In this document: positions 1 to 64,000 of the stretch, piece after piece
How the letters are laid out: each line of letters starts with the position of its first letter
Position numbering within the stretch: position 1 is the first letter of the stretch
From: Desulfurococcales archaeon
GTDB taxonomy: Archaea > Thermoproteota > Thermoprotei_A > Sulfolobales > WANQ01
Length of the DNA: 64,000 nucleotides
Assembly: GCA_027030065.1 (NCBI GenBank)
Contig: JALVFK010000086.1
Span: 18,479-82,478 of the forward strand
Direction: 5' to 3'
Position numbers and translations under genes: made by a program
The notes under the pieces: model-generated
Told to the model about the DNA's origin: nothing
Databases searched by the model: none
The model's input: the letters and a program-made list of their open reading frames with translations, nothing else

Positions 1-1
1 G

Positions 2-358
2 CATGGTCATAAGGACGTTTTACCCAGCGATACAAGTAATTACAAGCTCATTATAATGGGGCATGAGCACCCAAGCCTCGGTCTACGAGATAAACTAGGG
101 TATCTTATAAAGTATCCATGCTTTCTCTACACACAGTTAAAGAATAGTGAGACAAAACTCCTAGTTCTCCCAGCTATAGGCGCTTATCAAACCGGGACAT
201 CAGTTAGCTTAGAGCCTTCAGCATATCTCTCACCCGTAATGAGAAACAAGGTTCTCCTAAACGAGTCTAAGCCTATAGTATATGATAGTGAGTTAGGCTT
301 ACTCGAATTCCCTAAGCTGGAAACACTATTTAACGTTCTAAGTGAAACCGTTGCATAA
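2..358 (+). CDS. 3' end of a hypothetical protein gene running off the left window edge
   Basis: The frame of ORF 56..358 stays open back to nt 2. No motif recognised. Confidence 0.3.
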   Translation, partial: HGHKDVLPSDTSNYKLIIMGHEHPSLGLRDKLGYLIKYPCFLYTQLKNSETKLLVLPAIGAYQTGTSVSLEPSAYLSPVMRNKVLLNESKPIVYDSELGLLEFPKLETLFNVLSETVA

Positions 359-393
359 GGATTATTATAGGGGAGGGCTTTTAAGGAGCCCCG

Positions 394-401
394 TTTAAAA
401 A
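394..401 (+). promoter_or_regulatory. TATA-box candidate for tbp
   Basis: TTTAAAAA lies about 30 nt upstream of the TTG/GTG start at 432/435. This spacing fits a near-leaderless archaeal mRNA. Confidence 0.4.
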
Positions 402-431
402 CTTATGTAGTGCTTAAAAAGAGGTGCCGTC

Positions 432-1034
432 TTGGTGTCCCAGCTTGTATTAGAGCGTGAGCCATCAATAAAGATAGAGAATATCGTCGCAACAGTAACT
501 CTTGATCAAACACTCGATTTATACGCTATAGAGAGAAGCATACCGACAGTAGAGTATAATCCCGACCAGTTTCCTGGGCTCATATTTAGACTAGACACTC
601 CCAAGGTAACCGCACTGATATTCAAGTCAGGTAAAATGGTTGTAACGGGCGCGAAGAGTACGCTTGAACTAATACGTGCAGTCAAGAAGATAATAAGGAC
701 ATTACGTAAGAAGGGCATAGTTATAACGGGTAAACCCAAGATTCAGATCCAAAACATTGTTGCCTCAGCAAACCTTTATGTAGAAGTGAATCTAGAGAAG
801 GCAGCCTTCCTATTAGAAGACAACATGTATGAGCCCGAACAGTTTCCTGGTCTAATATACCGTATGTCGGATCCACAAGTAGTCCTACTAATATTCAGTA
901 GCGGTAAAATGGTCATAACGGGTGCAAAAAGCGAAGACGAGGTTAGAGAAGCGGTATACAAGATCTATCAGAAACTCAAAGAACTAGGATGTATAAGAAG
1001 ACATATCACGGAAGAAGAATACATACCAGTATAA
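432..1034 (+). CDS. tbp: TATA-box binding protein
   Basis: Two imperfect direct repeats typical of TBP: '[21 protein letters not shown]' and '[21 protein letters not shown]'. Acidic C-terminal tail. Confidence 0.95.
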
Positions 1035-1046
1035 ATATATTAGGAG

Positions 1047-1064
1047 TTTTTATTTTCTATTTTT
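1047..1064 (+). terminator. oligo-T terminator candidate after tbp
   Basis: T5, T4 and T5 runs directly downstream of the tbp stop. Archaeal termination uses oligo-T tracts. Confidence 0.45.
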
Positions 1065-1304
1065 CCATAAAACCCCAAGAAGCTGAAGAACAAATTATCT
1101 AGATTTAACCTCAAAGTTTTCTAGAGTGAATTAAGGGAATCTATAAATCTATGGGACTGTTATCACAAGCAGAGTAAGATAAAAAGGAGAATAATATCTT
1201 TGGAAGATGTTTTAAGCGGTCAGTGTGAGATAGGAATCTCATCCCTCCCTAGTCGATGGCTGCCCACGTCCTCATCCCATGTATGTAGGGAGTGTGGATA
1301 GCTT

Positions 1305-1736
1305 ATGAGTCTTGTGGAGGGTACTATAGTTGTAATGGACTTAGACAAATTCAGCGAACTAGTAGAGGAGAAAGGGTGGAGTGAATATAGGCCAAATATC
1401 GTTACTGGAACCCTCACTAGTCTTGTTGAATGGTTTGTTTCTAAGTGGCGTGCAGTAGTAGTCTATGGTCTCGATAGGGAGAGGGGTACTGAGGAAGTAG
1501 TATTAGAAATCCCTGGTGTCGAACCAGGCGAGGTTAGAGAAGACCTAGAATATATCCGTAGAAGAATAGAGGAGCTTGGAGCATCTATAACAATCATAGC
1601 AGTTAAAGGATACGTGGGCCTAAAGCCAGCTAAGAGTAGGCGAGAAGCATACTATGGTACTCCTTCGAGAACTCTTGCACATAAATTATTGAAAAAGGCT
1701 AAGAGACGTGGAGGAAACATAGTGATAGTACAATAA
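1305..1736 (+). CDS. small hypothetical protein with a palm-domain (GGDEF / class III cyclase / Cas10-like) pattern, tentative
   Basis: 'TIVVMDLDKFSELV' resembles the first metal-binding strand of GGDEF domains (DxDxF). It is followed by a 'VVVYGLDRERGTEEVVLEI' hairpin, a helix 'VREDLEYIRRRIEELG' and a strand 'ITIIAVKG'. Assigned by eye only. Confidence 0.5.
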   Translation: MSLVEGTIVVMDLDKFSELVEEKGWSEYRPNIVTGTLTSLVEWFVSKWRAVVVYGLDRERGTEEVVLEIPGVEPGEVREDLEYIRRRIEELGASITIIAVKGYVGLKPAKSRREAYYGTPSRTLAHKLLKKAKRRGGNIVIVQ

Positions 1737-1815
1737 ATAGCACGATAACTATATTTACTACTGGAATCCCGCTATAAGGGGACGACATAAAAAGTCCTCC
1801 TATGTAGAGAAAAGT

Positions 1816-2463
1816 TTGAGACAAATGGTTAGGAGAAAGTATATGAGCGGTGAAAAAGGTAAACTAGCGCCATGGATACCATCAACTAAGGAGATAATAG
1901 TTGAGGCACTCAGAATAGCTAATGTTGGAAGCGGCGATAAGCTGTACGATCTCGGAGCAGGTGATGGTAGGGTAACTATCATAGCGGCGAAAGACTTTGG
2001 AGCAAAATGTGTTGCCATAGAAATAGATGAACGCCTATGCGGCGTGATATACTCTACCGCTAAATACTATGGTCTTCTAGACAGGATAGAAATCTTGTGT
2101 AGAAACTTTCTTGCAGTCAATATGAGTGATGCAACAGTAGTCTACATGTACCTATACAAGTCGATAAATGAACTACTCGCCGATAAATTTGAAAAAGAAC
2201 TCGGAATTGGAACTCGCATTATAACCATAGACTTCCCCATACCAGGGTGGCAGCCTATCAAGATTAGGAGACTAGTTGATAGAACGGGTTTAGCCCGTAC
2301 AATATTCCTCTATGTAATGGGGGCTAGTAATCCTAAGGGACTTGTAAAACACATAACCCCAGTATCAAGAGATATACTAGTACGCATGAGTATAAGCAGG
2401 AACATAGAGGATAAAAATATTGCAAGTGCCAAAGATAAAGCCGAGGAGACTAATATGGATTAA
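1816..2463 (+). CDS. class I SAM-dependent methyltransferase
   Basis: Motif I 'LYDLGAGDGRVTI' and acidic beta-2 end 'CVAIEID'. Confidence 0.8.
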   Translation: MRQMVRRKYMSGEKGKLAPWIPSTKEIIVEALRIANVGSGDKLYDLGAGDGRVTIIAAKDFGAKCVAIEIDERLCGVIYSTAKYYGLLDRIEILCRNFLAVNMSDATVVYMYLYKSINELLADKFEKELGIGTRIITIDFPIPGWQPIKIRRLVDRTGLARTIFLYVMGASNPKGLVKHITPVSRDILVRMSISRNIEDKNIASAKDKAEETNMD

Positions 2464-3451
2464 CGAGGAAATACCCCTTCTCGGACATATAGCCTTTGGA
2501 ATAGTTGATAGAGGTACAAACATAATACAGGTAAGACCCACCACGTTATGCCATTTAAACTGTATATACTGTAGTGTTGATGCAGGACCCTTCTCACGGC
2601 ACCGTTTAACAGAGTATATGGTTAAACTAGACTGGCTTATCGAGTGGGTTAAACTCATAGTAAAGTACAAGTCTGTAAACGATATAGAAGCCCTAATAGA
2701 CGGAGTAGGCGAGCCCCTAACATATCCCTACATAGTAGAACTAGTCCAAGAACTAAAAGATATACCTGGGATAAGAGTTGTAGCACTTCAGACAAGAGGT
2801 TATTTGTTGAACGAGAAACTAGTCGAGAATCTCGAGGAAGCCGGCTTGGATAGAATAAACTTAAGCATAGATACACTCGACGAAGAAAAAGCACGGTTCA
2901 TCCAGGGTGTAGAGTGGTTTAACGTTTCAGAAGTAGTAAGGATAACAGAATATATCCTATCAAATACGAGCATAGACGTACACATAGCACCAGTATGGGT
3001 TCCCGGAATAAACGATAAAGACATAGAGGATATAATAGAATGGGCTAAAAAGATAGGAGCAGGTAAGAAGTGGCCAGCTCTAGGAATACAAAAATACCTA
3101 GTCCACCGTTATGGTAGAAAGCCACGCGGAGTAAAGCCGATGAGTTGGAAAGAGTTTTGGAGCAAGCTAAGAGAACTAGAGAGAAAACACGGTATCAACT
3201 TAATACACGATCCAAAAACATTTAACTTCCACAGAGCACCAAGCCCCATCCCACCATATAGTAAAGGAGAAGTTATCAAGATAAGAGTAGTAGAAGAAGG
3301 ATGGCTCAAAGGAGAAAAACTAGGTGTACCACATAATAAGGATAGAGTAATAACAATAGTTGGAGCAACGGAAATACCATTAGGAGCTAGGATAAGAGTC
3401 AAGATAATAGAAAACAAAAACAACATATTCATAGCAAAACCCCTACCGTGA
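2420..3451 (+). CDS. radical SAM enzyme with C-terminal beta-barrel (TRAM/PUA-like) extension
   Basis: 'CHLNCIYCS' CxxxCxxC motif and 'GVGEPL'. TTG start overlaps the methyltransferase gene by 44 nt. C-terminal 'GEVIKIRVVEEGWLKGEKLGV...RIRVKIIE'. Confidence 0.85.
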   Translation: MQVPKIKPRRLIWINEEIPLLGHIAFGIVDRGTNIIQVRPTTLCHLNCIYCSVDAGPFSRHRLTEYMVKLDWLIEWVKLIVKYKSVNDIEALIDGVGEPLTYPYIVELVQELKDIPGIRVVALQTRGYLLNEKLVENLEEAGLDRINLSIDTLDEEKARFIQGVEWFNVSEVVRITEYILSNTSIDVHIAPVWVPGINDKDIEDIIEWAKKIGAGKKWPALGIQKYLVHRYGRKPRGVKPMSWKEFWSKLRELERKHGINLIHDPKTFNFHRAPSPIPPYSKGEVIKIRVVEEGWLKGEKLGVPHNKDRVITIVGATEIPLGARIRVKIIENKNNIFIAKPLP

Positions 3452-3466
3452 ACAAGGAGACTAGGC

Positions 3467-3727
3467 ATGAATCCATGGATCATATTGGGGCTCGGAATAC
3501 TCGTAGGTGGTATAGTAGGATACGCTTCCGCACTGCTAATGAGTGAAGCCGTAATGAGTTATGCCTTAGTAGGTGCTATTATAGTAATGCTTGTTTTAAG
3601 TAGACTAGCCTCGCCTAGAAGAACAAGGAAAATGCCGGAAAACAAGGTACTATTATTACATTTTCTTAGCGGAATAGTGTTCGGATACGGCATAGCGTTG
3701 CTACTATTATTTATTTCCTCCGGGTAA
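3467..3727 (+). CDS. small membrane protein (3 predicted TM helices)
   Basis: Hydrophobic segments 'WIILGLGILVGGIVGYASALL', 'YALVGAIIVMLVL' and 'FLSGIVFGYGIALLLLFI'. The start lies 15 nt after the radical SAM stop. Confidence 0.5.
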   Translation: MNPWIILGLGILVGGIVGYASALLMSEAVMSYALVGAIIVMLVLSRLASPRRTRKMPENKVLLLHFLSGIVFGYGIALLLLFISSG

Positions 3728-3919
3728 TATCGTACACCAATATAGTGTAAGTATTTTTCAATTATAATATTCTCGTAGGCTCAGACACACATCGGTAGCC
3801 CGATAAACGAAATAATAGAAGGATTTATAAAGGATTCATAATCCTAGAGATAAAACTTAAATAGAGTCCCCTAAGTCTAAGTATTTGAGGACTAAGTGTA
3901 TTTAAAGTGGGTGTAGAAT

Positions 3920-6739
3920 ATGAATTTAAAACTAATAGGAATTCTATCTCTACTACTAATAATACTACCAACGTTCGCGGTATTCGCTCAAGCCCAACAA
4001 GAAATCAAGGGCCCACCCCTAGACCAGATAATATACACTGTTAGAACAACGATAGACAGAGGAGTCCTTGACGTAGCAGATGGTAAGATAGACGCGTTTC
4101 TATGGACGGTCTCACCAAGAGACCTTAAACAAATACCAGTTGATCTGGCAAAGCTCAAGCTAATACCTTCATCAAGCTCACTCAACGCGCTATTATTCAA
4201 CCCCTATAGTGATGAGGACGAGGCTGGTAAGTGGGGTGTAGCAACAGACATTGACGATAATACAAAGCACTTCAACCCATTCGCAGTAAGAGAAGTAAGA
4301 TTCGCTATGAACTGGCTAATTAACAGGAGATACATCATAGACAACATAATGGCTGGTGGAGCCAACCCAATGTATTGCCCAATAGGTCCAAGCCACCCAG
4401 CATACCCGCAAATAGAATCTGCACTCAAGGAGCTAGGGTTAACAGATACTGGTGACGAGGCAAAAGCTATACAAATGATAACCAATGCTCTCCAGAACGC
4501 CTCACAGCACCTAGAGGCACTAGGCTACAAGCTCTACAAGGCAGATGATGGTTTCTGGCACTTCCAAGCACCAGGACAGGACGACGAACCCGTAACAATA
4601 ACATTTCTCATTAGAATCGAGGACGAGAGAAGAGACATTGGTCATTACGTAGCCGATCAGTTAGAGAAGGCTGGCATAAAGGTCAACCGTATGGAGATAG
4701 AGAGAGGACAAGTATTCGCACTAGTATACGGTAAGGATGCTAGAACCTTAGACTGGCACATTTATACAGAAGGATGGATAAGCACAGCTGAGAGCCCATG
4801 GATCGAAGGAGACCTAGCATGGTACTACAGCCAGTGGGGTGGCCCACTACCAGGCTGGGGTACCTGGGAGTACACGCCAGACCACGCTAAGGCTATAGGA
4901 GACAATATTCAGCCAAAGATAGAGGAACTAACACTAGACCTATACCAGGGCAAGTATAAGGGCGACCAATACTGGGAGGTTGCCAGAGAAATAATAAAGC
5001 TGGGAATTGAGGAATCAATTAGAGTATTCCTAACAGAGAACCTAGCATACTTCCCAGTCAACCCAAGAGTACACGACATAGCAGCTGGTAGAAGCACTGG
5101 TCTAGCAACAATATGGCCCTTCAGAACAGCATGGACAGATGACGGAGTACTTCTAGTAGCCCAGTATTCATCACGTGGAGCATTATTCATGAGTGCTTGG
5201 AACCCGGTAGGCGGTATTAATGACATCTATGCAAGCAATATATGGAGATATGTAAGAGACTATGGAGGCTACTGGCATCCGTCAACTGGTATATACATAC
5301 CAATAAGAGTAACATGGAAAGTACAAGTAGAGAACATGACAGTACCAGGTGACGCACTAATATACAACCACTCAGCCCACAAGTGGCAGACACTTGATGA
5401 AGCTGGTGTAACAGACCGCAATGCTACAGTAAAGGTAATATTAAACTACAAGTTCAGCAACTGGCACGACGGTAGACCAATGACACTATTCGATATACTA
5501 GAATCAATAGCATGGAACTGGGAGTGGAGCTACCAGGACGGTGCAGACGACATATGGTACCACGACGAAGTAGCAAGCACTGGACAACCATACTTCAGCA
5601 CCATAAAGGGCATAGAGATAATAAACTCAACAGCAATAGCATTCTATGGCAACTATACTCATCCAATAAGTGAGTCAGAGACAGCAAGCTACTACATATG
5701 GTGGCCAACCTTCCCACTAGAAGTAATGGCTGCAATGGAGTACTGTGTACTATACAAGGGACCAGTAAGCGGTGAAACCTATGGCTGGTTTGAGGGAGAT
5801 GCTGGCAGATGGATAGACGCACTAGACCCAGACCACTTAACAGACATAACAGCCGCACTAGAACAGAAAGTAGAGACTGGAGAATACATGCCACCATACC
5901 TAGCAGCAACCTACGACCTAGCTAAGAAGTACCCAGTAATAGGGTCAGTAGACCTAGCAGACGCTGCTAAGAAGGCATTAAACTTCTACAAGGAATACGG
6001 ACACCTAGTAATAAGCAACGGTCCATTCTACATAGCTAAGTATAACCCAACAGAACTATACCTAGAGCTCAAGGCCTTCAGAGACCCAACATATCCATTC
6101 ACACCAGACTACTGGAGAAACAAGCTAATACTAAGCACTCTATTCATACAAGAAGTATCGCTGCCAACACAGATACTAGCTGGACAGAGCATACCAGTAA
6201 CAGTAAAGGTCGGTGAAAACGTACAGTTCCCAGAAACAGAGAAGGGTACTAGACCAGCAGAATTCGCTTATGTCGACGTAGCGTTAATAGCACCAGACGG
6301 TACTGTAGTAGGAGTATGGTCTGCTAACAAGACAGACATAGGTGTATGGCAGGCAACAATACCTGGTAGTGCCACCAAGAACTTAGCAAGTGGTACATAC
6401 ACAATAGAGATTAGAATAGGAAGAGAACCCGGCGTATACCAGGTAACCGAGAAGAAGCAGATAACAATAATAGGAATACAAGTAACAACAACACCTACAA
6501 CTGCACCAACAGTAACTGCACCGACAATCACGCAGCCAACTACAACTGCACCATCACCAACAACAAGTGTTAGCCCAACAGTAACAGTACCCTCAACAAC
6601 GTCGCCAGCTACATCAGTACCAACGGTAACAACGATAACACCTACTGGTCCAGGAATAAGTCCAACAGTAATCATAGGGATAGCAATAGTCATAATAATC
6701 ATAGGTATTGCAGCAGCCTTCCTAGTAAAGAAGAAGTAA
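3920..6739 (+). CDS. ABC transporter substrate-binding protein, family 5 (Opp/Dpp-type), C-terminally anchored
   Basis: Signal/TM 'LIGILSLLLIILPTFAVFAQA', a large family-5-like body, and a Thr/Pro-rich linker 'TTTPTTAPTVTAPTITQPTTTAPSPTT' followed by a TM helix and 'KKK'. First gene of a 5-gene ABC operon. Confidence 0.85.
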   Translation: MNLKLIGILSLLLIILPTFAVFAQAQQEIKGPPLDQIIYTVRTTIDRGVLDVADGKIDAFLWTVSPRDLKQIPVDLAKLKLIPSSSSLNALLFNPYSDEDEAGKWGVATDIDDNTKHFNPFAVREVRFAMNWLINRRYIIDNIMAGGANPMYCPIGPSHPAYPQIESALKELGLTDTGDEAKAIQMITNALQNASQHLEALGYKLYKADDGFWHFQAPGQDDEPVTITFLIRIEDERRDIGHYVADQLEKAGIKVNRMEIERGQVFALVYGKDARTLDWHIYTEGWISTAESPWIEGDLAWYYSQWGGPLPGWGTWEYTPDHAKAIGDNIQPKIEELTLDLYQGKYKGDQYWEVAREIIKLGIEESIRVFLTENLAYFPVNPRVHDIAAGRSTGLATIWPFRTAWTDDGVLLVAQYSSRGALFMSAWNPVGGINDIYASNIWRYVRDYGGYWHPSTGIYIPIRVTWKVQVENMTVPGDALIYNHSAHKWQTLDEAGVTDRNATVKVILNYKFSNWHDGRPMTLFDILESIAWNWEWSYQDGADDIWYHDEVASTGQPYFSTIKGIEIINSTAIAFYGNYTHPISESETASYYIWWPTFPLEVMAAMEYCVLYKGPVSGETYGWFEGDAGRWIDALDPDHLTDITAALEQKVETGEYMPPYLAATYDLAKKYPVIGSVDLADAAKKALNFYKEYGHLVISNGPFYIAKYNPTELYLELKAFRDPTYPFTPDYWRNKLILSTLFIQEVSLPTQILAGQSIPVTVKVGENVQFPETEKGTRPAEFAYVDVALIAPDGTVVGVWSANKTDIGVWQATIPGSATKNLASGTYTIEIRIGREPGVYQVTEKKQITIIGIQVTTTPTTAPTVTAPTITQPTTTAPSPTTSVSPTVTVPSTTSPATSVPTVTTITPTGPGISPTVIIGIAIVIIIIGIAAAFLVKKK

Positions 6740-6769
6740 CGAACACATCTTAACAATACGCTATTAATA

Positions 6770-6792
6770 TTTTTAAATTAACAATATTTTTT
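6770..6792 (+). terminator. oligo-T attenuator/terminator candidate between the binding-protein and permease genes
   Basis: T5 (6770-6774) and T6 (6787-6792) lie in a 190-nt, very AT-rich spacer. Confidence 0.4.
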
Positions 6793-6930
6793 ACTAAGAA
6801 AAATCTTACATTCTACTCTTATTATACTCTCTTTTAAATATCGTATTTTCTATCTTTTAATATTATGCAAATATAATGATAATTATTTATAAACCTCTAA
6901 CAATATACTACCCCTTGGTGCCTAGTTGCT

Positions 6931-8130
6931 ATGGGCTACGGACGTTACCTTGCATTCAGAGCTGTGAACTCACTAATAGTGTTATTAGTGGCCCTACTTA
7001 TCGCATCGTTAGCATTCAATGCTCTTGCTGAGAAGACTATAGAAGCTATAATAAACGATAAGGTAAATCAAGTTAGACAACAATTAGCGCAGAGACACGT
7101 AGAATTCATTGATGTTTTAAAGGGTGTTAAGCCAAGACTCCTCGAGTGGAACATAACTGCTAAGTACAAGGATAAGACGTGGAACTGTTACTTGTTCTTG
7201 GATAATTATGAGAAGGGTAAACTAGGTAATATGAGCGAAGACGACATAAACGGCGTAGCTGAGCAATGCTATCTCAGCTATATTAAGATGAGAGAGGAGG
7301 TAAGCTGGGGTCTTAACTTACCAAGCTATGTTAGGATAATGCTGTATGTATGGAAGAGCTTAACTCTAGATTTCGGAGAAGCCCGTATGAAATATCCACA
7401 GTTTGGTACAAACGAAATACGAGCAATGGTCTTAATAGCTATGGGTAGAACAGCACTCCTCTTCACCACAGCCTACATGATAAACGTAGCAATAGCTATA
7501 CTACTGGGCTTGCAGATGGCTAGAAAGGTTGGAAGCCCCTTAGACCGTGGCGTATCAGTAATTGCAATGATCTCGGCTAGCCTACCAATGTTCTGGGTTG
7601 CGATGCTTCTCATCTACGTGTTCACATATCAGTTACACATATATCCTGGCGTAGCTATGGAGCCTATGCCAGCGTCAATCAAAGGAAACATTCTAGAAGA
7701 GCTTAAGTGGTGGCTCTGGCACCTCTATGTGCCGATACTCACGATAGTCCTTGTAGGCTTTGGTGGAGGAGCCTATGCTACGAGAAACCTTGTAATAAGT
7801 ATAATGCAGGAGGACTTCGTTACAACAGCTAGGGCAAAGGGTGTACCAGAACGTAAGGTTATATATGGCCATGTACTGAAGGCTGCAAGTCCACCAATAG
7901 TCACATCAATAAGCCTGGGCTTCATAGGAACATTCTTTGGGGCCATCATAAGCGAGGTGGTCTTCCAATGGCCTGGTATGGGTAGCCTGTACTATTTAGC
8001 GTTATCTAATGCTGATGTACCAGTGTTAATGGCGAATACCTTTATGTTCGTATTCTTGTTCGTACTCGTAAAGTTCCTTCTCGAAATAGTCTATGGTGTA
8101 CTAGATCCACGTATAAAGGCTTCGAGGTGA
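6931..8130 (+). CDS. ABC transporter permease (OppB/DppB-like)
   Basis: Multi-TM protein with the EAA-type loop 'TARAKGVPERKVIYGHVLKAASPPIVT'. Confidence 0.9.
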   Translation: MGYGRYLAFRAVNSLIVLLVALLIASLAFNALAEKTIEAIINDKVNQVRQQLAQRHVEFIDVLKGVKPRLLEWNITAKYKDKTWNCYLFLDNYEKGKLGNMSEDDINGVAEQCYLSYIKMREEVSWGLNLPSYVRIMLYVWKSLTLDFGEARMKYPQFGTNEIRAMVLIAMGRTALLFTTAYMINVAIAILLGLQMARKVGSPLDRGVSVIAMISASLPMFWVAMLLIYVFTYQLHIYPGVAMEPMPASIKGNILEELKWWLWHLYVPILTIVLVGFGGGAYATRNLVISIMQEDFVTTARAKGVPERKVIYGHVLKAASPPIVTSISLGFIGTFFGAIISEVVFQWPGMGSLYYLALSNADVPVLMANTFMFVFLFVLVKFLLEIVYGVLDPRIKASR

Positions 8131-8133
8131 TGA

Positions 8134-9690
8134 ATGATTAGGATAGACTGGAATGAGGTTAAGAAAAAGGCTAGAGAATTCTGGAGCGAGTATAGGAGGT
8201 TCAAGATAGGCTTAATCGGCCTAGGCCTACTAGTCATACTAGTCTTCATGGCTATAATACCCTCATTTATCTTTCCACCGGAAACATATTATAACTGGAA
8301 TAATTATCCTGGATGGGAATATAATCCTAGGCTAGCGCCACCGGAATGGGTAAATTTGTTCTCATCGAAGAAGTATACGCCTCCTAAGACAATCGAGCCT
8401 ACAAAGATGGAGGGGTTATGGCAATACTATGCAGAAGTATACATTAAACTTAACAATATAACCGATGAAAATTTGAAGAAGCAAGTCTACGAGGTCTTTA
8501 AACAACAAATGGCTGGAAAAGGCTATGTATACTACTATGAATATGATTTCAAGTGGGATATACCGTCAAGCGATCTAGTAATAATAGTAAGTAATGTCTC
8601 AACAACAATAAAGCTAACATTAGGTATACAGAGGCCACCCTCACCATATAACGGTCAACTATTGAATGTATCACTGTATCCAGCATTTACTACAACAGTT
8701 ACTCCCACAAATGGTACCGTGCTAATACACTTAGCTAACAGTGATCAATTAATGCAAGCGCTGATAAAGAACTATATATCAAAGTATGAGAGTCCCGATA
8801 TATTCAAGAATGCAACCGAAAACAACATCTTATCAGCAAATGTGTTAAGCCCCGTAACACTACTCTTCTATGCTCCAGGACCAGGAATGATCTATGGTCA
8901 GCAAGGCGTTACCAAAGGAGTATACAAGTTCAATATAACCGTAGAAGCAACTAATGGTTCACTAGAGTATCCTCCGGTAATAAAGATAAGAATTCCTGGA
9001 AGCTGTTATGGCCTCCTTGGAACAGATTTCCGTGGGAGAGACATATTCGTGGGAATACTATGGGGTAGTCGTGTAGCATTAATGATAGGTATAACCTATG
9101 CTGTCTCAGTAGTTCTCATAGGATTAATCTATGGTGTTGTTAGCGCATATGCTGGAGGTCTAGTAGACGAGGTAATGCAGCGTATAAATGAGGTCCTCTA
9201 CTCTATCCCACTACTACCATTCCTAATATTGTTCGCTTATACTATAAGACAACTATATGGTACACTGAGCGTATGGCACATTATAGGAGTACTGATAATA
9301 TTCGCGTGGACTGGTCTAGCAATAGTAGTGCGTAGCATGGCCTTACAGATAAAGGAACAGCCCTTCGTGGAGGCGGCTAGAGCTATAGGTGCTAGTGGTA
9401 GGAGAATAGTATTCAAGCACATACTACCACAGCTAATGCCCTACGCCTTCGCTAGTATGGCTCTCGCCGTTCCCGGCGCGATATTAATAGAAGCTGGTTT
9501 AAGCTTCCTCGGATTAAGCGACCCCAACATACCGACCTGGGGTAAGATGATCTACGAGGCGCAGAACTCGCTATCATCTTGGTGGTGGGTACTCTCACCT
9601 GGGCTAATGATAGCAGTAACTGGTATGGCGTTTGTCTTCATAGGGAATGCGTTAGACACCATACTTAACCCGAGGCTGAGGAGACTCTAA
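8134..9690 (+). CDS. ABC transporter permease (OppC/DppC-like) with a large extracytoplasmic insert
   Basis: 'AARAIGASGRRIVFKHILPQLMPYAF' loop, six C-terminal TM helices, and a ~250-aa N-terminal loop after TM1. Confidence 0.9.
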   Translation: MIRIDWNEVKKKAREFWSEYRRFKIGLIGLGLLVILVFMAIIPSFIFPPETYYNWNNYPGWEYNPRLAPPEWVNLFSSKKYTPPKTIEPTKMEGLWQYYAEVYIKLNNITDENLKKQVYEVFKQQMAGKGYVYYYEYDFKWDIPSSDLVIIVSNVSTTIKLTLGIQRPPSPYNGQLLNVSLYPAFTTTVTPTNGTVLIHLANSDQLMQALIKNYISKYESPDIFKNATENNILSANVLSPVTLLFYAPGPGMIYGQQGVTKGVYKFNITVEATNGSLEYPPVIKIRIPGSCYGLLGTDFRGRDIFVGILWGSRVALMIGITYAVSVVLIGLIYGVVSAYAGGLVDEVMQRINEVLYSIPLLPFLILFAYTIRQLYGTLSVWHIIGVLIIFAWTGLAIVVRSMALQIKEQPFVEAARAIGASGRRIVFKHILPQLMPYAFASMALAVPGAILIEAGLSFLGLSDPNIPTWGKMIYEAQNSLSSWWWVLSPGLMIAVTGMAFVFIGNALDTILNPRLRRL

Positions 9691-9736
9691 AGCGTTTTAT
9701 ATTACTACTCTAATCTAACTCAACTAGACCGAATAG

Positions 9737-10741
9737 GTGCTTGGAATGGCTAAATACGTCCTTGAAGTAGAGCATTTGAAAACATACTATTACACTTACA
9801 AGGGTATAGTTAGAGGAGTGGATGATGTATCATTTAAACTAGAAGAAGGTGAAAGCTTAGGAATAGCTGGAGAAAGCGGATGTGGTAAGAGTACTCTAGC
9901 CTTCTCGCTCCTAAAGCTGGTTCCTCCTCCAGGACGAATAGTTGGTGGAAAGATAGTAATAGATGGCCAGGATATTGTGAAGATGAGTGAAAGCGAGGTA
10001 AGGAGTAAGATAAGATGGAAGAAGATAAGCATGGTTTTCCAAGGCGCTATGAATGCCTTAAACCCTGTGTATACTGTTGGATACCAGTTAGCCGAGCCAT
10101 TAATCTATCATAAAGGCTATAGCAAGAAGGAGGCAATAGAGGAAGCAAAGAAATATCTAGAAATGGTCGGTTTGGCGCCCGAGATAGTAAACCGCTATCC
10201 ACACGAACTAAGCGGTGGTATGAAGCAACGTGTAGTAATAGCTATGGCCCTAATACTCCAGCCAAAAATAGTGATTGCAGACGAGCCAACAACAGCTCTA
10301 GACGTAGTAGTACAAGCACAAATACTAAACTTGTTAAAGAAGCTTCAAAAAGAATTAAAGATAAGTATTATCCTAATAACCCACGATCTAAGCATAATTG
10401 CAGAACTAGCAGATAAAGTAGCCGTAATGTATGCAGGCAAGATAGTAGAATTCGGTCCACTGGAGAAAGTATTTCTCGAACCAAAGCACCCATATACTCA
10501 AGCACTATTAAGGAGTATACCAAGACTGCGAGGATCAAAAGAAAAACTAGAATGGATTCCAGGAACACCACCTGACTTGAGAAACCCGCCACCTGGATGC
10601 AGATTCCATCCAAGATGTAAGTTTGCAATGGATATATGCCGTAAGGAACCACCACCTGAAGTATATCTCGAACCAGATCATAGGGTTCTTTGTTGGCTAT
10701 ATGGTAAGGAGGGAAAACAAGGTCAAGGTGGTAGTCTATGA
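9737..10741 (+). CDS. ABC transporter ATPase (OppD-like)
   Basis: Walker A 'GESGCGKST', signature 'LSGGMKQRV', Walker B 'IVIADEPTTALD', and a C-terminal oligopeptide-type Cys motif '[11 protein letters not shown]'. Confidence 0.95.
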   Translation: MLGMAKYVLEVEHLKTYYYTYKGIVRGVDDVSFKLEEGESLGIAGESGCGKSTLAFSLLKLVPPPGRIVGGKIVIDGQDIVKMSESEVRSKIRWKKISMVFQGAMNALNPVYTVGYQLAEPLIYHKGYSKKEAIEEAKKYLEMVGLAPEIVNRYPHELSGGMKQRVVIAMALILQPKIVIADEPTTALDVVVQAQILNLLKKLQKELKISIILITHDLSIIAELADKVAVMYAGKIVEFGPLEKVFLEPKHPYTQALLRSIPRLRGSKEKLEWIPGTPPDLRNPPPGCRFHPRCKFAMDICRKEPPPEVYLEPDHRVLCWLYGKEGKQGQGGSL

Positions 10742-11883
10742 GCAAGCAGTTTCAGCTTCCTCCAAGAGATGAAGTATTAGAAGCAATAGAGAAGAAGGTT
10801 GGAGAAAAACTACTACTCTACGCATACAAGCTACGCAAATGGTTCCCAATAAGGAGAGGAATAAAAGAAGTACTAACACGCCAACCCCCAAGATATGTTA
10901 GAGCAGTAGACACAATAACCTTTTACATAAAGGAAGGGGAAACCTTCTGCCTCGTAGGAGAAAGTGGTTGCGGTAAAACAACAACTGGAAGAACATTAAT
11001 AAGATTATTAGAACCAACCGGGGGCTACGTATTCTACAAAGCTAGGCCCGAAACAATAAAAGAAATAAAAGAGTTACAAAAAGATGTTTACGTTAAAGAC
11101 GGGTTCATAGACTTAACAAGCGTCCATGCAAAGAAGTTTAAGCCTCTACGTAAAGAACTACAAATAATATTCCAAGATCCGTATGGTAGCCTTAACCCTA
11201 GATTCAAGATAAAAGACATACTAGAAGAACCACTACTAGTCCACGGTATAGGTGAAACACTAGAGGAGAGAGAAAAGATAGTATTGAAGGCATTAGAGGA
11301 CGTCAAGCTAACACCCCCTGAAGAATTCGCCTACCGCTACCCACACATGTTATCGGGTGGGCAGAGGCAGAGAGTGGGAATCGCTAGAGCAGTAATCCTT
11401 AATCCTAGATTTATTGTTGCTGACGAACCAGTATCGATGCTTGATGTATCGATTAGAGCCGAAATATTGGAACTAATGAATGAGTTGAAGAGGAAATATG
11501 GTCTAACATATCTGTTCATAACCCATGACCTCGCTGTAGCTAGATATATCTGCGACCGCATAGCAGTAATGTACCTAGGCAAAATAGTTGAAGTAGCTTC
11601 AGCAGACGAACTAATAGACAACCCGTTACATCCATACACTAAGGCACTAATAGCGGCAGTGCCAGAACCTGACCCCGAGCTGCGTCATAAGTTTAAGGAG
11701 GTTCCAATAAAGGGAGAAGTACCTAGTGCAGCAGCAATACCACCTGGATGTAGGTTCCACCCGAGATGTGTTGCTCTAGATCAGCACCCAGAGCTAAGAG
11801 AGCAATGTACCAGTGTTGAACCCGATCTAATAGAATATGAAAACGAACACTATGTTGCATGCTGGCTCTATAGAAGAAGCTAA
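10738..11883 (+). CDS. ABC transporter ATPase (OppF-like)
   Basis: 'GESGCGKTT', 'LSGGQRQRV', '[12 protein letters not shown]' and '[10 protein letters not shown]'. 4-nt ATGA overlap with the upstream gene. Confidence 0.95.
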
Positions 11884-11918
11884 AACAGTTCTCCCAACCA
11901 ACTATTATTTTATTATGA

Positions 11919-12452
11919 CTATTGCAGTCTACAATTATATCTCCTTAGCAGTGATTCAACGTATTTTGCAAAGGTATAGTCATCAACGTATCCCACTAAT
12001 AAGTCAACGGGTTTTCCATCAACTATTACTATGGTCGTAGGCGTACCCATTATATAGTACTTATAAGCTACGCGAGGATCCCTCTCAAGGTTAACTCTAA
12101 TAAAGCCAGCCTTCCCCTTAAACTCGTCGGCAATCATATAGAATACTTCTTCAAACATCATACAATAGGGACAATGTGTGGTATAAGTATTCACGAAGAG
12201 TATACGGCACTTCCTCATATAGTCTTCTAGCTCCTCTAATCCCGAAGCCTCTACTACAGGTTGTGAGATTAGTCTTGGATCCCTACAGCATTCGTTAAGC
12301 TTTCTTTCAGCATACTGTTTGCCTATCATCTTCTTAGCGAGTTTTTCAAGTATATGATCTAGTTCTTTATCGCTGTTAATCCCTATCCTATTATTCACCT
12401 TCTCATATCTTATTGTTTCATCAAGCATTTCTATACATCTCCAAGCACACAT
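11919..12452 (-). CDS. thioredoxin-fold protein with N-terminal extension
   Basis: 'THCPYCMMFEEVF' CxxC motif in a C-terminal Trx-like domain, with 'GTPTTIVIV' (cis-Pro loop region). Confidence 0.7.
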   Translation of the reverse strand: MCAWRCIEMLDETIRYEKVNNRIGINSDKELDHILEKLAKKMIGKQYAERKLNECCRDPRLISQPVVEASGLEELEDYMRKCRILFVNTYTTHCPYCMMFEEVFYMIADEFKGKAGFIRVNLERDPRVAYKYYIMGTPTTIVIVDGKPVDLLVGYVDDYTFAKYVESLLRRYNCRLQ

Positions 12453-12563
12453 AGTATAAACGGCGTTAATTTACTTTTCCCGATAATACACTTAACTAAG
12501 AGTGAAGCCTTTAAATTAGACATCTGCTGATAACCTGGTTAGACAGACGTAGGTAGAAATACG

Positions 12564-13634
12564 ATGGCCAAGATAGACGGTAAGGCTGGAATCATAGGCT
12601 GGGGTGTATATATCCCCAAGTACCGTATAAAAATGGATGAGTTCGTAAGAGTATGGGGATTCGAACCCTCAGTTCCCCAGTCTCTTAGAATGTACGAGAA
12701 AGCTATTGCGGGGCCCGATGAGGATACCATAACAATAGGATATGAAGCAGCATTAAACGCTCTCCGAAGAGCCGGTATAAATCCTAGCGACATAGAAGCC
12801 GTATTTGTTGGAACAGAATCCAAACCCTATGCTGTAAAGCCTTCTGCTACAGTAATAGCTGAGGCACTAGGAATAACCCCGAAGACTACAGCAGTTGACA
12901 TGGAGTTTGCTTGTAGAGCTGGAAGCGAGGGTATACGAAACTCTATAGCACTAGTAGTAAGCGGTATGGTTAAGTATGCTCTAGCCATAGGAGCTGATAC
13001 CGCACAAGCAAGCCCAGGTGATGTCTTAGAGTTCACGGCAAGTAGTGGTGGGGCAGCCTTTATAATAGGTAGGGGGGAGGAAGCCTCAGCGGTCTTCGAA
13101 GGAGTATACACCTATGTAACCGATACACCTGACTTCTGGAGAAGGGAACTTTCACCATATCCCCAGCATGGTGAGGGGTTTACTGGCGAGCCAGCATACT
13201 TCCACCACATAGTCAACGCTGTTAAAGGCCTTATGGAGGAACTCGGCTTGTCCCCAGAAGACTTCGATTATGCAGTATTTCATCAACCCAATGGTGTATT
13301 CCCTATTAGAGTTGGAAAGATTCTCGGGATACCCTTAGAGAAAATAACCCCAGGACTCGTAACACCTTGGATAGGCAACACGTATAATGGTTCAGCATTA
13401 GTAGGGCTAGCAAAGGTATTAGAAGAGGTAGCTAAGCCAGGCGATAGAATACTCTTAGCACCATTTGGTAGTGGTGCGGGCTCAGATGCTTATAGCATTA
13501 TTGTAACCGATAAGATCCTCGAGATACGTGATAAAGCTTCTACAGTCAAGGAATACATTGAGAGAAAAGAATACATTGACTATGCAGTGTATGCTAGGTT
13601 TAGAAACCTTATAAAGAGAATACCCGAAGCCTAA
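12564..13634 (+). CDS. hmgB: archaeal hydroxymethylglutaryl-CoA synthase
   Basis: '[15 protein letters not shown]', catalytic Cys context '[11 protein letters not shown]', 'FHQPNG' and '[10 protein letters not shown]'. Confidence 0.85.
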
Positions 13635-13650
13635 AGTAAAACATACATTA

Positions 13651-14991
13651 TTGTTTTCAAACGAAATAATTTTTATTCACAAAAACAAAACCTTAAACAA
13701 TAATGGTGAGAACTTGTCTGTAGACAATAGGGTTGATGAGAGAAAACTAGAAGATATAGTTGACAAGGTTCTGAGAGGAGAAATAAAGCTCCACCAACTT
13801 GACCAATTATTGAAGAGTAGTAATTTGGCAACGCTTGTTAGGAGGAGATTTATTGAACGCAAAATAGGCTCTCAACTACCCAGTCTAGCTTCAACGATAA
13901 TAGACTTTGATGAAATAGTTGGTAGAAACATCGAGAACCCTATAGGAGCAGTCCAAGTACCCGTAGGAATAATAGGTCCACTCAAAATAAACGGAGAATA
14001 CGCTAAGGGAGAATTCTATGTACCTCTCGCAACAACCGAGGGTGCTCTTGTAGCTAGTGTTAGCCGTGGTGCTAAAGCAATAACTCTCAGTGGTGGTGCG
14101 AAAACCAGGATCCTCTACGATGGAATGACAAGGGCTCCTCTCCTATGGACTCCAAGTGTCGAAGAAGCTCTACGCTTAGTTGAATGGGTTAAGCAGAGTT
14201 TCAATGAAATAAAAGCAGTGGCAGAGTCTACTACTAGGCATGGAAAACTCGTTGACATTAAACCCTATATTACTGGAAACAATGTATGGCTACGCTTCAT
14301 CTATACTACTGGTGACGCTATGGGCATGAACATGGCTACAATCGCAACAGACAAAGCATGCAACTATATTGAAGAAAACTTTCCGGGTACCGTAAAATGC
14401 CTTGCTCTAAGCGGTAATATGTGTGTGGATAAGAAACCCGCTATAATAAACATGTTAGAGGGTAGAGGAAAAACAGTAGTAGCCGAGGCAATAATTTCCC
14501 GAGAAACAGCGTTAAAAGTATTGAAAGCAGAACCCGAGCTAATACATGACATAAATACTCGTAAAAACTTACTGGGCAGTGCTAGAGCTGGTGCAATAGC
14601 CTATAACGCGCATTTCGCAAACATTATAGCAGCAATATTCATAGCGACCGGACAAGATGTTGCACAAGTAGTTGAGAGTAGTATGGGTTATACCTGGACA
14701 GAAATAACAAGCAACGGGGACCTCTACATCTCTGTAACCCTGCCAAGCCTAGAAGTAGGAACCGTAGGAGGGGGCACGAGACTCCCTACACAGAGAGAAG
14801 CACTAAGAATACTAGGAGTAGAAGGAGGGGGAGATCCTCCTGGAACCAATGCTAGGAAATTCGCTGAAATAATAGCGGCAACGGTACTCGCAGGAGAACT
14901 CAATCTCCTCGCAGCATTAGCGGCAAAACAGTTAGCAAGAGCCCATATAGCTCTGGGACGCGGCAAGAAAAATAAAGAAAAACATAGTTGA
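13651..14991 (+). CDS. hmgA: HMG-CoA reductase (class I catalytic domain)
   Basis: '[16 protein letters not shown]', 'GDAMGMNM' and '[12 protein letters not shown]'. The annotated TTG start is probably too far upstream. Confidence 0.9.
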
Positions 14992-15065
14992 ACACGATTA
15001 AACAATATTTTACAATCCAGATAGCCTTATATTAAATAACCTTGTTCTAAGAAACGGAGTCAGAC

Positions 15066-16316
15066 TTGTCCAGCCTCAAAATACCCAAGATACCGACCAT
15101 AGATGACTATGATATAAGGGAGAGCAAGGTTCTAGTTAGAGTAGACTTTAACAGCCCTATAGACCCCAAGACTGGTAAGATACTCAATGATTTCAGGATA
15201 AGAAGTCACGTTGAAACACTTAGAGAACTAGTAGTTGATAGAAAATGTGCAGTAGTAGTTATATCACATCAAGGTAGACCTGGAGAGAAAGACTTTACAA
15301 CACTAGAGGAACATGCTAAAAGACTATCAGAGTACTTAGGCCTGGATGTAGAGTTCATAGAGGACGTTATGGGACCAGCAGCTCGTAATAGGATAAAAGA
15401 GCTTAGAAACGGCGAAATATTAATGCTCGACAATGTTAGAATGGCTTCTGAAGAGCTACTAGAAGCTATACCAGAGAAGCAAGCAGAAACATTTATTGTT
15501 AGAAGACTTGCACCACTATTCAACTACTATGTAAATGATGCATTTGGTACAGCACATAGAAGTCAGCCAAGCATAGTGGGATTCCCATTAAAACTACCAT
15601 CAGCAGCAGGAAGGCTTATGGAAAGAGAAGTAAATGCACTACGCCGGGCTTTCGAGGAATCATCTGCTCCACGAGTATTTGTTTTAGGTGGTGGAAAAGT
15701 CTATGATTCTCTAAGAATAATCGAGTACCTCGTTAAGAACAAGATAGCTGATCGAATACTAACAACGGGCCTAGTAGCCCAGTTATTCCTAGTAGCAAAA
15801 GCAGTAAACATAGGCTTAGCCAACAAGAAATTCCTCGAGGAGAAAGGAGTCTTAGCACTAATATCAAGAGCACGTAGAATACTATTATCAGGAGCACCCA
15901 TAGAAACCCCAATAGACTTCAAAACACTCGTAGACAACGAGGTTAGAAACGAGACTATAGGCAACATTAAAGGACTCATAATGGATGTAGGAGAACAAAC
16001 AATACAAATGTACTCAGAACTCATGAAGGAAGCCAACGTAATAGTTGTTAGAGGCCCAGCGGGAGTAATAGAGGATCCAAGATTCCGAGAAGGTACTGCA
16101 AGAATACTAAACTCTGCTCTCGAAACAGAAGCCTTCGTCATAATAGGTGGTGGTCATTTAGCCGTATTAGCTGATCAGGAGAAAATGAAAAGTAGAGGTA
16201 ACGTACATTTATCAACGGGCGGTGGGGCTCTCCTCTTATTCCTAGCTGGTGAAGAACTTCCAGCCCTCTACGCGCTTAATAAGTCCGCTAAAAAGTTCTT
16301 GGGGTGGAAGGATTGA
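15066..16316 (+). CDS. pgk: phosphoglycerate kinase
   Basis: 'VRVDFNSPID', 'ISHQGRPG', 'AFGTAHR' and 'STGGGALL'. Confidence 0.95.
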   Translation: MSSLKIPKIPTIDDYDIRESKVLVRVDFNSPIDPKTGKILNDFRIRSHVETLRELVVDRKCAVVVISHQGRPGEKDFTTLEEHAKRLSEYLGLDVEFIEDVMGPAARNRIKELRNGEILMLDNVRMASEELLEAIPEKQAETFIVRRLAPLFNYYVNDAFGTAHRSQPSIVGFPLKLPSAAGRLMEREVNALRRAFEESSAPRVFVLGGGKVYDSLRIIEYLVKNKIADRILTTGLVAQLFLVAKAVNIGLANKKFLEEKGVLALISRARRILLSGAPIETPIDFKTLVDNEVRNETIGNIKGLIMDVGEQTIQMYSELMKEANVIVVRGPAGVIEDPRFREGTARILNSALETEAFVIIGGGHLAVLADQEKMKSRGNVHLSTGGGALLLFLAGEELPALYALNKSAKKFLGWKD

Positions 16317-17341
16317 AGATCCTTGTAAACGGGTTTGGGACTATAGGTAAAAGAGTTGCATGGGCTATAACCAGACAAGACGATATGAGTCTCTACGGGA
16401 TAGTTAAAACAAAGCCCGACTATGCTGCTCTCGTAGCCATTAAGAACGGTATCGACATATATGTTCCAAGCGAGGAATCACTGAGACTCTTCGAGGAAAA
16501 AAACGTTCCAGTAAAGGGGCTATTAACGGAGGCTTTAGAGAAGGTAGACCTGGTAGTAGATGCCACGCCTGCAAAAATAGGTGCAAAGTACAAGGATCTC
16601 TACAAACAATATGGTGTTAAGGCAATATTCCAGGGAGGAGAAAAAGCAAATGTAGCTGAAGTAAGCTTCAACTCCTACTGTAACTACGAGCAAGCGCTAG
16701 GTAAAAACTATGTCAGAGTAGTAAGCTGCAATACTACTGGGCTCCTACGTCTCCTATGTACATTAGATAAAGCAGTAGGGGTTGAGAAGGTTCGAGCCCT
16801 CCTAGTTAGGAGAGCCGCCGACCCCAAAGAGATAAAGAAGGGCCCGATAAACGCTATTGTCTTAGACCCACCCAATCCGCCAAGCCATCATGGAGAAGAT
16901 GTGAAAACAGTTGTGCCAAACTTAGACATATTGACCTATGCTGTTGTAGTCCCAACAACGCTCATGCATATGCACTATTTAGTAATAACTCTAAAAGACT
17001 ATGCCTCGAGAGCAAAGATAATAAGCGCATTAGAGGATGCTTCGAGAATCCTACTTGTAGACTCCTCAAGACTATCATTGAAGAGTACTGCCGAGCTAGT
17101 AGAGCTTGCAAGAGATCTTGGGAGACCTAGAAACGACTTCTATGAACTCCTCGTATGGGAGAACAGTATAACAGTTAATGGTAGAGAATTAATGCTGGTA
17201 CAATCAGTTCACCAAGAAGCAATTGTTGTACCAGAAAACATAGATGCTATAAGAGCTATGCTGAAACTAGTTGAAGACCCATTAGAAGCTATAAATAAAA
17301 CCGATAAGAGCCTAGGAATAACTGGGAGGCTGATAAACTAA
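16304..17341 (+). CDS. gap: archaeal-type glyceraldehyde-3-phosphate dehydrogenase
   Basis: 'VNGFGTIGKRVA' Rossmann motif and catalytic 'SCNTTGL'. 13-nt overlap with pgk. Confidence 0.95.
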   Translation: MEGLKILVNGFGTIGKRVAWAITRQDDMSLYGIVKTKPDYAALVAIKNGIDIYVPSEESLRLFEEKNVPVKGLLTEALEKVDLVVDATPAKIGAKYKDLYKQYGVKAIFQGGEKANVAEVSFNSYCNYEQALGKNYVRVVSCNTTGLLRLLCTLDKAVGVEKVRALLVRRAADPKEIKKGPINAIVLDPPNPPSHHGEDVKTVVPNLDILTYAVVVPTTLMHMHYLVITLKDYASRAKIISALEDASRILLVDSSRLSLKSTAELVELARDLGRPRNDFYELLVWENSITVNGRELMLVQSVHQEAIVVPENIDAIRAMLKLVEDPLEAINKTDKSLGITGRLIN

Positions 17342-17766
17342 TGACATATCCATTAGAACCATCCTACGAGCTAGGCTTTCGCTTTAGGAAAATATTAGTG
17401 CCTATTGATGGAAGTGAGAGTAGCCTAAAAGCACTTGACCTAGCAGTAGACTTAGCTAAAAGATACGGCTCGAAAATAACAGTAATACATGTAAAGACCC
17501 CTGGCTCAAAGTTAAGTAAGAGTATCTTGGATAAAGCTAGGAAAAGAGTTGAGAATAAAGGTCTCCCAGTATCTTTTAAAGAAGTAGAAGTAGACTATAA
17601 TACTTCTAGTATCTCTAAGGAAATACTCGATGAAATAATTGATGGAGGATATGATCTAGTAGTACTGGGGGCAAGGGGGATGACCGTAAGCGAGGAATTA
17701 AATATAGGAAGTGTAGCAACGTCAGTGGTATTAAATGCGCCGACAACAGTAATAGTAGTAAGGTAA
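17341..17766 (+). CDS. universal stress protein (UspA family)
   Basis: 'ILVPIDGSESSLKAL', 'LVVLGARG' and 'GSVATSVV'. TAATG junction with gap. Confidence 0.85.
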   Translation: MTYPLEPSYELGFRFRKILVPIDGSESSLKALDLAVDLAKRYGSKITVIHVKTPGSKLSKSILDKARKRVENKGLPVSFKEVEVDYNTSSISKEILDEIIDGGYDLVVLGARGMTVSEELNIGSVATSVVLNAPTTVIVVR

Positions 17767-17770
17767 AAAC

Positions 17771-18181
17771 ATGAGCCAGTTCAATATACCTGAAGACCTA
17801 GAATGCACTTATACATATATGGTTCGAGAAGAACATACGGCTAAACATATAGGATCGGGTACAGTAGAGGTTCTCTCAACACCCTCTATGATAGCCTTTA
17901 TGGAGCATGCTAGCTTAGAGTGCATACAAAGATACTTGCCCAAAGGTTATACTACAGTTGGGATAAGAGTAGACGTTAAACACTTGAAGCCCGCTCCAAA
18001 GGGAGCAAAAATAACTGTTAAGACAAGATTAGTAAAACGTGATGGTAAAAAACTAGTCTTTAAGGTACAAGCACTATGGGACGACATAGTGATAGGCGAG
18101 GGGATACATGAGAGATATATAGTTGATGAGAAAAAGTTTATTGAGAAATTAAACGAATTGACAAAATCTAAGGGAGCTTAA
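17771..18181 (+). CDS. hot-dog fold thioesterase (fluoroacetyl-CoA thioesterase-like)
   Basis: 136 aa. 'HTAKHIGSGTVEVLSTPSMIAFME' and 'TVGIRVDVKHLKPAPKGAKI' are typical of this small thioesterase family. Confidence 0.6.
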   Translation: MSQFNIPEDLECTYTYMVREEHTAKHIGSGTVEVLSTPSMIAFMEHASLECIQRYLPKGYTTVGIRVDVKHLKPAPKGAKITVKTRLVKRDGKKLVFKVQALWDDIVIGEGIHERYIVDEKKFIEKLNELTKSKGA

Positions 18182-18184
18182 GAA

Positions 18185-18559
18185 ATGTCGTCCGAAGAAT
18201 TATTTTTCTATGGATTAATAGCAGTAATCCTTGGATTAGGAATACCACTGGTAGTGCTAAGTATACTTAGACTATGGATGACTCATAAAGCATTAAAACT
18301 CTACGCAAAACACATAAAAGCTACAATGAATCTGCCCGAAGTAAAGAAGTTTATAGCCACGATAAAGAAGCCCTACATAGAAGTCGATGAAGACAAGAGT
18401 AAATCGCAAGTACTAGTCATCTGGAGAGATAGTAGGAGAAGAGATATTTATCCATCTGTATGGGTGTACGTTGATAAAAACACCATAAAACCGTTAAAAA
18501 TAATAGTGTATAGTGAGGACCCACATAAAAAACCGAGTACGAGAACGCTTCCAACATAA
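18185..18559 (+). CDS. hypothetical protein with N-terminal TM anchor
   Basis: 'LFFYGLIAVILGLGIPLVVLSILRLW' TM helix, then a basic soluble domain. Last gene of the pgk-gap string. Confidence 0.5.
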   Translation: MSSEELFFYGLIAVILGLGIPLVVLSILRLWMTHKALKLYAKHIKATMNLPEVKKFIATIKKPYIEVDEDKSKSQVLVIWRDSRRRDIYPSVWVYVDKNTIKPLKIIVYSEDPHKKPSTRTLPT

Positions 18560-18723
18560 ACAAGACTATATGAGTACTTGTATGTAATTCCTTCTAAAAC
18601 AACGCCATACTCCAAGAGTATTTCTACACAAGTCACATAATAACCTAAATGCGTTCTCAAGAATAAAGCTCCCAGATAGTATGAGTAGTGCACTATAACG
18701 TAATAGTAATATTATCTTCCTAG

Positions 18724-18782
18724 TTATCCTTGTCATCCTACTCAATACCCAATTGCCTGGGCGTGTAGGTAGACAAGGATAA
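18724..18782. repeat. 18-bp imperfect inverted repeat / long hairpin upstream of the Cas6-like gene
   Basis: TTATCCTTGTCATCCTAC (18724-18741) pairs with GTAGGTAGACAAGGATAA (18765-18782): 16 of 18 positions pair, with a 2x2 internal mismatch and a 23-nt loop. Confidence 0.7.
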
Positions 18783-18845
18783 TTTTGTAGAAACTAGCTT
18801 ATATTAGACGCTGAAAATACTCTTTAACTAGAGGATAGGGTTTTA

Positions 18846-19766
18846 ATGGTACTAATAGGAGGATTTGATAGAATACTATTATCGGCATCACCACGCAAGT
18901 ATACTTTAATTGAAGTATGTCTAAGAGTTGAGAAGAACGTAGTACTGCCACCCTTTACAGGCAAAGTACCCAAGAGTCTCTTAATAATAGGTAACTCTAA
19001 ACTATATGATATATTTGAAAAACCATTTATAGTGGAATATGATGGTGCTAAAATACAAGTTCCTAAACCCCTCCGAGTAACGCCACTATATATTCGTAAT
19101 AATGGGGATGTAAAGTACTTGTGGAAAAAGAAAAGTGGGGGGCCATCATTAAGGCTTAGGAAGGATACTACTGCTTGCTTTAAGATAGGATTTGAGGAGG
19201 GGTTGGAGAGAGACATATATTACGCTGTAGCAGGCATGGATAATGCTGTTCTCTTTGACGCGAAATGGATTATAGAAAGTGTTAGAGTTGAAAAATCATT
19301 TAAACTCCCATCACAGTATCCTGGAGTATCATTAGAGAATATTAGTGGTGTTAGGGTTTTCTTCCGGTCGCCCATAAAACTCGTAGACCCCTGGAAAAAG
19401 ACACGATACGGTAGGTTTCTACCAATAGCGGGAGTATTATTTGCATACAATATCGGTGAATTATTGAGACTGTTGAAGAGAGACATAGAGTACTGGTATG
19501 TTGTAAGCATGGTTTCAGCAGCTCTTCGCGAAACCCACAGGATATGGGAGACCGTTAAGAAAACAACCTATGTCTACGATGGGAAAGAACTCCCGGCATT
19601 ATCGGGTTACGCTACCTACCTAGTAGACGACGAGATAATAAACGGTATTAGGGGGTTTAGAGTATTCCTTGAAAACATTATTGCACACGCAATGGTAATG
19701 GGGATTGGAAGTAGTAGGGCAATAGGATTAGGTCACGTCGACATATACTTGTTGGAGAGAAACTAG
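18846..19766 (+). CDS. Cas6-like RAMP protein (orphan, no array nearby)
   Basis: C-terminal glycine-rich loop 'MGIGSSRAIGLGHV' (GxGx5GxG as in Cas6), N-terminal 'YTLIEVCLRVEKNVVLPPFTGKVPKSLL', and a mid-protein 'VFFRSPIKLV' strand. About 300 aa. Confidence 0.5.
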   Translation: MVLIGGFDRILLSASPRKYTLIEVCLRVEKNVVLPPFTGKVPKSLLIIGNSKLYDIFEKPFIVEYDGAKIQVPKPLRVTPLYIRNNGDVKYLWKKKSGGPSLRLRKDTTACFKIGFEEGLERDIYYAVAGMDNAVLFDAKWIIESVRVEKSFKLPSQYPGVSLENISGVRVFFRSPIKLVDPWKKTRYGRFLPIAGVLFAYNIGELLRLLKRDIEYWYVVSMVSAALRETHRIWETVKKTTYVYDGKELPALSGYATYLVDDEIINGIRGFRVFLENIIAHAMVMGIGSSRAIGLGHVDIYLLERN

Positions 19767-19805
19767 TATTCTGCTATTATTTCAAGTTCTACGTTAACCG
19801 CAACC

Positions 19806-19817
19806 TTTATTATTTTT
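19806..19817 (+). promoter_or_regulatory. TATA-box candidate for the low-complexity cassette
   Basis: TTTATTATTTTT is centred about 38 nt upstream of ATG 19849. A GGGTGA Shine-Dalgarno-like element lies 5-10 nt before the ATG. Confidence 0.35.
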
Positions 19818-19848
19818 GTGCAACTGCACAGAATTCTTGGGTGAAAAT

Positions 19849-20154
19849 ATGGCCTGGTGGTATGGACCCGGATACGGCTTCGGATGGGGATGGCGTGGAG
19901 GAAAAGGTGGATGGGGTAGAGGAGGCTGGCGTGGATGGGGATGGAGTAGTCCATGGCCTGGTAGAGGACCCTTCAGCTACCTACCACCGTGGCAGAGACC
20001 CGGCTGGTATCTAGGTAGAGGATTCTGCAGATGGTATTATGGATGGGGCTGGTGGCGCTGGCCAACTCCATGGTACTGGAACATACCAACATATCCAGTA
20101 TATCCGCCATACACTTCCTACACCTATCCGCCATACCCGTGGTGGAGGTGGTAG
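19849..20154 (+). CDS. Trp/Gly/Arg/Tyr/Pro-rich low-complexity protein (101 aa, about 21% Trp)
   Basis: ATG at 19849 preceded by GGGTGA. 'GFGWGWRGGKGGWGRGGWRGWGW' repeats and a PY-rich tail, with no Asp/Glu. The ORF track start at 19816 is probably too early. Confidence 0.6.
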   Translation: MAWWYGPGYGFGWGWRGGKGGWGRGGWRGWGWSSPWPGRGPFSYLPPWQRPGWYLGRGFCRWYYGWGWWRWPTPWYWNIPTYPVYPPYTSYTYPPYPWWRW

Positions 20155-20158
20155 GGAA

Positions 20159-20374
20159 ATGAGCTACCCATACCCCTACCCACTCTATCCTCCCGCGTAC
20201 CCCTATCCATACCCGTTGCCAGTAGATCCAGCATATATGATGTACTGGATGATCCAGTGGATAACATATCCATACTATTATGCGCTAACACTAGAAATGT
20301 ATAAGACAATGATAGAGGTTTGGAAGAAAACACTAGAAGCATTAACTAAAACACTAGAACAGAAAACAAGCTAA
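20159..20374 (+). CDS. Pro/Tyr-repeat protein with C-terminal amphipathic helix (71 aa)
   Basis: In-frame ATG 4 nt after the previous TAG, preceded by GGAGGTGG. 'YPYPYPLYPPAYPYPYPLP' then 'LEMYKTMIEVWKKTLEALTKTLEQ'. Confidence 0.5.
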   Translation: MSYPYPYPLYPPAYPYPYPLPVDPAYMMYWMIQWITYPYYYALTLEMYKTMIEVWKKTLEALTKTLEQKTS

Positions 20375-20386
20375 GAGAGGATAACC

Positions 20387-20749
20387 ATGTACTGGTGGTA
20401 TAGGTTTTGGAGAAGAATGATGTATTATCCACCACCGCCCCCACCAATCTATTATCCACCTTACCCCTATCAATACCCCTATCAGCAAACCCCCCAGCAA
20501 GCACAGCAACCACAAACTCAGCAGCAACAACAGCCAATACCTCTAACACCATATTATCCACCCATGCCGATGCCACCACTACCACCATATCCGCAGACAC
20601 CAGAAGAAGAACTAGCAATGCTTGAAGAATACAAGAAGGCATTAGAAGAAGATCTAAAGGATCTCCAAGAAGAGATTAAGAGCGTAGAGGAGAGAATCAA
20701 GGAATTAAAGAAAATCATTGAGGAAAGGAGAAGAAATACCCCATTCTAA
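20387..20749 (+). CDS. aromatic/Pro/Gln-rich protein with C-terminal coiled coil (DUF5320-like)
   Basis: 'MYWWYRFWRR', 'PPPPPP', 'QQTPQQAQQPQTQQQQQP', then the heptad coiled coil 'EEELAMLEEYKKALEEDLKDLQEEIKSVEERIKELKK'. Confidence 0.65.
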   Translation: MYWWYRFWRRMMYYPPPPPPIYYPPYPYQYPYQQTPQQAQQPQTQQQQQPIPLTPYYPPMPMPPLPPYPQTPEEELAMLEEYKKALEEDLKDLQEEIKSVEERIKELKKIIEERRRNTPF

Positions 20750-20772
20750 ATTTTTCTCCAATAATCTTTTTC

Positions 20773-21927
20773 TTAGTCTAGAGGAGAATAACCTGTTCTA
20801 AGTATTCTACGATACTCTAGATCCGTTTCCTTCATCTTGATGATCCTTGCCTTCACTACACCGTTCTCAAGAGTTGTAACTTGAGCTAATGCTACATGTA
20901 CTCCGAGCTTATCCATATATTCTATGAATTCGTCTAGTACTTTTATGTCTGGTACCCTTATAATGTATTCCTCGTATACAGCTCCTCCTTCTTCTATCAA
21001 CTTTATACTATCAATTGCTGGTTTTAGTATCGATAAACCGAGTCTCTTAGCTCTCTCTTCGAGTTCCTCTTCACTTAATCCTTCTTCATAGATCTTCCAT
21101 ATCTCACGTAGTATCCGTGAGAAAAGGAATCCTCTGCCTTCATCAAAGGGGTATTTCATTCCAAGCTCTAAGTCGTGAAAATGTGTATAGCTTGTAGTAT
21201 ACTTTAATGCTTTTACACGATGCTTGGGGTCCTTTAACACTATTCCCTCTCGCTCTTCTCTCTCAAGCTTACGGATAATCTCTTTCACAGAATCTAGATC
21301 GTTTTTATCTATGACTCCAAGTCTTCTAACACGCTTTAATCCAACATCATCTATTATCTCGTTTCTCTCTGTTACTGGTATGAAGAATCTACCACGCATT
21401 ATATCGAATACATAGTAGTCGAAGGTAGGAGCTTCCGGATAATAATGTTGTACATAGGGGTTTTCAGTCCCAATAACCTCACCGCATACAACAAGGTCTT
21501 CTCCATATTTTTTAAACAAGTTTCTCAAGAACTCCTCGTAAAGCATTCTTATCCTAGCAGTAGTGTATGGGCATATGTATCCTCCACGCGTAATAGCTAG
21601 TATTTGATCGGCGAACAATACTACTCTAACATTATATCCGTCAAGTTTTTCTTCAACTACTACGTCGTCTATGAAGTGTCTAGGTATTGCTTTAAGTAAT
21701 AGAATTCTCTGAATACTAGGATAACCATGTACTATCCTAACTTCTCCATCCTTAACAAGTATTGTTGTACCCTCCCTAAACTTCTTCCACTCACGTCTAA
21801 AGACTAGATAACCTATACCATGATACTCCATTGGTCTAAGCGTACGCCTCTCTATAAGGTCTTTTAGGACTCCTTCCTCTATGCCTAGCTTATTGGAAAC
21901 ACTCTTAAGTATATTATTAAGAGCCAA
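20773..21927 (-). CDS. ATP-dependent RNA ligase, Rnl3 (Pab1020) family
   Basis: Nucleotidyltransferase motif I 'VVEEKLDGYNVRV'. About 380 aa, with the N- and C-terminal domain layout of archaeal RNA ligases. Confidence 0.8.
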   Translation of the reverse strand: MALNNILKSVSNKLGIEEGVLKDLIERRTLRPMEYHGIGYLVFRREWKKFREGTTILVKDGEVRIVHGYPSIQRILLLKAIPRHFIDDVVVEEKLDGYNVRVVLFADQILAITRGGYICPYTTARIRMLYEEFLRNLFKKYGEDLVVCGEVIGTENPYVQHYYPEAPTFDYYVFDIMRGRFFIPVTERNEIIDDVGLKRVRRLGVIDKNDLDSVKEIIRKLEREEREGIVLKDPKHRVKALKYTTSYTHFHDLELGMKYPFDEGRGFLFSRILREIWKIYEEGLSEEELEERAKRLGLSILKPAIDSIKLIEEGGAVYEEYIIRVPDIKVLDEFIEYMDKLGVHVALAQVTTLENGVVKARIIKMKETDLEYRRILRTGYSPLD

Positions 21928-22020
21928 TTCTGCTTAAACCCTAGAGCCTTTACTTAACAAAGACTAATAATCCTAACTATACATTACCAGGAAAGATACC
22001 TCATAGACACACCTATAAAG

Positions 22021-22085
22021 TCAGCCGAGGGTACTCAACCACACCTAGAGTAAGGGGGTTCTTCGGCCCTAAAGCGTCTCATCAT
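22021..22085 (-). ncRNA. C/D box-like sRNA candidate (weak second half)
   Basis: Minus strand reads ATGATGA-gacgctttaggg(12)-CCGA ... gagtaccctcgg-CTGA, 65 nt in total, in a GC-rich island. No convincing C' box. Confidence 0.3.
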
Positions 22086-22186
22086 CCTTAGAGATTACTG
22101 GGTAAAACAGTTTATTTATACTTGTCTCAACGCTACAATATAGTAGGTATATAGTTAATAAATACTACCTAGTCAAGCAGAAGATA

Positions 22187-22879
22187 ATGAGGGTACCATG
22201 GTGGTGCTCTATGATGGTGTTCGTCATTGATACTAGCGGTATAACTGATCCAAGGCTTAGAGAAGCGCTAGGTGTATCTAGTCTAGAGGAAGTCGTCGAT
22301 AAACTAGCAGATCTAATGACTACTGCGAGGATAAAACTGGGTATGACCTTCTACATGCCTCCTTCAATGTTTGAGGAATTGAAGAGATTCCTATTGAGAA
22401 ACAATGTCAGAGTAGAAGTAGTAAACAAGCTCGCAGCAGTACTAGTCGTTAAAGCGCCGGATAAGATTCGAACCCAGATACCAGCAATTGTTATGTCAAA
22501 GTATGTTGAAGAAATAGCTAAGCGCTTATTTAAGGGTCTAAGAGTAGCTGAAGAAAGTGTTAGAAAGACTGCAAGAACATTTGCAAAAACTGGTTCCGAT
22601 AGGAGTAGAGGATTCGAGAAAAGCCGTGTAGACAAACTTGTAGGCGATATAATACACGATCTAAGAGAAAAGTATCGAGAAGCAACACGAAAGGGGGTAG
22701 TAGACACCGTTGTAGATTTTGATGCAGTAATGTTAGCCGTAGAGCTACGTGCAACTATGGTTACAAACGATGAAGGCATAAAGAGGCTTTGCGAAGACCT
22801 CGGTATAATAGTTGTAGACCCATTAACATTTCTCGAAATGCTTAAACGCTTCCAAGAATATGCGGAAAGATCAAGATAA
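22187..22879 (+). CDS. PIN-like protein, HARP / RNA-free RNase P (UPF0278) homolog
   Basis: 'MVFVIDTSGITDP' (true start probably ATG 22211/22214), 'GLRVAEE', 'LREKYREATRKG' and 'VTNDEGI'. These closely match motifs I recall from Aquifex Aq_880. Confidence 0.7.
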   Translation: MRVPWWCSMMVFVIDTSGITDPRLREALGVSSLEEVVDKLADLMTTARIKLGMTFYMPPSMFEELKRFLLRNNVRVEVVNKLAAVLVVKAPDKIRTQIPAIVMSKYVEEIAKRLFKGLRVAEESVRKTARTFAKTGSDRSRGFEKSRVDKLVGDIIHDLREKYREATRKGVVDTVVDFDAVMLAVELRATMVTNDEGIKRLCEDLGIIVVDPLTFLEMLKRFQEYAERSR

Positions 22880-23893
22880 GGTCTCCTTAATTACCTTTAA
22901 GACGTGTTCTAATAACTCGTTTACGCCATAGCCTTTCGCCGCACTTATAGTAAAAACCTTCCCTATGCCCTTACTTAGTAGATAGCCTTTTATCTTCTCG
23001 AACTTCTCTTCGTCAACATCATCTATTTTATTCAACGCTACTACTATGGGCTTGTCAAAGCGCTTGACTATGTCTTCGAAAACGCGTGCTTGTTCTTCAA
23101 TACTATAATAGCAATTCCTTGATACATCGAACAAGTATACTATAACTCCTTTCAAATGCTTTAAAGCCATTATTGCTTGTAGTTCTATAGGATTTCGATC
23201 CTCTAATGGTCTATCAAGTAGTCCAGGAGTATCAATAGCCTGTACCACTAGGTAATCGTTTATTCTTATATGTCCTAGTACAAGGCTTTTTGTTGTAAAG
23301 GGATAAGGTGCTATTTCGGGGGAAGCAGTTGAAATCTTCTTTACAAGTGTTGATTTACCTACCTGAGGCATACCAGCAACTATAATCGTCGGCTTCTCTG
23401 GATCTATACTCGGTATCTTTCTCAGTCTGGGAATATTATCTGCTAGAAAGTCAATGTACTTCCTATTCCTCTTGAGAACACTCATTATCCTTCCTATACC
23501 CTCACGCCTATATCTCTTAGCTTCACGTAGAGTTGGAGCAGTTTTTACGAGTTCTAGATAGCTCCTATATATTTTGTCAACTAGTTTAAGAGCTCTAGCT
23601 AACCGTGTTACAGCGTCCTTATAGTCCTTATATCCCACTAAGACATCAAGGAGGTCACGGTAGAAGGGATGTATGCGGTCGATGAAGGGTAGGCTGTAGA
23701 CTATTTTCTTTAACTCGTTTGAAACTATATTATACACGGTATTCAACTTATTGATTTCATAAGCTCTAGCCCTCCTAGCACCCCTTATCTTCCCCCTAGA
23801 GCCTTCAATTAGCTTCCTATATCTCCTAGTAATTTTTCCCACAATCTCATTATACCTTGGTATTCTCGGTAACTTCTCGTACGGTGATGCCAT
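22871..23893 (-). CDS. NOG1-type GTP-binding protein
   Basis: NOG1 N-terminal helical domain with G1 'GMPQVGKST', G3 'DTPGLLD' and G4 'NKID'. Confidence 0.9.
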   Translation of the reverse strand: MASPYEKLPRIPRYNEIVGKITRRYRKLIEGSRGKIRGARRARAYEINKLNTVYNIVSNELKKIVYSLPFIDRIHPFYRDLLDVLVGYKDYKDAVTRLARALKLVDKIYRSYLELVKTAPTLREAKRYRREGIGRIMSVLKRNRKYIDFLADNIPRLRKIPSIDPEKPTIIVAGMPQVGKSTLVKKISTASPEIAPYPFTTKSLVLGHIRINDYLVVQAIDTPGLLDRPLEDRNPIELQAIMALKHLKGVIVYLFDVSRNCYYSIEEQARVFEDIVKRFDKPIVVALNKIDDVDEEKFEKIKGYLLSKGIGKVFTISAAKGYGVNELLEHVLKVIKETLS

Positions 23894-24018
23894 ATTATGG
23901 TACCTCGAATCCCCATATTACTGTTATTTATAAGGTAATAAGGCTGAGGGAAGTGTATATATGTTCTACGGTTACCCGAGTATTCTCTCAAATAGAAGCG
24001 ATGTGACCGGCTAGTATA

Positions 24019-25788
24019 ATGTATAAATACTACTTCAACTGTATATTTAGAGGTGGTGATTCTGACATGGCGGGAAACACTACTAAGTACGCTATAATAG
24101 GCATAATAATCATCATAATAATAGCTATAGGAGCATACTATGCAACTCAGAAGCCAGCCCAAACAACTACTACGCCGACGACAACATCTTCACCGAGTCC
24201 AACAACTACTTCATCGCCAAGCCCAACAACCACGACAGCTCCTCCAAAAACAGTAGAGTTGACGGGAGACTTTAACAAAGACATTATCGCTGTAGGTAAG
24301 GCACTAGAAGCCAACGGTATAAGCGAGGTAAAATTCACTGTATGGGCTGCTGGAGACCCCAACAGCGTTATGAGAATATACGGTATCTATGAGGCAGCAC
24401 ACAGAATAAACAAGATATGGGCTGACAATGGTATTAACGTGAAAATAACAGTAAACAAGTACTGGATCTCAGACTTCAACCAACTATACCAGGAATACCT
24501 AAGCAAGCAACCACTAGGTCAAGCGGGAGACTTCTTTGTAGACAGCTACGTATTCATTGGTAGCCTAGCGAAGGAGGGCTATATACTAGACATAACACCA
24601 TGGGTTAACAAGTACTGGGATAGTGTTTTCAGCGACTTCTATAAGCCGCTATGGCAGGGAATGAAGGTAGGCGACAAATACTATGGTATACCACAGGATA
24701 CTGAAGCAAGACCACTATACATACGCAAAGACGTTGCAAAGTGTATAGGATGGGATCTATCAAATGTAGCAGACCTGGTAAAAGAAGGTAAATTCACGTG
24801 GAAAGACGTATATGAGAAAGCAAAGGAAGCAGTAAGTAAAGGCTGCAGTGAATGGGGACTAATACATCGTAAGGGATCAGCGCACCCAGACCTAATACAA
24901 TTCATCTACGCTTTCGGCGGTAAACTCTACGACCCTGAGAAAGACAAGCTAGTACTAGATGTACCAGCAGTATACAAGTGGCTATACGTTGAATGGAAGT
25001 TCGCACAAGACGGACTACTACCAAAAGACATAATGTCATGGGACTGGGCTAAACAAATACACCCAACAATAGTTGAAGGAAAGACACTATTTGATATAGG
25101 TGGAACATGGTACTGGACCGAGTGGCAAACCAAGGACTACTACACAGACCCCAATACGGGTGAGAAGAGAGGACTAAAACCAGAGGAAGTAAAAGAATGG
25201 TTCTACTACACATTATTCCCAGCTGGAGAAGAGGGACTAAAACCAGTAACCCTAAGCCAGCCCTTCGCATGGATGATAAACTCCAGAGCTGGTGAACAGA
25301 ACCCTAAGTACGATGAACTCAAAGACTTATACCACAAGCTAGCGTTCCTCATAGTCGTTAAGGCAAGCGATCCAGACATAAACGCCATACACAGCGTCAT
25401 AAGCGCTCATGTACCAGTGAGGAAAAAGGCAACCGAGCTACTATATGATAAGGACTGGATCAACAAGCTAGTAAACCTTCAACTAGACCTAGCACCAGAA
25501 GTAAAAGATAACATAAAGGACATAGTGGCTACAACTGTTAATGAGATAAACGTAGAGTTCCTAGCGAACGTAAGCTATATGTTAGACTACACCCATATGG
25601 CGCCAAACCATCCAAAGTACCCAGCACTAGCAGACATATTCGCTGAAACAGTTGATCAAGTACTAAGAGGGCAAATGACACCCGAGGAAGCAGTACAGCA
25701 CATAATAAGTAGAATACAAGCAGACCCTGAGCTATCACAAGCAGTAGAAATAGTAGGAGAAATACCCGGTGGTTGGCAATTTCCCTAA
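24019..25788 (+). CDS. sugar ABC transporter substrate-binding protein (family 1), N-terminally anchored
   Basis: Likely start at ATG 24067. TM helix 'YAIIGIIIIIIIAIGAYYA', then a Thr/Ser/Pro linker with the tandem 'TTTSSPSP', then a family-1-like body. Confidence 0.85.
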   Translation: MYKYYFNCIFRGGDSDMAGNTTKYAIIGIIIIIIIAIGAYYATQKPAQTTTTPTTTSSPSPTTTSSPSPTTTTAPPKTVELTGDFNKDIIAVGKALEANGISEVKFTVWAAGDPNSVMRIYGIYEAAHRINKIWADNGINVKITVNKYWISDFNQLYQEYLSKQPLGQAGDFFVDSYVFIGSLAKEGYILDITPWVNKYWDSVFSDFYKPLWQGMKVGDKYYGIPQDTEARPLYIRKDVAKCIGWDLSNVADLVKEGKFTWKDVYEKAKEAVSKGCSEWGLIHRKGSAHPDLIQFIYAFGGKLYDPEKDKLVLDVPAVYKWLYVEWKFAQDGLLPKDIMSWDWAKQIHPTIVEGKTLFDIGGTWYWTEWQTKDYYTDPNTGEKRGLKPEEVKEWFYYTLFPAGEEGLKPVTLSQPFAWMINSRAGEQNPKYDELKDLYHKLAFLIVVKASDPDINAIHSVISAHVPVRKKATELLYDKDWINKLVNLQLDLAPEVKDNIKDIVATTVNEINVEFLANVSYMLDYTHMAPNHPKYPALADIFAETVDQVLRGQMTPEEAVQHIISRIQADPELSQAVEIVGEIPGGWQFP

Positions 25789-25820
25789 ACAACTAGTGGG
25801 ATTAGAGCTGGTGGGGCAAT

Positions 25821-26774
25821 GTGAAGAAAAATATTTTTTCAACAAATAAGGTCCAACTCCTAATCTTCCTCCTACCTGCTTTCCTCATAGTCTTGTTATT
25901 CTATATAATACCCATAATAATAACAGTCTACGTTAGCTTTACACCCATGAGAAACTGGAATATAGACAAGTACTTCAACGTAATAGTGGGGCTCCAAAAC
26001 TATAACCGATTATTCTCACTCATAACTCGTGATCCTGTGGCTAGACAAGTAGTCATGAACACCGTAGTGTTCGTAGCTATAACATTAGCAATAAACGTCC
26101 TGGGAGGCCTTGGACTAGCTCTAGCAAACTTCTTTATAGATGAAAGAGTTTCCACGGGATTCCGTACCCTATGGCTTCTCCCACGTATGACCCCTATAGC
26201 AGTATATGGCTTATTATGGTATTATTTCTTTCACGGTAGTAGTATAGGGATGTTGAACTCTATTGCTATGAGCTTGGGATTGATAAAGAAGCCTATTGCG
26301 TGGGGGCAGGAAGTCATACCGTGGGGTCCCTGGTCTATTATAATAATTGTTAATGGGTTTGTTGGAGTAAGCTTTGGAATGGTTATATTCTATTCAGCCC
26401 TAAAATCTATTCCAAGAGAACTTATTATTGCGGCTAGAGTAGACGGTGCAAGTAATTGGAAGCTCACAACGAACATTCTAATACCGCTGCTCAGATGGCA
26501 CCTATTATTCGTAACAACATGGCAATTACTAAGCCTTTTAACAACTTATGCACACACTTTCCTATTAGTAGAGTGGGGAGTAGTTAGCCGAACCTATGGT
26601 CAGACATGGGCTCTCTACGTATTCAATACAGCTTTTGGTAGGGGGGAACAAGACCAAGGATTAGCAGCAGCTGCTGCAGTGATCCTAGTTATATTTGGAG
26701 CAATACTTGGATGGATTACTGTTAGGGCTCTAGGATTCAATAAGATGATAACTAAGCCTAAAGGTGATATATGA
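25821..26774 (+). CDS. sugar ABC transporter permease (MalF-like)
   Basis: Six TM helices and the EAA loop 'IIAARVDGASNWKLTTNILIPLL'. Confidence 0.9.
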   Translation: MKKNIFSTNKVQLLIFLLPAFLIVLLFYIIPIIITVYVSFTPMRNWNIDKYFNVIVGLQNYNRLFSLITRDPVARQVVMNTVVFVAITLAINVLGGLGLALANFFIDERVSTGFRTLWLLPRMTPIAVYGLLWYYFFHGSSIGMLNSIAMSLGLIKKPIAWGQEVIPWGPWSIIIIVNGFVGVSFGMVIFYSALKSIPRELIIAARVDGASNWKLTTNILIPLLRWHLLFVTTWQLLSLLTTYAHTFLLVEWGVVSRTYGQTWALYVFNTAFGRGEQDQGLAAAAAVILVIFGAILGWITVRALGFNKMITKPKGDI

Positions 26775-27649
26775 TGCAGTTGTGGGATGTCGAAGTAAAG
26801 TCTAGGAAGATAGAAATAGTATTGATCCTCGCAGTATTCCTAGCGAGTTTACCCCTAATATTGAACTATGGTCTACTAATACTTTCAAGTTTTAGTACTG
26901 AAATGGTTACGAATCTTGACCCAACATCTTTTAGGCCTACAATAGATAACTGGATACTACTCTTTGAGGGACGCTTATCTGTAACTGGTGGTGTTAGAGA
27001 AGACGTTGTAAGATACACGATTAACACGGCAATAGTTGCACTAGGTGTTGCTGGAGTAGTAGTATTGGTTAGCGTTATGGCTGGCTACGCTATGTCTCGA
27101 ATGAACTTTAAGGGTAGGAGCCTTATAATGCAGATGATTCTTCTCCTCCACGCTTTTCCTGGTGTGGCATTAATAATAGCGGTCTACCTTATATTTAGAG
27201 CAACCCTTCCATCCGATATAGAGCTAGCCCGCATATATTCTTTCGCATATGTTATAGTAGCGAGAGCGGCGTTGGAGATTCCCATGTCTATTTGGTTGAT
27301 AAAAGGATTCTTCGATAGAGTTCCATGGGAGGTTGAATGGGCCGCCATAATAGATGGTGCTTCAAGATTGAGAGTGTGGAGAGAAGTCATGTTACCAATG
27401 GTTAAACCCGGTATAGCTGCAATAGCGATATTCGCTTTTCTTGCTGGATGGGAGGATCTAATATATGTTAGAACTTTCTTGTTTGATCGAACACTTGCAA
27501 CCTATATAGAATCTAATATAAACGTAGAATTCGCATACATGCCCCTCCTAGCAGCAGCTGGAACCCTATATTTGCTTCCAACTATTCTATTCTTCATTTT
27601 AACTCAAAGACTCTTACTCGAGACAAGTACTGGAGGAATAAAAGGGTGA
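26771..27649 (+). CDS. sugar ABC transporter permease (MalG-like)
   Basis: 'WAAIIDGASRLRVWREVMLPMVKPG' EAA loop. 4-nt overlap with the upstream gene. Confidence 0.9.
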   Translation: MMQLWDVEVKSRKIEIVLILAVFLASLPLILNYGLLILSSFSTEMVTNLDPTSFRPTIDNWILLFEGRLSVTGGVREDVVRYTINTAIVALGVAGVVVLVSVMAGYAMSRMNFKGRSLIMQMILLLHAFPGVALIIAVYLIFRATLPSDIELARIYSFAYVIVARAALEIPMSIWLIKGFFDRVPWEVEWAAIIDGASRLRVWREVMLPMVKPGIAAIAIFAFLAGWEDLIYVRTFLFDRTLATYIESNINVEFAYMPLLAAAGTLYLLPTILFFILTQRLLLETSTGGIKG

Positions 27650-27655
27650 AACAAA

Positions 27656-28771
27656 ATGGTAAGTGTAAGACTAGAAAAAGTAACCAAGAAGTTCGGGAAA
27701 GTAGTAGCAGTCAATAACGTAGACTTAGAAATAGAAGAAGGAGAATTCATGGCCCTCTTAGGGCCAAGTGGATCTGGTAAATCTACGCTACTATACCTTA
27801 TTGCAGGGATCTATAAGCCGACATCGGGTAAGATATTCTTTGATGATCGTGATGTAACTAATCTACCACCACGTGAACGTAATGTAGGCCTTGTTTTCCA
27901 AAACTATGCTCTCTACCCACACATGAAGGTCTTCGACAACATAGCCTTCCCATTAAAGATTAAGAAGGTTCCAAAAGAGGAGATAAGGAGAAAAGTATTC
28001 GAAGTAGCTAAGCTTCTAAGAATAGAACACCTATTAGACCGTTACCCGGGTCAGCTTAGTGGCGGACAACAACAACGTGTTGCTATTGCGAGAGCACTAG
28101 TAAAAGAGCCGCAAGTCCTCTTATTGGATGAGCCTCTAAGTAATCTAGACGCTCTATTGCGTGTAAGTGTTCGTTCTGAGCTCAAGAGGCTTCAGAAGAA
28201 TCTAGGTATAACTGCTATCTATGTTACCCATGATCAAGCTGAGGCAATGGCTTTAGCTGATAGAATAGCCATTATAAATGAAGGAGTTATACAGCAAGTC
28301 GACCTACCAGAAGTAGTATACAATAGGCCTAAGAACATGTTTGTAGGAGGATTCATAGGGAATCCTCCAATGAATTTTGTGGAAGCAGGAGTAGAATACA
28401 ATGAGACAGTGAAACTAATTGTTGGAGAAGACTCTGTATGGCTACCACAAGAATACATTGAGATACTGAGAAAGCTGAAGCTTCAAAAAGTAGTTCTCGG
28501 CTTTAGGCCCGAGGATGTATTGGTCCTAAAGGATGAGAGACAAGTAGAACCCGGTAGCTCTGTTATAAGAGGAGAGATATTTACAGTAGAACCTATGGGC
28601 AGAGAAGTTCTCCTAACCGTAATGATAGGTGAGACGATGGTTAAAGTATATGCACCACCAACCCAATATTACTCTATGGGTGATAAAGTATTCCTACAGA
28701 TAAATCCAGCTAAGCTCAGATTATTCGATCCAGATACTACTATCGCTCTAGAATATCTTGTGAAAACCTAG
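27656..28771 (+). CDS. sugar ABC transporter ATPase (MalK-like)
   Basis: 'GPSGSGKST', 'LSGGQQQRV', 'LLLDEPLSNLD' and a C-terminal regulatory beta domain. Confidence 0.95.
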   Translation: MVSVRLEKVTKKFGKVVAVNNVDLEIEEGEFMALLGPSGSGKSTLLYLIAGIYKPTSGKIFFDDRDVTNLPPRERNVGLVFQNYALYPHMKVFDNIAFPLKIKKVPKEEIRRKVFEVAKLLRIEHLLDRYPGQLSGGQQQRVAIARALVKEPQVLLLDEPLSNLDALLRVSVRSELKRLQKNLGITAIYVTHDQAEAMALADRIAIINEGVIQQVDLPEVVYNRPKNMFVGGFIGNPPMNFVEAGVEYNETVKLIVGEDSVWLPQEYIEILRKLKLQKVVLGFRPEDVLVLKDERQVEPGSSVIRGEIFTVEPMGREVLLTVMIGETMVKVYAPPTQYYSMGDKVFLQINPAKLRLFDPDTTIALEYLVKT

Positions 28772-28782
28772 CTTCTTTATCT

Positions 28783-29553
28783 CTACTTCATCCCTGCTGG
28801 TACATATATTACTGGTATAATTGATAGTCCAGCAGCATATTCTGCTCTAAGATTACGTGGTTCTAGTTCTCCCTTGATAATAGATTCTATTATTCTGGGT
28901 AGTGGATCAATATAGTATAGGAATGGTATACCACTACTACACTTTATGCGCCAGTACCTCTTAGTGTCTTTTTTCACTCGTTCTCTTCTCTTCTCCAATA
29001 TTCTCTTTATATTGTCTGAACTAACATTGTTTTCCAATATGGATTTTATTACCTCGAGGTTTTCCTCAATATTTTTCTCATAGAAGTCTAGTACTGTGTA
29101 ATCGGCTATTCTTAAGTGGAGCTTCCACTGCTTTAAATCCATCTTCTTATCCTTGCATATACGTACAATCATGGTAGCGTTTTCTTCAATACTAGCCCTA
29201 TAGGTTTCGCCTACTAGTATGAGTGGTGAGATATAAGTCGAGGCGAAAACCAGGCCTTCTGCAACCTCTACTGGTATTTCAAGCAATCGTTTTAGAAGAC
29301 TAGGTAGTTCTCTAAGCTCTCCTATAGGGTATACGAGTTCCCTAAAGGGGTTACCCTCTAGATAATCTCTTAGAACAGACCTATACTTGTGTACAAGCAA
29401 TGGTGTTAAGCCGAGATTTCTATACTTAAAACGTTGTACTAGCCATACCAAACTATCCCATACACCATCTTCATCTAGGTTAAATATCACTACTCCGCGA
29501 AGATTCTTTACAATTGCAGCATACCTTGCGAACATGATGTATTCCTCTAGCAA
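28783..29553 (-). CDS. hypothetical protein
   Basis: 256-aa ORF with protein-like composition. No motif recognised. Confidence 0.5.
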   Translation of the reverse strand: MLEEYIMFARYAAIVKNLRGVVIFNLDEDGVWDSLVWLVQRFKYRNLGLTPLLVHKYRSVLRDYLEGNPFRELVYPIGELRELPSLLKRLLEIPVEVAEGLVFASTYISPLILVGETYRASIEENATMIVRICKDKKMDLKQWKLHLRIADYTVLDFYEKNIEENLEVIKSILENNVSSDNIKRILEKRRERVKKDTKRYWRIKCSSGIPFLYYIDPLPRIIESIIKGELEPRNLRAEYAAGLSIIPVIYVPAGMK

Positions 29554-29617
29554 TGTATGGTTAAACTAGGATTAATAAAGGGTGGTATGACTGGTTATTA
29601 TATGGTAAGATAGGGCT

Positions 29618-30031
29618 TTGATCTTCGGATTCGATCCCTACAAGGAGGTTGTAAAGGTTAGTGATAGAGTAGAGAAAGCCTATAACCTATTATTAGGAGC
29701 CTCTATGATAGAGAAACCCGATGATGTAGGATTAGAAGTTAGGGCACTAATAGGCCCGATGTTGAAGGCTTTGTCGAAGCATAGGAGAAGAGATAAAATT
29801 ATATGGACTCTTAGATCAAAAGCTTATAAAGAAATAGAGAAAAGCATAAAGCATTTGAGAAAAATATTATCAAAAACTCATGAAGAGTTGGAGAAGGTGC
29901 GCTCAGACTTAGAAGAAGTACTGAGAGGACTCGAGGAAGTATTCGAAAACGGCTATGAGGAGGGGGTTGAGGAAAAGATTAGAGGGTTGGCTGACAAACT
30001 ACACCGTGTAGAAGATATTCTATGGGGATAA
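29618..30031 (+). CDS. all-helical hypothetical protein (contains one Rx6H motif)
   Basis: 137 aa, K/E/R-rich helices with 'RKILSKTH'. No confident family assignment. Confidence 0.45.
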   Translation: MIFGFDPYKEVVKVSDRVEKAYNLLLGASMIEKPDDVGLEVRALIGPMLKALSKHRRRDKIIWTLRSKAYKEIEKSIKHLRKILSKTHEELEKVRSDLEEVLRGLEEVFENGYEEGVEEKIRGLADKLHRVEDILWG

Positions 30032-30034
30032 CAA

Positions 30035-30559
30035 GTGTTTAAGGAGAAAAAGAACGACATAGAGAAAAATATTAGTAACTGGCTAATAGAGGAAGGGTTC
30101 AAGCTCGGAAAACTCGAACAGCTACCCGGAATAGAGTATAAGTGGGGCTACAACGTCTTCGCGCCACCGCCAGTACAAGTAAACATAAAATTATTCCAGC
30201 CTAAGCCTTTTCCATCGCAAATAGTTATGGTTATGGGTGTATCTTTATCAAAGGAACACCAGGAGGCTCTAGGAAAAATATCTCCCGACGAAAGGATAGA
30301 GTTCTTGTCAACGCTTTTAATAGATTTAACTAAAATATGTCCTACTTGTAGGATAGCTGTCCAACCAAACATGTTGGAACCTAAGGCAGTAGTGGTTACT
30401 AGGGTATTATATGAGGATAACGTATCTAAGCCTCTACTAATAGACGAGATAACTAGGCTCATAAACTGCTTCCTAGTAATAAATGCGAGTCTATGGAGAA
30501 AGTTCCCGAAAATATCGGGTAAGAAGAGGTCAAAAGAGGGTACGTTGAGTGTAATGTAG
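30035..30559 (+). CDS. hypothetical protein
   Basis: 174 aa, starting 4 nt after the previous gene. The antisense ORF 30148..30570 has Ser/Leu-rich composition typical of shadow ORFs. Confidence 0.5.
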   Translation: MFKEKKNDIEKNISNWLIEEGFKLGKLEQLPGIEYKWGYNVFAPPPVQVNIKLFQPKPFPSQIVMVMGVSLSKEHQEALGKISPDERIEFLSTLLIDLTKICPTCRIAVQPNMLEPKAVVVTRVLYEDNVSKPLLIDEITRLINCFLVINASLWRKFPKISGKKRSKEGTLSVM

Positions 30560-31255
30560 TTTTTGTTCAAGTAGTTTTTTCATACGTCTAGCATTTTCCA
30601 ACATATCGTGGTTATTATTAAAGAAGACGTAGATTGCTTCTCCATTCATTTCAACTAACTTATCTGCAACCTCACTTAATTCCTCGTCTGTATAGTAGTG
30701 GGCATACCATAGCGTTCTCCCATGCATTCTAACATAACTATACCTACTAGTCCTAGCATAAAACACAGTCTCCGGTGAATCAACTGACACTAATGTTATT
30801 CCATTCCTTTCAGCCCACTTAACCCATCTCTCTTGAAACCATTCCCTATTTCTCCACTCTAACGCGAACCTTTCACCCAAGTTTGTAGTTGATATAAAGT
30901 TTTCAATACGTTCTATAAACCTAGGTGTGGGTCTAGCTCTAGGTGGTAACTGGAACAAGTAGAAATCAACGTAAGTGTCCAAGGGCGTGAATAATCGTTT
31001 AAACTTATCCCAAGTATTTAGGGCTTTTTCGTTAAACATGAATACATGTGTTATAAAGCGATTAACCTTTACACTCCACCTAAGATTAACCCTCCTAGTC
31101 TTCTTAGCCCAAGACTTGACTTGATTCGGGAAGGGGAAACGATAGAAGCTTGCATTTAATTCAACAGCATTTAAACCACTATTATCAATATACCATTGGA
31201 AACCATCGGGGTTCCAATCATACATCCACCCACTAGTCCCAACATAAACACGCAT
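30530..31255 (-). CDS. DUF72 (UPF0759) family protein
   Basis: 'VYVGTSGWMYDWNPDGF...LNAVELNASFYRFP' is the DUF72 signature region. Confidence 0.8.
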   Translation of the reverse strand: MRVYVGTSGWMYDWNPDGFQWYIDNSGLNAVELNASFYRFPFPNQVKSWAKKTRRVNLRWSVKVNRFITHVFMFNEKALNTWDKFKRLFTPLDTYVDFYLFQLPPRARPTPRFIERIENFISTTNLGERFALEWRNREWFQERWVKWAERNGITLVSVDSPETVFYARTSRYSYVRMHGRTLWYAHYYTDEELSEVADKLVEMNGEAIYVFFNNNHDMLENARRMKKLLEQKLHYTQRTLF

Positions 31256-31318
31256 GCTGGGTTCCTTTGCTAAGCAATTTTAATCTATAACATAGTATAA
31301 CCCTAGAGGAGATAAACT

Positions 31319-32137
31319 ATGTGCCGCCTACTAGGCTTCAAGACCAAAACCACTAGACTCTTAGAGAAACCATTATATTACTTGCTCCGCGCATCAAGAT
31401 ACGACCCATTAATCCCTGGTTCTCCAGGAGGACATAATCACGGCTGGGGTATAGCGTTCTATGGTTCGAATAATGTGTTCTACTATCGTAGTGGTAATCC
31501 GATGTACACCGAGCCCAAAATAGTAGAATTGATAGCAGGTATGAGTAGTAGTGGTCACGGTATAGTTCATATAAGGCGCGCAGGCCCAAATGAGCCCTTA
31601 GGATTAGTTCACGCTCACCCCTATGTAGCTCAAGTTAACGATACAATATTATTTCTAGCACATAATGGTGGATTGTTTAAGGAAAAATTAGCTGGAATAG
31701 TAGGGTATAGGGGTGATCTAGACAAGGTTACGGATACATTCCTCTACTTTAAACTATTAATCAGTAAGATAAGTGAAACCTCGCATGGCGACATAGTAGA
31801 GGGTATTATTAGTACAGTGGAAGAATTAGTAACCCGAGACCTAGTTAAGGTTAAAGATGCTAGAGGAAGGATTAAGGATTCTACGCTAAACTCTCTTATA
31901 CTAGTAGTAGGTAATGATGGTTCAAGAGTCTTTGTTCTCGAAGACTGGGAGCATATTAGTGATGAGCGACGGAGAGAATATTATGCCATATATTATAGCA
32001 AGTATAGTGACATCGTTGTAGCGGCAAGTAGTACTATTCACAAATGGCTTATCTCCGAGGGTTTCAAGACCTGGAAACCCAGGGCTCTCTTAGAGAAATA
32101 TGTTGGCGAGCACAAGATTAGGATAATAGAGTTGTAA
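31319..32137 (+). CDS. class II (Ntn) glutamine amidotransferase-like protein
   Basis: Starts 'MCRLLG' (N-terminal nucleophile Cys), with 'HNHGWGIAFY' and 'HIRRA..HPY'. Confidence 0.7.
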   Translation: MCRLLGFKTKTTRLLEKPLYYLLRASRYDPLIPGSPGGHNHGWGIAFYGSNNVFYYRSGNPMYTEPKIVELIAGMSSSGHGIVHIRRAGPNEPLGLVHAHPYVAQVNDTILFLAHNGGLFKEKLAGIVGYRGDLDKVTDTFLYFKLLISKISETSHGDIVEGIISTVEELVTRDLVKVKDARGRIKDSTLNSLILVVGNDGSRVFVLEDWEHISDERRREYYAIYYSKYSDIVVAASSTIHKWLISEGFKTWKPRALLEKYVGEHKIRIIEL

Positions 32138-32149
32138 AATATTTCAATG

Positions 32150-32221
32150 GAGAGTTCAGTATTTGGGCTGGTGGTTCTTCAGCATTTAAGCTAAGTTCCC
32201 GCTGGGTTCATCATCACTCTC
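32150..32221 (-). ncRNA. C/D box sRNA
   Basis: Minus strand: GAGAGT-g-ATGATGA-acccagcgggaa-CTTA-gcttaaatg-CTGAAGA-...ccagcccaaata-CTGA-ACTCTC. It has a perfect 6-bp terminal stem and a 3-nt bulge followed by GATGA opposite CTGA, which is kink-turn geometry. Confidence 0.6.
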
Positions 32222-32236
32222 ACTAGCTTTCACTGC

Positions 32237-32701
32237 TTAAGGCTCAATAAGTTTTTGTCTCTTGTGCTGGTAGACCTTGTTTCTCTCAACTATATGTACT
32301 ACGTTATATCCCATTTGAGTTAGAGTATCTGCAATAAATCTTCTATGACACTTAAACCATAGCCTCTCACTACACATTATTGCGACAAACCCGTCTCTAG
32401 TCTCCTCAATTATCTCTATTAGCCTCCTAATACCTTCAAGATATTCACGTGTTTTCATGTATTCTTCATAGCCACCGCTTCGGAATCCCCCTAATAGGTC
32501 TCCGAGCCAGATATAATCTACTCCAATACTACGTAGTGTTCGAGCAAGATTTTCACGGTTAAAATAAGGGTATTTACTGGATTTAGGGAATCTTCGGACA
32601 TCAACTAGTCTCCTTATATTATATTCTCTAAGTATTTCTAGAAATTCTTGTAGTGATCTATTACTGTGTCCTAAAGTGTATACTCTTTTGGTTGGGGCCA
32701 C
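32237..32701 (-). CDS. DUF488 family protein
   Basis: 'VYTLGHSNRSLQEFLEILREYNIRRLVDVRRFPKS' and 'CSERLWFKCHRRFIA'. Confidence 0.8.
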   Translation of the reverse strand: MAPTKRVYTLGHSNRSLQEFLEILREYNIRRLVDVRRFPKSSKYPYFNRENLARTLRSIGVDYIWLGDLLGGFRSGGYEEYMKTREYLEGIRRLIEIIEETRDGFVAIMCSERLWFKCHRRFIADTLTQMGYNVVHIVERNKVYQHKRQKLIEP

Positions 32702-33564
32702 TTTCTAAGCCTCCTAATAAACAATGATATCCTACTATAGTCTTCTCCACCATAGCCGTAGAGGCTTGCTAACTTATACATTTGAGTTGCAGTAGCAATT
32801 AATGGTAGAGGTTGACCCTTATAGTTGCCTGTCTTTAATCCGTACTCGAGGTCTTTTGCGGCTAGGCTCAATTTGAAGCTTGTAGGGTATTCTTCTGCTA
32901 GTAGACGTGAATAATATTTCTTCGCGAATGCTGCGAATACAGTTTCACTTAATATTTCGGCAAAGTATTCTGGGTTTATCCCCCAGGACTCTACTAGACC
33001 TATAGTCTCGCTTAATAATTCTAGACTAGATATTAATAGCGTGTTGAAGGCGAGTTTTAGTACCATAGCTTCTCCTATACGCTCTGAAACATGCATAATC
33101 TTTCCTAAGGCTTCGAGAACGGGCTTATTCTTTTCAATACAGTGTTTCCTACCTGATGCTATGATTAATAATTCTCCTCTCCTCGCAACACGTGGGCCTC
33201 CTAGAACCGGTGCTTCAATAAAGCATGCATCCTCTAATTCTATCTTAGTTGAAATCTCTTTGTCAATGAATGGTGTTGTAGTAGACGTGTTTATTAATGT
33301 GAAGCCTGGTTTAATGCCCTTTAATAAACCATTGAACCCGTATACTATTTCTCGTAGAGCCTCATCATCACTGACCATTACTATTACTGTATCAGTAGTT
33401 AATGCTAAGTCTCGGGGGGTCTCTACGGGTTTAATGCCTTCCCTAGCTATGCGTTCAAGTTTTTCTCTACTCCTATTCCACGCGTATACATTGAATCCCT
33501 TCTCGACGAGTCTAAGAGCCATAGAGTAACCCATATTTCCTAATCCTATAATCCCCACCTTCAT
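32671..33564 (-). CDS. NAD(P)-dependent beta-hydroxyacid dehydrogenase (3-hydroxyisobutyrate / 6-phosphogluconate DH-like)
   Basis: 'MKVGIIGLGNMGYSMALRL' Rossmann motif and 'KDLEYGLK'. Confidence 0.85.
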   Translation of the reverse strand: MKVGIIGLGNMGYSMALRLVEKGFNVYAWNRSREKLERIAREGIKPVETPRDLALTTDTVIVMVSDDEALREIVYGFNGLLKGIKPGFTLINTSTTTPFIDKEISTKIELEDACFIEAPVLGGPRVARRGELLIIASGRKHCIEKNKPVLEALGKIMHVSERIGEAMVLKLAFNTLLISSLELLSETIGLVESWGINPEYFAEILSETVFAAFAKKYYSRLLAEEYPTSFKLSLAAKDLEYGLKTGNYKGQPLPLIATATQMYKLASLYGYGGEDYSRISLFIRRLRKWPQPKEYTL

Positions 33565-33656
33565 CTTCTAGCCCACCATAAGGTTATTATGAAACGTATA
33601 GTTGAAATATCTTTGCCTAAATCATCTTATATGATAGCTTTTAGGGTGTATTATAC

Positions 33657-35033
33657 TTGAATGGTAAGGAATTATCAATAATATTTAACGCCAAGAGTAT
33701 TGCAGTTATAGGTGCATCACCAAATACTAGGAAAGTAGGCGGCATGGTTCTTGATAGGCTTATCCGAGCAGGGTTTAAGGGCAAGATCTATCCCGTAAAC
33801 CCTAAATACAATGAAATAAGAGGGTTGAAAACCTATCCTTCTGTAAAAGAAATAAAAGATAAGATAGACTTAGCAGTTATTGCTGTTCCAGCGAAGGCAG
33901 TTATAGGGGTAGTAGACGAACTAGGAGAAAAGAACGTAAAGGTAGCAGTAGTATTATCAGCAGGATTCTCGGAATCGGGTAACAGGGAGCTAGAAGAGGA
34001 ATTATTAAATCATGCTAGAAGAAGCGGGGTTAGAATAATAGGCCCTAATTGTGCTGGTATAAGTATCCCTCACCGTGGCCTACACGCTAGTTTTGAAGAA
34101 CTCTTCAAGCCAGGTAGTGTAGCATTACTGGGACAGAGCGGGGCATACTTAACAGCGCTTGCTGCAGTTTTATCAGAACGTGGTGTAGGGGTAAGCGCTT
34201 ATTTGAGTCTAGGTAACCGCGTAGACGTGGGCGAGGAAGAGCTTCTAAGAGAACTAGTAGATCACGATGAGACAAAGGTTATCGCACTATATATTGAGGG
34301 ACTAAGGCAGGGGCAGGGTAAGCTCTTATTAGAGGAGGGTAGGCTTGTGGTTTCGAAAAAGCCTATTGTAGTCCATAAGGCTGGTCAAACAGAAGCAGGA
34401 GCTAGAGCTGCTTTATCCCATACTGGTAGTTTAGCTGGATCAATAGAATTATACCTTGCAGCCTTCAAGCAAGCGGGGTTCATTGTAGTAGACGACTTAG
34501 ACTTAATGGCTGATAGTGTTGAAGCCTTGGCATGGAATAGTGTTCTACCAGAGAAGCCTCCAGTAATATTAACTAATAGTGGTGGACATGGCGTAACAAT
34601 AGCTGATCACTTAGAGAGACTCGGAATAAAAGTACCACCCTTGTCAGAGGAATTAAAGTCTAAAGTGAAGAGGGAACTTCCACCCAATGCTTCCGTATCG
34701 AACCCTATAGACATGTTAGCCGAAGGTAATGAGGAAAAATACGAGAAACTATTATCGATACTCTTAGAAGACTCGAGCGTGGGGTCAATAATTGTTATAC
34801 ATAATCCTCCGCCTCTAGTAGACGCATTGAATATAGCTAAAGCAATAGTGAGAACATGGGATAGCTACGATAGAAGTAAGCCCATAGTCTCCTTCTTCGC
34901 TGGCTTTAACGTAGCGGAAGCAATAAGATTTCTAAGAGAAAACAAGGTGCCAGTAGCAGTAACTCATAGAGGAGTAGCTTATGCTGTAAAAGCATTATAT
35001 GAGTATGCAGGGATAAGAAAACGTTTCTTATAG
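33657..35033 (+). CDS. ADP-forming acetyl-CoA synthetase, alpha subunit (CoA-binding / succinyl-CoA-ligase-like)
   Basis: 'IAVIGASPNTRKVGG', 'IYPVNPKY', 'IIGPNCAGI' and phosphohistidine region 'ALSHTGSLAG'. Confidence 0.85.
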   Translation: MNGKELSIIFNAKSIAVIGASPNTRKVGGMVLDRLIRAGFKGKIYPVNPKYNEIRGLKTYPSVKEIKDKIDLAVIAVPAKAVIGVVDELGEKNVKVAVVLSAGFSESGNRELEEELLNHARRSGVRIIGPNCAGISIPHRGLHASFEELFKPGSVALLGQSGAYLTALAAVLSERGVGVSAYLSLGNRVDVGEEELLRELVDHDETKVIALYIEGLRQGQGKLLLEEGRLVVSKKPIVVHKAGQTEAGARAALSHTGSLAGSIELYLAAFKQAGFIVVDDLDLMADSVEALAWNSVLPEKPPVILTNSGGHGVTIADHLERLGIKVPPLSEELKSKVKRELPPNASVSNPIDMLAEGNEEKYEKLLSILLEDSSVGSIIVIHNPPPLVDALNIAKAIVRTWDSYDRSKPIVSFFAGFNVAEAIRFLRENKVPVAVTHRGVAYAVKALYEYAGIRKRFL

Positions 35034-35057
35034 TAGCTTTAACACTACACTATTATA

Positions 35058-35119
35058 GGGGATGATGTCACCGCCAGTGTCGGAACAAAAGTTATGATGT
35101 CGCTTCGCGCTCTGACTCC
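35058..35119 (+). ncRNA. C/D box sRNA
   Basis: GGGG-ATGATGT-caccgccagtgt(12)-CGGA-acaaaagtt-ATGATGT-cgcttcgcgct(11)-CTGA-CTCC. The core is 54 nt. The 3' half is antisense to the last codons of the 35092..35517 gene. Confidence 0.5.
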
Positions 35120-35517
35120 TCTTTAAGCTTTCCAGCTAGTGCTTGAGCAAACTCTTCTATTAGTGTTTTAGCACTACCCGTACACTTCTCTATATCAGAG
35201 TATATTTTCTCTGCTAATTCCTTCGGCGTTACCGAGACATAGACGTATTTGGGTCTACCAGCACCTGCTGGAGGAAGTTTTCTCCTAATAATGAATCCTA
35301 GGTCTACTAGTTTGCTGAGACTACGGCTAATTGAGGCTCTACTTAGTTTAAGTGTTTTGACGATATAGTCTACAGTTGCTCCCTTCTCACCACATTCAGC
35401 TACTTGTTTTAATACTTCTACATCTGTCTCGCTTAGCCCGTAACAGAAGGTTAGGATATCGAATACTCCTATTTCTTTACCTGTTGGGAGTCTTACTTTT
35501 TTCTCGAATATTGACAT
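35092..35517 (-). CDS. winged-helix transcriptional regulator (TrmB/MarR-like)
   Basis: 'ATVDYIVKTLKLSRASISRSLSKLVDLGFIIRRK' HTH plus wing. Confidence 0.75.
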   Translation of the reverse strand: MSIFEKKVRLPTGKEIGVFDILTFCYGLSETDVEVLKQVAECGEKGATVDYIVKTLKLSRASISRSLSKLVDLGFIIRRKLPPAGAGRPKYVYVSVTPKELAEKIYSDIEKCTGSAKTLIEEFAQALAGKLKEESEREATS

Positions 35518-35671
35518 GTCTTAACATCCCCCTACGTTTCTTTTAAATACTATTAATAGTATCTTAACCTATAAATAAAAATATTTTCGTTACATCATAT
35601 TTTCCTATTTGTTCTTTTCATGTTAAAATATTATAGTATTTAAAACTTCATTAAATGTAATATTCTGTGGT

Positions 35672-36298
35672 ATGAGCCTTAGAGGACTTAAACCCTCTTC
35701 ATGTATAAGCTTATGTGCGGGGTATCTAGTGATGATACTGTTTAGAAGGAGTAAAAAGAAGAGCCGTCGAGGCATAAAGTATGAACTACTTGCTGCAGCT
35801 AGTAGTGCTCGAACAGGGTCGCTAAAGATAGATAACTTGATTAGAAGGCTTCGTTATCGTCGAGAGAAATTATTCGAAATGCTCGTAGAATATACTCGGA
35901 AAGGGTTTAAGGAAATAGCCGCTAGTTATAGTAATGAGATAGCTCAGTTAGACAAGATGATAAATGAGTTAACAAAGATACAGATAGCTCTTGAGAGAGT
36001 TGCTATTAGAGCGGAAACTATAGCGATGACTGGTGTAGCTATAGGTCAGGTTGCGAGTTTGAAGGGAGTTATTAAGGAGTTAAAGAAGAGTTTAGGAGCC
36101 GTAATACCGGATGTCTCAATGGTTCTAAGTGATCTTGAAGGTCACATAGAGTCAGCTATGGCTGAACTGGAATATCATGGCGGTGAGGAAATACCAGTTG
36201 TTGCTCCAGCGGGTTCAGCTGAGGTTGAAAAAATACTTAGAGAAGCAGAGGAAATAGCTAGGATAAAGATAGAGGAATCCATGCCTAAGCGTGGTTGA
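35672..36298 (+). CDS. ESCRT-III (CdvB/Snf7-like) paralog
   Basis: Likely start at ATG 35732. The helical hairpin 'ASYSNEIAQLDKMINELTKIQIALERVAIRAETIAMTG' resembles Sulfolobus CdvB paralogs (from memory). Confidence 0.55.
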   Translation: MSLRGLKPSSCISLCAGYLVMILFRRSKKKSRRGIKYELLAAASSARTGSLKIDNLIRRLRYRREKLFEMLVEYTRKGFKEIAASYSNEIAQLDKMINELTKIQIALERVAIRAETIAMTGVAIGQVASLKGVIKELKKSLGAVIPDVSMVLSDLEGHIESAMAELEYHGGEEIPVVAPAGSAEVEKILREAEEIARIKIEESMPKRG

Positions 36299-36391
36299 GT
36301 TTTCCTCTTGTTGATGTTTGTATTGAAGGAAATCTTTATACGCTATTAAAAAATATATTATCAGTCAGTAATAACTTTGAGGTTCTACTAA

Positions 36392-36709
36392 ATGAAACTA
36401 GTTGTATTGAAACGTGATGGTAGAGAGGAGGAGTTTATTTATGAGAAACTTGTTGTAAGCTTATTGAAGGTTGGTATAGGATTAGAGGTTGCGAGAACTA
36501 TTGCTCGTCTAATAGAGTGTAGATTGTTCGAACGAGGTGGCAGGGCGCGCACTTCTGATATAGCACGCTGGGTTTTAGAGTATCTTAGAAGAATCGATGA
36601 GAAACTATATGAGAAGTGGATTGAGTCTTATAGGAAGGAAAAGGGTATTGACTTAGAAAAGATACTAGAAGCTAAGCTATACTATTCAGAGCCTATAATA
36701 ACACCCTAA
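36392..36709 (+). CDS. stand-alone ATP-cone domain protein
   Basis: 'MKLVVLKRDGREEEFIYEKLVVSLLKVGI' is the ATP-cone opening motif. 105 aa. Confidence 0.7.
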   Translation: MKLVVLKRDGREEEFIYEKLVVSLLKVGIGLEVARTIARLIECRLFERGGRARTSDIARWVLEYLRRIDEKLYEKWIESYRKEKGIDLEKILEAKLYYSEPIITP

Positions 36710-36770
36710 CAACTATTATTGTAGAGGACCTTAATAACTTAAAATTGTTTACTGTAAGTTTTTCCCGAGT

Positions 36771-37562
36771 GTGAAGAAATTGGTGATAGTGTCTCCTCAA
36801 CTAATATATACGCATATACGAAGACACCCATTGCTCTTGAAGGCTTGGAGAATGTTGGAGGAAGACCACGAACTCCAGCAATTATTGAAGTTAAGTAATG
36901 TTATGGCTGTTACAAGGCTAAAATACAATGATCACGGCCCAGTTCATGCGAGAATTGTGAGTGGCTCAGCTTTAGAGTTATTCAACCTATTATTAGAGGG
37001 TGGTGTGAAGCCTACGACACTACGGGATGGTACTGCTAGCAGTATAGAGGAGTCCATGCTGATAGTTATGCTGGGTGCTTATATGCATGATATAGGGAAC
37101 TCGTTGCATAGGAGTATGCATGAGTTCCACGGCTACATACTGGCCAAGCCTATTCTTGATAGGATTCTCCCAGACCTTGTCGGCTTCGAGAAACTGGTTC
37201 CCATAAGACAAGAAGTACTCCATGCAATATATTCAACTGATTATAATGTTAATTGCTTAACTGTTGAAGCCGGAGTCGTGAAAATAGCTGATGGAACCGA
37301 TATGGCTGAGGGTCGAGCGAGAGTACCTTACAGGCTCGGTAAGATAGATATGCACTCTGTCTCAGCTCTTAGTATAAAGCGTGTTGAGATAGAACGAGGT
37401 ATTGAGAGGCCTGTGAGAATAAATGTGTATATGAGTGATAGAGCGGGATTGTTTCAGATATTAGAGGTATTGATGCCGAAGATACATACGAGTGGTATAG
37501 GCCAGTATTTTGAGATAACTGCATACGTTGATGGCGAAGAATTGGTTACATATAAGCCTTAG
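36771..37562 (+). CDS. HD-domain phosphohydrolase
   Basis: 'HGPVHA' and 'YMHDIGNSLHR' (H...HD motif). Confidence 0.75.
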   Translation: MKKLVIVSPQLIYTHIRRHPLLLKAWRMLEEDHELQQLLKLSNVMAVTRLKYNDHGPVHARIVSGSALELFNLLLEGGVKPTTLRDGTASSIEESMLIVMLGAYMHDIGNSLHRSMHEFHGYILAKPILDRILPDLVGFEKLVPIRQEVLHAIYSTDYNVNCLTVEAGVVKIADGTDMAEGRARVPYRLGKIDMHSVSALSIKRVEIERGIERPVRINVYMSDRAGLFQILEVLMPKIHTSGIGQYFEITAYVDGEELVTYKP

Positions 37563-37628
37563 CTACATGGTGTTGGGGAATAATATAAATATTGTTTTCA
37601 ATGATATAATTGCCTTGGGGATAAGTTC

Positions 37629-38102
37629 GTGTCGGATCAAGTGAGGATAGAGTTTAATCAAATAGTTGAAGCGCTTAGACCATTGGAAGGTATTAAAGTT
37701 ATAGGAATACTTGAAGGACCACCTACTCGGAACTTTCCTTTCAAAGAACTAGTAGAATTGATTATGACTTATCCTTCATCTAATACTGAAAAGTACCGTG
37801 AACTACTAATAGTTAGTATTAAAACACCTTCTTCAACAATGGTGTTTCACTGTAAATATGATAGAATTCCAGATGATTTCGCCATAGCCTTTAAAGGTGA
37901 TGTATGGGGCTTACTAGTAAAAGCAGCATCTAATCTCTCTAAGGTTACAAAAATCACCTTTACTGTAGTATTATCAGCAGTACTTCATGGAATTCAAGGC
38001 GTGTATATTGATAAGGGACTAGAAGTATATGAAATAGATCTAGAAGAAGTTGCAGACGAGATTGTAGACTGGCTTCCAGAATTCTTTCAAGTAACTAGTT
38101 AG
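37629..38102 (+). CDS. hypothetical protein
   Basis: 157-aa ORF with GTG start. No motif recognised. Confidence 0.45.
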   Translation: MSDQVRIEFNQIVEALRPLEGIKVIGILEGPPTRNFPFKELVELIMTYPSSNTEKYRELLIVSIKTPSSTMVFHCKYDRIPDDFAIAFKGDVWGLLVKAASNLSKVTKITFTVVLSAVLHGIQGVYIDKGLEVYEIDLEEVADEIVDWLPEFFQVTS

Positions 38103-38105
38103 ATT

Positions 38106-38399
38106 CTACTCTTCTTCGCCTGATTCTTCAGAGGACATTATCTCTAAGGCCACTTCATACCACTCTTCTCTCTCTTGATCATATTCCTCCTTCTTTCTTA
38201 GCCTACGTTTAGGTGCCTCACTGACAAGCGAGGTTGTTAATACCCTTGATTCAGCGCTTATGTTTGCTTCAACACGGTACTCTTTAGCTATATTTGTTGA
38301 TGCTTCTACTTCAAAACCGCATTTAATGCATTTGAGGATTATTTTTCCATTCTTTTTCCTGGGAACCATTAATCCTCCACATTTCGGACAGAACTTCAT
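38106..38399 (-). CDS. Zn-ribbon protein (RPB9/TFS N-terminal-like) with acidic tail
   Basis: 'MKFCPKCGGLMVP...LKCIKCGF' four-Cys ribbon and C-terminal 'SSEESGEEE'. Confidence 0.6.
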   Translation of the reverse strand: MKFCPKCGGLMVPRKKNGKIILKCIKCGFEVEASTNIAKEYRVEANISAESRVLTTSLVSEAPKRRLRKKEEYDQEREEWYEVALEIMSSEESGEEE

Positions 38400-38482
38400 T
38401 ATCTTTAAACCTCAGACTAGCGTCTTGGGATTCTTGGTTTAGGTAGTATATATTGTTTACTATTTTTATGACGATTTTAAGC

Positions 38483-38782
38483 TTATTTTATTTTCTTAGC
38501 AATAGTATTTATCATATCATATATTTGGTCTACTTTAGCTTCTATTACCCTAATTCTTATCTTCATATCCTCTATTTCATGCTCCAGAATATGAAGTGAT
38601 GTAGCCATCGCTGATAATAGCTCATCTAATGCTACCTCACCGTGATGGTGATGATGGTGTTCATGAACATGTTCATGTGTGTGTTCTTCGGCGTGCATTT
38701 CCGAGACTTCCTCTACTACGGTCTCCAAGTCACGCTCCGTCTTCGGATGGCTCATTCTAAATTTACGTTTTTTTCCCGCCAT
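38483..38782 (-). CDS. histidine-rich small protein with C-terminal coiled coil
   Basis: 'HAEEHTHEHVHEHHHHHHGE', then 'HEIEDMKIRIRVIEAKVDQIYDMINTIAKKIK'. Confidence 0.55.
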   Translation of the reverse strand: MAGKKRKFRMSHPKTERDLETVVEEVSEMHAEEHTHEHVHEHHHHHHGEVALDELLSAMATSLHILEHEIEDMKIRIRVIEAKVDQIYDMINTIAKKIK

Positions 38783-38876
38783 TTTCTCTGACCGCCTCTA
38801 TCATAGTGTTAAGTATTATTGCCTCTTCCTTATACGTTAAACTCTGTTTTTAAATATTATCTCGAGTCTTACTACA

Positions 38877-39110
38877 TTATATATAACTTATATACTGGTT
38901 GATATTTCGGTACTTAATTACCTTGTAGACTCCTATACTCCTTCTTTCTACAAATCCGAGTTTTTCTAGTGCAGCTAGTATTCTTCCAGCCGATTTCGTT
39001 GAAATGCCGAGTTCTTCTGCAAGTTCTCTTACTCTAATCCACTTTTTCTTTTTGCTGAGTCTTTCGCCAAACTTAACGAGATCTATTGTTATAGATAGAT
39101 GTTTACGCAA
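38877..39110 (-). CDS. small winged-helix DNA-binding protein
   Basis: 'IRVRELAEELGISTKSAGRILAALEKLGFVERR'. Confidence 0.65.
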   Translation of the reverse strand: MRKHLSITIDLVKFGERLSKKKKWIRVRELAEELGISTKSAGRILAALEKLGFVERRSIGVYKVIKYRNINQYISYI

Positions 39111-39240
39111 TTATCCCCCATATACTATTATGGTAAATAAAACACTAAGCCGAAACTATTCAGATGATTGGGGGTAGTTCATCCCCTTTAAAGGTCATCG
39201 GTAATACCATTCATCATCTGTAAATATTATCTACGAATAC

Positions 39241-40059
39241 TTGCTTAATAAGGAGTTGGCGAGGTACAGAGTAAGTTATGGTGTACTAGTAGTGAGGAAG
39301 TACAATGTAATAGAGGTATTTAAGGAATCACTGTGGCTTGCTTCAACGGCTTATCTATTAGATTTGTCAGAATATTTATTAGAAGCATATGAAGCAAACA
39401 CAGTATACATAAGAAATTATCCACTAAACATAGAAGATTACACAAGTACACCTTCACCTGAAGTAATAGTACCAACAAATATTGTTGATGAGGAAGAACT
39501 AATGGTAGCCTTAGAGTTAATAGATAAGAGGTTTCTGGCTCCCAAAGTAGTATTTATTAATAGAGATGAGAGTATACCATTTGATTCAATAGATTATCTA
39601 TACTTATACGATAAGGCTATAGAAGTATTCTATAAATTAGCCTACAAGTTGCTCCGCCCACTCCTAGTTCCAGGAGCAAATGAGTATCTAGTAGCAGTAT
39701 TTGAGAACGCGAAAACAGCTATACTTGAAGGGAATAGAAATAATGTTAGAATACCATTAACTAAGAAGTTTAGAACTAGATTTATGGCTCATACTCATCC
39801 AAGCGGTATGTGTATTCCTAGTCATAAAGATATTGAATCCATAACACGTTTACTCATGGATGGGGGTTTCGGGGAAGTAATAATTTCTCCTACATGTTCT
39901 ATTGCAGTCTATAGGAGAGGTATGTTCATTAGTGAAGATTATGAAAAAATGATCATTATGGCTAAGAAGATATATAAGGCTAAGAACCTTGTGGACGTGT
40001 TAAGAATTCTAGCAAATTCACAAAAAGAATTGAAGAGTGTTAAGATAATAAACATATAG
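39241..40059 (+). CDS. JAMM/MPN+ metalloprotease-domain protein
   Basis: 'HTHPSGMCIPSHKD' is an exact H-x-H-x7-S-x2-D JAMM motif in the C-terminal domain. The N-terminal ~170 aa are unassigned. Confidence 0.7.
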   Translation: MLNKELARYRVSYGVLVVRKYNVIEVFKESLWLASTAYLLDLSEYLLEAYEANTVYIRNYPLNIEDYTSTPSPEVIVPTNIVDEEELMVALELIDKRFLAPKVVFINRDESIPFDSIDYLYLYDKAIEVFYKLAYKLLRPLLVPGANEYLVAVFENAKTAILEGNRNNVRIPLTKKFRTRFMAHTHPSGMCIPSHKDIESITRLLMDGGFGEVIISPTCSIAVYRRGMFISEDYEKMIIMAKKIYKAKNLVDVLRILANSQKELKSVKIINI

Positions 40060-40072
40060 TGAGGTAATAGAA

Positions 40073-41824
40073 TTGGAAAAAGTATATGAAGAAATAATAA
40101 GGCGAATTAAGGAAATATACGATTACGGTGAAATAATAACTGGAACAAGTAACGAGTTAAAAATAGTTGACTACATAGTTAGCGAGTTCCGAGAAATGGG
40201 TGTTGACGCACAGAAGACTCCTTTAAAGGTAATGTCGTGGCAACCCATAGAGGCAACCATAAGGGTCGGCAGAGAAGAAGTAGAGGCAACACTTCAACCA
40301 TACTCTCCAACAGCTAGTATAGAGGGAAGACTAGTACACATAAGAAGCATTGATAGAGACCTAGAGAAAATCCGGCTCTATGACGCAATAGTGCTAATAG
40401 AACTGAGTACAGTACTAGACGACTACGAACTACAATACTATAAACTAATGGAAGCTGGAGCACAAGCCATAATATTCTATGACCCCTACCCCAATAGAAG
40501 GAGAAGACTAGTAGCAACAGGATCACTAAACTACTCCTACAATCCTGGAAAACCCTTACCCATCCCCATACTGCATGTAACAAGAGAGGAAGGACTCAGA
40601 CTAGTAGGGAGGAGTAATGAAAGAATAAGAATAACAACTAAATCACGTATTAATCACAATGCGGTAGGATACAACGTTATAGCCTTAGTTCCTGGACATA
40701 GTGATAAACGCATAATATTATCAGCGCATCACGATCACTGGTTGGCTGGTGTATCAGATAACATAATAGGTGTAGCATTAATAATTGAAACAACTAAATA
40801 TTTATTAAAAGAGGAAATAAGAAACACGTTACAAATAGTATCCTTTACAGCAGAAGAATCGGGAGCTCCAGGATTTACACCCTGGTACTGGGCTTACGGA
40901 TCGAGGGTATTCGTAAGAGAACAAGAAGAACTAGGGTTAATAGACAATATTATAGCAGTATTAAATATTGATGCTCTAGCTAGAGGAATTCTCAACATAA
41001 ACGCTACAGGAATAGAATATCAAGCACTAATTAAGAGTATAGCGGATAAACTAGATATAGAGTATAAAGCCGGATTAGATCATCCATACTATGATAGCTT
41101 TAGTTTTAGCTCAAAGGGAATTCCATCAGCAACAATAAACACACTAGACAGTATAATGGACATATATCACACAGATAGAGATACAGTAGAAGTTTTAGAA
41201 AGCAATACAATACACAGAGCTTTCATGCTAACAATAGAAACTATGAGGATACTGTTAAAAAAGGAGAACCCCTTAAAAGAATACGGATATCTAACATATG
41301 CTAGAAAAATCTATGAGAAACTAGAGCAAACTCCGATAGAGTTGAAGATAAGAGGCTATAGGCTCCTCGAAGCGACTAGGAAGGCCTTATCTGAGAATAA
41401 ATATGAAAAACTGTTTAACGCATACAAGATAATTAATAGAGAATTAATCAAACCATTATTTAGAGGTAAATATGATGAAGATAGTGGAGGCTTTGAAACA
41501 ATACTAATACCACACATAGAAGTAATAGAGGATATGAACAAGATAAGGAAAACAATCAGTTTACTAGAAGATAATAAGATAGCAGATGCATTAAAAACAC
41601 TAGAAAACATACCACCCCAGAGAATTATCCCCGGGGAAGAGATAATACTAACAGAGTCACTATCAAGAACAATTCATAAGATAATACAAAGAAATCCAGA
41701 ACTAAAAGAAAACATGTTAGAAGTGCTAGAAGAAGAATTAAACGCTAAGGCTTCTCTACTAGAACATATTTTGAGAAAAGTGTCTAGTATACTTGATAAG
41801 GCTACAAATACCTTAATAGCTTGA
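40073..41824 (+). CDS. M28-family metallopeptidase with C-terminal helical extension
   Basis: PA-domain-like insert, 'LSAHHDHW', 'FTAEESG' and 'LNIDAL'. Confidence 0.75.
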   Translation: MEKVYEEIIRRIKEIYDYGEIITGTSNELKIVDYIVSEFREMGVDAQKTPLKVMSWQPIEATIRVGREEVEATLQPYSPTASIEGRLVHIRSIDRDLEKIRLYDAIVLIELSTVLDDYELQYYKLMEAGAQAIIFYDPYPNRRRRLVATGSLNYSYNPGKPLPIPILHVTREEGLRLVGRSNERIRITTKSRINHNAVGYNVIALVPGHSDKRIILSAHHDHWLAGVSDNIIGVALIIETTKYLLKEEIRNTLQIVSFTAEESGAPGFTPWYWAYGSRVFVREQEELGLIDNIIAVLNIDALARGILNINATGIEYQALIKSIADKLDIEYKAGLDHPYYDSFSFSSKGIPSATINTLDSIMDIYHTDRDTVEVLESNTIHRAFMLTIETMRILLKKENPLKEYGYLTYARKIYEKLEQTPIELKIRGYRLLEATRKALSENKYEKLFNAYKIINRELIKPLFRGKYDEDSGGFETILIPHIEVIEDMNKIRKTISLLEDNKIADALKTLENIPPQRIIPGEEIILTESLSRTIHKIIQRNPELKENMLEVLEEELNAKASLLEHILRKVSSILDKATNTLIA

Positions 41825-41875
41825 GAACTCCTACCATAAAACTACATAAAATCAAGGAACAGGAAGCGAGGACCT

Positions 41876-43483
41876 ATGAAAATACTATTGATAACATCAA
41901 GAGCAGCAAGCGGTATTGTTAAGGAAATAGTTGAAGAATTAAAGAAGCATTATGAGAAAATAAGCATAGATGTACACGTAGTGGATTATCCAACAGTTGC
42001 ATCATCTTTTACGGTGGAAATTCTGAGAAAGCAAGTACCAGTAGACCTTGCCCGCAACTATGATGTCATAATAGTTCCAGGTCTTACGCGAGGCGACTTA
42101 AGTGAATGGTCTAGAGTAATAGGAGTACCCATATATAAGGGTACAATACATGCAGTAGATATACCATTAGTTATCGAGGCACTAGCTAATAATGTAGAGT
42201 TATCGGGGAAAGTTCCAGCAGACCACATATTATATGAGAGAATTAGGGCTATGCTAAGAAACAGGTTGTTAAAGGAGCGGGCAAAAAACACGGTAGTGAT
42301 TAACTATAACGGTATAGAGATAGCAGATAGGAGTCCGCCAATAAGGCTTGTAGCAGAAATACCTCCTCGAGTAAGTGTTGATGAAGCAGTTGAAATGGCT
42401 AAGCGTTTCCAAGAAGAAGGTACTGACATAATAGTAGTTGGATCGAACGGTAGGAATATAGGGGAAACAATTGATAAAATAGTAAAAATATCAAAGACCA
42501 TCAGTAAGCCCCTAGGAATAGATACAAACAATCCTAGGGAAATTATCAAAGCATTAGATAAGGGGGTTTCAATAGTCTTTAGCTTAAACCAGGAACTAAT
42601 ATTAAAACTAGAAGATTATTCGAGAAAAGCCATATTTACATTAATACCGGATAGAGGATATGAAAATCCATGGAATATTAGTGAAAGAGTGAATAGCGTT
42701 CTCGATAACATAGATATAGCGTTAAAGCGAGGATACGATAAAATAATAATTGACCCCGTTCTCGGACCCCTTCCCCTAGGCTTTACTCCCTCCATTATAG
42801 CATTATATGAAATAAAGAAAAGGAAACCGGAAATACCAATAGTATTCTCAGCGAGCAATGTCATTGACTCAATAGAAGCAGACACTCATGGAATTCTTGC
42901 AATGTTAGCGGGGATGGCATTTGAGGTAGGCGCCAGTATATTCCACGTGGTTGAGGACGCACCCTATGAGTATGGTAGTGTTGCTGAGGCTCGAGTGGCA
43001 TTAGCGATGGCTGAAATAGCCTATGCTAGAAAGACTCAAGAGCGAGATATTGGGATAAACATGCTGGTATTAAAAGATAATAGAATAATAAGGCAAGAGC
43101 CTATAAAAGCTAAACAAGTAATAAGTGTAATAGAAAGAATAGAGCCGAGCCTGGATAGGGCAGGATATTTTAGAATACAAGTTAGTAAGAAAAGAGATGC
43201 AATAGAAGTAGGATTCTATAAGTATGGTCGAGACGATGAAGCAGAGATAAAAATAGTAGGCAGACATGGTCTAAGTATTGGGCGAAGGATTCTAGAAGAG
43301 GTAAAAGTTTCAGACCAACACATACTTTATCTGGGCTACGAGCTATCAAAAGCTGAAATAGCGTTAAAACTTCACAAAAACTATATTCAAGACGAGGAAC
43401 TATTTGAGACAGTAGATGATAAGCTGAAACTGGTAGATAAAATTGTTCGTCAAGGCGAAAATCCCACTACCACTGATAATTAA
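41876..43483 (+). CDS. dihydropteroate synthase-like (pterin-binding) protein, archaeal long form
   Basis: Central TIM-barrel pterin-binding-like region ('GTDIIVVGS', 'LGIDTNN', 'IIIDPVLGP') with N- and C-terminal extra domains. Confidence 0.55.
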   Translation: MKILLITSRAASGIVKEIVEELKKHYEKISIDVHVVDYPTVASSFTVEILRKQVPVDLARNYDVIIVPGLTRGDLSEWSRVIGVPIYKGTIHAVDIPLVIEALANNVELSGKVPADHILYERIRAMLRNRLLKERAKNTVVINYNGIEIADRSPPIRLVAEIPPRVSVDEAVEMAKRFQEEGTDIIVVGSNGRNIGETIDKIVKISKTISKPLGIDTNNPREIIKALDKGVSIVFSLNQELILKLEDYSRKAIFTLIPDRGYENPWNISERVNSVLDNIDIALKRGYDKIIIDPVLGPLPLGFTPSIIALYEIKKRKPEIPIVFSASNVIDSIEADTHGILAMLAGMAFEVGASIFHVVEDAPYEYGSVAEARVALAMAEIAYARKTQERDIGINMLVLKDNRIIRQEPIKAKQVISVIERIEPSLDRAGYFRIQVSKKRDAIEVGFYKYGRDDEAEIKIVGRHGLSIGRRILEEVKVSDQHILYLGYELSKAEIALKLHKNYIQDEELFETVDDKLKLVDKIVRQGENPTTTDN

Positions 43484-44129
43484 GGAATACAGAGTAGATG
43501 ATATAATAGTAGCCTTAGGATTAGCTATAGAAGATAAGCAGTTATCAATTGAGATCTTCCAACGGGATTCAAGTAAGTGCGAAGCTCCTCAAATAGTATG
43601 TTCTATACTAGGAGATATCAATGGATACAATATTAAAGCTAATGTAGAAGAATATGGAGAGGAAGGCGGGAAGGCGTTAAGAATACTATCATATATTGTT
43701 AAGGATATAATCTTTAATAAGACGTTAAATATAGTCCGAGCACTATCTAACACAAATATAGATAAGAAAGACAGCTCGATTCTATGCATAATAAGTAATG
43801 GTGGAATAATATTATCAATTACGAGAGATCCTTTAAACCCCGTTTGTTTTAGGATGCCAGCTAATGACTACTATTTAATAGAAGGTGATTGGAAAGAAAA
43901 ACAATTGTTTCTAGAGAATTTAGAAGACAATATTTTCTCCATGACTGAGAGACTATGGAATAGTAGAGAAACATTATTAGAAGTAAACTCAGTTATACTT
44001 AAAGCTATAGCTGCTTGGAGTAAAAGAGACAAGCAATACATTATAGTTAAAGAGAAGCCATCAACAATTAGCGGCTTAAGAACTTTTAAGATAAGTAGCT
44101 GGGGCCTCGACATAGATATAAGGATCTAG
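43443..44129 (+). CDS. hypothetical protein
   Basis: 228-aa AT-rich ORF. TTG start overlaps the upstream gene by about 40 nt. No motif recognised. Confidence 0.45.
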   Translation: MFVKAKIPLPLIIKEYRVDDIIVALGLAIEDKQLSIEIFQRDSSKCEAPQIVCSILGDINGYNIKANVEEYGEEGGKALRILSYIVKDIIFNKTLNIVRALSNTNIDKKDSSILCIISNGGIILSITRDPLNPVCFRMPANDYYLIEGDWKEKQLFLENLEDNIFSMTERLWNSRETLLEVNSVILKAIAAWSKRDKQYIIVKEKPSTISGLRTFKISSWGLDIDIRI

Positions 44130-44497
44130 TTTTCTGTATCATCAATAATGTGGGTGAAGTCTATAATATAGTCTTTAGATATTTTCCCATCAATTATTTT
44201 AATGCCTTCAATTTCTAGAAGCTTCTTCTTAACATTGGTACCTCCAAGTGAGTAGCCTCCAAGACTACCATTGCTCATTACCACTCTATGACAAGGGATC
44301 ACTATTGGCTTCTTATTAGATGCCATGAACCTAGCAATAGTGCGGGGATGTACTCCAATGACTTTGGCTAGAGCTTTATATGTAGTAACTTTCCCTATAG
44401 GTACAAGCATTAGGAGAGCGTATACCGCTTCTCTTAAATCACGGGTATCCGGTTTTCTTACAATTATTTTATTCTTCTTCTCTTCTAATACTATCAA
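44126..44497 (-). CDS. MGMT-family protein (DNA-binding/active-site domain only)
   Basis: 'TYKALAKVIGVHPRTIARFMASN' HTH and the active-site motif 'IPCHRVV'. 123 aa, lacking the N-terminal Ogt domain. Confidence 0.8.
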   Translation of the reverse strand: MIVLEEKKNKIIVRKPDTRDLREAVYALLMLVPIGKVTTYKALAKVIGVHPRTIARFMASNKKPIVIPCHRVVMSNGSLGGYSLGGTNVKKKLLEIEGIKIIDGKISKDYIIDFTHIIDDTEN

Positions 44498-44589
44498 CCC
44501 ATTTAGTCCTCATCTACTTTGTATTTTAGCTTGCTTGCAAACATAGATAACTGTAACGATAAAGTAGTATTAGGATAGGTGCGGACTTA

Positions 44590-45051
44590 GTGAATAGGAG
44601 CACTCACGTATTATTTGGTATGAGTTTATCGGTCTTAATACTTAACCCTCAACCAAGCGAGCTAGTTGGAATAATCACTTTAAGCGTTATAGGCTCTTAT
44701 CTCCCCGATGCTGATTTAAGGATAAAGCATCGTATGCTTATGCATAATGTTTTCGTCTTAACAATATTTTCAATTGTGTTATATTATGTCTTAAATTATA
44801 TATCAGTGAATAGTCTATGGATGAAGTTAGCGGCATTTATTATTGGATTCTTATCCCATATAGTTTTAGACATGCTAACCTATGCTGGAGTTGCCTTCTT
44901 TTATCCGCTATCTAGTAAACGATATAGAATAGCTAAGCTAAAATCAAATTCGCGTCTAGCAAATGCATTCTTCACATTGATATCTCTTCTATTATTACTT
45001 GTATGGATTTATAGAAATAAGCTTATTGACGTAAAGCCCTTTGGATTATAG
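44590..45051 (+). CDS. membrane-bound metal-dependent hydrolase (YdjM/DUF457-like)
   Basis: 'STHVLFGMSL', 'PDADL..H' and 'LSHIVLDMLTYAGV', with 4 TM helices. Confidence 0.65.
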   Translation: MNRSTHVLFGMSLSVLILNPQPSELVGIITLSVIGSYLPDADLRIKHRMLMHNVFVLTIFSIVLYYVLNYISVNSLWMKLAAFIIGFLSHIVLDMLTYAGVAFFYPLSSKRYRIAKLKSNSRLANAFFTLISLLLLLVWIYRNKLIDVKPFGL

Positions 45052-45705
45052 GAGCCCTAGTTCTATTGCTACTACACCGTATCTTTCCTCATCTTCAACG
45101 CTGTAATACTCGCGATATACCCTAACACCTTCATCTAAATCACGTATATCTGGCAAAACATGTTCTATTCCTTCTCTTTCAAGCATTTCTCTAAAACTAC
45201 TATAGCGTCTCAAGCCTAGAACAACAGCATATAAAAGAGTATTACATTTAGAACAACCTACTGGTTTGAAGGCAATACAGTCGCCTACTCCTATCTTCCT
45301 TCTTTTCTCATCATAGAGTCTTCCCTCAACAGTTTTTCTACCGTTAACTATATGCTCATACCATCTGTATTCGAGTTTCATTATATGAAGATTGTTTCCC
45401 AGACTACAAGTCCAGCAATGACCTCTAAAGCAAGCTAATATTTTATCTAGGAAGACATAGTTTGCATGGAGTAAGTCTAAGTCTATAGTATACTTGTGGG
45501 CTCCAATTATTGCTAGTTTATTGGGCTCTACTATTACATGTATGCTGTCGCATTGTATTTCTTTATATACACTTTTTACTGGTGCACCAATCTTATTCTG
45601 AATCTCCTCCAATAGTATTTTACTAACTTGTCTTTCATCTTGTAATATGTAGGTTGACCCATTACAGTATACTGCTATGTTCCCTTCTATTGTAGTTATA
45701 ATCAC
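45046..45705 (-). CDS. ASCH-domain protein with N-terminal extra domain
   Basis: C-terminal 'YEHIVNGRKTVEGRLYDEKRRKIGVGDCIAFK' is ASCH/PUA-like. Confidence 0.6.
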   Translation of the reverse strand: MIITTIEGNIAVYCNGSTYILQDERQVSKILLEEIQNKIGAPVKSVYKEIQCDSIHVIVEPNKLAIIGAHKYTIDLDLLHANYVFLDKILACFRGHCWTCSLGNNLHIMKLEYRWYEHIVNGRKTVEGRLYDEKRRKIGVGDCIAFKPVGCSKCNTLLYAVVLGLRRYSSFREMLEREGIEHVLPDIRDLDEGVRVYREYYSVEDEERYGVVAIELGLL

Positions 45706-45827
45706 TTATATTTCACCTAACCAAGTCCTTATATTGATGAGGTGCCGCTGTCCCCAAGACCGTAGAGGGATGACAGTATTTTTCATTAACCGATTCCTTT
45801 ACTCTTCTACATGTGGGTGAGGTATAA

Positions 45828-46241
45828 ATGCCTGTATATCATGATGAAATAATAATATCTACGAGTAAGCGGTTTGAGTTGATTGATATAACCGACCGTG
45901 TCGAGGAAATAGTTGTGAAAAGCGGTATAAGAAATGGCATATGCCTAGTTTTTGCGCCACATGCAACAGCAGCTATAGTGGCTAATGAACATGAATGGGG
46001 ATTACTACAAGATATATTGAATAGAATTAAGGAGTTGTTTCCACCAGATAGGGGTTGGCTTCATAATAGAATAGATGATAATGCTCATGCTCATGTAGGT
46101 TCAGCGATTATTGGTGCTGATAGAGTTTTCCCAGTTGTTAATGGTAGGCTTGTTAGAGGTACTTGGCAAAATATATTTGTTGTAGAAATGGATGGGCCGA
46201 GAAGTAGGCGGCGTATTATCGTCACTGTTATTGGTGAGTAA
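45828..46241 (+). CDS. YjbQ/UPF0047 family protein (secondary thiamine-phosphate synthase-like)
   Basis: 'ELIDITDRVEE', 'GICLVFAPHATAAI', 'DDNAHAH' and 'GTWQNIFVVEMDGPR'. Confidence 0.85.
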   Translation: MPVYHDEIIISTSKRFELIDITDRVEEIVVKSGIRNGICLVFAPHATAAIVANEHEWGLLQDILNRIKELFPPDRGWLHNRIDDNAHAHVGSAIIGADRVFPVVNGRLVRGTWQNIFVVEMDGPRSRRRIIVTVIGE

Positions 46242-46243
46242 GC

Positions 46244-46474
46244 TTATATCGGTGGTTTTACCCCCCTTTCAAGGTATTGTTTTTTAGGCCTTATTGTTAT
46301 AAGCCCGGCATCTTCATCTATCTCTACTATGAACTCAGTACCCCACTTTTCCACCATGTTTTTAGGTAAATACAAGTTTAACGGTAACGTAAAGTACTCA
46401 TACGTGTATTCTTTGCCTCTAACAACTTTTCTTCCTAGTACTTTTCTTGCTCTAGCTTCTCTAACACGAGGCAT
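46244..46474 (-). CDS. small basic hypothetical protein (AbrB/SpoVT-like fold possible)
   Basis: 76 aa with 'YFTLPLNLYLPKNMVEKWG..FIVEIDEDAGLITIRP'. Confidence 0.4.
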   Translation of the reverse strand: MPRVREARARKVLGRKVVRGKEYTYEYFTLPLNLYLPKNMVEKWGTEFIVEIDEDAGLITIRPKKQYLERGVKPPI

Positions 46475-46629
46475 AGGATCACCGCGCTGATATGTGCTTA
46501 AGAGCTTATAAATTCTTGTGCACTATACTCATAGTGGAATTATAAGTCCACTATTTTCTTACAATTAGCATCATTTATAAGTAGGTTATATTTACCTATT
46601 ACTGTACCGTTTAAACGGGGTTTATTAGA

Positions 46630-47829
46630 ATGCGAGAGCCGAGACTCTATATGTCTACCGCAGATGAGATAATTTCCGGAGAGGCAACTGACATCTATTT
46701 CGTTAGAACACGTAAAATCTTAGAAGCAAAGGGATTGGGGGACACGCTAGTAAGAATGGAAGTTCATGCATACAGTTTACCTAAAGGTTACGAGTGGGGC
46801 GTGTTTGCTGGTTTAGAAGAAGCATTAGCTATTCTCAAGGGAAAAAAAGTTAATGTATATGCGATGCCAGAGGGCACATTGTTTAAAGCGTTTGAACCAG
46901 TAATGATTATTGAAGGCCCCTATAATGAGATATCGGTATTAGAGACTCCTATTCTCGGAGTACTTAGGCATGCCACAAGTATTGCAACAAGAGCAGCTAG
47001 AATAAGAAAACTAGCACGTGACAAAACGGTATTATTCTTTGGATTGCGTGCCCTACATCCAGCAATATATCCCATGGCGGATCGTGCGGCATATATAGGT
47101 GGTGTTGATGGTGTGTCTGGTGTTTTATCGGGAAAGTACCTTGGAATTAAGCCTCAGGGTACGATGCCTCATGCACTAATACTAGTATTTGGTGACCCTG
47201 TTAGGGCTTGGAAGGCTTTTGACGAAGTAGTAGAAGAAGAGGTTCCTAGAATAGCCCTAACAGACACCCTATACGATGAAAGATATGAAGCATTACTAGC
47301 CGCGGAGGCTCTCGGAGAGCGATTATACGGAGTACGTTTCGATACCCCTGGTAGTAGAAGAGGCAATATGAAGAAGATAGTATATGAAGCCCGATGGACT
47401 CTTGACATTCATGGATACAACAAGGTTAAGATACTTGTTAGTGGGGGCATAAATGAGAAGACTATAGTTGAGCTAAGAGAATTAGTTGACGGGTTTGGTG
47501 TGGGAACTAGTATAGCTTTTCCACCAAGTATAGATTTCAGCATGGATATAGTTGAAAAATACATTGATAATAAATGGCACCCGTATAGTAAGAGAGGAAA
47601 ACTACCTGGCGCAAAACAAGTATATAGATGTAGGCCGGGACTTAATGATACAATGAGTTTACTGGACGAGGAACTACAGATTACATGCCCTAATGGTGGT
47701 AAGCCAATAAAATTACTAAGAAAGTACATAGAGAATGGTAAAATACTTGTAAATTTGCCGGACGTTAAGAATATCAGAAAATATGTCTTAGAACAGTTAG
47801 AGGAAGTACCTGAACCTCAGCCTATATAA
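46630..47829 (+). CDS. nicotinate phosphoribosyltransferase (archaeal type)
   Basis: 'ATDIYFVRT', 'GTMPHALIL', '[11 protein letters not shown]' and 'ILVSGGI'. Confidence 0.85.
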
Positions 47830-47831
47830 TT

Positions 47832-49988
47832 TTAACAAGCTTTTACGCTACTATTACTATAGTATATCTTGTTATTATGTAGCTTTAATGCGGATATGTT
47901 TTTAATATACTTTAATCTCGTTTCATTATATCTTATAATGTATGGTGTTCTATTTATATGAATTTTTTCTATTCTATTAGTTATTAATAAAAGATCTCCA
48001 TTATTGAAGGGGAGGTTGTCAACAACTATATATAGTTTGTTTTTATATAGTAAGGGAATTAATGATATAGTATTAGCTTCTACGGGTATTTTTGTTTCGT
48101 CAAGTACTATCATATCGTGTATATACTGGTAGTTTAAGCTTATATATAAGACGATACTCGTTTCTTTTCTTCTCGGATCTATTGTTATCGGCACTTGAAT
48201 TAGTTCATTAATACTCTTCACGTTTGTTGTATTAAAATGCTTACAACCATTAAAGAATCCCTTAATACATACGTGAACATCTCCAATAATATCGTCTTTA
48301 GTATAGTCACTTGATGTTATCATCAATGATAACGCTATTTCATCGTTTGTTTTATTTAATAATATTTCACTTATTGATAATTTCTGTAATGTGATATTGA
48401 TATTTTTTACAGAAATGGGTTCTTCATCTATTCTAACATTTTCAATTACCTTATTAGTATTATATGGTAATATAATTGTATTTATCCCCTTGCTTCTTCT
48501 CATAAGTTTTATTGATCCAATATTCTCGTTATTTACATATAAGTTCTTAATAATGTCTTTATTAAAGGGATTGATGTAGCTATATCTTAAGATTAAAAAA
48601 CGTTTAACGATTTCTCCCTTTAAGTGATAGTTAATGGTATAAGCTGATAATATCTCAAAATAATAACTAATGTCTTCTCGACTATGTTCTACTTTATATT
48701 CACCATAGTATAGTATATCAAATGTAACTGGTTCGTTTCCAACGATAACCAGGTCGAAGACATTCCTCTTTTTCTTTATTATCCTATTATCTCTTACAGC
48801 TATACTTGATACTACTATATTGTTATTAAATGCTAATCTCTTTTTTATTCTTAAATTCTCATCTATGCTTGTATCACTATATATCACTACATCATTAGGA
48901 TCTATTTGTTTTGAAACATCAACAATTCCTATATTCTTTTTATCAACTACAACAAGGCTTTCCTCTCCTAACTTAAGTACATCAAGGAGTTCTTTTGGTT
49001 TAAAATAATATTTCTCTGGCCCCCACACAAATACTTCATTTGAAGCACCTATAACAAGGTATTCTCCTACTATTGTAGCAGCAACTATTTTTTTCCCTAA
49101 CAGTTTTCTCGAACTTTCATGTAATCGCCAATTATTATTGCCAAGCTCAATTATACTATTTTTACATTTTAAGAGTGCTTTTCCTTTTAAAAAACCAACG
49201 AGTAAAGGTCTATTCTCGCATACGAGTATAACCTTGCTATTCTTCGTACCTTTATGATATATCCCATGGGTTTCAGTGTTCCAAAGAATTAAACCATTAC
49301 GTGTTTGTCCTAAAGGAATCATGTTTTTTGAATGTACTTTTTCTATAACTTGTAAACTCTTTCTGTCCACTACTAGTGTACCTTCATCGTACATAAGGGA
49401 TATAAAGTCATTCGTATCTGTCAACTTTAAACTATGAGTAATCCCCATATCGTATTGTCTTTTCTCATAGGTTGAGGTCTTCTCAATTACTACAGAGTTT
49501 TCTTCAAGATATGCTAATAGGAATCCATTTGCGTAAGGGATAACATCGATTAAGGGTTTCTCTATAATGGTGTATGAGTTGTCATTAAATCCAAGTACGA
49601 GACGATATCTTTTCCTTAAAATACTATTATCTTTTAGTATTGCAGCACCAATACGCTCATGCGGGTTAAAGACATATTTCACCATGCTTGTATTCTTTAA
49701 TACATCTATGGTTGTCTCTGAGTTGACTATGTGGAGATCCTTATTTTTCACATGTATTGTGAGTTCTGGTGCAAGTTGATAGTCACTAAGTTTAAGGGGT
49801 TCACCATTATGTACTTTAATTGACCCATTACCTCTTATCATAAATGTCTTGAGAACCATTCTATCATTGGTGATAGATAAGTAAATATCATCATTGTCGT
49901 CCCTATGTGTAACAAGTAATATTTTATCATATCCATCTTGAATATTGAGAGATTTGTAGCAGAGAGTTACTGGAATTCTAAGCTCCAC
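47832..49988 (-). CDS. large orphan protein, Asn/Ile/Lys-rich, beta-rich (718 aa)
   Basis: Uninterrupted 2.1-kb ORF. No signal peptide, TM helix or motif recognised. Much more AT-rich than its neighbours. Confidence 0.6.
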   Translation of the reverse strand: MELRIPVTLCYKSLNIQDGYDKILLVTHRDDNDDIYLSITNDRMVLKTFMIRGNGSIKVHNGEPLKLSDYQLAPELTIHVKNKDLHIVNSETTIDVLKNTSMVKYVFNPHERIGAAILKDNSILRKRYRLVLGFNDNSYTIIEKPLIDVIPYANGFLLAYLEENSVVIEKTSTYEKRQYDMGITHSLKLTDTNDFISLMYDEGTLVVDRKSLQVIEKVHSKNMIPLGQTRNGLILWNTETHGIYHKGTKNSKVILVCENRPLLVGFLKGKALLKCKNSIIELGNNNWRLHESSRKLLGKKIVAATIVGEYLVIGASNEVFVWGPEKYYFKPKELLDVLKLGEESLVVVDKKNIGIVDVSKQIDPNDVVIYSDTSIDENLRIKKRLAFNNNIVVSSIAVRDNRIIKKKRNVFDLVIVGNEPVTFDILYYGEYKVEHSREDISYYFEILSAYTINYHLKGEIVKRFLILRYSYINPFNKDIIKNLYVNNENIGSIKLMRRSKGINTIILPYNTNKVIENVRIDEEPISVKNINITLQKLSISEILLNKTNDEIALSLMITSSDYTKDDIIGDVHVCIKGFFNGCKHFNTTNVKSINELIQVPITIDPRRKETSIVLYISLNYQYIHDMIVLDETKIPVEANTISLIPLLYKNKLYIVVDNLPFNNGDLLLITNRIEKIHINRTPYIIRYNETRLKYIKNISALKLHNNKIYYSNSSVKAC

Positions 49989-50124
49989 TGCTCCCCCTAG
50001 TTCAGCGACATTTATAACATGTTATTGTTTTCCTATGAGGGGCTCAGGTCTTAAAGGATTCTTCATAGTTTCTGTGAGTACAGCCTTCATCATAGCCCTA
50101 GATTTAAATAACTTTCAAAAACCA

Positions 50125-50134
50125 CTATATAAAT
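50125..50134 (+). promoter_or_regulatory. TATA-box candidate for the RHH gene
   Basis: TATATAAATA lies 31-40 nt upstream of the TTG start at 50165, consistent with a leaderless transcript. Confidence 0.4.
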
Positions 50135-50164
50135 ATAGGGTAAAGGCTTTCAGGGTAATATGTC

Positions 50165-50992
50165 TTGGCACAAAAAGTAATAGCAATAAGAGTTTCCGAA
50201 GACGTATACAAGGAGATAGTGGAGAGAGCTAAAAGAGAGGGATATGAGTTAATCTCCGATTATATTCGGACCCTAATACTAAGAGAACTTGGAAGAACAC
50301 CACCGCCTCTCATAAAAGATCTTGATAGAAGACTAAGCAAGCTGGAAGAGGGTGAGCTTCCTCCAAAACTATATGATAGGATATGGAAACTCGTACTATC
50401 CGCTCTCGAAGAGCATGGGGTAAGTGGCCTAACAGCTGAGACAATTAAGCCCATATTAGAGGAGTGGTTAAAGTCACTACTAACTAGGATTGATAGGAGG
50501 GTACAGGATTTAGTAAATCCGTATACTGCTAGAATAGATGAGCTAATGAGAAAAATAGCAGAATTATACGAACGAATAGAGCAACTGGAAACAGAGTTAA
50601 AAGAAATTAAAAAGAAGATAAGCGAACAACGCCCATCGTATACTGCACGTAAGGCTGAGAGAAAAACCGGAATAGAAAGGCTAAGAGAACAAGGGGTAGT
50701 ATTTGAAAGCGAGCTTGGAAGACTAAGAAACCGCGATGCATTCTTCGATTACTTGTCAAGGCAAGGAGCCAAGATAATAAGTGTACGCGGAGAACGTGTT
50801 GCAATAGACCCCGAATTCTGGGAGAAGTTTAAGAGAAAAGTATTTGAAGAACTATCAACGAGCAATGAAGACGAAATAAAACTATTACTAACAAAACAAG
50901 AATACAAGCTCTTCATAAAATTAAAAGAATCGGGCCTAATATACTATGACTCAACGATAAGAAAGTGGAGATCTGTCGAACCATTAGATTAA
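50165..50992 (+). CDS. ribbon-helix-helix (CopG/Arc-like) protein with coiled coil and C-terminal domain
   Basis: 'KVIAIRVSEDVYKEIVERAKREGYELISDYIRTLILREL' RHH and the coiled coil 'IDELMRKIAELYERIEQLETELKEIKKKI'. Confidence 0.65.
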   Translation: MAQKVIAIRVSEDVYKEIVERAKREGYELISDYIRTLILRELGRTPPPLIKDLDRRLSKLEEGELPPKLYDRIWKLVLSALEEHGVSGLTAETIKPILEEWLKSLLTRIDRRVQDLVNPYTARIDELMRKIAELYERIEQLETELKEIKKKISEQRPSYTARKAERKTGIERLREQGVVFESELGRLRNRDAFFDYLSRQGAKIISVRGERVAIDPEFWEKFKRKVFEELSTSNEDEIKLLLTKQEYKLFIKLKESGLIYYDSTIRKWRSVEPLD

Positions 50993-51005
50993 CTAGACAC
51001 TATAG

Positions 51006-51063
51006 ATGATGAAGACCGCCTATACAGATAATAAAGAGGGATGAAGACTATTCTACGGTCTGA
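51006..51063 (+). ncRNA. C/D box sRNA
   Basis: ATGATGA-agaccgcctata(12)-CAGA-taataaagaggg-ATGAAGA-ctattctacggt(12)-CTGA, 58 nt, in a convergent intergenic gap. Confidence 0.55.
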
Positions 51064-51100
51064 TACAGCTGATGCTACCGTCATAGGATTGAAGGGTAGC

Positions 51101-51928
51101 TTAAATCTTAACTATCTCTAAACCTCTACTTGTTGCTAATTCCTCTATCATTTTACGCTCTCTTGATCTAACACCCTTCTTCTCGATTATAGCGGCTCTA
51201 CTTGGTGGAACAGATTTCTCAAAACCCTGTAAGATAACTCTTTCATTAGTTTCTTGCATAGCATGTTTAGAGAATATGTGTCCAAGACAGTACTCTGTCT
51301 CCAACATGACCCTAGTATGTTTCCGAGCATAATGTCCACCACCGAACCCAGTGGCAGGTATGCAGTCGGGTAAAGGAGTCATTACCGCGTCGGCTACAAC
51401 ACGTGCAATAAGCTTTCTTGCACGTTCATCAACCCACTCCTCCGGACTACTGCCAATCTCTATGAACACTAATGGTTTCTTCAAGCTAGTTGGACCGTGG
51501 TGGGTAACTTCCAGGGTAACATCGTATTCCTCACTAAGCTTTGTTTCATCAGCATATTTCTTAACCAGTGACAACAATTTTTTAGCCATAGGTGGAAAAG
51601 CAATTGAAAGTTCGAAAGGATTGCCTCCAGCTTCGGCTCTAGGACCCGGATTACCCGTATGGTGTACGGTTAAACTCTTTATCCTAGCACTACTCCTATG
51701 CCTAGACAAGACTATGTAAGCTTCGACATCAAATACTTCATCAAGGAAGTCAAAGTATAATACATCCTCATTGAAACCAGCTAGGAATATATCTTCGAAG
51801 ACAAATACCTTAGCACCATGCACAATACCGTGTTCTCTAAAATTTAGCAAGCCTCTAAGTTGCTCTGCAATACCAGTACCAGCTAAATCACGGTTAGAAT
51901 AAACCAGAGCATACCGTCCTCTATACAT
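51101..51928 (-). CDS. dtdA: D-aminoacyl-tRNA deacylase, archaeal type
   Basis: About 275 aa. 'ALVYSNRDLAGTGIAEQL' and 'TLEVTHHGPT' are typical of DtdA. Confidence 0.8.
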   Translation of the reverse strand: MYRGRYALVYSNRDLAGTGIAEQLRGLLNFREHGIVHGAKVFVFEDIFLAGFNEDVLYFDFLDEVFDVEAYIVLSRHRSSARIKSLTVHHTGNPGPRAEAGGNPFELSIAFPPMAKKLLSLVKKYADETKLSEEYDVTLEVTHHGPTSLKKPLVFIEIGSSPEEWVDERARKLIARVVADAVMTPLPDCIPATGFGGGHYARKHTRVMLETEYCLGHIFSKHAMQETNERVILQGFEKSVPPSRAAIIEKKGVRSRERKMIEELATSRGLEIVKI

Positions 51929-52004
51929 AAGCGATCCCCTAATACAAGACTACGGATTACTAAAGCTAAACAATTATAAGTTTTCCTAGAAAACACTAGA
52001 AACA

Positions 52005-52072
52005 GTGATGAATACTCGCCGCTACTATAATAAGAGCCTCAATGAGGCTGTGAAGACAGAACCCCCGGCTGA
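52005..52072 (+). ncRNA. C/D box-like sRNA with helix inserted between D' and C'
   Basis: GTGATGA ... aaGA-GCCTC-aat-GAGGC-tgt-GAAGA-cagaacccccgg(12)-CTGA. The GA / 3-nt bulge / GA around the internal helix mimics a kink-turn. No terminal stem. Confidence 0.4.
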
Positions 52073-52112
52073 GAAACCAGGTTCAAGTGGAAAGTCTGTC
52101 CAGTGTACTTGA

Positions 52113-53051
52113 TTAAGCTTTTAGCGCTGTGACCTTAAGTACCTCTCTTATTACTTCTCTTTTATCAACTCCTTCATATATTGCCTCCGGTTTAAGTATT
52201 ATTCGATGAGCTAGTACTGGGACTGCAAGCTTCTTTACATCATCGGGCAATACATAGTCTCTTCCATTAAGAAGTGCATATGCTTTAGAAGCCATGTATA
52301 AGTGTACAGATCCCCTCGGACTAGCACCGAGTCTAACCTTCTCATGTCTCCTCGTTGCATTAACTATATCAATGATATAAGATAAGACCTCCTCACTTAC
52401 CCTAACATTCCAGACGTTCTCCATAATCTCTAATACCTCATTACGAGAGATAACTGGCTTTATCTTAAACTCGTTTATAGTCTTCTGTTTCAACAATATC
52501 TCTTTTTCCTCAAAGGGTGAAGGATAATCTAAGAAAATCCTCATCATAAACCTATCAAGCTGTGCTTCGGGTAAAGGGAAAACACCCTCAGTTTCAACGG
52601 GATTCAACGTGGCTATAACAATAAAGGGTTGAGGTAGCTGTAATGTATTGCCTTCAATAGTCACTTGTTTCTCCTGCATTGCTTCTAGTAGTGCGCTCTG
52701 GGTTTTCGGGCTTGCACGATTAATCTCATCAACCAATAAAACATTAGTAAAGATGGGACCCCTTCTAAGAACAAATTCATTCCTCTTCTGATCATAAATA
52801 TATGTCCCTATAATATCATTTGGTAGTAGATCTGGTGTAAATTGTACCCTACTAAAATCCAAGCCGAGGACATAAGCAAAGGCTTTAGAGAGTAATGTTT
52901 TTGCAACACCTGGCACACCCTCAATTAAAACATGTCCTCCAGCCACTAAACTGGTGAGCAAGAGTAAGATCTCCTCTCTTCTCCCAACAACGATTCTTGA
53001 AATCTCCTCTACTACTCTCTCAGCTATACTCTTAGCCTTGAAGGGCTCCAA
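52113..53051 (-). CDS. MoxR-type AAA+ ATPase
   Basis: Walker A 'GVPGVAKT', '[23 protein letters not shown]' and '[22 protein letters not shown]'. Confidence 0.9.
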
Positions 53052-53155
53052 TAGCTGGCACCAGTAATACTACTATAAGCTCATCGTACTACACTCTTAT
53101 AAAACTCTGCTAAACACTATATCCTGGCTATTAAGTGAAATAAGGGGTTGATGGT

Positions 53156-53968
53156 TTGGATAAACTAAACTTCATGATAAAGCCAGTAATAGGTGTAGTC
53201 CACCTCCCCCCTCTACCCGGCTCTCCTCTCTATAGAGGCTGGGAGACCGGTATAGACGAGATAATTGATAGAGCCGTCAGCGATGCAATGACGCTAGTTG
53301 AAGGAGGAGTTGACGCAATAATAGTAGAAAACTTCAACGATAAACCCTTTAAACCAAGAGTAAGAGAACCCGAAACAATAGCTGCAATGACAGCAGTTGT
53401 TAGGGAAGTAAAAAAGGAAACTGGAGCAATAGTCGGAGTAAATATACTCAGAAACTCCGGGCCAGAAGCATTAGCAGTAGCATACGCTGCAAAAGCATCA
53501 TTTATTAGAGTAAACGCCCTCGTATATCCAGCATATACACCATCTGGTACAATAGAGCCAGTAGCCCGTGAAATCGCTACTATGAAGAATAAGTTGAACG
53601 CAAATATACAAGTACTAGCAGACGTACATGTCAAACATGCTGTAAGCATACCCGGCCTAACGATTACTGAAGAAGCAGTAGAAGCAGCGGAAAGAGGTCT
53701 AGCAGACGCATTAATAGTCACGGGGCCACGTACGGGGGAAAGAGTTTACCCAAAGGATATACTACTGGCCAAGGAGGCTGGCTTACCCGTTCTAGTAGGG
53801 AGCGGTACAACACCAGATAATATAAAACTCTACTGGAAAATAGCAGATGGATTCATTGTTGGATCGTATTTCAAGGAAGGAGGGCGACCCGAGAACCCAG
53901 TTGTATTAGCAAGGGTCAAAGAGTTAATGGAGAAGGTTAACTTTCTTAGAAGAAAGGAGGGTATATAA
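53156..53968 (+). CDS. BtpA/SgcQ family TIM-barrel protein
   Basis: 'VIGVVHLPPLPGSP', 'DAIIVENF' and 'VGSGTTPDN'. Confidence 0.8.
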   Translation: MDKLNFMIKPVIGVVHLPPLPGSPLYRGWETGIDEIIDRAVSDAMTLVEGGVDAIIVENFNDKPFKPRVREPETIAAMTAVVREVKKETGAIVGVNILRNSGPEALAVAYAAKASFIRVNALVYPAYTPSGTIEPVAREIATMKNKLNANIQVLADVHVKHAVSIPGLTITEEAVEAAERGLADALIVTGPRTGERVYPKDILLAKEAGLPVLVGSGTTPDNIKLYWKIADGFIVGSYFKEGGRPENPVVLARVKELMEKVNFLRRKEGI

Positions 53969-53991
53969 AGCCGAGTAAAGAGATATAACAA

Positions 53992-54060
53992 GGGAGTCTC
54001 GGCCCCCAACGCCCCCGCGTCCCGGGGAGGGATGAAAGGGGCTTGCGCGTCGGGACTCTT
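53992..54060. other. 72% G+C stem-loop element (structured RNA candidate, class unknown)
   Basis: 50 of 69 nt are G/C by hand count. A 12-bp outer stem pairs GGGAGTCTCGGC (53992-54003) with GCGTCGGGACTCTT (the pairs use 54049-54060 and include G-U wobbles). Inner stems are GCCCC/GGGGC and CGTCCC/GGGATG. It lies between convergent genes. Confidence 0.45.
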
Positions 54061-54074
54061 ATTACATACTCTAT

Positions 54075-54692
54075 TTATTCGAAGATGTTGACTTGTACGA
54101 GCATTTGATTCTTAAAATAATATTCGAACTCACTGATAATCCTCCAAGCATTGGGAGACTTGGGATAGGGAGCCATAGCTATGTGATCGTTTATTACTAC
54201 TGGAGCGTACATAGTAGTATATTCTTCTATTACGTGAGAGAACTCTTCAAGCATATATGCGATATTCTTCCATTTCTCTCTAGGCTTCATGCAGACAATA
54301 ACTGGTTCATAATTTATCAACGAGCCAATGCACTCTATCATACTATTACGTGCCCACGCGTTTAGTGCGTCACTTGGAGTAGGTATAGGCAACGGTATGG
54401 GATGGGTATGGAATAATCCTTTACAAGTACGGCATCTCATATACGACAAGTATACTTTATCTCCTCTAATACCCATGAGATCAGATGAAACATATACTAG
54501 GCTATCATCTCCGATCAAGTAAGCATATTCTAACAATGACTTAGTATTCAAAATAGCTGCATTGACCAAGGGCTCTATATCTCCACTATCATATAATATC
54601 TTCTCCACTACACTGCTCTCAAACACTATAGGAGATCTACGAGCAACTGTATCAAGTATAGCGTCAACCATTAACTCTATACTAGGTGTCAA
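54075..54692 (-). CDS. JAMM/MPN-like protein, variant motif
   Basis: 'HTHPIPLPIPTPSD' is H-x-H-x7-T-x2-D, the JAMM spacing with Thr in place of Ser. Confidence 0.5.
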   Translation of the reverse strand: MTPSIELMVDAILDTVARRSPIVFESSVVEKILYDSGDIEPLVNAAILNTKSLLEYAYLIGDDSLVYVSSDLMGIRGDKVYLSYMRCRTCKGLFHTHPIPLPIPTPSDALNAWARNSMIECIGSLINYEPVIVCMKPREKWKNIAYMLEEFSHVIEEYTTMYAPVVINDHIAMAPYPKSPNAWRIISEFEYYFKNQMLVQVNIFE

Positions 54693-54926
54693 CTACTCCA
54701 TCCCCACTAGTCAAATAATAGATTATTAACCTTAGCGTAGCTGCGAGACTAGACACCACTCGTAGCCCCAGGCTAAAAACTCCTCTACAAAATCAGCATC
54801 AAATCAGATTACTAAAATACTAGATAAATAATAGTAAGCGATGAATGCTATATAGCAAAGCAATAAATATCTTTAATCCAAAAATCTACTGGCATCACTA
54901 GAGTAGAGCTACTATGGTGACAGGAT

Positions 54927-55436
54927 TTGAAAGACGTCACCGAGATTCTTGAGATGAAGCTCGGTGAGTTTGCTTCGAGGTATAGAGACGAGTTACCACG
55001 ATACATAGTGGTAGGCGAAGACGTTACGTTTAAGAACATTGTGAATGTGTTAAGTAAAAGCATAGACTATGGAGATAAAGGTGTTGAAGTAATAGTAGTA
55101 GTAGATAGACATCAAAAACCAATTGGTATAATAGAAGATCTAGAATTACTAGAAATACTATCTCCTCACAGAAGATGGACTCTTTCTATATTAAAACCGC
55201 CTATAAGGAAGAAAGCTAAAGACATAAGAGACATACTCAATATCCCTATAGGAAGAATAGCGAGAATGAACCATCCAGTATTAAGACATGATTCCACAAT
55301 AAAGGATGCCATAGATTTAATGGATTCACTTAAAACAAGATATGTAATAGTTACCGATGAAAAAGATAGACTCTATGCTGTATTAAGCTCACGTGTTATT
55401 CTAAGTAAAATATTTGAAAAATTAGTTAGGAGGTAG
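54927..55436 (+). CDS. CBS-domain pair protein
   Basis: Two CBS-like repeats ('VVVDRHQKPIGIIEDLELLEIL' and 'VIVTDEKDRLYAVLSSRVIL'). Confidence 0.7.
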   Translation: MKDVTEILEMKLGEFASRYRDELPRYIVVGEDVTFKNIVNVLSKSIDYGDKGVEVIVVVDRHQKPIGIIEDLELLEILSPHRRWTLSILKPPIRKKAKDIRDILNIPIGRIARMNHPVLRHDSTIKDAIDLMDSLKTRYVIVTDEKDRLYAVLSSRVILSKIFEKLVRR

Positions 55437-55443
55437 TAGGACA

Positions 55444-56622
55444 ATGTTTACAGAGTTCCTTATAGCGATAGCGGTAGCGTTGATTATAGCGAAAATATTA
55501 GAAGAAGTATTTGTAAGAATAGGTCTACCTCCAGTTATAGGAGATATAATAGCGGGCATTATAGTGGGTAAGTCTCTTCTCGGAATATTTGTTCCCGAAG
55601 AAGGAGGAGCTATAGACTATATCTCCTGGCTAGGAGTAGTACTGCTCTTATTCTATGCTGGTCTAGAAACCGATTACCGGCACTTCATGAGTGGTATAAA
55701 GAACTTCATAGTAGTATCAATACTAGACGTTTCCTTTGCATTCATTAATGGTTTCATTGTGGGCCTCATCCTTGGATACTCAATGGATAAGAGTATATTT
55801 CTCGGGACAATCCTCGTTGCAACTAGTGTGAGCTTAACGGTAAAGACTCTAATAGATATAGGAAAACTTGACACCAAGGAGGGTCTAACTATTCTAGGTG
55901 TAGCAGTCCTCGACGACATTCAAGGTCTAATAGTTCTTGTAGCAGCTCTAAGCGTAGTGGTATACGGAGTAGTAGACATTAAGGACATATTATTCATAGG
56001 AGTATCCGCCTTTCTCTTCTGGCTTGCATCAATAATAATAATAGGAAGACTTTCCTCAAGTCTTTTCAAAATATTCTCAAAGCTCCGGATAGAGAACTCT
56101 ATACCAATACTATCAATTATACTAGGACTAGTAGTCTCAGCTCTAGCTGGAGTCATAGGGCTCTCACCCATAGTTGGAGCATATGCGGCTGGACTAGCCT
56201 TAGCAAGATGTAGGAGATTCCAAGTGGTCTCGGAAAAAGTAAAGATACTCGTGGATCTCTTGGCAACACTCTTCTTTGTGGCAAGTTCTGCTAGAATAGC
56301 TATTGAGACAGCATTGAAACCGGAATACGTGTGGCTCTACGCCTTATTCATTGGGTTCGCATTACTGGGCAAGACTCTTGGCAATACTCTGGGTTCACGA
56401 ATAGTAGGATTACCGTGGAGGAAAGCTCTAATAGTAGGTGTCGGTATGTGGCCTAGAGCAGAAGTAGCATTAATATCAGCAACTATGGGTATGACCCACG
56501 GAGTTGTCGATACGCCAATATATTTTGCGACAGTAGTATTAATAATAGTAACATCGATAATAGTTCCACCAATGATAAAGTTACTATACAAGTTTGAGGA
56601 GACAAAAAGCCCTACTCAATAA
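55444..56622 (+). CDS. cation:proton antiporter (CPA2/Kef-NapA type)
   Basis: About 12 TM helices with 'LLLFYAGLETD' and 'AVLDDIQGL'. Confidence 0.85.
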   Translation: MFTEFLIAIAVALIIAKILEEVFVRIGLPPVIGDIIAGIIVGKSLLGIFVPEEGGAIDYISWLGVVLLLFYAGLETDYRHFMSGIKNFIVVSILDVSFAFINGFIVGLILGYSMDKSIFLGTILVATSVSLTVKTLIDIGKLDTKEGLTILGVAVLDDIQGLIVLVAALSVVVYGVVDIKDILFIGVSAFLFWLASIIIIGRLSSSLFKIFSKLRIENSIPILSIILGLVVSALAGVIGLSPIVGAYAAGLALARCRRFQVVSEKVKILVDLLATLFFVASSARIAIETALKPEYVWLYALFIGFALLGKTLGNTLGSRIVGLPWRKALIVGVGMWPRAEVALISATMGMTHGVVDTPIYFATVVLIIVTSIIVPPMIKLLYKFEETKSPTQ

Positions 56623-56663
56623 AACCCCTACAAGTAACTAATTTTTTCTTTCGGGCATAAGGA

Positions 56664-57485
56664 TTGGTTAAAGTAAAGTTAATAGCATATAATAAACCAT
56701 TAACTGGTTCTAAGGATCCTAGAAGACTACCATTAATAGGCTTTAAGGTAAGTGTAGGAAAACTACACGATAACCCTATAGACTATTATCTATCGGATGA
56801 GTATCCGGAGGAAAAGATAGAACGCATCCTGTTATCAGCTGTAGAATTTCCCAGTATTCTCGAACACGTAACCTTTACTTTTCTAATAGAGGATGTATCA
56901 AGAGTATGTTCCCACCAGCTAGTTAGGCATAGACTTGTAAGCTTTACTCAGGAGAGCCAACGTTATAGTGAGTCATATATGAAGAAGGCTATTAAAAGGA
57001 TAGTTAATGGAGTGAATAGAGAAGATTTTTATAAGATGTATCGTGAGAAGAGAATCAGCGATATAATAGATTTATTCCTATCCGAGACCATAGACTCGGA
57101 GTGCAAGTGTATAAGAGAAGATTATTGTCAAATATTATTGGAGACCATTAACGAGGCTTTCATAATACCTGAGCAGATTAGTAGAGTAGATAGTATGTGT
57201 TTTGCAAGAGACTTATTGTTATCAATTAAAAGATACTACGAGCTAGTTGAAAAAGGAGTAAAATACGAGGATGCGAGATTCATTCTACCCCAAGCAATCA
57301 AGACCAGGCTGCTAGCCACATTAAACCTTAGAGAACTTCTCCACATGGCATGTCTTCGCCTAAGTCCTAAGGCACAGTGGGAGATTAGAGAAGTAGTTAG
57401 AAAAATGATAGAAGAGGTAAGAGAAATTATACCAGAGATAAATGATCTAATTAAAGGATACTGTAGTAAATATGGAGTCAGATAA
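56664..57485 (+). CDS. thyX: FAD-dependent thymidylate synthase
   Basis: ThyX motif 'SHQLVRHRLVSFTQESQRYS'. Confidence 0.85.
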   Translation: MVKVKLIAYNKPLTGSKDPRRLPLIGFKVSVGKLHDNPIDYYLSDEYPEEKIERILLSAVEFPSILEHVTFTFLIEDVSRVCSHQLVRHRLVSFTQESQRYSESYMKKAIKRIVNGVNREDFYKMYREKRISDIIDLFLSETIDSECKCIREDYCQILLETINEAFIIPEQISRVDSMCFARDLLLSIKRYYELVEKGVKYEDARFILPQAIKTRLLATLNLRELLHMACLRLSPKAQWEIREVVRKMIEEVREIIPEINDLIKGYCSKYGVR

Positions 57486-57504
57486 CCTAATGTGTAATTG
57501 AATC

Positions 57505-58914
57505 CTATGGTTTACTAGTAGTGTTCGTTGAAGAATACTTCTCCTCTAATGCTTGTATCTCTCTTAGAATCTGATCTGGTATTTTTGGCGGCTTTAACTT
57601 GACCCTAAAGAAGTGTTCTCTCAAGGGTATAGGTCTACTCGTCTTCAACACTGTTGAAAAGTACCTTGTAAATAGTGATGTTCTCTCATTACCTTTAAAT
57701 GATATAGAAACCCCCTTCATGTACATGGAACTCGCTTCAGTATAGTTATACTTTAACGGTGAGAGAGCTATATCCGATGATACAATAGTTATATTCAATG
57801 GGTAATATACTACTACACCCCTTTGTGTTAGAGGAGCATAATATATCATTGTTATATTCATTTTTGCAGTAGTATTATTTGATAGACCTGCGCACAACTC
57901 TATAGTACCATTATCTAGTAAGGTATCACTGCTATTGAATTCTATGTAGTCTGTCTCACTGTTTACTACGCTCCCATCACTGATATATATTGAGGAAGTA
58001 GATAGAGCATCATTTCTAGCATAAACATTAATCGTACCCACACTTCCACTATAACTATAAGAATCTAATCTAAGACCAAGCATATACGCTCCACTAAGAT
58101 CGTTTACACCCCAGACACTTCCACACCACGTATACTCATTACATGATACATTCAAGTGTATGTCGTCCAGAAGCACGTAGATGTCCGCACTACCGGGAGT
58201 CCAGAATGAGAATATCCTAACATAGTAGTTTACGAAAACTATAAACCCGTACTCTCCGGGACTATAGTTTTGGAGGATTGGTGAAACATCAACTGTGACT
58301 GGTGTCCACGAGATATTTGATAGTACGAGTATTGTTGTTGCATTGAGTAATTGTGCGTTACCGCTACTCCAGTTTAACAGATATATACCAATAGTTATAA
58401 CGGCGTATGCTATTATCGCGTTGTAATATCTCATGTATATAGCGTAGGCGTAGGAGAGATTAGCTGATTGCAGACTATTACATGGATAAGAAACATTCTC
58501 AAACAATGTATTATTACTATAAAATCTATCTGGGACACCTATTGCTGCAAGACCGACGAAGCCCCAAGTCATATATCCCGAAGCATTAAACCAGTAACCC
58601 CTTAAGTAGCCCCCACCCGCACTGCCATCGTCATCATATTCTGCGTACCACCATGCACCAAAACCAGTTGCGAAGTCTCCGTTTCTCACAATATCAATAA
58701 TGCTATTGGTTGCAACGATTCTAGCAGTACCCGAAGTTCCATTGGGTCCAACACTCGAGCCACTCGCTTTAGGTGATAGTATTATAGGTGGACTTATACT
58801 TATGATTCTTCCAATGATAGGGTAGACTATAATACTGCTAGCAATACTTGTTACCACACTTAAGCCAAACAATAATACTACTATTATTGCGAGTAGCCGC
58901 GTTCTAGTAGTCAT
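57505..58914 (-). CDS. secreted/anchored hypothetical glycoprotein
   Basis: N-terminal 'TRTRLLAIIVVLLFGLSVVTSIASSIIV', a beta-rich body with many N-x-S/T sequons, and a basic C-terminus. Confidence 0.55.
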   Translation of the reverse strand: MTTRTRLLAIIVVLLFGLSVVTSIASSIIVYPIIGRIISISPPIILSPKASGSSVGPNGTSGTARIVATNSIIDIVRNGDFATGFGAWWYAEYDDDGSAGGGYLRGYWFNASGYMTWGFVGLAAIGVPDRFYSNNTLFENVSYPCNSLQSANLSYAYAIYMRYYNAIIAYAVITIGIYLLNWSSGNAQLLNATTILVLSNISWTPVTVDVSPILQNYSPGEYGFIVFVNYYVRIFSFWTPGSADIYVLLDDIHLNVSCNEYTWCGSVWGVNDLSGAYMLGLRLDSYSYSGSVGTINVYARNDALSTSSIYISDGSVVNSETDYIEFNSSDTLLDNGTIELCAGLSNNTTAKMNITMIYYAPLTQRGVVVYYPLNITIVSSDIALSPLKYNYTEASSMYMKGVSISFKGNERTSLFTRYFSTVLKTSRPIPLREHFFRVKLKPPKIPDQILREIQALEEKYSSTNTTSKP

Positions 58915-58974
58915 TATCTCCAGTGCCTAACTCTGTCTTATAAATATATTTTACATTGTTAGAATGTTTAAATG

Positions 58975-59559
58975 TTACTCCAAACGGGTAATAATTATCC
59001 GCCAATAGGACACAGTATTATATGATAGGTTGTATACGGCCAGTAGAATGTATGTTGTTAACATGTAGTTGCAGACAATAATGTTTGGAACAACAATATA
59101 TGTTAGCAATATGATTGTTAGAAATATAATCCGATCGGAACGCTCCATAACACTAGTCTCTTTATCTACACTAAGTCCTACACTTCGTGCACGAGCACTC
59201 ATATAGGGTATTATCAATGTTAGAGCTAATGCAACAAGAACTAGAAGATCATTTAAACTAATAAATAATAATCCTATAACATATAATGAATCCTCCATTC
59301 TATCCACTACAGAGTCTATAAAAGCTCCAAAACGTGTTGGAGTATAAACAAGTCTCGCAGACAATCCATCCAATACATCCATAAGTCCCGATAACAACAG
59401 CAATAATAGTGCGGGAATTAGGAGCTTATAATACATTGCTATGAAATAGAAGGACGAAAATACTAGTCCTAAGAACGTGTAATAAACAGGCTTTAACTTG
59501 AAAAATAATACTACTCTTGCAAAGAGTACTGAAATCCTTGAACGCAACCTAGACAACAA
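58975..59559 (-). CDS. CDP-alcohol phosphatidyltransferase
   Basis: Exact D-x2-D-G-x2-A-R-x8-G-x3-D-x3-D motif: 'DVLDGLSARLVYTPTRFGAFIDSVVD'. Confidence 0.85.
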   Translation of the reverse strand: MLSRLRSRISVLFARVVLFFKLKPVYYTFLGLVFSSFYFIAMYYKLLIPALLLLLLSGLMDVLDGLSARLVYTPTRFGAFIDSVVDRMEDSLYVIGLLFISLNDLLVLVALALTLIIPYMSARARSVGLSVDKETSVMERSDRIIFLTIILLTYIVVPNIIVCNYMLTTYILLAVYNLSYNTVSYWRIIITRLE

Positions 59560-59571
59560 TAATCATCACTT

Positions 59572-60336
59572 TTAAGAATAGAGTTTTCTAGCAACGTCAA
59601 CTGCGCGGGGTATCCAGGCTTTCCGCCGTAAGGCCTCCTTAATTACTTCTTCTAATACTTTAATCCTAGCTCCACGCCCAATATACTGGGGATGAAAGGT
59701 TAGCGATAGATATCCTTTCCTCTTATGAGCGTATTCTATTTCCTCAAGCCACATGTCTAGTACTTCGCGGGGGGTTAAACGCTCCATCTCTAAGAGAGGC
59801 CAATCATCAAGGCGCCAGTCAACTGGTAGCTCTACGATAATATTACCGTCTAGTCTAATAGTGTAGGGGTCATCTGAATCCATGAGGCTGCTATCGTAGA
59901 CATAGCCTCTTGAAGCGAGAATACTTAGAGTACGTGGACTAAACCTCCAGTATGGAGCGCGAAATCCAAGAGGCCTACTACCCACAGCATTCTGAATATG
60001 CCGTTCCATTAACTCGATAACGCGTAGCTCCTCACCTGATGGTAGTTCATCAAATCGTTCATGCATATAGCCGTGGCCTGCTATCTCGTGACCCCTATTA
60101 GTGATGTCTGCGATAATACGTGGATAGTTCTCAGCAACCCAGCCTGGCACAAAGAATGTTACTCTAAGCCCATACTTGTCTAATAGTTCTAGTACTCTCC
60201 AAATACCTACTCTTGCACCATAACGTCCCCTACTAATAGCAACTGGATCAGAACCCTTCCATACCTCAGCGCTTTCCGAGTCAAAATCAAAGCTTAATAA
60301 TAGAGTAAACTCGTATCCACTAGGTTGAAGACTCAA
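59572..60336 (-). CDS. polysaccharide deacetylase (CE4 family)
   Basis: 'LLSFDFDSE', 'TFFVPG' and 'GHEIAGHGYMHE' metal/active-site motifs. Confidence 0.8.
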   Translation of the reverse strand: MSLQPSGYEFTLLLSFDFDSESAEVWKGSDPVAISRGRYGARVGIWRVLELLDKYGLRVTFFVPGWVAENYPRIIADITNRGHEIAGHGYMHERFDELPSGEELRVIELMERHIQNAVGSRPLGFRAPYWRFSPRTLSILASRGYVYDSSLMDSDDPYTIRLDGNIIVELPVDWRLDDWPLLEMERLTPREVLDMWLEEIEYAHKRKGYLSLTFHPQYIGRGARIKVLEEVIKEALRRKAWIPRAVDVARKLYS

Positions 60337-60478
60337 TATATTCTACCTCTCCAGAGAGATCATTAGTCTTCCATCTACTAGTTCTAGAGGGATTTTAGAT
60401 AAATAAGGTGTACCCTATAATGGGGGAATATGTGGTCTTATATTCTTAGTACGCTGTGGTTGTTGAAACTATTCCTAA

Positions 60479-62098
60479 TTAACCGGCAATGTCCATTGAA
60501 GTGATTATTCGTGTTAGAAGCTTTAAGCCTATTCTATGGATCACGTAGGCTACTAGAATGCTAATTAACGAGAGGTATATGGTGCTGGTTAACGTTAACT
60601 TATATGATATTATTGTGAAGGCAAAGGTGTCTGCAATAAAGAACAGTGTGAGGAGAGACCATAAGAGCATCATTACTACGTCTTCTACAACGTATAGTCC
60701 CACAACGCTTGTCTTTACAACTCTTCTCCTGGAAGCAAACCTTAATGCTACTGCTAAGACTATGGGTGCAGTGATAACGATTAATGGGAGAACTACTATA
60801 GGTGTTGCTATTAATATATAGTTGTCAAGCAATATGGCATTGATCAATCCTATCATGGTGAAGGCTTCTAATAAGTTAATATAGTATTTGAGTAGGAGTA
60901 CTCTAGCATATGGTTTCTGGTCACGCAGGTACACTCTATAGATCCAGAGATAGGCTAGGTCTTGAGCTAACAATATGTTTACTAAACCACTGGCAATCAT
61001 CGATACTATGAAGGGTGTTATAAACATAGTAATATATTCTAGACTCCCCACATCCATATTCTTCAAGAAGAGTATTCTAGCAAGATAAGCTCCTATACCC
61101 CCTAATGCCATTAATGCTATTGATAACAATACGCGCTGGCTATTATAGAGTTCAACACCTATAATGTACTTAAACAAGGATTTCTCAGGATTACTATTCC
61201 ATAAGTCTATTTTCTTCCTAGGCCTCATACTCCATATAAGCTTCTCCTTAGCGATATGGTAGAGAGGCCTAATATTCTCCGGATATATTCTTCCTCCCAG
61301 GAAGGTTATAGTAACCGAAAGTCCAGCTAATATAACAATTATCCATAGGATCCAATAAGCTATTCCAAAAATATCAACACTAGTAGAGAAGCAATAGAGT
61401 ATGGCATTGAAAGTAGGTTGAAACATCCATGTAAGTATAGGTGAAGGATACCATCGGGCAACAGTGTCAATTAAACCTATTAGAACATATAGGGTTAGGG
61501 TCAAGTCTACTATTCTCTCATAACCTTTTCTGCTGGCTAAAGCTACTCTCACAACATCTGCTAATAGCCTAGATAAGGGGAAAATCGCTAAGCTAATACC
61601 AAGTATTAGTGGGGCAACTATTGCTTTAATTACATCACCCGTAAATATTGCTACAATAGGTATAACGGTAATGTATAGAATAGAATACAATGTATACTGC
61701 ATGGCAATCGATAAAGATTTACCTGCAAAATAGCTTCTAAGACTAATGGGTTGACTCAATAATATCTCGTACTCTGCTTCCTCTGCTACCACAACAAACA
61801 TTCCACCTTTAACAACCGTATAGTATACGGTTAGAAAGGCTACTAAGCTTAGTATAGCTGAGATATCACTAAGCCCTAGCCCTAGCTCTCCTAGAATATT
61901 CTTCACACTTCCTACGATACTCTCCTCTACTACTTCACGTGGCTTAAAAGATACTATTATCGTAAATACTAGTAGGAGCATGATCAATCCTATAAATAAG
62001 TACCTATACTTTTTCACAAAGGGGTTCCACACATAATTCTTAACAAGATATAATGCTATAACAGTAGCCTTAGACACTCTCCTCGGCTCCCTCTCCAA
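60479..62098 (-). CDS. large polytopic ABC-exporter membrane component
   Basis: 539 aa with 12 or more hydrophobic helices. Overlaps the upstream ATPase gene by 29 nt. Confidence 0.65.
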   Translation of the reverse strand: MEREPRRVSKATVIALYLVKNYVWNPFVKKYRYLFIGLIMLLLVFTIIVSFKPREVVEESIVGSVKNILGELGLGLSDISAILSLVAFLTVYYTVVKGGMFVVVAEEAEYEILLSQPISLRSYFAGKSLSIAMQYTLYSILYITVIPIVAIFTGDVIKAIVAPLILGISLAIFPLSRLLADVVRVALASRKGYERIVDLTLTLYVLIGLIDTVARWYPSPILTWMFQPTFNAILYCFSTSVDIFGIAYWILWIIVILAGLSVTITFLGGRIYPENIRPLYHIAKEKLIWSMRPRKKIDLWNSNPEKSLFKYIIGVELYNSQRVLLSIALMALGGIGAYLARILFLKNMDVGSLEYITMFITPFIVSMIASGLVNILLAQDLAYLWIYRVYLRDQKPYARVLLLKYYINLLEAFTMIGLINAILLDNYILIATPIVVLPLIVITAPIVLAVALRFASRRRVVKTSVVGLYVVEDVVMMLLWSLLTLFFIADTFAFTIISYKLTLTSTIYLSLISILVAYVIHRIGLKLLTRIITSMDIAG

Positions 62099-62867
62099 CT
62101 AGTTTAAGAAACACCTCCTCAAGAGACGCTTCACCACCGCCAAAAGCCTTTTTCTTCAATTCATCCAAATTGCCCTCAGCAATCAATACACCATTACTTA
62201 TAATTCCAACTCTTGTACAGAACCGTTCAACCATGTCGAGTAAGTGGCTTGAAACAATAGCTGTAGCACCCTTCTTTGTCAGTCTTCTAACCTCATCCTT
62301 AAACAATCGCTGAGATTCTGGATCCATACCAGCCATAGGCTCATCTAATAATAGTACTTTGGGCTTTACTATGAAGGATGCTATCGCTAAAACCTTCTGC
62401 AACATACCCCTTGAAAGCGATGCAATAAGTTCCCCCCTCTTACTATGTAGGCCAAAATATTCTAAGTAGTAGTTCATAGATTCGACTAGTTCGCCTCTAG
62501 GAATACCCCTCAACGCGCCTATAAACTCGAGAAATTCCTCAATAGTAAGATTTTGAAACACTAAAGGATTCTCCGGAATATACCCGATACACTCAAGAGC
62601 CTTCTCCCGCTCATCAATAACATCATAGCCACATATCCTTGCAACTCCTTTATCAGGTTTCAAGAGTCCCGCCAGTATCTTTAAAGTAGTAGTTTTCCCA
62701 GCACCATTAGGGCCAAGCAAACCATATATTTCTCCAGGTCTTATCCTCAAAGTCAACCCGTTTAGAGCCCTAATACTCCCATAGCTCTTATACAAGTCTA
62801 AAGCCTCTACAATAAACGAGCTACCACCTACCTTGCCCATAGCCCTCATATACCCCATAGTAGACAA
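62070..62867 (-). CDS. ABC transporter ATPase (ABC-2/DrrA-like)
   Basis: 'GPNGAGKTT', 'LSRGMLQKV' and 'LLLDEPMAGMD'. Confidence 0.9.
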   Translation of the reverse strand: MSTMGYMRAMGKVGGSSFIVEALDLYKSYGSIRALNGLTLRIRPGEIYGLLGPNGAGKTTTLKILAGLLKPDKGVARICGYDVIDEREKALECIGYIPENPLVFQNLTIEEFLEFIGALRGIPRGELVESMNYYLEYFGLHSKRGELIASLSRGMLQKVLAIASFIVKPKVLLLDEPMAGMDPESQRLFKDEVRRLTKKGATAIVSSHLLDMVERFCTRVGIISNGVLIAEGNLDELKKKAFGGGEASLEEVFLKLVGEGAEESV

Positions 62868-63019
62868 GAACGATCACACAATAAGTTTTCCTCCCCAGAT
62901 AAGAGTTTCTAGAAAGTGTATGCCAGGGGGGTCGTGACCAGACGCCTCATCCAGCCGAGGGACTACTCGGCAGTAGGCGTCCCACATAAAACCTAGAAGA
63001 TACAGGGGTATAAGTTTAA

Positions 63020-63084
63020 TCAGCATCGGGGTGGATGGTCATAGCCCCTCTCAAATAGGGGCTCTAAACCTACCCTTTCATCAT
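63020..63084 (-). ncRNA. C/D box-like sRNA with helix inserted between D' and C'
   Basis: Minus strand: ATGATGA-aagggtaggtt-TAGA-GCCCCT-atttgag-AGGGGC-tat-GACCA-tccaccccgatg(12)-CTGA, 65 nt. GA / helix / 3-nt bulge / GA geometry. Confidence 0.4.
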
Positions 63085-63105
63085 TTCTCCTCCTATATGG
63101 GTTTA

Positions 63106-63912
63106 CTACATTCTTCCAACGGCTTTTACTCCATGCTTTCTTATATACTTCATTGTTTTCTTGAAGACTATTCTTGCTGAGAGGGCTAGGGCTAAAGCGA
63201 ATATTATTGATATTATGAGCTCGTTTGTTAGACCGAGATAGGGTTCTAAGCCTCTTACGCCGTATCTAACTATTTCTGCTGGGTGGGCATAGGGTATTGC
63301 TAGAGCTATCGGTCTTATCTGCTCGGGTAGATTGGCTATTGGGACAGCTAAACCTCCTAGTACGAAGGATATGAAGTTAGCTATATCAAGAATCGTGCCG
63401 GGTATACCTATTCTAAAAGATGCAGCAGATAATAGGAGCGCATATGATATCGTCATAGTAGCTAATAGTACTAAGCCTATGAGTACTATTAATGGATTAT
63501 ATACTATTAGGACTGAAGCACCGGCAAGTCCAGTGAAAACTAGGGCTACAAGTAGGCTTGCAGTAAGAGTTACAGATAACCCAGTTATAGCTCTCCCAAC
63601 TAGGACTGGGACAGGGCTGGTATTAGTTAATAAGTGTTCTTCTACTAGTCCCTGGGAGATAAAGAACCATGTCCACCCACCAATATACCATACGCTAGAT
63701 GCTAGAAACTGCCACATTATTATACCCCACAAGGCTATGGGCGCCATCTCACCCCACTTGCTTGACGGTATGAACATTAATGCGCCTAACACGAAGATAG
63801 TTAGCCATAATATTGTTGTTAGTATATTGTTTAGAAAACTAAACTTATACCTCCATAGCCTTAGGAAGTGCAACCATATTATAGCCCTAATCCTAATATC
63901 ATTTCTCATCAT
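63106..63912 (-). CDS. ABC-2 type transporter permease
   Basis: 268 aa with six TM helices in the typical ABC-2 layout. Its ATPase partner presumably starts beyond the right window edge. Confidence 0.75.
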   Translation of the reverse strand: MMRNDIRIRAIIWLHFLRLWRYKFSFLNNILTTILWLTIFVLGALMFIPSSKWGEMAPIALWGIIMWQFLASSVWYIGGWTWFFISQGLVEEHLLTNTSPVPVLVGRAITGLSVTLTASLLVALVFTGLAGASVLIVYNPLIVLIGLVLLATMTISYALLLSAASFRIGIPGTILDIANFISFVLGGLAVPIANLPEQIRPIALAIPYAHPAEIVRYGVRGLEPYLGLTNELIISIIFALALALSARIVFKKTMKYIRKHGVKAVGRM

Positions 63913-64000
63913 ATTACCCCGCTCTTCTTAACCATTTTCTCAGATGTTCCGAGAGCGAGACTAGCAGTACCGTTGTAGATTAGTGTTAGTATTATTAGAG

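Follow-up and report, generated by a model that had tools for sequence, protein, structure and literature searches.

A C/D box sRNA gene lies between the HARP and Rnl3 RNA ligase genes in one Desulfurococcales clade

A gene for a methylation-guide sRNA was found between HARP, which encodes a protein-only RNase P homologue, and the gene for the RNA ligase Rnl3, on the ligase strand, in one family-level Desulfurococcales clade; this gene is the new item of the analysis. The 5-kb stretch around it, part of a 64-kb window (the whole piece of DNA that was analysed), is very probably a mosaic of four independent units that have only an inherited gene order within this clade in common. These units would be a stand-alone cas6, a three-gene operon holding a split DUF5320 set (GW core, YP and PQ/coiled-coil), the known and widely conserved Rnl3-HARP pair in divergent orientation with the C/D sRNA in its spacer, and a NOG1 GTPase gene that is a neighbour in this clade alone. 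The features are as follows.

18846–19766, + strand: cas6, 306 aa; crenarchaeal-type Cas6 endoribonuclease with a C-terminal glycine-rich loop, MGIGSSRAIGLGH
19849–20154, + strand: GW protein, 101 aa; N-terminal core of DUF5320 (SPWPGRGPFSYLPPWQRPGW..GRGFC), then an aromatic tail
20159–20374, + strand: YP protein, 71 aa; Tyr/Pro-rich N-terminus and C-terminal helix; middle gene of the trio
20387–20749, + strand: PQcc protein, 120 aa; aromatic Pro-/Gln-rich N-terminus and a coiled coil that corresponds to the C-terminal half of DUF5320
20773–21927, − strand: Rnl3, 384 aa, probable TTG start; ATP-dependent RNA ligase with motif I KLDG within EEKLDGYN
22090–22016, − strand: C/D box sRNA, about 75 nt; on the Rnl3 strand, 93 nt upstream of Rnl3
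22096–22186, no strand assigned: candidate compact bidirectional promoter
22211–22879, + strand: HARP, PIN_5 protein-only RNase P homologue, also called "RNA ligase partner"
22871–23893, − strand: NOG1-family ribosome-biogenesis GTPase, 340 aa; convergent with HARP, 9-nt overlap

All six elements named by the first-pass annotation were present at or near where it had placed them, and its gene identifications were all correct. Its starting point, 18724, falls in the spacer upstream of cas6, where a promoter-like block alone was found; cas6 itself begins at 18846. The annotation had further proposed a single cut-and-ligate module for RNA maturation or repair, made up of Cas6, the RGG/GW proteins, Rnl3, the sRNA, HARP and NOG1 and scaffolded by the disordered proteins, and conserved synteny had been set in advance as a test. 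This proposal failed that test. In a Rnl3-centred sample of 50 loci from archaea and bacteria, HARP alone stays beside the ligase (37/50), and Cas6, the trio and NOG1 occur near Rnl3 only in genomes with an Rnl3 identity of 69% or more. The full arrangement recurs in relatives (loci L002, L005, L055 and L056). In the same clade, locus L070 has the trio and lacks cas6 at this position, and locus L052 has cas6 and its trio is replaced by three unrelated ORFs. At L007 and L010 HARP alone is kept beside Rnl3, with a spacer of 23-27 nt. The clade-level synteny also takes in PGK, GAPDH, Usp and thioesterase, and since these are not RNA genes, it reflects inherited gene order. The placement of all six elements within 5 kb, the recurrence in relatives and the GW protein composition rich in RG and W would suit a single module. 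However, the arrangement is limited to the genomes above that identity level, which also have the flanking glycolytic genes in common; Cas6 and the trio were lost or replaced independently inside the clade; the usual contexts of Cas6 (CRISPR-Cas) and DUF5320 (DUF134, NifX-like, MinD/Fer4) are unrelated to Rnl3; and no RNA-binding domain was detected in the trio. Taken together, these comparisons of gene order indicate that the six elements are not one module and that Cas6 and the DUF5320 set each have their own usual context elsewhere; the single module is already largely refuted by synteny, and we regard it as extremely improbable. The trio and cas6 do remain near Rnl3 in several genomes, and there may be a lineage-specific functional link of either to Rnl3.

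The product of 18846-19766, described earlier as a Cas6-like endonuclease, is a true Cas6 according to Pfam, an AlphaFold2 model and Foldseek. Its matches to Cas6_N and CRISPR_Cas6 were below threshold (E about 4e-4), CRISPR_Cas6 was matched by 13 of the 13 family members, and the model (pLDDT 85.6) matched Sulfolobus solfataricus Cas6 (PDB 4ILM, 4ILL and 3ZFV) with E = 2e-14 and TM 0.66-0.73. It has the two-domain Cas6 fold with the glycine-rich loop of the S. solfataricus enzyme, but the sequence identity is just 16-18% and the gene lies apart from cas operons and arrays. Relatives with 39-44% identity adjoin CRISPR arrays (19, 11 and 16 repeats) and cas3/csa3/csa1/cas1/cas2, and the invariant motifs and residues are common to stand-alone and CRISPR-linked members. 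The window Cas6 would most likely cut the pre-crRNA of CRISPR arrays elsewhere in the genome. Its recruitment to non-CRISPR RNAs, such as sRNA or rRNA precursors, would fit its retention in at least four species-level relatives (57-98% identity), where its surroundings are conserved, of housekeeping type and free of CRISPR, but every invariant residue is also found in CRISPR-adjacent members, no CRISPR array or repeat-like sequence was found in the 64-kb window, the L070 genome has no cas6 at this site, and archaea often have stand-alone cas6 genes that serve distant arrays; we consider such recruitment very unlikely. Members of the family adjoin 24-nt crenarchaeal repeats reading GTAATAACAATAAAGAATTGAAAG on the opposite strand. 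CRISPR repeats matching the window Cas6 would end in ATTGAAAG or similar.

The three small genes that follow cas6 are a tight co-directional set with gaps of 4 and 12 nt, which runs against the earlier statement that each gene of the stretch has its own orientation or promoter. Their ORFs stay in frame in relatives (L002-L005, L055 and L070) whose Rnl3 is 69-99% identical. The GW protein consists of 21% W, 21% G, 16% P, 13% Y and 9% R, and it had no direct Pfam match; its 152 homologues, many with PF17253, come from several archaeal phyla and have a near-invariant core in common. In alignments with the fused DUF5320 protein P0038, the GW protein matches residues 4-68 and the PQcc protein residues 63-96, so that they match its two halves; PQcc further aligns to the third gene of L086, L088 and L081. 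The Pfam match of PQcc to DUF5320 covers profile positions 63-98 only and scores 18.5 bits, below threshold. Orthologues of YP likewise follow the GW homologues of L086 (E = 8e-15), L088 (E = 5e-13) and L083 (E = 1e-4), and in L086 and L088 DUF134 is directly followed by the genes for GW, YP and PQcc, in the order seen here. In five DUF5320/GW homologue contexts of other archaea, DUF134 was adjacent in all five, a NifX-like gene was found in three and a CbiA/Fer4 ATPase in two, and RNA enzymes were beside the family in none (0/5). The window set resembles the DUF5320 (PF17253) of DUF134 / NifX-like / MinD-ferredoxin ATPase clusters in its ultra-conserved core, PWPGRGPFSYLPPWQRPGW, and in the coiled-coil motif EEELxMLExYKKALEEDL, but the family is split here into separate GW and coiled-coil genes with the YP gene between them. 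DUF134 and the other usual partners were not found in the 64-kb window, and the set is separated from them in this clade. The usual neighbours point to a role of the trio in regulation or metal-cofactor handling rather than in RNA.

The ligase was identified by TIGR01209 (390 bits against a cut-off of 137), RNA_ligase (E = 9e-28) and Lig_C, the Pab1020 C-terminal domain (E = 3e-24), and HARP by PIN_5 (E = 1.5e-68), TIGR03875 (224 bits) and NF003345 (275 bits against a cut-off of 260). The HARP ORF could open at 22187, but the start is most likely the ATG at 22211, because L002, with an Rnl3 of 99% identity, does not keep the ATG at 22187. The pairing of these two families has been described before (TIGR03875, "RNA ligase partner"; Seshadri & Gopalan, mBio 2025, PMC12153264), and the window pair agrees with it in that the same families are adjacent, divergent as in other archaea, and in an apparent thermophily of the organism, as its related contigs come from hydrothermal MAGs. 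Desulfurococcales are not listed among the HARP-bearing orders in PMC12153264. Among the 37 adjacent pairs in our 50 loci, 11 are divergent (10 archaeal and 1 from Planctomycetota) and 26 co-directional; bidirectional pairs are typical in PMC12153264, whereas the bacterial pairs of this sample are mostly co-directional (26/27), and these mostly overlap. Unlike the published pair, the window pair has a C/D box sRNA gene in its spacer, which measures 219-260 nt compared to 23-102 nt in most other divergent pairs sampled, with the exception of one haloarchaeal locus (293 nt). The ligase has the RNA_ligase and Lig_C dimerisation domains and the KxDG motif of Pab1020 and TK1545, which circularise C/D box sRNAs (PMC9014305). 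In the literature cited on these ligases, no mention was found of a ligase gene directly adjoining a C/D sRNA gene.

The C/D-like sRNA candidate of the first-pass annotation proved to be a genuine C/D box sRNA gene, with guides kept across lineages. Its parts and the neighbouring promoter elements are listed below.

22090–22086 / 22020–22016, − strand: terminal stem, 5 bp
22085–22079, − strand: C box, ATGATGA
− strand: D' guide, GACGCUUUAGGG, 12 nt
22066–22063, − strand: D' box, CCGA
22062–22041, − strand: insert of 22 nt, clade-specific
22040–22035, − strand: C' box, GGTTGA
− strand: D guide, GUACCCUCGG
22024–22021, − strand: D box, CTGA
22120–22111, − strand: TATA-like element, TATAAATAAA, 25 nt before the C box
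about 22150–22167, + strand: AT-rich block preceding HARP

In the alignment of six clade members, the boxes and both guides are invariant and the flanks diverge, and the sRNA has a compact canonical form in L004, L052 and L070. Homologues in five other lineages have the same two guides and compensatory terminal stems; in the sequences compared, the two guides are thus invariant across several Thermoprotei lineages. Rfam gave no match to the sRNA. The target core of the D' guide, CCUAAAGCGU, agrees with the 16S consensus of archaea, as captured by primer A571F, GCYTAAAGSRNCCGTAGC (PMC6618113). The gene resembles archaeal dual-guide C/D box sRNAs in its C, D', C' and D boxes, its 10-12-nt guides and short terminal stem, the conservation of guides while flanks drift, and a guide with a target core in conserved 16S rRNA, and it differs from them in the window lineage by the 22-nt insertion between D' and C' and by degenerate internal boxes (CCGA and GGUUGA). 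The clade alignment also shows a conserved block between more variable flanks at 22096-22186, which probably serves as a promoter region.

Beyond the gene identities, conservation patterns and sRNA anatomy observed here, the enzymology of the pair can be predicted from homologues. HARP is a PIN-type metallonuclease that would remove 5' leaders, as it does for pre-tRNA in other species, and Rnl3 would adenylate a 5'-phosphate and join it to the 3'-OH of the same RNA, which would circularise C/D box sRNAs whose ends are held by a terminal stem, as in Thermococcales. The local sRNA is a plausible substrate because its ends form such a stem and its predicted leader is short; that HARP or Rnl3 acts on it is offered as a hypothesis only. 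The link between Rnl3, the sRNA and HARP is the part of the earlier six-part module that stands as reasonable, and it fits the published hypothesis (PMC12153264).

In its strongest form, this link would make HARP, the C/D sRNA and Rnl3 a functional triad in which the sRNA is the dedicated or preferred substrate, its 5' leader being trimmed by HARP and its ends circularised by Rnl3, and in which the shared-promoter placement couples sRNA output to that of both enzymes. The sRNA lies exactly between the two genes, its TATA-like element is within the conserved block, its 5-bp terminal stem is of the kind that Rnl3 requires to circularise C/D sRNAs (PMC9014305), and the enzyme-substrate relation is predicted in PMC12153264. 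An unrelated canonical C/D sRNA was found in Methanothermococcus, about 85-115 nt downstream of the ligase gene and on its strand. A strict motif scan of about 525 kb of archaeal and 449 kb of bacterial DNA had 3 other hits in the former and 0 in the latter; this gives a post hoc P of about 0.002, or about 0.03 with the window's relaxed density of 1 per 21 kb. However, only two independent lineages are involved and the statistics are post hoc; the genomes of hyperthermophiles are densely set with C/D sRNA genes, which are also mobile (PMC7994747); on the contigs examined, the same-guide sRNAs of five other lineages lie away from Rnl3 and HARP; no C/D candidate was found within 1.5 kb at 16 other archaeal Rnl3 loci; and no HARP lies within 10 kb at the Methanothermococcus loci. 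Bacteria retain the pair of HARP and Rnl3 but are not known to have the C/D methylation system, and C/D sRNAs therefore cannot be the universal substrate. We consider the triad as a whole unlikely, with some room left for it. Because an unrelated C/D sRNA is also directly beside Rnl3 in Methanothermococcus, there is a hint that the adjacency may be more than a chance product of gene order; its occurrence in two lineages is suggestive, not proven, as a functional sign.

A toxin-antitoxin-like pair, in which HARP is a PIN nuclease toxin, the ligase repairs or neutralises the damage and the sRNA is irrelevant, has been discussed in PMC12153264. The place of HARP in the VapC-like PIN_5 group and the widespread two-gene adjacency agree with this, but a Rnl3 knockout in T. 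kodakarensis had no growth defect and HARP knockouts in two euryarchaea had no phenotype (PMC12153264), a 384-aa enzyme is atypical as an antitoxin, and nothing in the window bears on the idea; it has very little probability in our view.

The NOG1 gene adjoins HARP in the close clade only, and its product matched NOG1_N (E = 4e-37), NOG1 (E = 6e-23) and MMR_HSR1 (E = 1e-16), all above threshold.

All six RNA-related elements that the first-pass annotation had proposed as one cut-and-ligate module were confirmed; ORF listing and profile searches gave the following arrangement of the region.

Protein-coding genes and the Rnl3-HARP spacer
18846-19766, plus strand, Cas6-like protein, 306 aa
19849-20154, plus strand, GW protein, 101 aa (W 21%, G 21%, P 16%, Y 13%, R 9%)
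20159-20374, plus strand, YP protein, 71 aa
20387-20749, plus strand, PQcc protein, 120 aa
20773-21927, minus strand, Rnl3 ligase (TIGR01209, 390 bits)
21928-22210, Rnl3-HARP spacer, about 260-285 nt according to the HARP start chosen
22211-22879, plus strand, HARP (PIN_5, E = 1.5e-68; TIGR03875, 'RNA ligase partner')
22871-23893, minus strand, NOG1 GTPase (NOG1 profile matches)

The three small genes GW, YP and PQcc are separated by gaps of 4 nt and 12 nt. Among public contigs the nearest, L002, belongs to a Desulfurococcales MAG and encodes an Rnl3 of 99% identity. Neither a tRNA nor a CRISPR array was found in the 64-kb window, and Rfam gave no match for the whole window at the gathering threshold and nothing relevant for positions 18000-24500 at E ≤ 10; a snoZ175 match (E = 8.3) falls inside the PQcc gene and was rejected as chance. 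The single integrated RNA module is unsupported, as HARP alone is a recurrent neighbour of Rnl3 (37 of 50 loci) and the other parts have contexts of their own. Taken together, these results indicate that the region is a mosaic of an ordinary stand-alone cas6, a split DUF5320 operon, an Rnl3-HARP pair with a C/D sRNA, and NOG1. Annotation of cas6, NOG1 and the DUF5320 proteins as components of a module for RNA repair is thereby avoided. The narrower combination of HARP, C/D sRNA and Rnl3 is the part worth following.

The Rnl3 ligase matches TIGR01209 over its full length (390.1 bits, cut-off 136.9), with an RNA_ligase nucleotidyltransferase domain (E = 8.6e-28), a Pab1020-type C-terminal dimerisation domain (Lig_C, E = 2.9e-24) and the motif I signature KxDG, present as EEKLDGYN in the translation. 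HARP matches PF08745 (PIN_5) over its full length at 230.7 bits, TIGR03875 at 223.9 bits (cut-off 95.3) and NF003345 at 275 bits (cut-off 260). Its first ATG, at 22187, is not conserved in L002. Conservation favours the ATGATG at 22211-22216 as the start, from which HARP would have 221-222 aa, as in the called orthologues. We surveyed 50 Rnl3 loci from archaea and bacteria, with flanks of up to 10 kb, by tblastn with all window proteins. HARP immediately adjoins Rnl3 in 37 of them, and two of the 13 HARP-less loci are truncated contigs. As in the window, 11 pairs are divergent (10 archaeal, one from Planctomycetota); the other 26 are co-directional with HARP before Rnl3, all bacterial and mostly overlapping. 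Among the bacterial loci L024-L051, HARP lies directly upstream on the same strand in 26 of the 27 that carry both genes, usually with an overlap of 4-73 nt. This arrangement differs from the published norm, in which Rnl3-HARP pairs are typically bidirectional and co-linear cases rare (PMC12153264); the discrepancy is probably an effect of genome sampling, since MAGs were used here. Cas6, GW/YP/PQcc and NOG1 occur near Rnl3 only in loci with an Rnl3 of 69% identity or more (L002-L005, L055/56 and L070), and in the next Desulfurococcales lineages (L007 and L010, Rnl3 46-49% identical) HARP alone is kept, across a spacer of 23-27 nt. The linkage itself is already recorded by NCBIfam as 'RNA ligase partner', and a 2025 mBio study found Rnl3 in 89% of HARP-positive genomes, the two genes lying together in a third of the archaeal cases and in 80% of the bacterial ones (PMC12153264). 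The sole other divergent pair with a long spacer (~293 nt) is that of Halosimplex (L019), in which the motif scan gave no C/D candidate.

We aligned the Rnl3-HARP spacer from six members of the close clade (Rnl3 at least 69% identical). On the minus strand the alignment has two blocks without variation, bordered by box motifs, and these guides and boxes are more strongly conserved than their flanks. The corresponding elements in the window are as follows.

Elements of the spacer sRNA
22090-22086 and 22020-22016, minus strand, terminal stem, UAAGG / CUUUA
22085-22079, minus strand, C box, ATGATGA
22066-22063, minus strand, D' box, CCGA
22062-22041, minus strand, insert of 22 nt
22040-22035, minus strand, C' box, GGTTGA
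22024-22021, minus strand, D box, CTGA

The resulting pattern, ATGATGA-12 nt-CCGA...GGTTGA-10 nt-CTGA, agrees with the C/D box definition (RUGAUGA and CUGA as the outer boxes, D' and C' boxes between them, and guides of 10-12 nt). A compact textbook form is found in L004, L052 and L070, where GUGAUGA is followed by the 12-nt guide AACGCUUUAGGA, AUGA, 3-8 nt, GUGAUUA, the 12-nt guide AAGUACCCUCGG and CUGA; in L004 it reads GTGATGA-12-ATGA-3-GTGATTA-12-CTGA. A metagenome scan for the complements of both guides returned the syntenic L070 and five sRNA homologues of other lineages with degenerate boxes, and none of these five adjoins Rnl3 or HARP on its contig. In place of the UAAGG/CUUUA of the window, the homologues in L068, L069 and L077 have the terminal stems GGGCGG/CCGCCC, GGCGG/CCGCC and CCCCCGG/CCGGGGG; these compensatory GC-rich stems indicate selection on an RNA. 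No curated Rfam family matches the window sRNA even at E ≤ 10, as expected for short, guide-specific sRNAs. Folding energies were no better than those of shuffled sequences (z = +0.9 to +1.4, L077 excepted), which is uninformative, as expected of guide RNAs. We conclude that the spacer holds a genuine new C/D box sRNA. The motif scan of the window gave two more C/D candidates, at 35062-35115 (plus strand) and 50093-50044 (minus strand), the latter having flawless C and D boxes, spacers of 12 nt and a terminal stem of 4 bp.

For the D' guide, the central part of the target (CCUAAAGCGU) agrees with the consensus of archaeal 16S rRNA represented by primer A571F (PMC6618113), a fit to a published primer that concerns the D' guide only. 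The target of the D guide, CCGAGGGUAC, was not located in viral-contig scans or literature sequence searches, and none of the loci examined contains rRNA. Placement of both guides around helix 92 of 23S rRNA was not supported: a metagenome scan for CCGAGGGTACN{5,35}CCTAAAGCG gave no rRNA and only sRNA homologues and chance matches. A block of ~50 nt (22096-22145) is conserved among relatives within a diverged spacer and carries oppositely oriented TATA-like elements facing the sRNA and HARP; the sRNA element lies at 22120-22111 on the minus strand, 25 nt before the C box. Rnl3 has an apparent TATA-like element of its own ~27 nt before its TTG start. All promoter assignments are putative and follow from sequence motifs.

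A C/D sRNA beside this gene pair would suit what is known of the enzymes. ATP-dependent circularisation of single-stranded RNA, including C/D sRNAs, is known for the Rnl3 of P. abyssi and T. kodakarensis (PMC12153264, PMC9014305), and a T. kodakarensis knockout showed that circularisation of C/D sRNAs needs Rnl3 and that the terminal stem is required (PMC9014305). Cleavage of the pre-tRNA 5'-leader is absent from some recombinant HARPs, and HARP has been proposed to shorten C/D sRNA precursors at the 5' end before Rnl3 circularises them (PMC12153264). C/D sRNA genes of hyperthermophiles are dense and positionally plastic (PMC7994747). Using a strict scan of the archaeal Rnl3 loci, we found a second Rnl3-sRNA adjacency in two Methanothermococcus genomes, where a canonical C/D sRNA lies on the Rnl3 strand ~115 nt (L008, 11222-11275, plus strand) or ~85 nt (L009, 11261-11314, plus strand) downstream of Rnl3. 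It reads CATCC-GGTGATGA-12-CTGA-9-AGATGA-12-CTGA-GGATG, with a 5-bp terminal stem, and a run of Ts comes after it, seven in L008 and eight in L009. The guides show no relation to those of the window sRNA, and both Rnl3 genes are without a HARP within 10 kb. Three strict matches lie elsewhere in ~525 kb of archaeal sequence, so that 0.07 matches would be expected beside Rnl3, where two independent matches were observed (Poisson P ~0.002, calculated post hoc and assuming ~20 non-redundant archaeal loci of 600 nt each). With the relaxed density of the window, 3 per 64 kb, and nine independent lineages, the post hoc P is ~0.03. In 16 other archaeal loci, relaxed scanning of the 1.5 kb around Rnl3 gave no C/D candidate. 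The strict box scan had no match in 449 kb of bacterial DNA; bacteria are not known to have a C/D methylation system, yet they keep the Rnl3-HARP pair.

Weighing these results, we think it unlikely that C/D sRNA genes sit non-randomly beside Rnl3 and that sRNA, HARP and Rnl3 constitute an enzyme-substrate locus, in which HARP would set the 5' end of the sRNA and Rnl3 would circularise it. A functional adjacency of sRNA and ligase is likewise doubtful, and we treat it as a lead. If true, the locus would for the first time tie the non-tRNA function proposed for archaeal HARP to a genomic context, and it bears on the role of HARP in archaea that already have an RNA-based RNase P, which has been in question since 2017. 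HARP, a stem-closed C/D sRNA and Rnl3 lie within 1.2 kb as a defined three-component system that can be rebuilt in vitro from two recombinant proteins and one short transcript, and thereby offer a compact natural test bed for the published hypothesis (PMC12153264).

The AlphaFold2 model of the Cas6-like protein (pLDDT 85.6, pTM 0.87) has the two-domain Cas6 fold, and its top ~35 matches in the PDB are all Cas6 or Cas6-containing CRISPR complexes, the best being Sulfolobus Cas6 (E = 2e-14). The C-terminal glycine-rich loop is present as MGIGSSRAIGLGH, with G286, G288, R291, G294 and G296 invariant. The protein misses the curated thresholds (Pfam 21.2 bits with a threshold of 27 and 21.0 with one of 25; TIGR01877 17.4 bits with one of 58.65). 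Its family is small (16 clusters), and PF10040 is matched at E ≤ 0.01 by 13 of 13 members, at best with 6e-7. Homologues of 39-44% identity adjoin CRISPR arrays with 19, 11 and 16 copies of the repeat (CTTTCAATTCTTTATTGTTATTAC or a variant of it), one such locus (L058) also having cas3, csa3, csa1, cas1 and cas2. Stand-alone and CRISPR-linked members agree in their invariant residues, those of the glycine-rich loop among them. CRISPR-repeat-like sites were not found in the window, and the spacer upstream of cas6 (18560-18845) shows no sign of an sRNA, its conserved part being a promoter-like block near the start codon. These results show that the window cas6 is a genuine cas6, probably sited away from its array; arrays served by it would have repeats ending in ATTGAAAG or similar.

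Cas6 orthologues of 57-82% identity share a long syntenic run of PGK, GAPDH, Usp, thioesterase and Cas6, continuing to Rnl3, HARP and NOG1. The presence of glycolytic genes in this run points to inherited gene order and not to an RNA-specific arrangement. NOG1 itself has its helical NOG1_N, GTPase and NOG1 domains all above threshold (128.2, 61.3 and 80.9 bits) and the motifs GMPQVGKST, DTPG and NKID in translation, and it is a neighbour by descent only. In L070, the trio of GW, YP and PQcc follows directly after the thioesterase, without cas6, and in L052 it is replaced by three unrelated ORFs of 341, 449 and 411 aa, which shows that the slot between cas6 and Rnl3 is variable. The L052 ORFs (4269-8086) are without Pfam match and are possible paralogues, given an apparent common motif at the N-terminus, FTG...G.I......G..AL..L.

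The GW protein has 152 homologues in Thermoproteota, Bathyarchaeia, Thermoplasmatales, Thermococcus and other groups, many of them with PF17253 (DUF5320). Homologues of very distant archaeal phyla (P0017-P0136) have in common a near-invariant core, GPWPGRGPFSYLPPWQRPGW-FGRGACWW, and are otherwise low-complexity. In a direct search against PF17253, GW and YP gave no match at E ≤ 10 and PQcc reached 18.5 bits against a threshold of 27, in its coiled-coil part only; the homologues P0038, P0020 and P0106 exceed the threshold. Fused DUF5320 members consist of the core followed by a coiled coil. GW aligns to residues 4-68 and PQcc to residues 63-96 of the fused protein P0038, which indicates that the window encodes a split DUF5320. 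The homologue search with PQcc gave only two matches because of low complexity. In two other Thermoproteota lineages the order GW, YP-like, PQcc-like follows directly after DUF134, and in a third GW is preceded by a PQcc-like gene on the opposite strand and followed by a YP-like gene. These arrangements show that in Thermoproteota the DUF5320 proteins are conserved as a split set of three genes linked to DUF134.

The first-pass annotation had suggested that RGG/GW proteins scaffold an RNA maturation or repair module; their RGG/GW composition is real, and nothing points to RNA. In five independent DUF5320 contexts DUF134 is adjacent in all five, NifX-like genes in three, and CbiA/ParA-ferredoxin ATPases and MJ0401 in two each, with Rnl3, HARP and Cas6 beside none. 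The split DUF5320 operon thus probably has a non-RNA function. DUF134, NifX-like, CbiA/Fer4 and MJ0401 genes were searched for in the window and none was found, and the literature on DUF5320 gave passing mentions in only two papers and no functional study. The DUF134 HTH, NifX-like and MJ0401 zinc-ribbon proteins carry short RG-/W-rich tails (for example MHGPPWAWRWGRRGRGRPP, MGYRYGWGRGRGRGMGW and RGYGRGWRYGQRRGKGFGG) that resemble the GW N-terminus, and the neighbours carrying them are as follows.

Neighbour proteins with RG-/W-rich tails
L081, 5255-5596 and 8209-8634
L086, 5484-5810 and 6869-7108
L084, 6351-6545

Judging from this resemblance between sequences, the tails could act as a common tag for targeting or co-assembly.

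Follow-up and report, generated by a model that had tools for sequence, protein, structure and literature searches.

The question raised by this locus is why a cas6-like gene is found by itself, and which RNA, if any, its product processes. The gene lies in a 64-kb window, by which we mean the whole stretch of DNA that was analysed. A sequence-only reading had described it as an orphan encoding a Cas6-like RAMP protein, which might serve distant arrays in trans or might have been recruited for non-CRISPR RNA processing. Cas6 is the nuclease by which CRISPR transcripts are converted into guide RNAs. The coordinates of the features discussed below are collected in Table 1.

Table 1. Positions in the window of cas6, its conserved motifs, and neighbouring elements
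Feature	Position	Strand	Description
cas6 CDS	18846..19766	+	306 aa plus stop; stand-alone Cas6 endoribonuclease, its Desulfurococcales subfamily being linked to type I-A systems
Codons of K40-V-P-K43	18963..18974	+	K-x-x-K at the start of helix alpha1; K40 and K43 invariant in 16 sequences
Codons of the G-rich loop G286-IGSSRAIGL-G296	19701..19733	+	GxGxxxxxGxG; G286, G288, R291, G294, and G296 invariant
Conserved upstream block	18790..18845	+	TATA-like TTATATTA at 18799-18806; GAGGA at 18831-18835, ending 10 nt before the ATG
Widest gap between ORFs of at least 70 aa	18560..18845		286 nt, immediately upstream of cas6
Inverted repeat (hairpin)	18724..18782		rejected as Cas6 substrate or structured RNA
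77-aa ORF	38880..39110	-	rejected as a second cas gene

Identity of the protein and its putative active site

The sequence-only reading had proposed that the assignment to Cas6 be checked with Cas6 profiles and a predicted structure, and both were consulted. In the HMM search, the PADLOC Cas6 profile PDLC01122 matched residues 19-300, nearly the full length, with an E-value of 8.1e-31, and PDLC01127 matched the protein with an E-value of 1.2e-29. The scores with Pfam Cas6_N (21.2 bits, curated cut-off 27), Pfam CRISPR_Cas6 (21 bits, cut-off 25), and TIGR01877 (17.4 bits, cut-off 58.65) were all below threshold. Searching the PDB with the plain sequence gave no significant match and searching it with a profile gave only a marginal one (E 0.03); therefore, a structural search was needed. 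An AlphaFold2 model built on 16 homologues (mean pLDDT 86.3, pTM 0.88) consisted of two beta-alpha-beta-rich halves. When it was compared with the PDB by Foldseek, ranks 1-33 were all occupied by members of the Cas6 family (Cas6, Cas6b, Cse3/Cas6e, and Cas6-containing complexes). The top matches were the Sulfolobus solfataricus structures 4ILM, 4ILL, and 3ZFV (E 4e-15 to 1e-13, TM 0.61-0.74; best single match E 4.1e-15, TM 0.66-0.74), followed by Cas6 of Thermus, Streptococcus, and Pyrococcus. The model and the Foldseek matches together revealed tandem RAMP/ferredoxin-like (RRM-like) domains. The product of this gene is thus a genuine Cas6, as had been suspected.

The protein terminates in ...HAMVMGIGSSRAIGLGHVDIYLLERN, and the three short motifs to which attention had been drawn are all present: 1) the LPxxxG pattern at residues 34-39, within VVLPPFTGK, 2) the strand FFRSPIKLV at residues 173-181, and 3) the C-terminal glycine-rich G-x-G-x5-G-x-G loop, which closes the second domain, in the form G286-I-G288-SSRAI-G294-L-G296. 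Invariance was scored in an alignment of 16 family members. In the profile alignment, the loop falls on GIGRSRGIGFG of S. solfataricus Cas6 (SsoCas6) with R291 opposite R269, a residue whose replacement by alanine lowers the activity of SsoCas6 at least 10-fold (PMC3652601). Near the N-terminus, the model has strands at residues 17-28 and 32-34 followed by a helix at residues 40-49. From their spacing and position, K40 and K43 are probably the counterparts of the catalytic Lys25 and Lys28 of SsoCas6. In the 16-member alignment K74 is also invariant and position 247 is mostly K or R; these two may tentatively be matched with Lys51 and Arg231/232. SsoCas6 lacks a catalytic histidine and relies on Lys25, Lys28, Lys51, Arg231, and Arg269 (Reeks et al., PMC3652601). 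By analogy, K40, K43, K74, position 247, and R291 would together make up an equivalent site. Another invariant residue, His281, is located just before the glycine-rich loop, and stand-alone and array-adjacent members have 49 invariant alignment columns in common.

These residues bear on whether the protein cleaves RNA at all. It could be a non-catalytic paralogue, as is Pyrococcus furiosus Cas6nc, which would bind repeat RNA in a chaperone or regulatory role, cleavage being left to another Cas6 encoded elsewhere. PfuCas6nc (3UFC) was among the Foldseek matches, Sso Lys51 and Arg231 have only tentative counterparts in this protein, and it is known that Cas6 catalytic sites are plastic and the rates very low, with chaperone-like roles having been proposed (PMC3652601). 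However, K40/K43, K74, and R291 are invariant and are shared with family members that are the sole cas6 of complete type I-A loci, such as L016. Moreover, no MAG was found to contain a second family member in the species-representative scan, in which other Cas6 subfamilies would be missed. We therefore regard a non-catalytic role as quite improbable.

The family is small. A word-indexed search of 5.8 billion proteins returned 16 family clusters, and when 1.84 billion representatives were searched exhaustively with a HMMER profile, 115 matches were obtained, 25 of them with E <= 1e-30. Within the species-representative genome collection, members were found only in uncultured Desulfurococcales, Desulfurococcaceae, Pyrodictiaceae, and "Thermoprotei" MAGs, and all sources of the subfamily are uncultured hyperthermophilic Desulfurococcales. 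The subfamily carries no name in public sources, its lone named member being a "hypothetical protein".

Gene neighbourhoods in the window and in related genomes

The window has a G+C content of about 40% and a high coding density, and the widest gap between ORFs (Table 1) agrees with the earlier estimate that no non-coding stretch exceeds about 290 nt. No CRISPR array was detected in the 64 kb with Tandem Repeats Finder, a direct-repeat search, or a k-mer array detector, for which the arrays readily detected in related loci provided a working control. No tRNA gene and no Rfam match were found in the window. In a PADLOC scan of 71 non-overlapping window ORFs, Cas6 was the sole clear cas family. 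A weak Csa3/CARF/CasR signal (E ~5e-6) was also observed in the window and was absent from 20 window ORFs scanned one by one; its source is most probably the 77-aa ORF listed in Table 1, which, within the window, best matched a Csa3 profile constructed locally. This ORF was rejected as a second cas gene, since it matched the profile in the winged-helix (HTH) part only. When Cas proteins of a related type I-A locus were used as queries, no detectable relative was found in the window. The description of the gene as an orphan within 64 kb thus stands. Between cas6 and the RNA ligase gene downstream, possible remnants of an array were also considered and rejected, as the region contains low-complexity ORFs rich in Pro, Tyr, Trp, and Gly and no repeat remnants.

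Association with arrays or cas operons, absent for the window gene within the 64 kb, is present for its family. Relatives sharing 36-47% identity are typical cas genes, found within complete type I-A loci or adjoining arrays. Those at 43-44% identity occupy loci with the order array, Csa5 (Cas11a), Cas7a, Cas5a, Cas8a, Cas3', Cas3'', Csa3, Cas6, Csa3, Csa1, Cas1, (Cas2, Cas4), array, as in L016/L037, of which L008, L017, L038, and L039 are versions. The type I-A set Csa5/Cas11a, Cas7a/Csa2, Cas5a, Cas8a, and Cas3'/Cas3'' adjoins the family member in L016/L037 and L038/L039. In three loci (L024, L027, and L040), genes of the effector module, matched at low identity, are found near cas6, namely Cas7a and the Cas3 helicase together with, variously, Cas5a, Csa5, and Csa3, and in three others (L022, L046, and L051) adaptation modules adjoin it. 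Arrays directly flank cas6 in L008-L011, L016, L017, L039, and L048, and in L011/L023/L048 an array is located directly upstream of it. On the crRNA strand, the 24-nt repeats associated with the family have the sequences GTAATAACAATAAAGAATTGAAAG and ATAAAACTACAAAAGAATTGAAAG; they terminate in ATTGAAAG, the crenarchaeal 8-nt handle, and are predicted to be unstructured, which is consistent with the structural similarity of the protein to the Sulfolobus enzymes.

Members of the close clade, defined as relatives with at least 56% identity, share one fixed housekeeping position across genus-level divergence. The gene order is HMG-CoA reductase, PGK, GAPDH, Usp, thioesterase, (a 124-aa ORF), cas6, RNA ligase (PF09414), PIN_5, and NOG1 GTPase. 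This position is held by the gene of the window and by those of L001 (identical protein), L012 (98%), L013 (89%), L002/L003 (82%), L028 and L034 (80%), and L005-L007 and L014 (57%), and no array was found near cas6 at this position in flanks of up to 10 kb. Comparison of the window with L005 gave identities of 57% for Cas6, 70% for PGK, 69% for GAPDH, 61% for Usp, 64% for thioesterase, and 71% for RNA ligase. The divergence of Cas6 is thus close to that of its neighbours, which indicates that cas6 was co-inherited vertically with them from before the split of these lineages. In a neighbour-joining tree, syntenic genes appeared in both sub-branches of the close clade.

One lineage of the close clade departs from this arrangement. 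In L015/L035/L055 (59% identity), cas6 is situated 1.5 kb from an array of 46 repeats, separated from it by a radical-SAM gene alone, and no other cas gene was found within 10 kb. The close clade thus retains a link to arrays, having already parted from effector operons. A profile search for Cas7a/Csa2 gave 510 matches; among the 120 listed, none was tied to the genome of the window or to MAGs with the stand-alone gene, and the three that were traced belonged to unrelated assemblies (GCA_900175145.1, GCA_027046105.1, and GCA_028285835.1). It is conceivable, though we hold it to have only a slim chance of being correct, that cas6 became domesticated in this Desulfurococcales/Pyrodictiaceae lineage, having left a mobile CRISPR-Cas locus for a vertically inherited site among housekeeping genes, with a promoter of its own, and perhaps been kept even in array-free genomes by a function in host-RNA processing.

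Maintenance of the gene and candidate substrates nearby

Pairwise dN/dS values were estimated by the Nei-Gojobori method. They were 0.059 for the window versus L012 (dS 0.12), 0.066 for the window versus L013 (dS 0.85), and 0.092 for the stand-alone pair L005 and L014, i.e. 0.06-0.09 for stand-alone pairs compared with 0.096-0.108 for array-adjacent pairs. The low ratio in stand-alone genes holds from dS 0.12 to saturation. By this measure, stand-alone cas6 is under strong purifying selection and at least as constrained as its array-adjacent relatives. Immediately ahead of the ATG, a block of 55 nt has hardly changed among relatives with 82-100% protein identity, and the rest of the spacer diverges freely. 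Judged by the archaeal TATA-box consensus and by spacing, this block (Table 1) is probably the promoter and ribosome-binding site of cas6 itself. Taken together, the codon comparisons and the upstream block point to a gene that is kept in use and expressed independently of its neighbours.

The cas6 gene of L028 and L029 is broken into ORFs of 101 and 215 aa by the deletion of 1 nt from an A-run. This could be a true loss in the lineage or a homopolymer error common to two assemblies of the same data. A true loss would make the gene dispensable in that lineage and would speak against the reading favoured below. The deletion was the only sign of decay noticed in the stand-alone genes.

The gene could also be a relic, the unused and decaying leftover of a lost CRISPR-Cas locus, given that no cas gene or array is nearby and that the reading frame is split in the L028/L029 lineage. 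This is the explanation to which we give least weight, and we consider it very improbable: the dN/dS values above show constraint no weaker than in array-adjacent relatives, the ORF is intact in all other lineages at the housekeeping position, and the promoter-like block is conserved.

The hairpin that had been noticed in the gap upstream of cas6 does exist as an inverted repeat, with a folding energy of -30.8 kcal/mol (z -5.8) in the window strain. Uncompensated changes affect each of the two stems in L012 and L001, the L012 version having -14.6 kcal/mol (z -1.5), and the hairpin is absent from the 57% clade, whose spacer has a length of just 53 nt. Lacking conservation and compensatory changes in near-identical strains, it was rejected as a structured RNA, and, judged by these comparisons, it is unlikely to be a substrate of Cas6. 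Solitary repeat-like sites in the 64-kb window did not occur above chance.

These observations bear on the second option of the sequence-only reading, that of non-CRISPR RNA processing. An exapted Cas6 that processes a host RNA, either an ncRNA with a repeat-like site or the upstream hairpin, would explain the housekeeping position. It would fit the stable location between genes of central metabolism and of RNA metabolism (Rnl3-type RNA ligase, PIN_5, and NOG1) across genera, the 64 kb without an array or another cas gene, and the high stability of the hairpin in the window strain. However, the option found no positive support, as the repeat-like sites are not above chance and the hairpin is disrupted in strains whose Cas6 is 98-100% identical. 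In addition, the gene keeps all motifs in common with its array-adjacent relatives, the sister lineage has an array 1.5 kb away, and the frameshift in L028/L029 is more easily reconciled with a dispensable defence gene than with an essential RNA processor. The link to the RNA ligase gene is also loose, as three unrelated ORFs intervene in L005. The products of Cas6, which end in a 2',3'-cyclic phosphate and a 5'-OH, are not known to be substrates for Rnl3-type ligases, which join a 3'-OH to a 5'-phosphate. We consider exaptation unlikely. All three rivals, namely non-catalytic function, decay, and exaptation, are weakened by the conservation of the active-site motifs, by the sister lineage close to an array, by the low dN/dS, and by the finding that no conserved candidate substrate is present nearby.

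Proposed role and comparison with known systems

We favour, with a probability of roughly 0.7, the reading that the gene encodes a functional free-standing Cas6 which is expressed from its own promoter at a stable housekeeping site and processes in trans the pre-crRNA of distant arrays; catalysis, the cleavage site, and the arrays and effectors elsewhere are what we infer. The first option of the sequence-only reading is favoured by the relatives linked to type I-A loci or arrays, the sister lineage with 46 repeats, the invariant motifs, and the dN/dS of about 0.06-0.09. The enzyme would be a Cas6 of the crenarchaeal kind, Sulfolobus-like and histidine-independent, whose gene has a promoter to itself and a constant place among housekeeping genes. 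It would act in trans on pre-crRNA of CRISPR arrays located elsewhere in the genome, binding an unstructured repeat of about 24 nt (family repeats ...AAGAATTGAAAG, crRNA strand). Cleavage would take place without metal ions, 8 nt before the 3' end of the repeat, and would leave AUUGAAAG as the 5' handle. Cas6 would not be a stable subunit of the effectors that may then receive the crRNAs, namely type I-A Cascade and/or type III complexes. Cas6 enzymes of Crenarchaea are established to work in this way.

The value of this assignment lies mainly in annotation, as it concerns about 115 cluster representatives among 1.84 billion. Because the subfamily is unnamed and scores below the Pfam and TIGRFAM thresholds, CRISPR-Cas inventories of these MAGs would under-call their capacity for crRNA processing. 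The gene also provides an evolutionary example of a cas6 uncoupled from arrays and effectors that stays at the same chromosomal site from genus to genus and is subject to strong purifying selection, and such uncoupling fits the established view of a free-standing Cas6 supplying several effector complexes. A new mechanistic question would arise only if the genomes carrying it prove to be array-free.

Among known enzymes, the S. solfataricus proteins Sso1437 (PDB 3ZFV) and Sso2004 (PDB 4ILL/4ILM/4ILR) are the closest in structure. The Sulfolobus Cas6 proteins are free-standing enzymes, and their genes are generally located in or near cas cassettes. The window protein resembles SsoCas6 in its tandem RAMP/ferredoxin-like fold, in glycine-rich loops that align with a conserved Arg, and in a K-x-x-K at the beta1/alpha1 junction with the spacing of Lys25/Lys28. 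The two enzymes come from Crenarchaea, belong with type I-A/III systems, and are linked to unstructured repeats ending in AUUGAAAG; the entries 4ILM/4ILL (Sso2004) refer to "non-structured CRISPR RNA". On the other hand, the two share only 16-18% identity, and the window protein exceeds SsoCas6 in length by about 15-25 residues; it is extended at the N-terminus and has an insertion, modelled with low confidence, at about residues 58-72. The RSR of the SsoCas6 loop is replaced by SSR (first Arg to Ser), and the invariant His281 has no described Sso counterpart.

P. furiosus Cas6 (PfuCas6; PDB 3I4H and 3PKM) is a single free-standing enzyme that supplies several effector complexes and wraps around repeat RNA devoid of structure. 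Its overall fold is that of the window protein (Foldseek E 5e-9 to 3e-7), whereas the identity is about 10-12%. The catalytic triad of PfuCas6 is Tyr31/His46/Lys52 (PMC3652601), the histidine of which has no evident equivalent in the window Cas6.

Location of cas6 apart from other cas genes is documented for crenarchaeal type I-A/III systems (PMC4005679, PMC4390879, and PMC5965381). Separate transcription of cas6 is frequent in the Sulfolobales, and a single Cas6 of S. islandicus REY15A processes the crRNAs used by one type I-A and two type III-B interference complexes (PMC4390879). In the type I-A system of Thermoproteus tenax, cas6 is encoded away from the Cascade operon, its product is no subunit of Cascade, and the crRNA carries the 8-nt tag AUUGAAAG (PMC4005679). 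T. tenax belongs to the order Thermoproteales, and its arrays and effector operon are known in the same genome, whereas for the gene described here they are presumed. Nevertheless, a distant cas6 in a crenarchaeal type I-A system is a direct precedent for the arrangement in the window. Since such distant cas6 genes are already well documented in crenarchaea, the finding of a solitary cas6 here is correct but ordinary.

Annotation and integrity of cas6

Members of the Cas6 subfamily represented in the window (P0001-P0016 and P0017-P0044) were found to be unnamed in public sources, the sole named member being a 'hypothetical protein'. The Cas6 models of Pfam and TIGRFAM gave below-threshold scores for this subfamily, which is therefore overlooked by standard annotation pipelines. 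At L028 and L029, two loci carrying relatives of the window Cas6, 1 nt was missing from an A-run in cas6 (TGGAA-AAAAC), leaving two ORFs of 101 aa and 215 aa; the split represents either lineage-specific pseudogenisation or a homopolymer error common to the two assemblies.

Coordinates of features in the window and in loci (L numbers) carrying relatives of its Cas6
Feature	Location	Strand	Basis or position
Inverted repeat, 11-bp + 5-bp	window 18724-18782	+	folding
Small ORFs of extreme composition	window 19816-20749	+	directly 3' of cas6
Rnl3-type RNA ligase (PF09414, with Lig_C), PIN_5 protein, NOG1-family GTPase	window 20773-23893		1-4 kb downstream of cas6
77-aa ORF	window 38880-39110	-	locally built Csa3 profile
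Degenerate tandem repeat, 15/69-nt period, ACTGCACCAACA...	window 6492-6633	+	within 939-aa ORF 3920-6739
Split syntenic stand-alone cas6	L028:9726-10648 (GCA_053988575.1); L029:3766-4688 (SRR32938003)		1-nt deletion
Neighbourhoods with an archaeal ATPase_2 (PF01637, with DUF234) gene	L015:3569-9876; L011:2453-3574; L025:10885-14952; L048; L052		beside cas6 and/or array

Sequences flanking cas6

The inverted repeat upstream of cas6 had a predicted fold of -30.8 kcal/mol (z -5.8) in the window strain. Uncompensated breaks were located in both stems of this hairpin in strains whose Cas6 is 98-100% identical, and it may be a strain-specific terminator for the upstream 124-aa gene.

Immediately downstream of cas6, an ORF of 112 aa was rich in Trp/Gly/Pro/Tyr, and one of 120 aa was Pro/Tyr/Gln-rich with a coiled-coil-like tail at the C-terminus; neither matched a Pfam family above threshold. 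In both L002 and L028, this position is likewise occupied by small, unannotated ORF calls (67-144 aa). As for the RNA ligase, PIN_5 and NOG1 genes that follow, their synteny with cas6 was kept in all close relatives; a functional tie to cas6 is unlikely because three unrelated ORFs intervene in L005, the locus of one such relative.

Weak cas signals and candidate accessory genes

Weak PADLOC matches to Csa3/CARF/CasR in the window probably arose from the 77-aa ORF, which the Csa3 profile matched in the winged-helix part only. Having no CARF domain besides, this ORF was ruled out as a cas gene.

Examination of Cas6-family loci without an effector operon revealed that, in several of them, an ATPase_2 gene adjoined cas6 and/or its array, and that some of these also contained a radical-SAM gene (54% identity between lineages). 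The ATPase_2 gene, with or without the radical-SAM gene, thus placed beside cas6 or the array looks like a recurrent small neighbourhood, and both genes may be CRISPR-linked accessory genes worth examining.

Follow-up and report, generated by a model that had tools for sequence, protein, structure and literature searches.

The family closest to the genes described here is DUF5320 (PF17253 in Pfam), which occurs in bacteria and archaea. The literature on DUF5320, DUF134, UPF0251 and the related COG and Pfam families disclosed nothing functional and no experiment on any member, in agreement with the preliminary description of this DNA, which had stated that DUF5320-like proteins have no known function. 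Low-complexity scaffolds rich in RGG and GW motifs are found in eukaryotes, such as the FUS-type RGG domains and the GW182-type GW repeats, and they resemble the proteins described here in having arginine and aromatic residues spaced by glycine or proline and in their predicted disorder. A further group is that of the NifX-like proteins (COG1433; PF02579, Nitro_FeMo-Co), which outside nitrogen fixers are functionally uncharacterised (PMC2954228).

The window, that is, the whole 64-kb stretch of DNA that was analysed, was found to carry three co-oriented small ORFs, ORF1, ORF2 and ORF3 (positions 19849–20749, plus strand), which make up a three-gene operon for a split DUF5320-type small protein. 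The head of the DUF5320 architecture (ORF1) and its coiled coil (ORF3) are encoded by separate genes placed around ORF2, for which the Pfam family has no counterpart. The organism is presumably a hyperthermophile, as suggested by its affiliation with Desulfurococcales metagenome-assembled genomes.

Organization of the gene cassette

The coordinates, spacings, residue counts and motifs first quoted for the cassette were all reproduced exactly from the sequence. ORF1 (19849–20154, 101 aa) is the head-plus-core subunit of the split protein. Its Gly/Trp/Arg-rich head carries GW/RGG repeats (aa 1–35, 19849–19953), its core is the near-invariant family motif WPGRGPFSYLPPWQRPGWYLGRGFC (aa 36–60, 19954–20028), and its uncharged, Trp/Tyr/Pro-rich tail has WWRW at the end (aa 61–101, 20029–20151); the repeat sequence GFGWGWRGGKGGWGRGGWRGWGW is followed by this Pro/Tyr-rich part. 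ORF2 (20159–20374, 71 aa) opens with MSYPYPYPLYPPAYPYPYPLP and starts 4 nt past the TAG of ORF1, and ORF3 (20387–20749, 120 aa), the coiled-coil subunit, starts 12 nt past the TAA of ORF2. ORF3 consists of an aromatic-basic head MYWWYRFWRRMMYY (20387–20428), a Pro/Tyr- and then Pro/Gln-rich linker including QQTPQQAQQPQTQQQQQP (20429–20596) and the coiled coil TPEEELAMLEEYKKALEEDLKDLQEEIKSVEERIKELKKIIEER (20597–20731); MYWWYRFWRR, PPPPPP, the Gln-rich tract and the coiled-coil sequence are present as earlier quoted.

A candidate archaeal TATA box, TTTATTAT (19806–19813), lies about 39 nt 5' of the ORF1 ATG, and a Shine-Dalgarno-like GGGTGA (19839–19844) is found 4 nt 5' of the same codon. Putative Shine-Dalgarno-like sequences were also read for ORF2 (GGAGGTG, 20144–20150, within the 3' end of ORF1) and for ORF3 (GAGG, 20377–20380, 6 nt 5' of its start). 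Two T5 runs (20751–20755 and 20767–20771) sit directly 3' of the ORF3 stop and may constitute an archaeal oligo-T terminator (20751–20771); a convergent RNA ligase gene ends at 20773. The ORF1 stop and the ORF2 start are 4 nt apart in the window, whereas in relatives the two genes overlap by up to 9 nt or are separated by up to 21 nt. Judging from the spacing, the three cistrons may be translationally coupled.

Longer ORF starts (112 aa from TTG 19816 and 111 aa from ATG 20039) were rejected as they are not conserved. In the related contig L002 a 1-nt indel 5' of the ORF1 ATG shifts the upstream frame and leaves the ORF1 frame intact, and GGGTGA is kept despite the adjacent indel. N-termini of homologues read MAWW.. 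and MSYPYP...

Frame-specific conservation, which had been proposed as a check on these ORFs, was borne out by purifying selection in all three frames, dN/dS against four related contigs (L002, L007, L008 and L009) being 0.00–0.19 (0.05–0.19 for ORF1, 0.02–0.08 for ORF2 and 0.00–0.07 for ORF3). Against L009, which has 79% DNA identity and dS up to 1–2, the values were 0.05, 0.02 and 0.07 for ORF1, ORF2 and ORF3, respectively, and against the other three contigs they spanned 0.00–0.19. The codons of the core motif show free synonymous variation over 82 copies, which indicates that the constraint acts on the protein. It is almost certain that all three are real genes and belong to a split DUF5320-type family.

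The ORF1 family and its core motif

Searches with ORF1 retrieved 185 protein homologues with E values down to 2e-13, many of them with PF17253. A scan of species-representative genomes gave at least 180 confirmed stretches with the ORF1 family in several archaeal phyla, and the idea of a cassette peculiar to one genome was discarded in view of this wide distribution across archaea. Viral contigs contained no relatives. ORF1-type genes are skipped by gene callers in public data, often being left uncalled, and the family is therefore under-annotated.

The core of the family is near-invariant and reads WPGRGPFSYLPPWQRPGW..GRG.C. Columns W36, P37, G38, G40, P41, F42, S43, L45, P46, P47, W48, R50, P51, G52 and W53 are invariant, and R39, Y44, Q49, G56, R57, G58 and C60 are at least 90% conserved; the loci were collected by means of the peptide pattern PFSYLPPW, and the invariance of those eight residues is partly by construction. 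A pattern-free HMMER search of ORF1 residues 1–65 against 1.84 billion representatives recovered core variants such as WPGKGAWSYIPPWERPGW within 34 clusters at E up to 1e-3, its reach being limited by the short query and the huge library. One of these clusters (P0140) was discarded as a spurious repeat protein.

ORF1 had no Pfam match (E up to 1) and no NCBIfam match, and the archaeal WPGRGPFSYLPPWQRPGW core appears to be poorly covered by the Pfam model. Searches of the PDB by sequence and by profile, with alignments of the ORF1 and ORF3 families, returned no solved relative and only generic coiled-coil noise at E of 0.01 or above. As to the structure predictions called for earlier, AlphaFold2 predicted ORF1 to be disordered at low confidence (pLDDT 51, pTM 0.18) and ORF2 to be helical.

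ORF3 and the coiled coil of DUF5320

Membership in PF17253 was judged by the Pfam gathering threshold, 27 bits for the whole protein, and no protein of the window reached it: ORF1 and ORF2 had no match (E up to 1), and ORF3 scored 18.5 bits (E = 0.0046), its residues 64–99 aligning to profile positions 63–98. PF17253 was within the best three Pfam matches of ORF3, to be read with the caution that coiled coils draw weak non-specific matches and that many other families gave sub-threshold matches for window proteins. PF17253 was the best Pfam match in 12 of the 12 ORF3-type relatives tested (21–37 bits), several of which reach the threshold, with 31.7–37.4 bits in L080, L081, L086 and L015. The profile check suggested in the preliminary description was passed by several relatives of the cassette, and for the cassette itself it left ORF3 sub-threshold and ORF1 and ORF2 unmatched.

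M1 and R6 of the ORF3 head do not vary in the 17 aligned relatives, R9 shows at least 90% conservation, and in the short ones the PF17253 alignment begins at this aromatic-basic head, at profile position 46–47. Invariant columns of the coiled coil are E75, L79, E80, Y82, E87, E96, R103, I104, E106 and L107. The same coiled-coil module ends the fused DUF5320 proteins and occurs in NifX-like fusion proteins. The Gln-rich tract, which had been described as prion-like, occurs in 11 of the 17 sequences of the alignment, that of the window included, is variable in length and is not recognisable in the remaining 6; a conserved prion-like Gln/Asn-rich domain was rejected on these grounds in favour of a Pro/Gln linker insert of variable length.

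The ORF2 family

ORF2 has a disordered Pro/Tyr-rich N-terminus, a DP motif and a helix-break-helix part whose first helix is aromatic; AlphaFold2 placed the helices at residues 24–36 and 45–70, the second of which reaches a pLDDT of 87. No Pfam or NCBIfam match was obtained, and the large protein database yielded a single match, P0123. The family was recovered from related DNA loci by a purpose-built HMM, which located it in 37 loci almost confined to Thermoproteota-type lineages. W55 is invariant in the alignment, and D23, P24, K57 and E60 are at least 90% conserved. Comparison of the ORF2 and ORF3 profiles by hhalign gave a probability of 16% over 11 columns, and an uncorrected tblastn similarity was also present; kinship of ORF2 to DUF5320 is not demonstrable from these alignments. 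As judged from its sequence, ORF2 represents a conserved family lacking a Pfam or NCBIfam model and a previously unrecognised third subunit family.

Split and fused forms

The relatives of ORF1 fall into two forms. Fused relatives combine the head, the core and a C-terminal coiled coil within a single polypeptide and pass Pfam DUF5320, as exemplified by P0006, P0016, P0024 and P0092 (27.3–32.3 bits; cut-off 27). Split relatives consist of a core protein with a Pro/Tyr/Trp-rich tail, and a separate ORF3-like coiled-coil gene is found nearby. Over 81 loci the two forms are mutually exclusive: a separate coiled-coil gene within 1.5 kb was detected in 64 of 72 split loci and in none of 9 fused ones (Fisher p = 9e-8; such p-values overstate the significance, the loci not being phylogenetically independent). 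The coiled-coil HMM used on the loci was built from the matched segments only, as genuine fusions would otherwise draw it into NifX-like proteins.

ORF1 shows homology to that half of archaeal PF17253-positive proteins which comprises head and core, matching P0006, P0008, P0015, P0018 and P0024 at E = 1e-10 to 1e-8 with the invariant core in common, whereas it ends in its Trp/Tyr/Pro tail, which stands in place of their linker and coiled coil. The second half of the DUF5320 protein is supplied by ORF3, which shares profile positions 63–98. In L085 it is only the bacterial-type head that matches PF17253, at profile positions 1–56. The order ORF1-ORF2-ORF3 recurs in L011, L020, L024, L063, L068, L074, L075 and others.

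The view that a DUF5320-like architecture is spread over several cistrons was therefore upheld by the homologies of ORF1 and ORF3, with the reservation that all three proteins are below the Pfam threshold. It had further been regarded as an expansion of DUF5320; what is found instead is a split gene plus an extra component, ORF2.

Genomic neighbourhood

Genes encoding DUF134 (50 loci), NifX-like proteins (45), MinD-like Fe-S ATPases (29) and zinc ribbon proteins (15) are the neighbours of the family in the 81 loci. The family identities were verified by Pfam (PF02001, PF02579 and CbiA/ParA+Fer4), and we take the families to be COG1342, COG1433 and COG1149. The MinD-like ATPases carry two [4Fe-4S] ferredoxin inserts.

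The NifX-like proteins are related to the cassette not only by adjacency. They share with it the coiled-coil module and Gly/Arg(/Tyr/Met)-rich low-complexity segments, and 11 of them are naturally fused to ORF3-type DUF5320 modules, in both orders; the ORF L015:8193-8888, for instance, matches both PF17253 (32.7 bits) and PF02579. RG/GW-rich windows of sequence were detected in 27 of 62 NifX-like, 11 of 50 DUF134 and 5 of 17 zinc-ribbon ORFs, the corresponding figures being 0 of 67 for MinD-like ORFs and 2 of 653 for the remainder (p = 1e-7 to 1e-29). For the family as a whole, a physical and functional link to NifX-like proteins is thus probable.

The link is weaker for this genome, as locus-derived HMMs and tblastn found no DUF134, NifX-like (PF02579-type), MinD-like or zinc-ribbon gene within the 64 kb. 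The three window proteins have no NifX-like domain. The NifX-like and Fe-S partners of the window cassette may lie elsewhere in the genome or be absent. About ten other loci likewise had nothing but the triple within the stretch covered. In the window the cassette is flanked by a Cas6-like gene and a Pab1020-type RNA ligase gene. Their use as a functional clue was rejected: they recur only in near-identical relatives and are for this reason attributed to lineage synteny. No CRISPR array or tRNA was found near the Cas6-like gene in the window.

Proposed role and alternatives

As to the role of the cassette, our best reading is a tentative one, which we rate somewhat below an even chance, namely that its products make up a scaffold or adaptor, oligomeric and for the most part disordered, that serves NifX-like cluster carriers. 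Taken as a whole, the explanation that joins the split DUF5320 operon to a scaffold role comes close to an even chance without attaining it. The gene order and the fused/split pattern suggest that the ORF1, ORF2 and ORF3 proteins could reassemble as one oligomeric particle, and the fused-versus-split pattern predicts a physical ORF1-ORF3 complex. Oligomerisation would be supplied by the ORF3 coiled coil, and the aromatic Pro-rich ends (the ORF1 tail and the fronts of ORF2 and ORF3) would join the pieces, replacing the covalent linker. Such a particle would present several copies of the disordered Arg/Trp/Gly head with the invariant core; the most likely task of this core is to dock a conserved partner. 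The particle would serve the NifX-like (COG1433) metal-cluster-binding proteins, which often bear the same RG-rich low-complexity segments and coiled coil as the cassette, with the MinD-like ATPases as possible partners, under the presumed control of the DUF134 helix-turn-helix regulator. Through multivalent cation-pi contacts, the RG/GW/Tyr-rich segments may collect clients with tails of a similar kind. As COG1433 is itself uncharacterised (PMC2954228), a function in metal-cluster handling stands two steps away from the data.

A bolder version, which we consider doubtful, is that archaea possess a heat-stable assembly without a membrane, either a condensate or a defined multivalent particle, for which DUF5320-type proteins provide the scaffold and which acts as a compartment for metal-cluster handling. 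Cation-pi and aromatic contacts, together with oligomerisation of the coiled coil, would drive its formation, with WPGRGPFSYLPPWQRPGW as a specific docking code; the RG/GW/GYG-tailed NifX-like carriers, zinc-ribbon protein and DUF134 regulator would be the clients, concentrated together with the Fe-S ATPases.

The near-invariant 18-residue motif, the fused-versus-split pattern, the ORF2 subunit family, the NifX-like fusions and the matching RG-rich tails provide a testable frame for the DUF5320-type family. If true, the scaffold would give a handle on the uncharacterised COG1433/MinD-like Fe-S ATPase system of anaerobes and would be an archaeal case of low-complexity-driven assembly at high temperature.

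Among the other explanations, binding of nucleic acid is unlikely, even if it survives best. The strongly basic RGG/GW protein ORF1 and the oligomerising ORF3 would bind RNA or G-rich DNA, in a regulatory or chromatin-like function with DUF134, and the NifX-like and ATPase genes would merely be regulated targets. Consistent with this, ORF1 carries a net charge of about +10, lacks acidic residues and contains RGG-type repeats, and Asp and Glu are absent from 51 of 71 short family members; yet PFSYLPPWQRPGW, where conservation is highest, is not basic and bears no resemblance to motifs that bind nucleic acid. DUF134, a sigma-70 region-4-like helix-turn-helix protein, is the commonest neighbour (50/81 loci), but the domains to which DUF5320 modules fuse are NifX-like and not DNA- or RNA-binding. 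A putative G-quadruplex-binding RG motif has the M. mazei DUF134 and DUF5320 proteins among its listed matches (PMC7565180), a listing that is a motif match alone, and the RNA-related flanks of the window, which would also agree with RNA binding, are restricted to near-identical relatives. The analogy with Argonaute and RNA interaction modules drawn in the preliminary description found no support either. The cassette has no detectable homology to FUS- or GW182-type proteins, and the likeness lies in composition alone (GW/WG, RGG), whereas the cassette family is defined by an invariant 18-residue motif and not by repeats alone. Its conserved context is one of metal-cluster genes (NifX-like and Fe-S ATPase) and not of RNA silencing, and no RNA-related neighbour is conserved across the loci.

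Direct binding of a metal ion or Fe-S cluster is improbable. Here the near-invariant Cys residues of GRG.C would be gathered at a subunit interface as the coiled coils oligomerise and would there hold a cluster or metal ion as ligands, and DUF5320-type proteins would themselves be cluster carriers or chaperones and not scaffolds. C60 is indeed at least 90% conserved, but it is the one conserved Cys per chain and is not invariant, being missing in Thermococcus P0075; it is shifted in L048 and L079, and the L005 variant of L003 has lost it. The bacterial DUF5320 head has a comparable GR..GYC, beside the archaeal core in L085, and P0137 and P0142 combine head and core with a C-terminal three-Cys motif; in the split form, however, the Cys-bearing ORF1 does not itself possess a coiled coil, Cys does not occur in ORF2 or ORF3, and no known cluster-binding motif was detected with Pfam or NCBIfam. 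Fe-S and cluster-binding genes are abundant in the neighbourhood, and in L003 a gene for a DtxR-type iron-dependent repressor (Fe_dep_repress) is located just 5' of the DUF134 gene, both of which speak for metal binding.

It is far less plausible that the products are precursor peptides for post-translational modification (for example to a Trp/Tyr cross-link or a quinone-type cofactor) or secreted or envelope aromatic peptides. They are small and very aromatic and Pro-rich, and the short invariant motif could serve for recognition, but the sequences show neither an evident signal peptide nor a classic transmembrane segment, and there is no conserved neighbouring gene for a modifying enzyme, a protease or a transporter, the CxxxCxxC radical-SAM-like ORF downstream in L069 being found in 1 of 81 loci; the fusions to coiled coils and NifX-like domains fit structural subunits rather than cleaved precursors.

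Last, that the region does not code for protein and is a structured RNA, a G-quadruplex element or a set of chance ORFs in a stretch of odd composition is barely credible and as a sole explanation is already refuted: the DNA of ORF1 is G+C-rich (57%, window average 40%) with many GG and GGGG runs, and public gene callers passed over ORF1-type genes, but dN/dS is 0.02–0.19 in the proposed frames with dS up to 1–2 against L009, protein motifs are kept across archaeal phyla while the codons differ synonymously, Rfam has no match over 19600–20900 (E up to 1) and the RNA folding energy is the same as that of shuffles (z = +0.07), which also speaks against the structured-RNA alternative raised at the outset.

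Composition of the proteins

ORF1 contains 21 Trp, 21 Gly, 16 Pro, 13 Tyr and 9 Arg. The window has 191 ORFs of at least 50 aa, and of these ORF1, ORF2 and ORF3, in this order, have the three highest W+Y+P+G+R contents (0.72, 0.41 and 0.41), the long ORFs having a mean of 0.22 and a maximum of 0.31. The Trp content of nearly 20% had been considered abnormal, and it is so with respect to the window (19–21% in ORF1, mean 1.2% in the long ORFs) but typical within the archaeal family, whose median is 16.7% and maximum 25.9%. To our knowledge, Trp at about 17–26% is among the most extreme compositions of any conserved prokaryotic protein. The heads of the family contain 30% Gly, 18% Trp and 11% Arg, and the tails 28% Tyr, 21% Pro and 15% Trp. 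Trp is the last residue in 51 of the 71 short ORF1-type forms.

Composition and coding status of the cassette

The three adjacent small genes were re-derived from the sequence: ORF1 (19849-20154, 101 aa), ORF2 (20159-20374, 71 aa), starting 4 nt past the TAG of ORF1, and ORF3 (20387-20749, 120 aa), starting 12 nt past the TAA of ORF2. The preliminary description was exact in its coordinates, spacings, residue counts for ORF1 (21 Trp, 21 Gly, 16 Pro, 13 Tyr and 9 Arg, with no Asp or Glu) and the GGGTGA (19839-19844) before it. A purine run resembling a Shine-Dalgarno sequence precedes each start (GGGTGA, GGAGGTG and GAGG, respectively); together with a TTTATTAT box at 19806-19813 and, past the ORF3 stop, two T5 runs, these are sequence signals that fit a single archaeal transcription unit. 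The three ORFs take the top three places in W+Y+P+G+R content among the 191 window ORFs of at least 50 aa, and Trp is about 17-fold more frequent in ORF1 than in the long window ORFs on average.

ORF1, ORF2 and ORF3 are real genes. The claimed frames are kept in the near-identical loci L001, L002, L007 and L008 (94-99.6% DNA identity) and in the more distant L009 (79%), with dN/dS values (Nei-Gojobori) of 0.00-0.19; against L009 they are 0.05, 0.02 and 0.07 for ORF1, ORF2 and ORF3, at dS of 1.1-2.3. In L002 a 1-nt indel just 5' of the ORF1 ATG breaks a longer TTG-initiated frame and leaves ORF1 intact. Against a structured RNA stand the lack of any Rfam match in the cassette region, an ORF1 folding energy showing no gain over shuffles (z = +0.07) and the low dN/dS, and the reading of the stretch as non-coding is effectively refuted.

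Public gene calls omit ORF1-type genes in three related loci. At L002 588-893 the gene is uncalled and a 50-aa Asp/Gly/Val-rich ORF of another frame (601-753) is called instead; at L003 5733-5969 no call was made; at L006 about 750-923 the adjacent call is stretched over the gene. Window positions 19841-20014 were grouped with these sites. Because gene callers omit such genes, the family is under-represented in protein databases.

The ORF1 family and its core motif

Protein searches gave 185 relatives of ORF1 (E down to 2e-13), many with a precomputed match to the uncharacterised Pfam family DUF5320 (PF17253), the closest to the cassette. In alignments a Gly/Trp/Arg head precedes a core that hardly varies between archaeal phyla, W-P-G-(R)-G-P-F-S-(Y)-L-P-P-W-(Q)-R-P-G-W, with G-R-G-x-C after it. 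Scanning a single genome for each species confirmed 180 core-bearing stretches; the scan was keyed on the peptide PFSYLPPW, and ascertainment therefore fixes the eight residues of that peptide but not the invariant residues on either side. The stretches come from Thermoproteota/Desulfurococcales, Bathyarchaeia, Nitrososphaeria, Hadesarchaea, Methanomethylicota, Korarchaeia, Thermococci, Hodarchaeaceae and two bins labelled 'bacterium', those closest to the window being Thermoprotei JALWGO010000117 (98%) and Desulfurococcales JALUDQ010000014 (97%). The cassette is widespread and not peculiar to this genome. Core codons vary synonymously at each degenerate position (six codons for Leu, AGY only for Ser), and mild core variants such as WPGKGAWSYIPPWERPGW were found by a pattern-free HMMER search of 1.84 billion representatives. 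ORF1 is predicted to be disordered (AlphaFold2).

In one protein of the 'bacterium' bin JASEIO010000075 (L085 1402-1863) the archaeal core WPGRGPFSYLPPWQRPGW comes after a bacterial-type DUF5320 head, GDRTGPWGLGPMTGRAAGYCAGY, which scores 58.5 bits over PF17253 profile positions 1-56; the protein links the two head types. Proteins P0137 and P0142 have an RG head and core and carry at the C-terminus a motif with three Cys, HM.C..FN.G.C.L.G......G.AC..F, a possible metal-binding module. L003 5733-5969 and L005 631-867 are sample variants of one ORF1-type gene that differ at three Cys positions (FRGCWLLWCWYGC vs FRGGWLPWYWYGY).

Split and fused forms

Fused relatives, in which head, core, Pro/Thr/Gln linker and C-terminal coiled coil form one protein, meet the Pfam DUF5320 threshold (27-32 bits). 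Short, ORF1-like relatives have an uncharged Tyr/Pro/Trp tail in place of linker and coiled coil, ending in Trp in 51 of 71 (WW in 26); acidic residues are absent from 51/71. A separate ORF3-type coiled-coil gene lies within 1.5 kb in 64/72 short-form loci vs 0/9 fused loci (p = 9e-8, computed without phylogenetic correction). The cassette is almost certainly a split DUF5320-type protein family and the tricistron is conserved; new here are the split three-gene form and an extra subunit family, within a known, uncharacterised kind. The DUF5320 assignment of the preliminary description was borne out, as ORF1 is homologous to PF17253-bearing proteins and the best Pfam match of ORF3-type proteins is PF17253 throughout.

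The extra subunit, ORF2, had no match in Pfam or NCBIfam and a single one in the protein database. An HMM built from the related loci found it in 37, always adjoining an ORF1-type gene, with no occurrence in fused loci; its carriers are nearly all Culexmicrobium or Thermoproteota-type lineages. In ORF2 a Pro/Tyr-rich front and a DP motif are followed by an aromatic helix and a conserved E.Y(K/R)..(I/L)(D/E).W(K/R)K..E helix with invariant W55; AlphaFold2 predicts disorder at residues 1-21 and helices at 24-36 and 45-70. Its match to the ORF3 coiled coil is weak (hhalign probability 16%).

ORF3-type proteins combine an aromatic-basic head (M.WW.R.WRR, alignment of 17), a Pro-rich linker and an almost invariant coiled coil, PEEEL.MLE.YKK.LEE.L..L.EE......RI.EL. 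The Q-rich tract noted earlier is present in the window ORF3, but it is a linker insert of varying length carried by only 11/17 aligned sequences. Relatives score 21-37 bits against PF17253 and the window ORF3 only 18.5, probably through its long linker breaking the alignment. L016, L080, L081 and L086 hold two further DUF5320 paralogues (e.g. L080 8159-8509 and 8526-8780), with different conserved aromatic/Arg heads, GYRWRRMYY.TGLPGW and RFPWLPRWWW, and the same coiled coil, which suggests a set of heads that can be exchanged on a shared oligomerisation module.

Gene neighbourhoods and NifX-like fusions

Across 81 loci the neighbours, verified by Pfam, were DUF134 (50), a NifX-like Nitro_FeMo-Co protein (45), MinD-like ATPases (29) and a small zinc-ribbon protein (15), counts that are lower bounds as many loci end at contig ends. 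The ATPases are usually encoded by a tandem pair of genes, and each carries a 2x[4Fe-4S] ferredoxin domain as an insert. Eleven proteins fuse NifX-like and DUF5320 modules, and either module may come first. The arrangement is head, coiled coil, GYG/RG linker and NifX-like domain (L015 8193-8891, L032 8250-8990, L040 1859-2575, L045 283-1023, L067 2672-3328), or NifX-like domain, GMGRG linker, Pro-rich linker and coiled coil (L018 7272-7877, L039 9181-9759, L043 7736-8323, L080 8781-9368, L081 8375-9016, L086 4161-4745). The L015 fusion is above threshold for both PF17253 and PF02579. Neighbourhood and fusion tie the DUF5320-type family to NifX-like proteins. Low-complexity tails are common to neighbourhood proteins: RG/GW-rich 20-residue windows occur in 27/62 NifX-like, 11/50 DUF134 and 5/17 zinc-ribbon ORFs, against 0/67 MinD-like and 2/653 other long ORFs.

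Possible function

The cassette is striking for its composition together with an invariant motif, and the NifX-like fusions turn its function into a concrete, testable hypothesis. ORF1, ORF2 and ORF3 would reassemble as one oligomer, held together by the ORF3 coiled coil and by the aromatic, Pro-rich ends of the three proteins. This particle would display multiple Arg/Trp/Gly heads, with the invariant core as docking motif, and could serve RG-tailed NifX-like carriers and Fe-S ATPases as a scaffold or adaptor. Outside nitrogen fixers, the NifX-like proteins of COG1433 have no known function (PMC2954228). As a whole this mechanism is tentative and somewhat short of probable; the proposed partners are absent from the window.

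Nucleic-acid binding together with the helix-turn-helix protein DUF134 is unlikely; one paper lists the DUF134 and DUF5320 proteins of M. mazei, by motif match only, as carriers of an RG motif that putatively binds G-quadruplexes (PMC7565180), and the likeness of the cassette to eukaryotic RGG/GW scaffold proteins is in composition only. Direct metal or Fe-S binding would use the conserved Cys; the differences between the L003 and L005 variants mean that the Cys residues after the core are not strictly required in that lineage, and this reading is quite unlikely. That the genes encode a modified-peptide precursor is very improbable. Searches of solved structures (PDB) with ORF1- and ORF3-family profiles, and of viral contigs, gave no relative.

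The window locus

No DUF134, NifX-like, MinD-like or zinc-ribbon gene occurs in the 64-kb window. L051 and L061 (Desulfurococcaceae) share partial synteny with window 16304-17766, a GAPDH and a universal-stress-protein gene lying near the cassette, but there the ORF1-type gene is immediately preceded by a NifX-like and a DUF134 gene, which suggests that the window lineage lost or moved both. The cassette is flanked by a Cas6-like ORF (18846-19766, + strand; weak Cas6_N and CRISPR_Cas6 matches below Pfam thresholds, Gly-rich C-terminal loop) and, convergently, by a Pab1020-type RNA ligase (20773-21927, - strand; RNA_ligase and Lig_C domains). These flanks are common only to near relatives, the ligase adjoining the cassette in L001, L002 and L007-L009. 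No CRISPR or other repeat array was found anywhere in the window; an imperfect 15-nt periodic direct repeat of four CAACTGCACCAACAG-like copies lies at 6492-6630, probably within a coding region.
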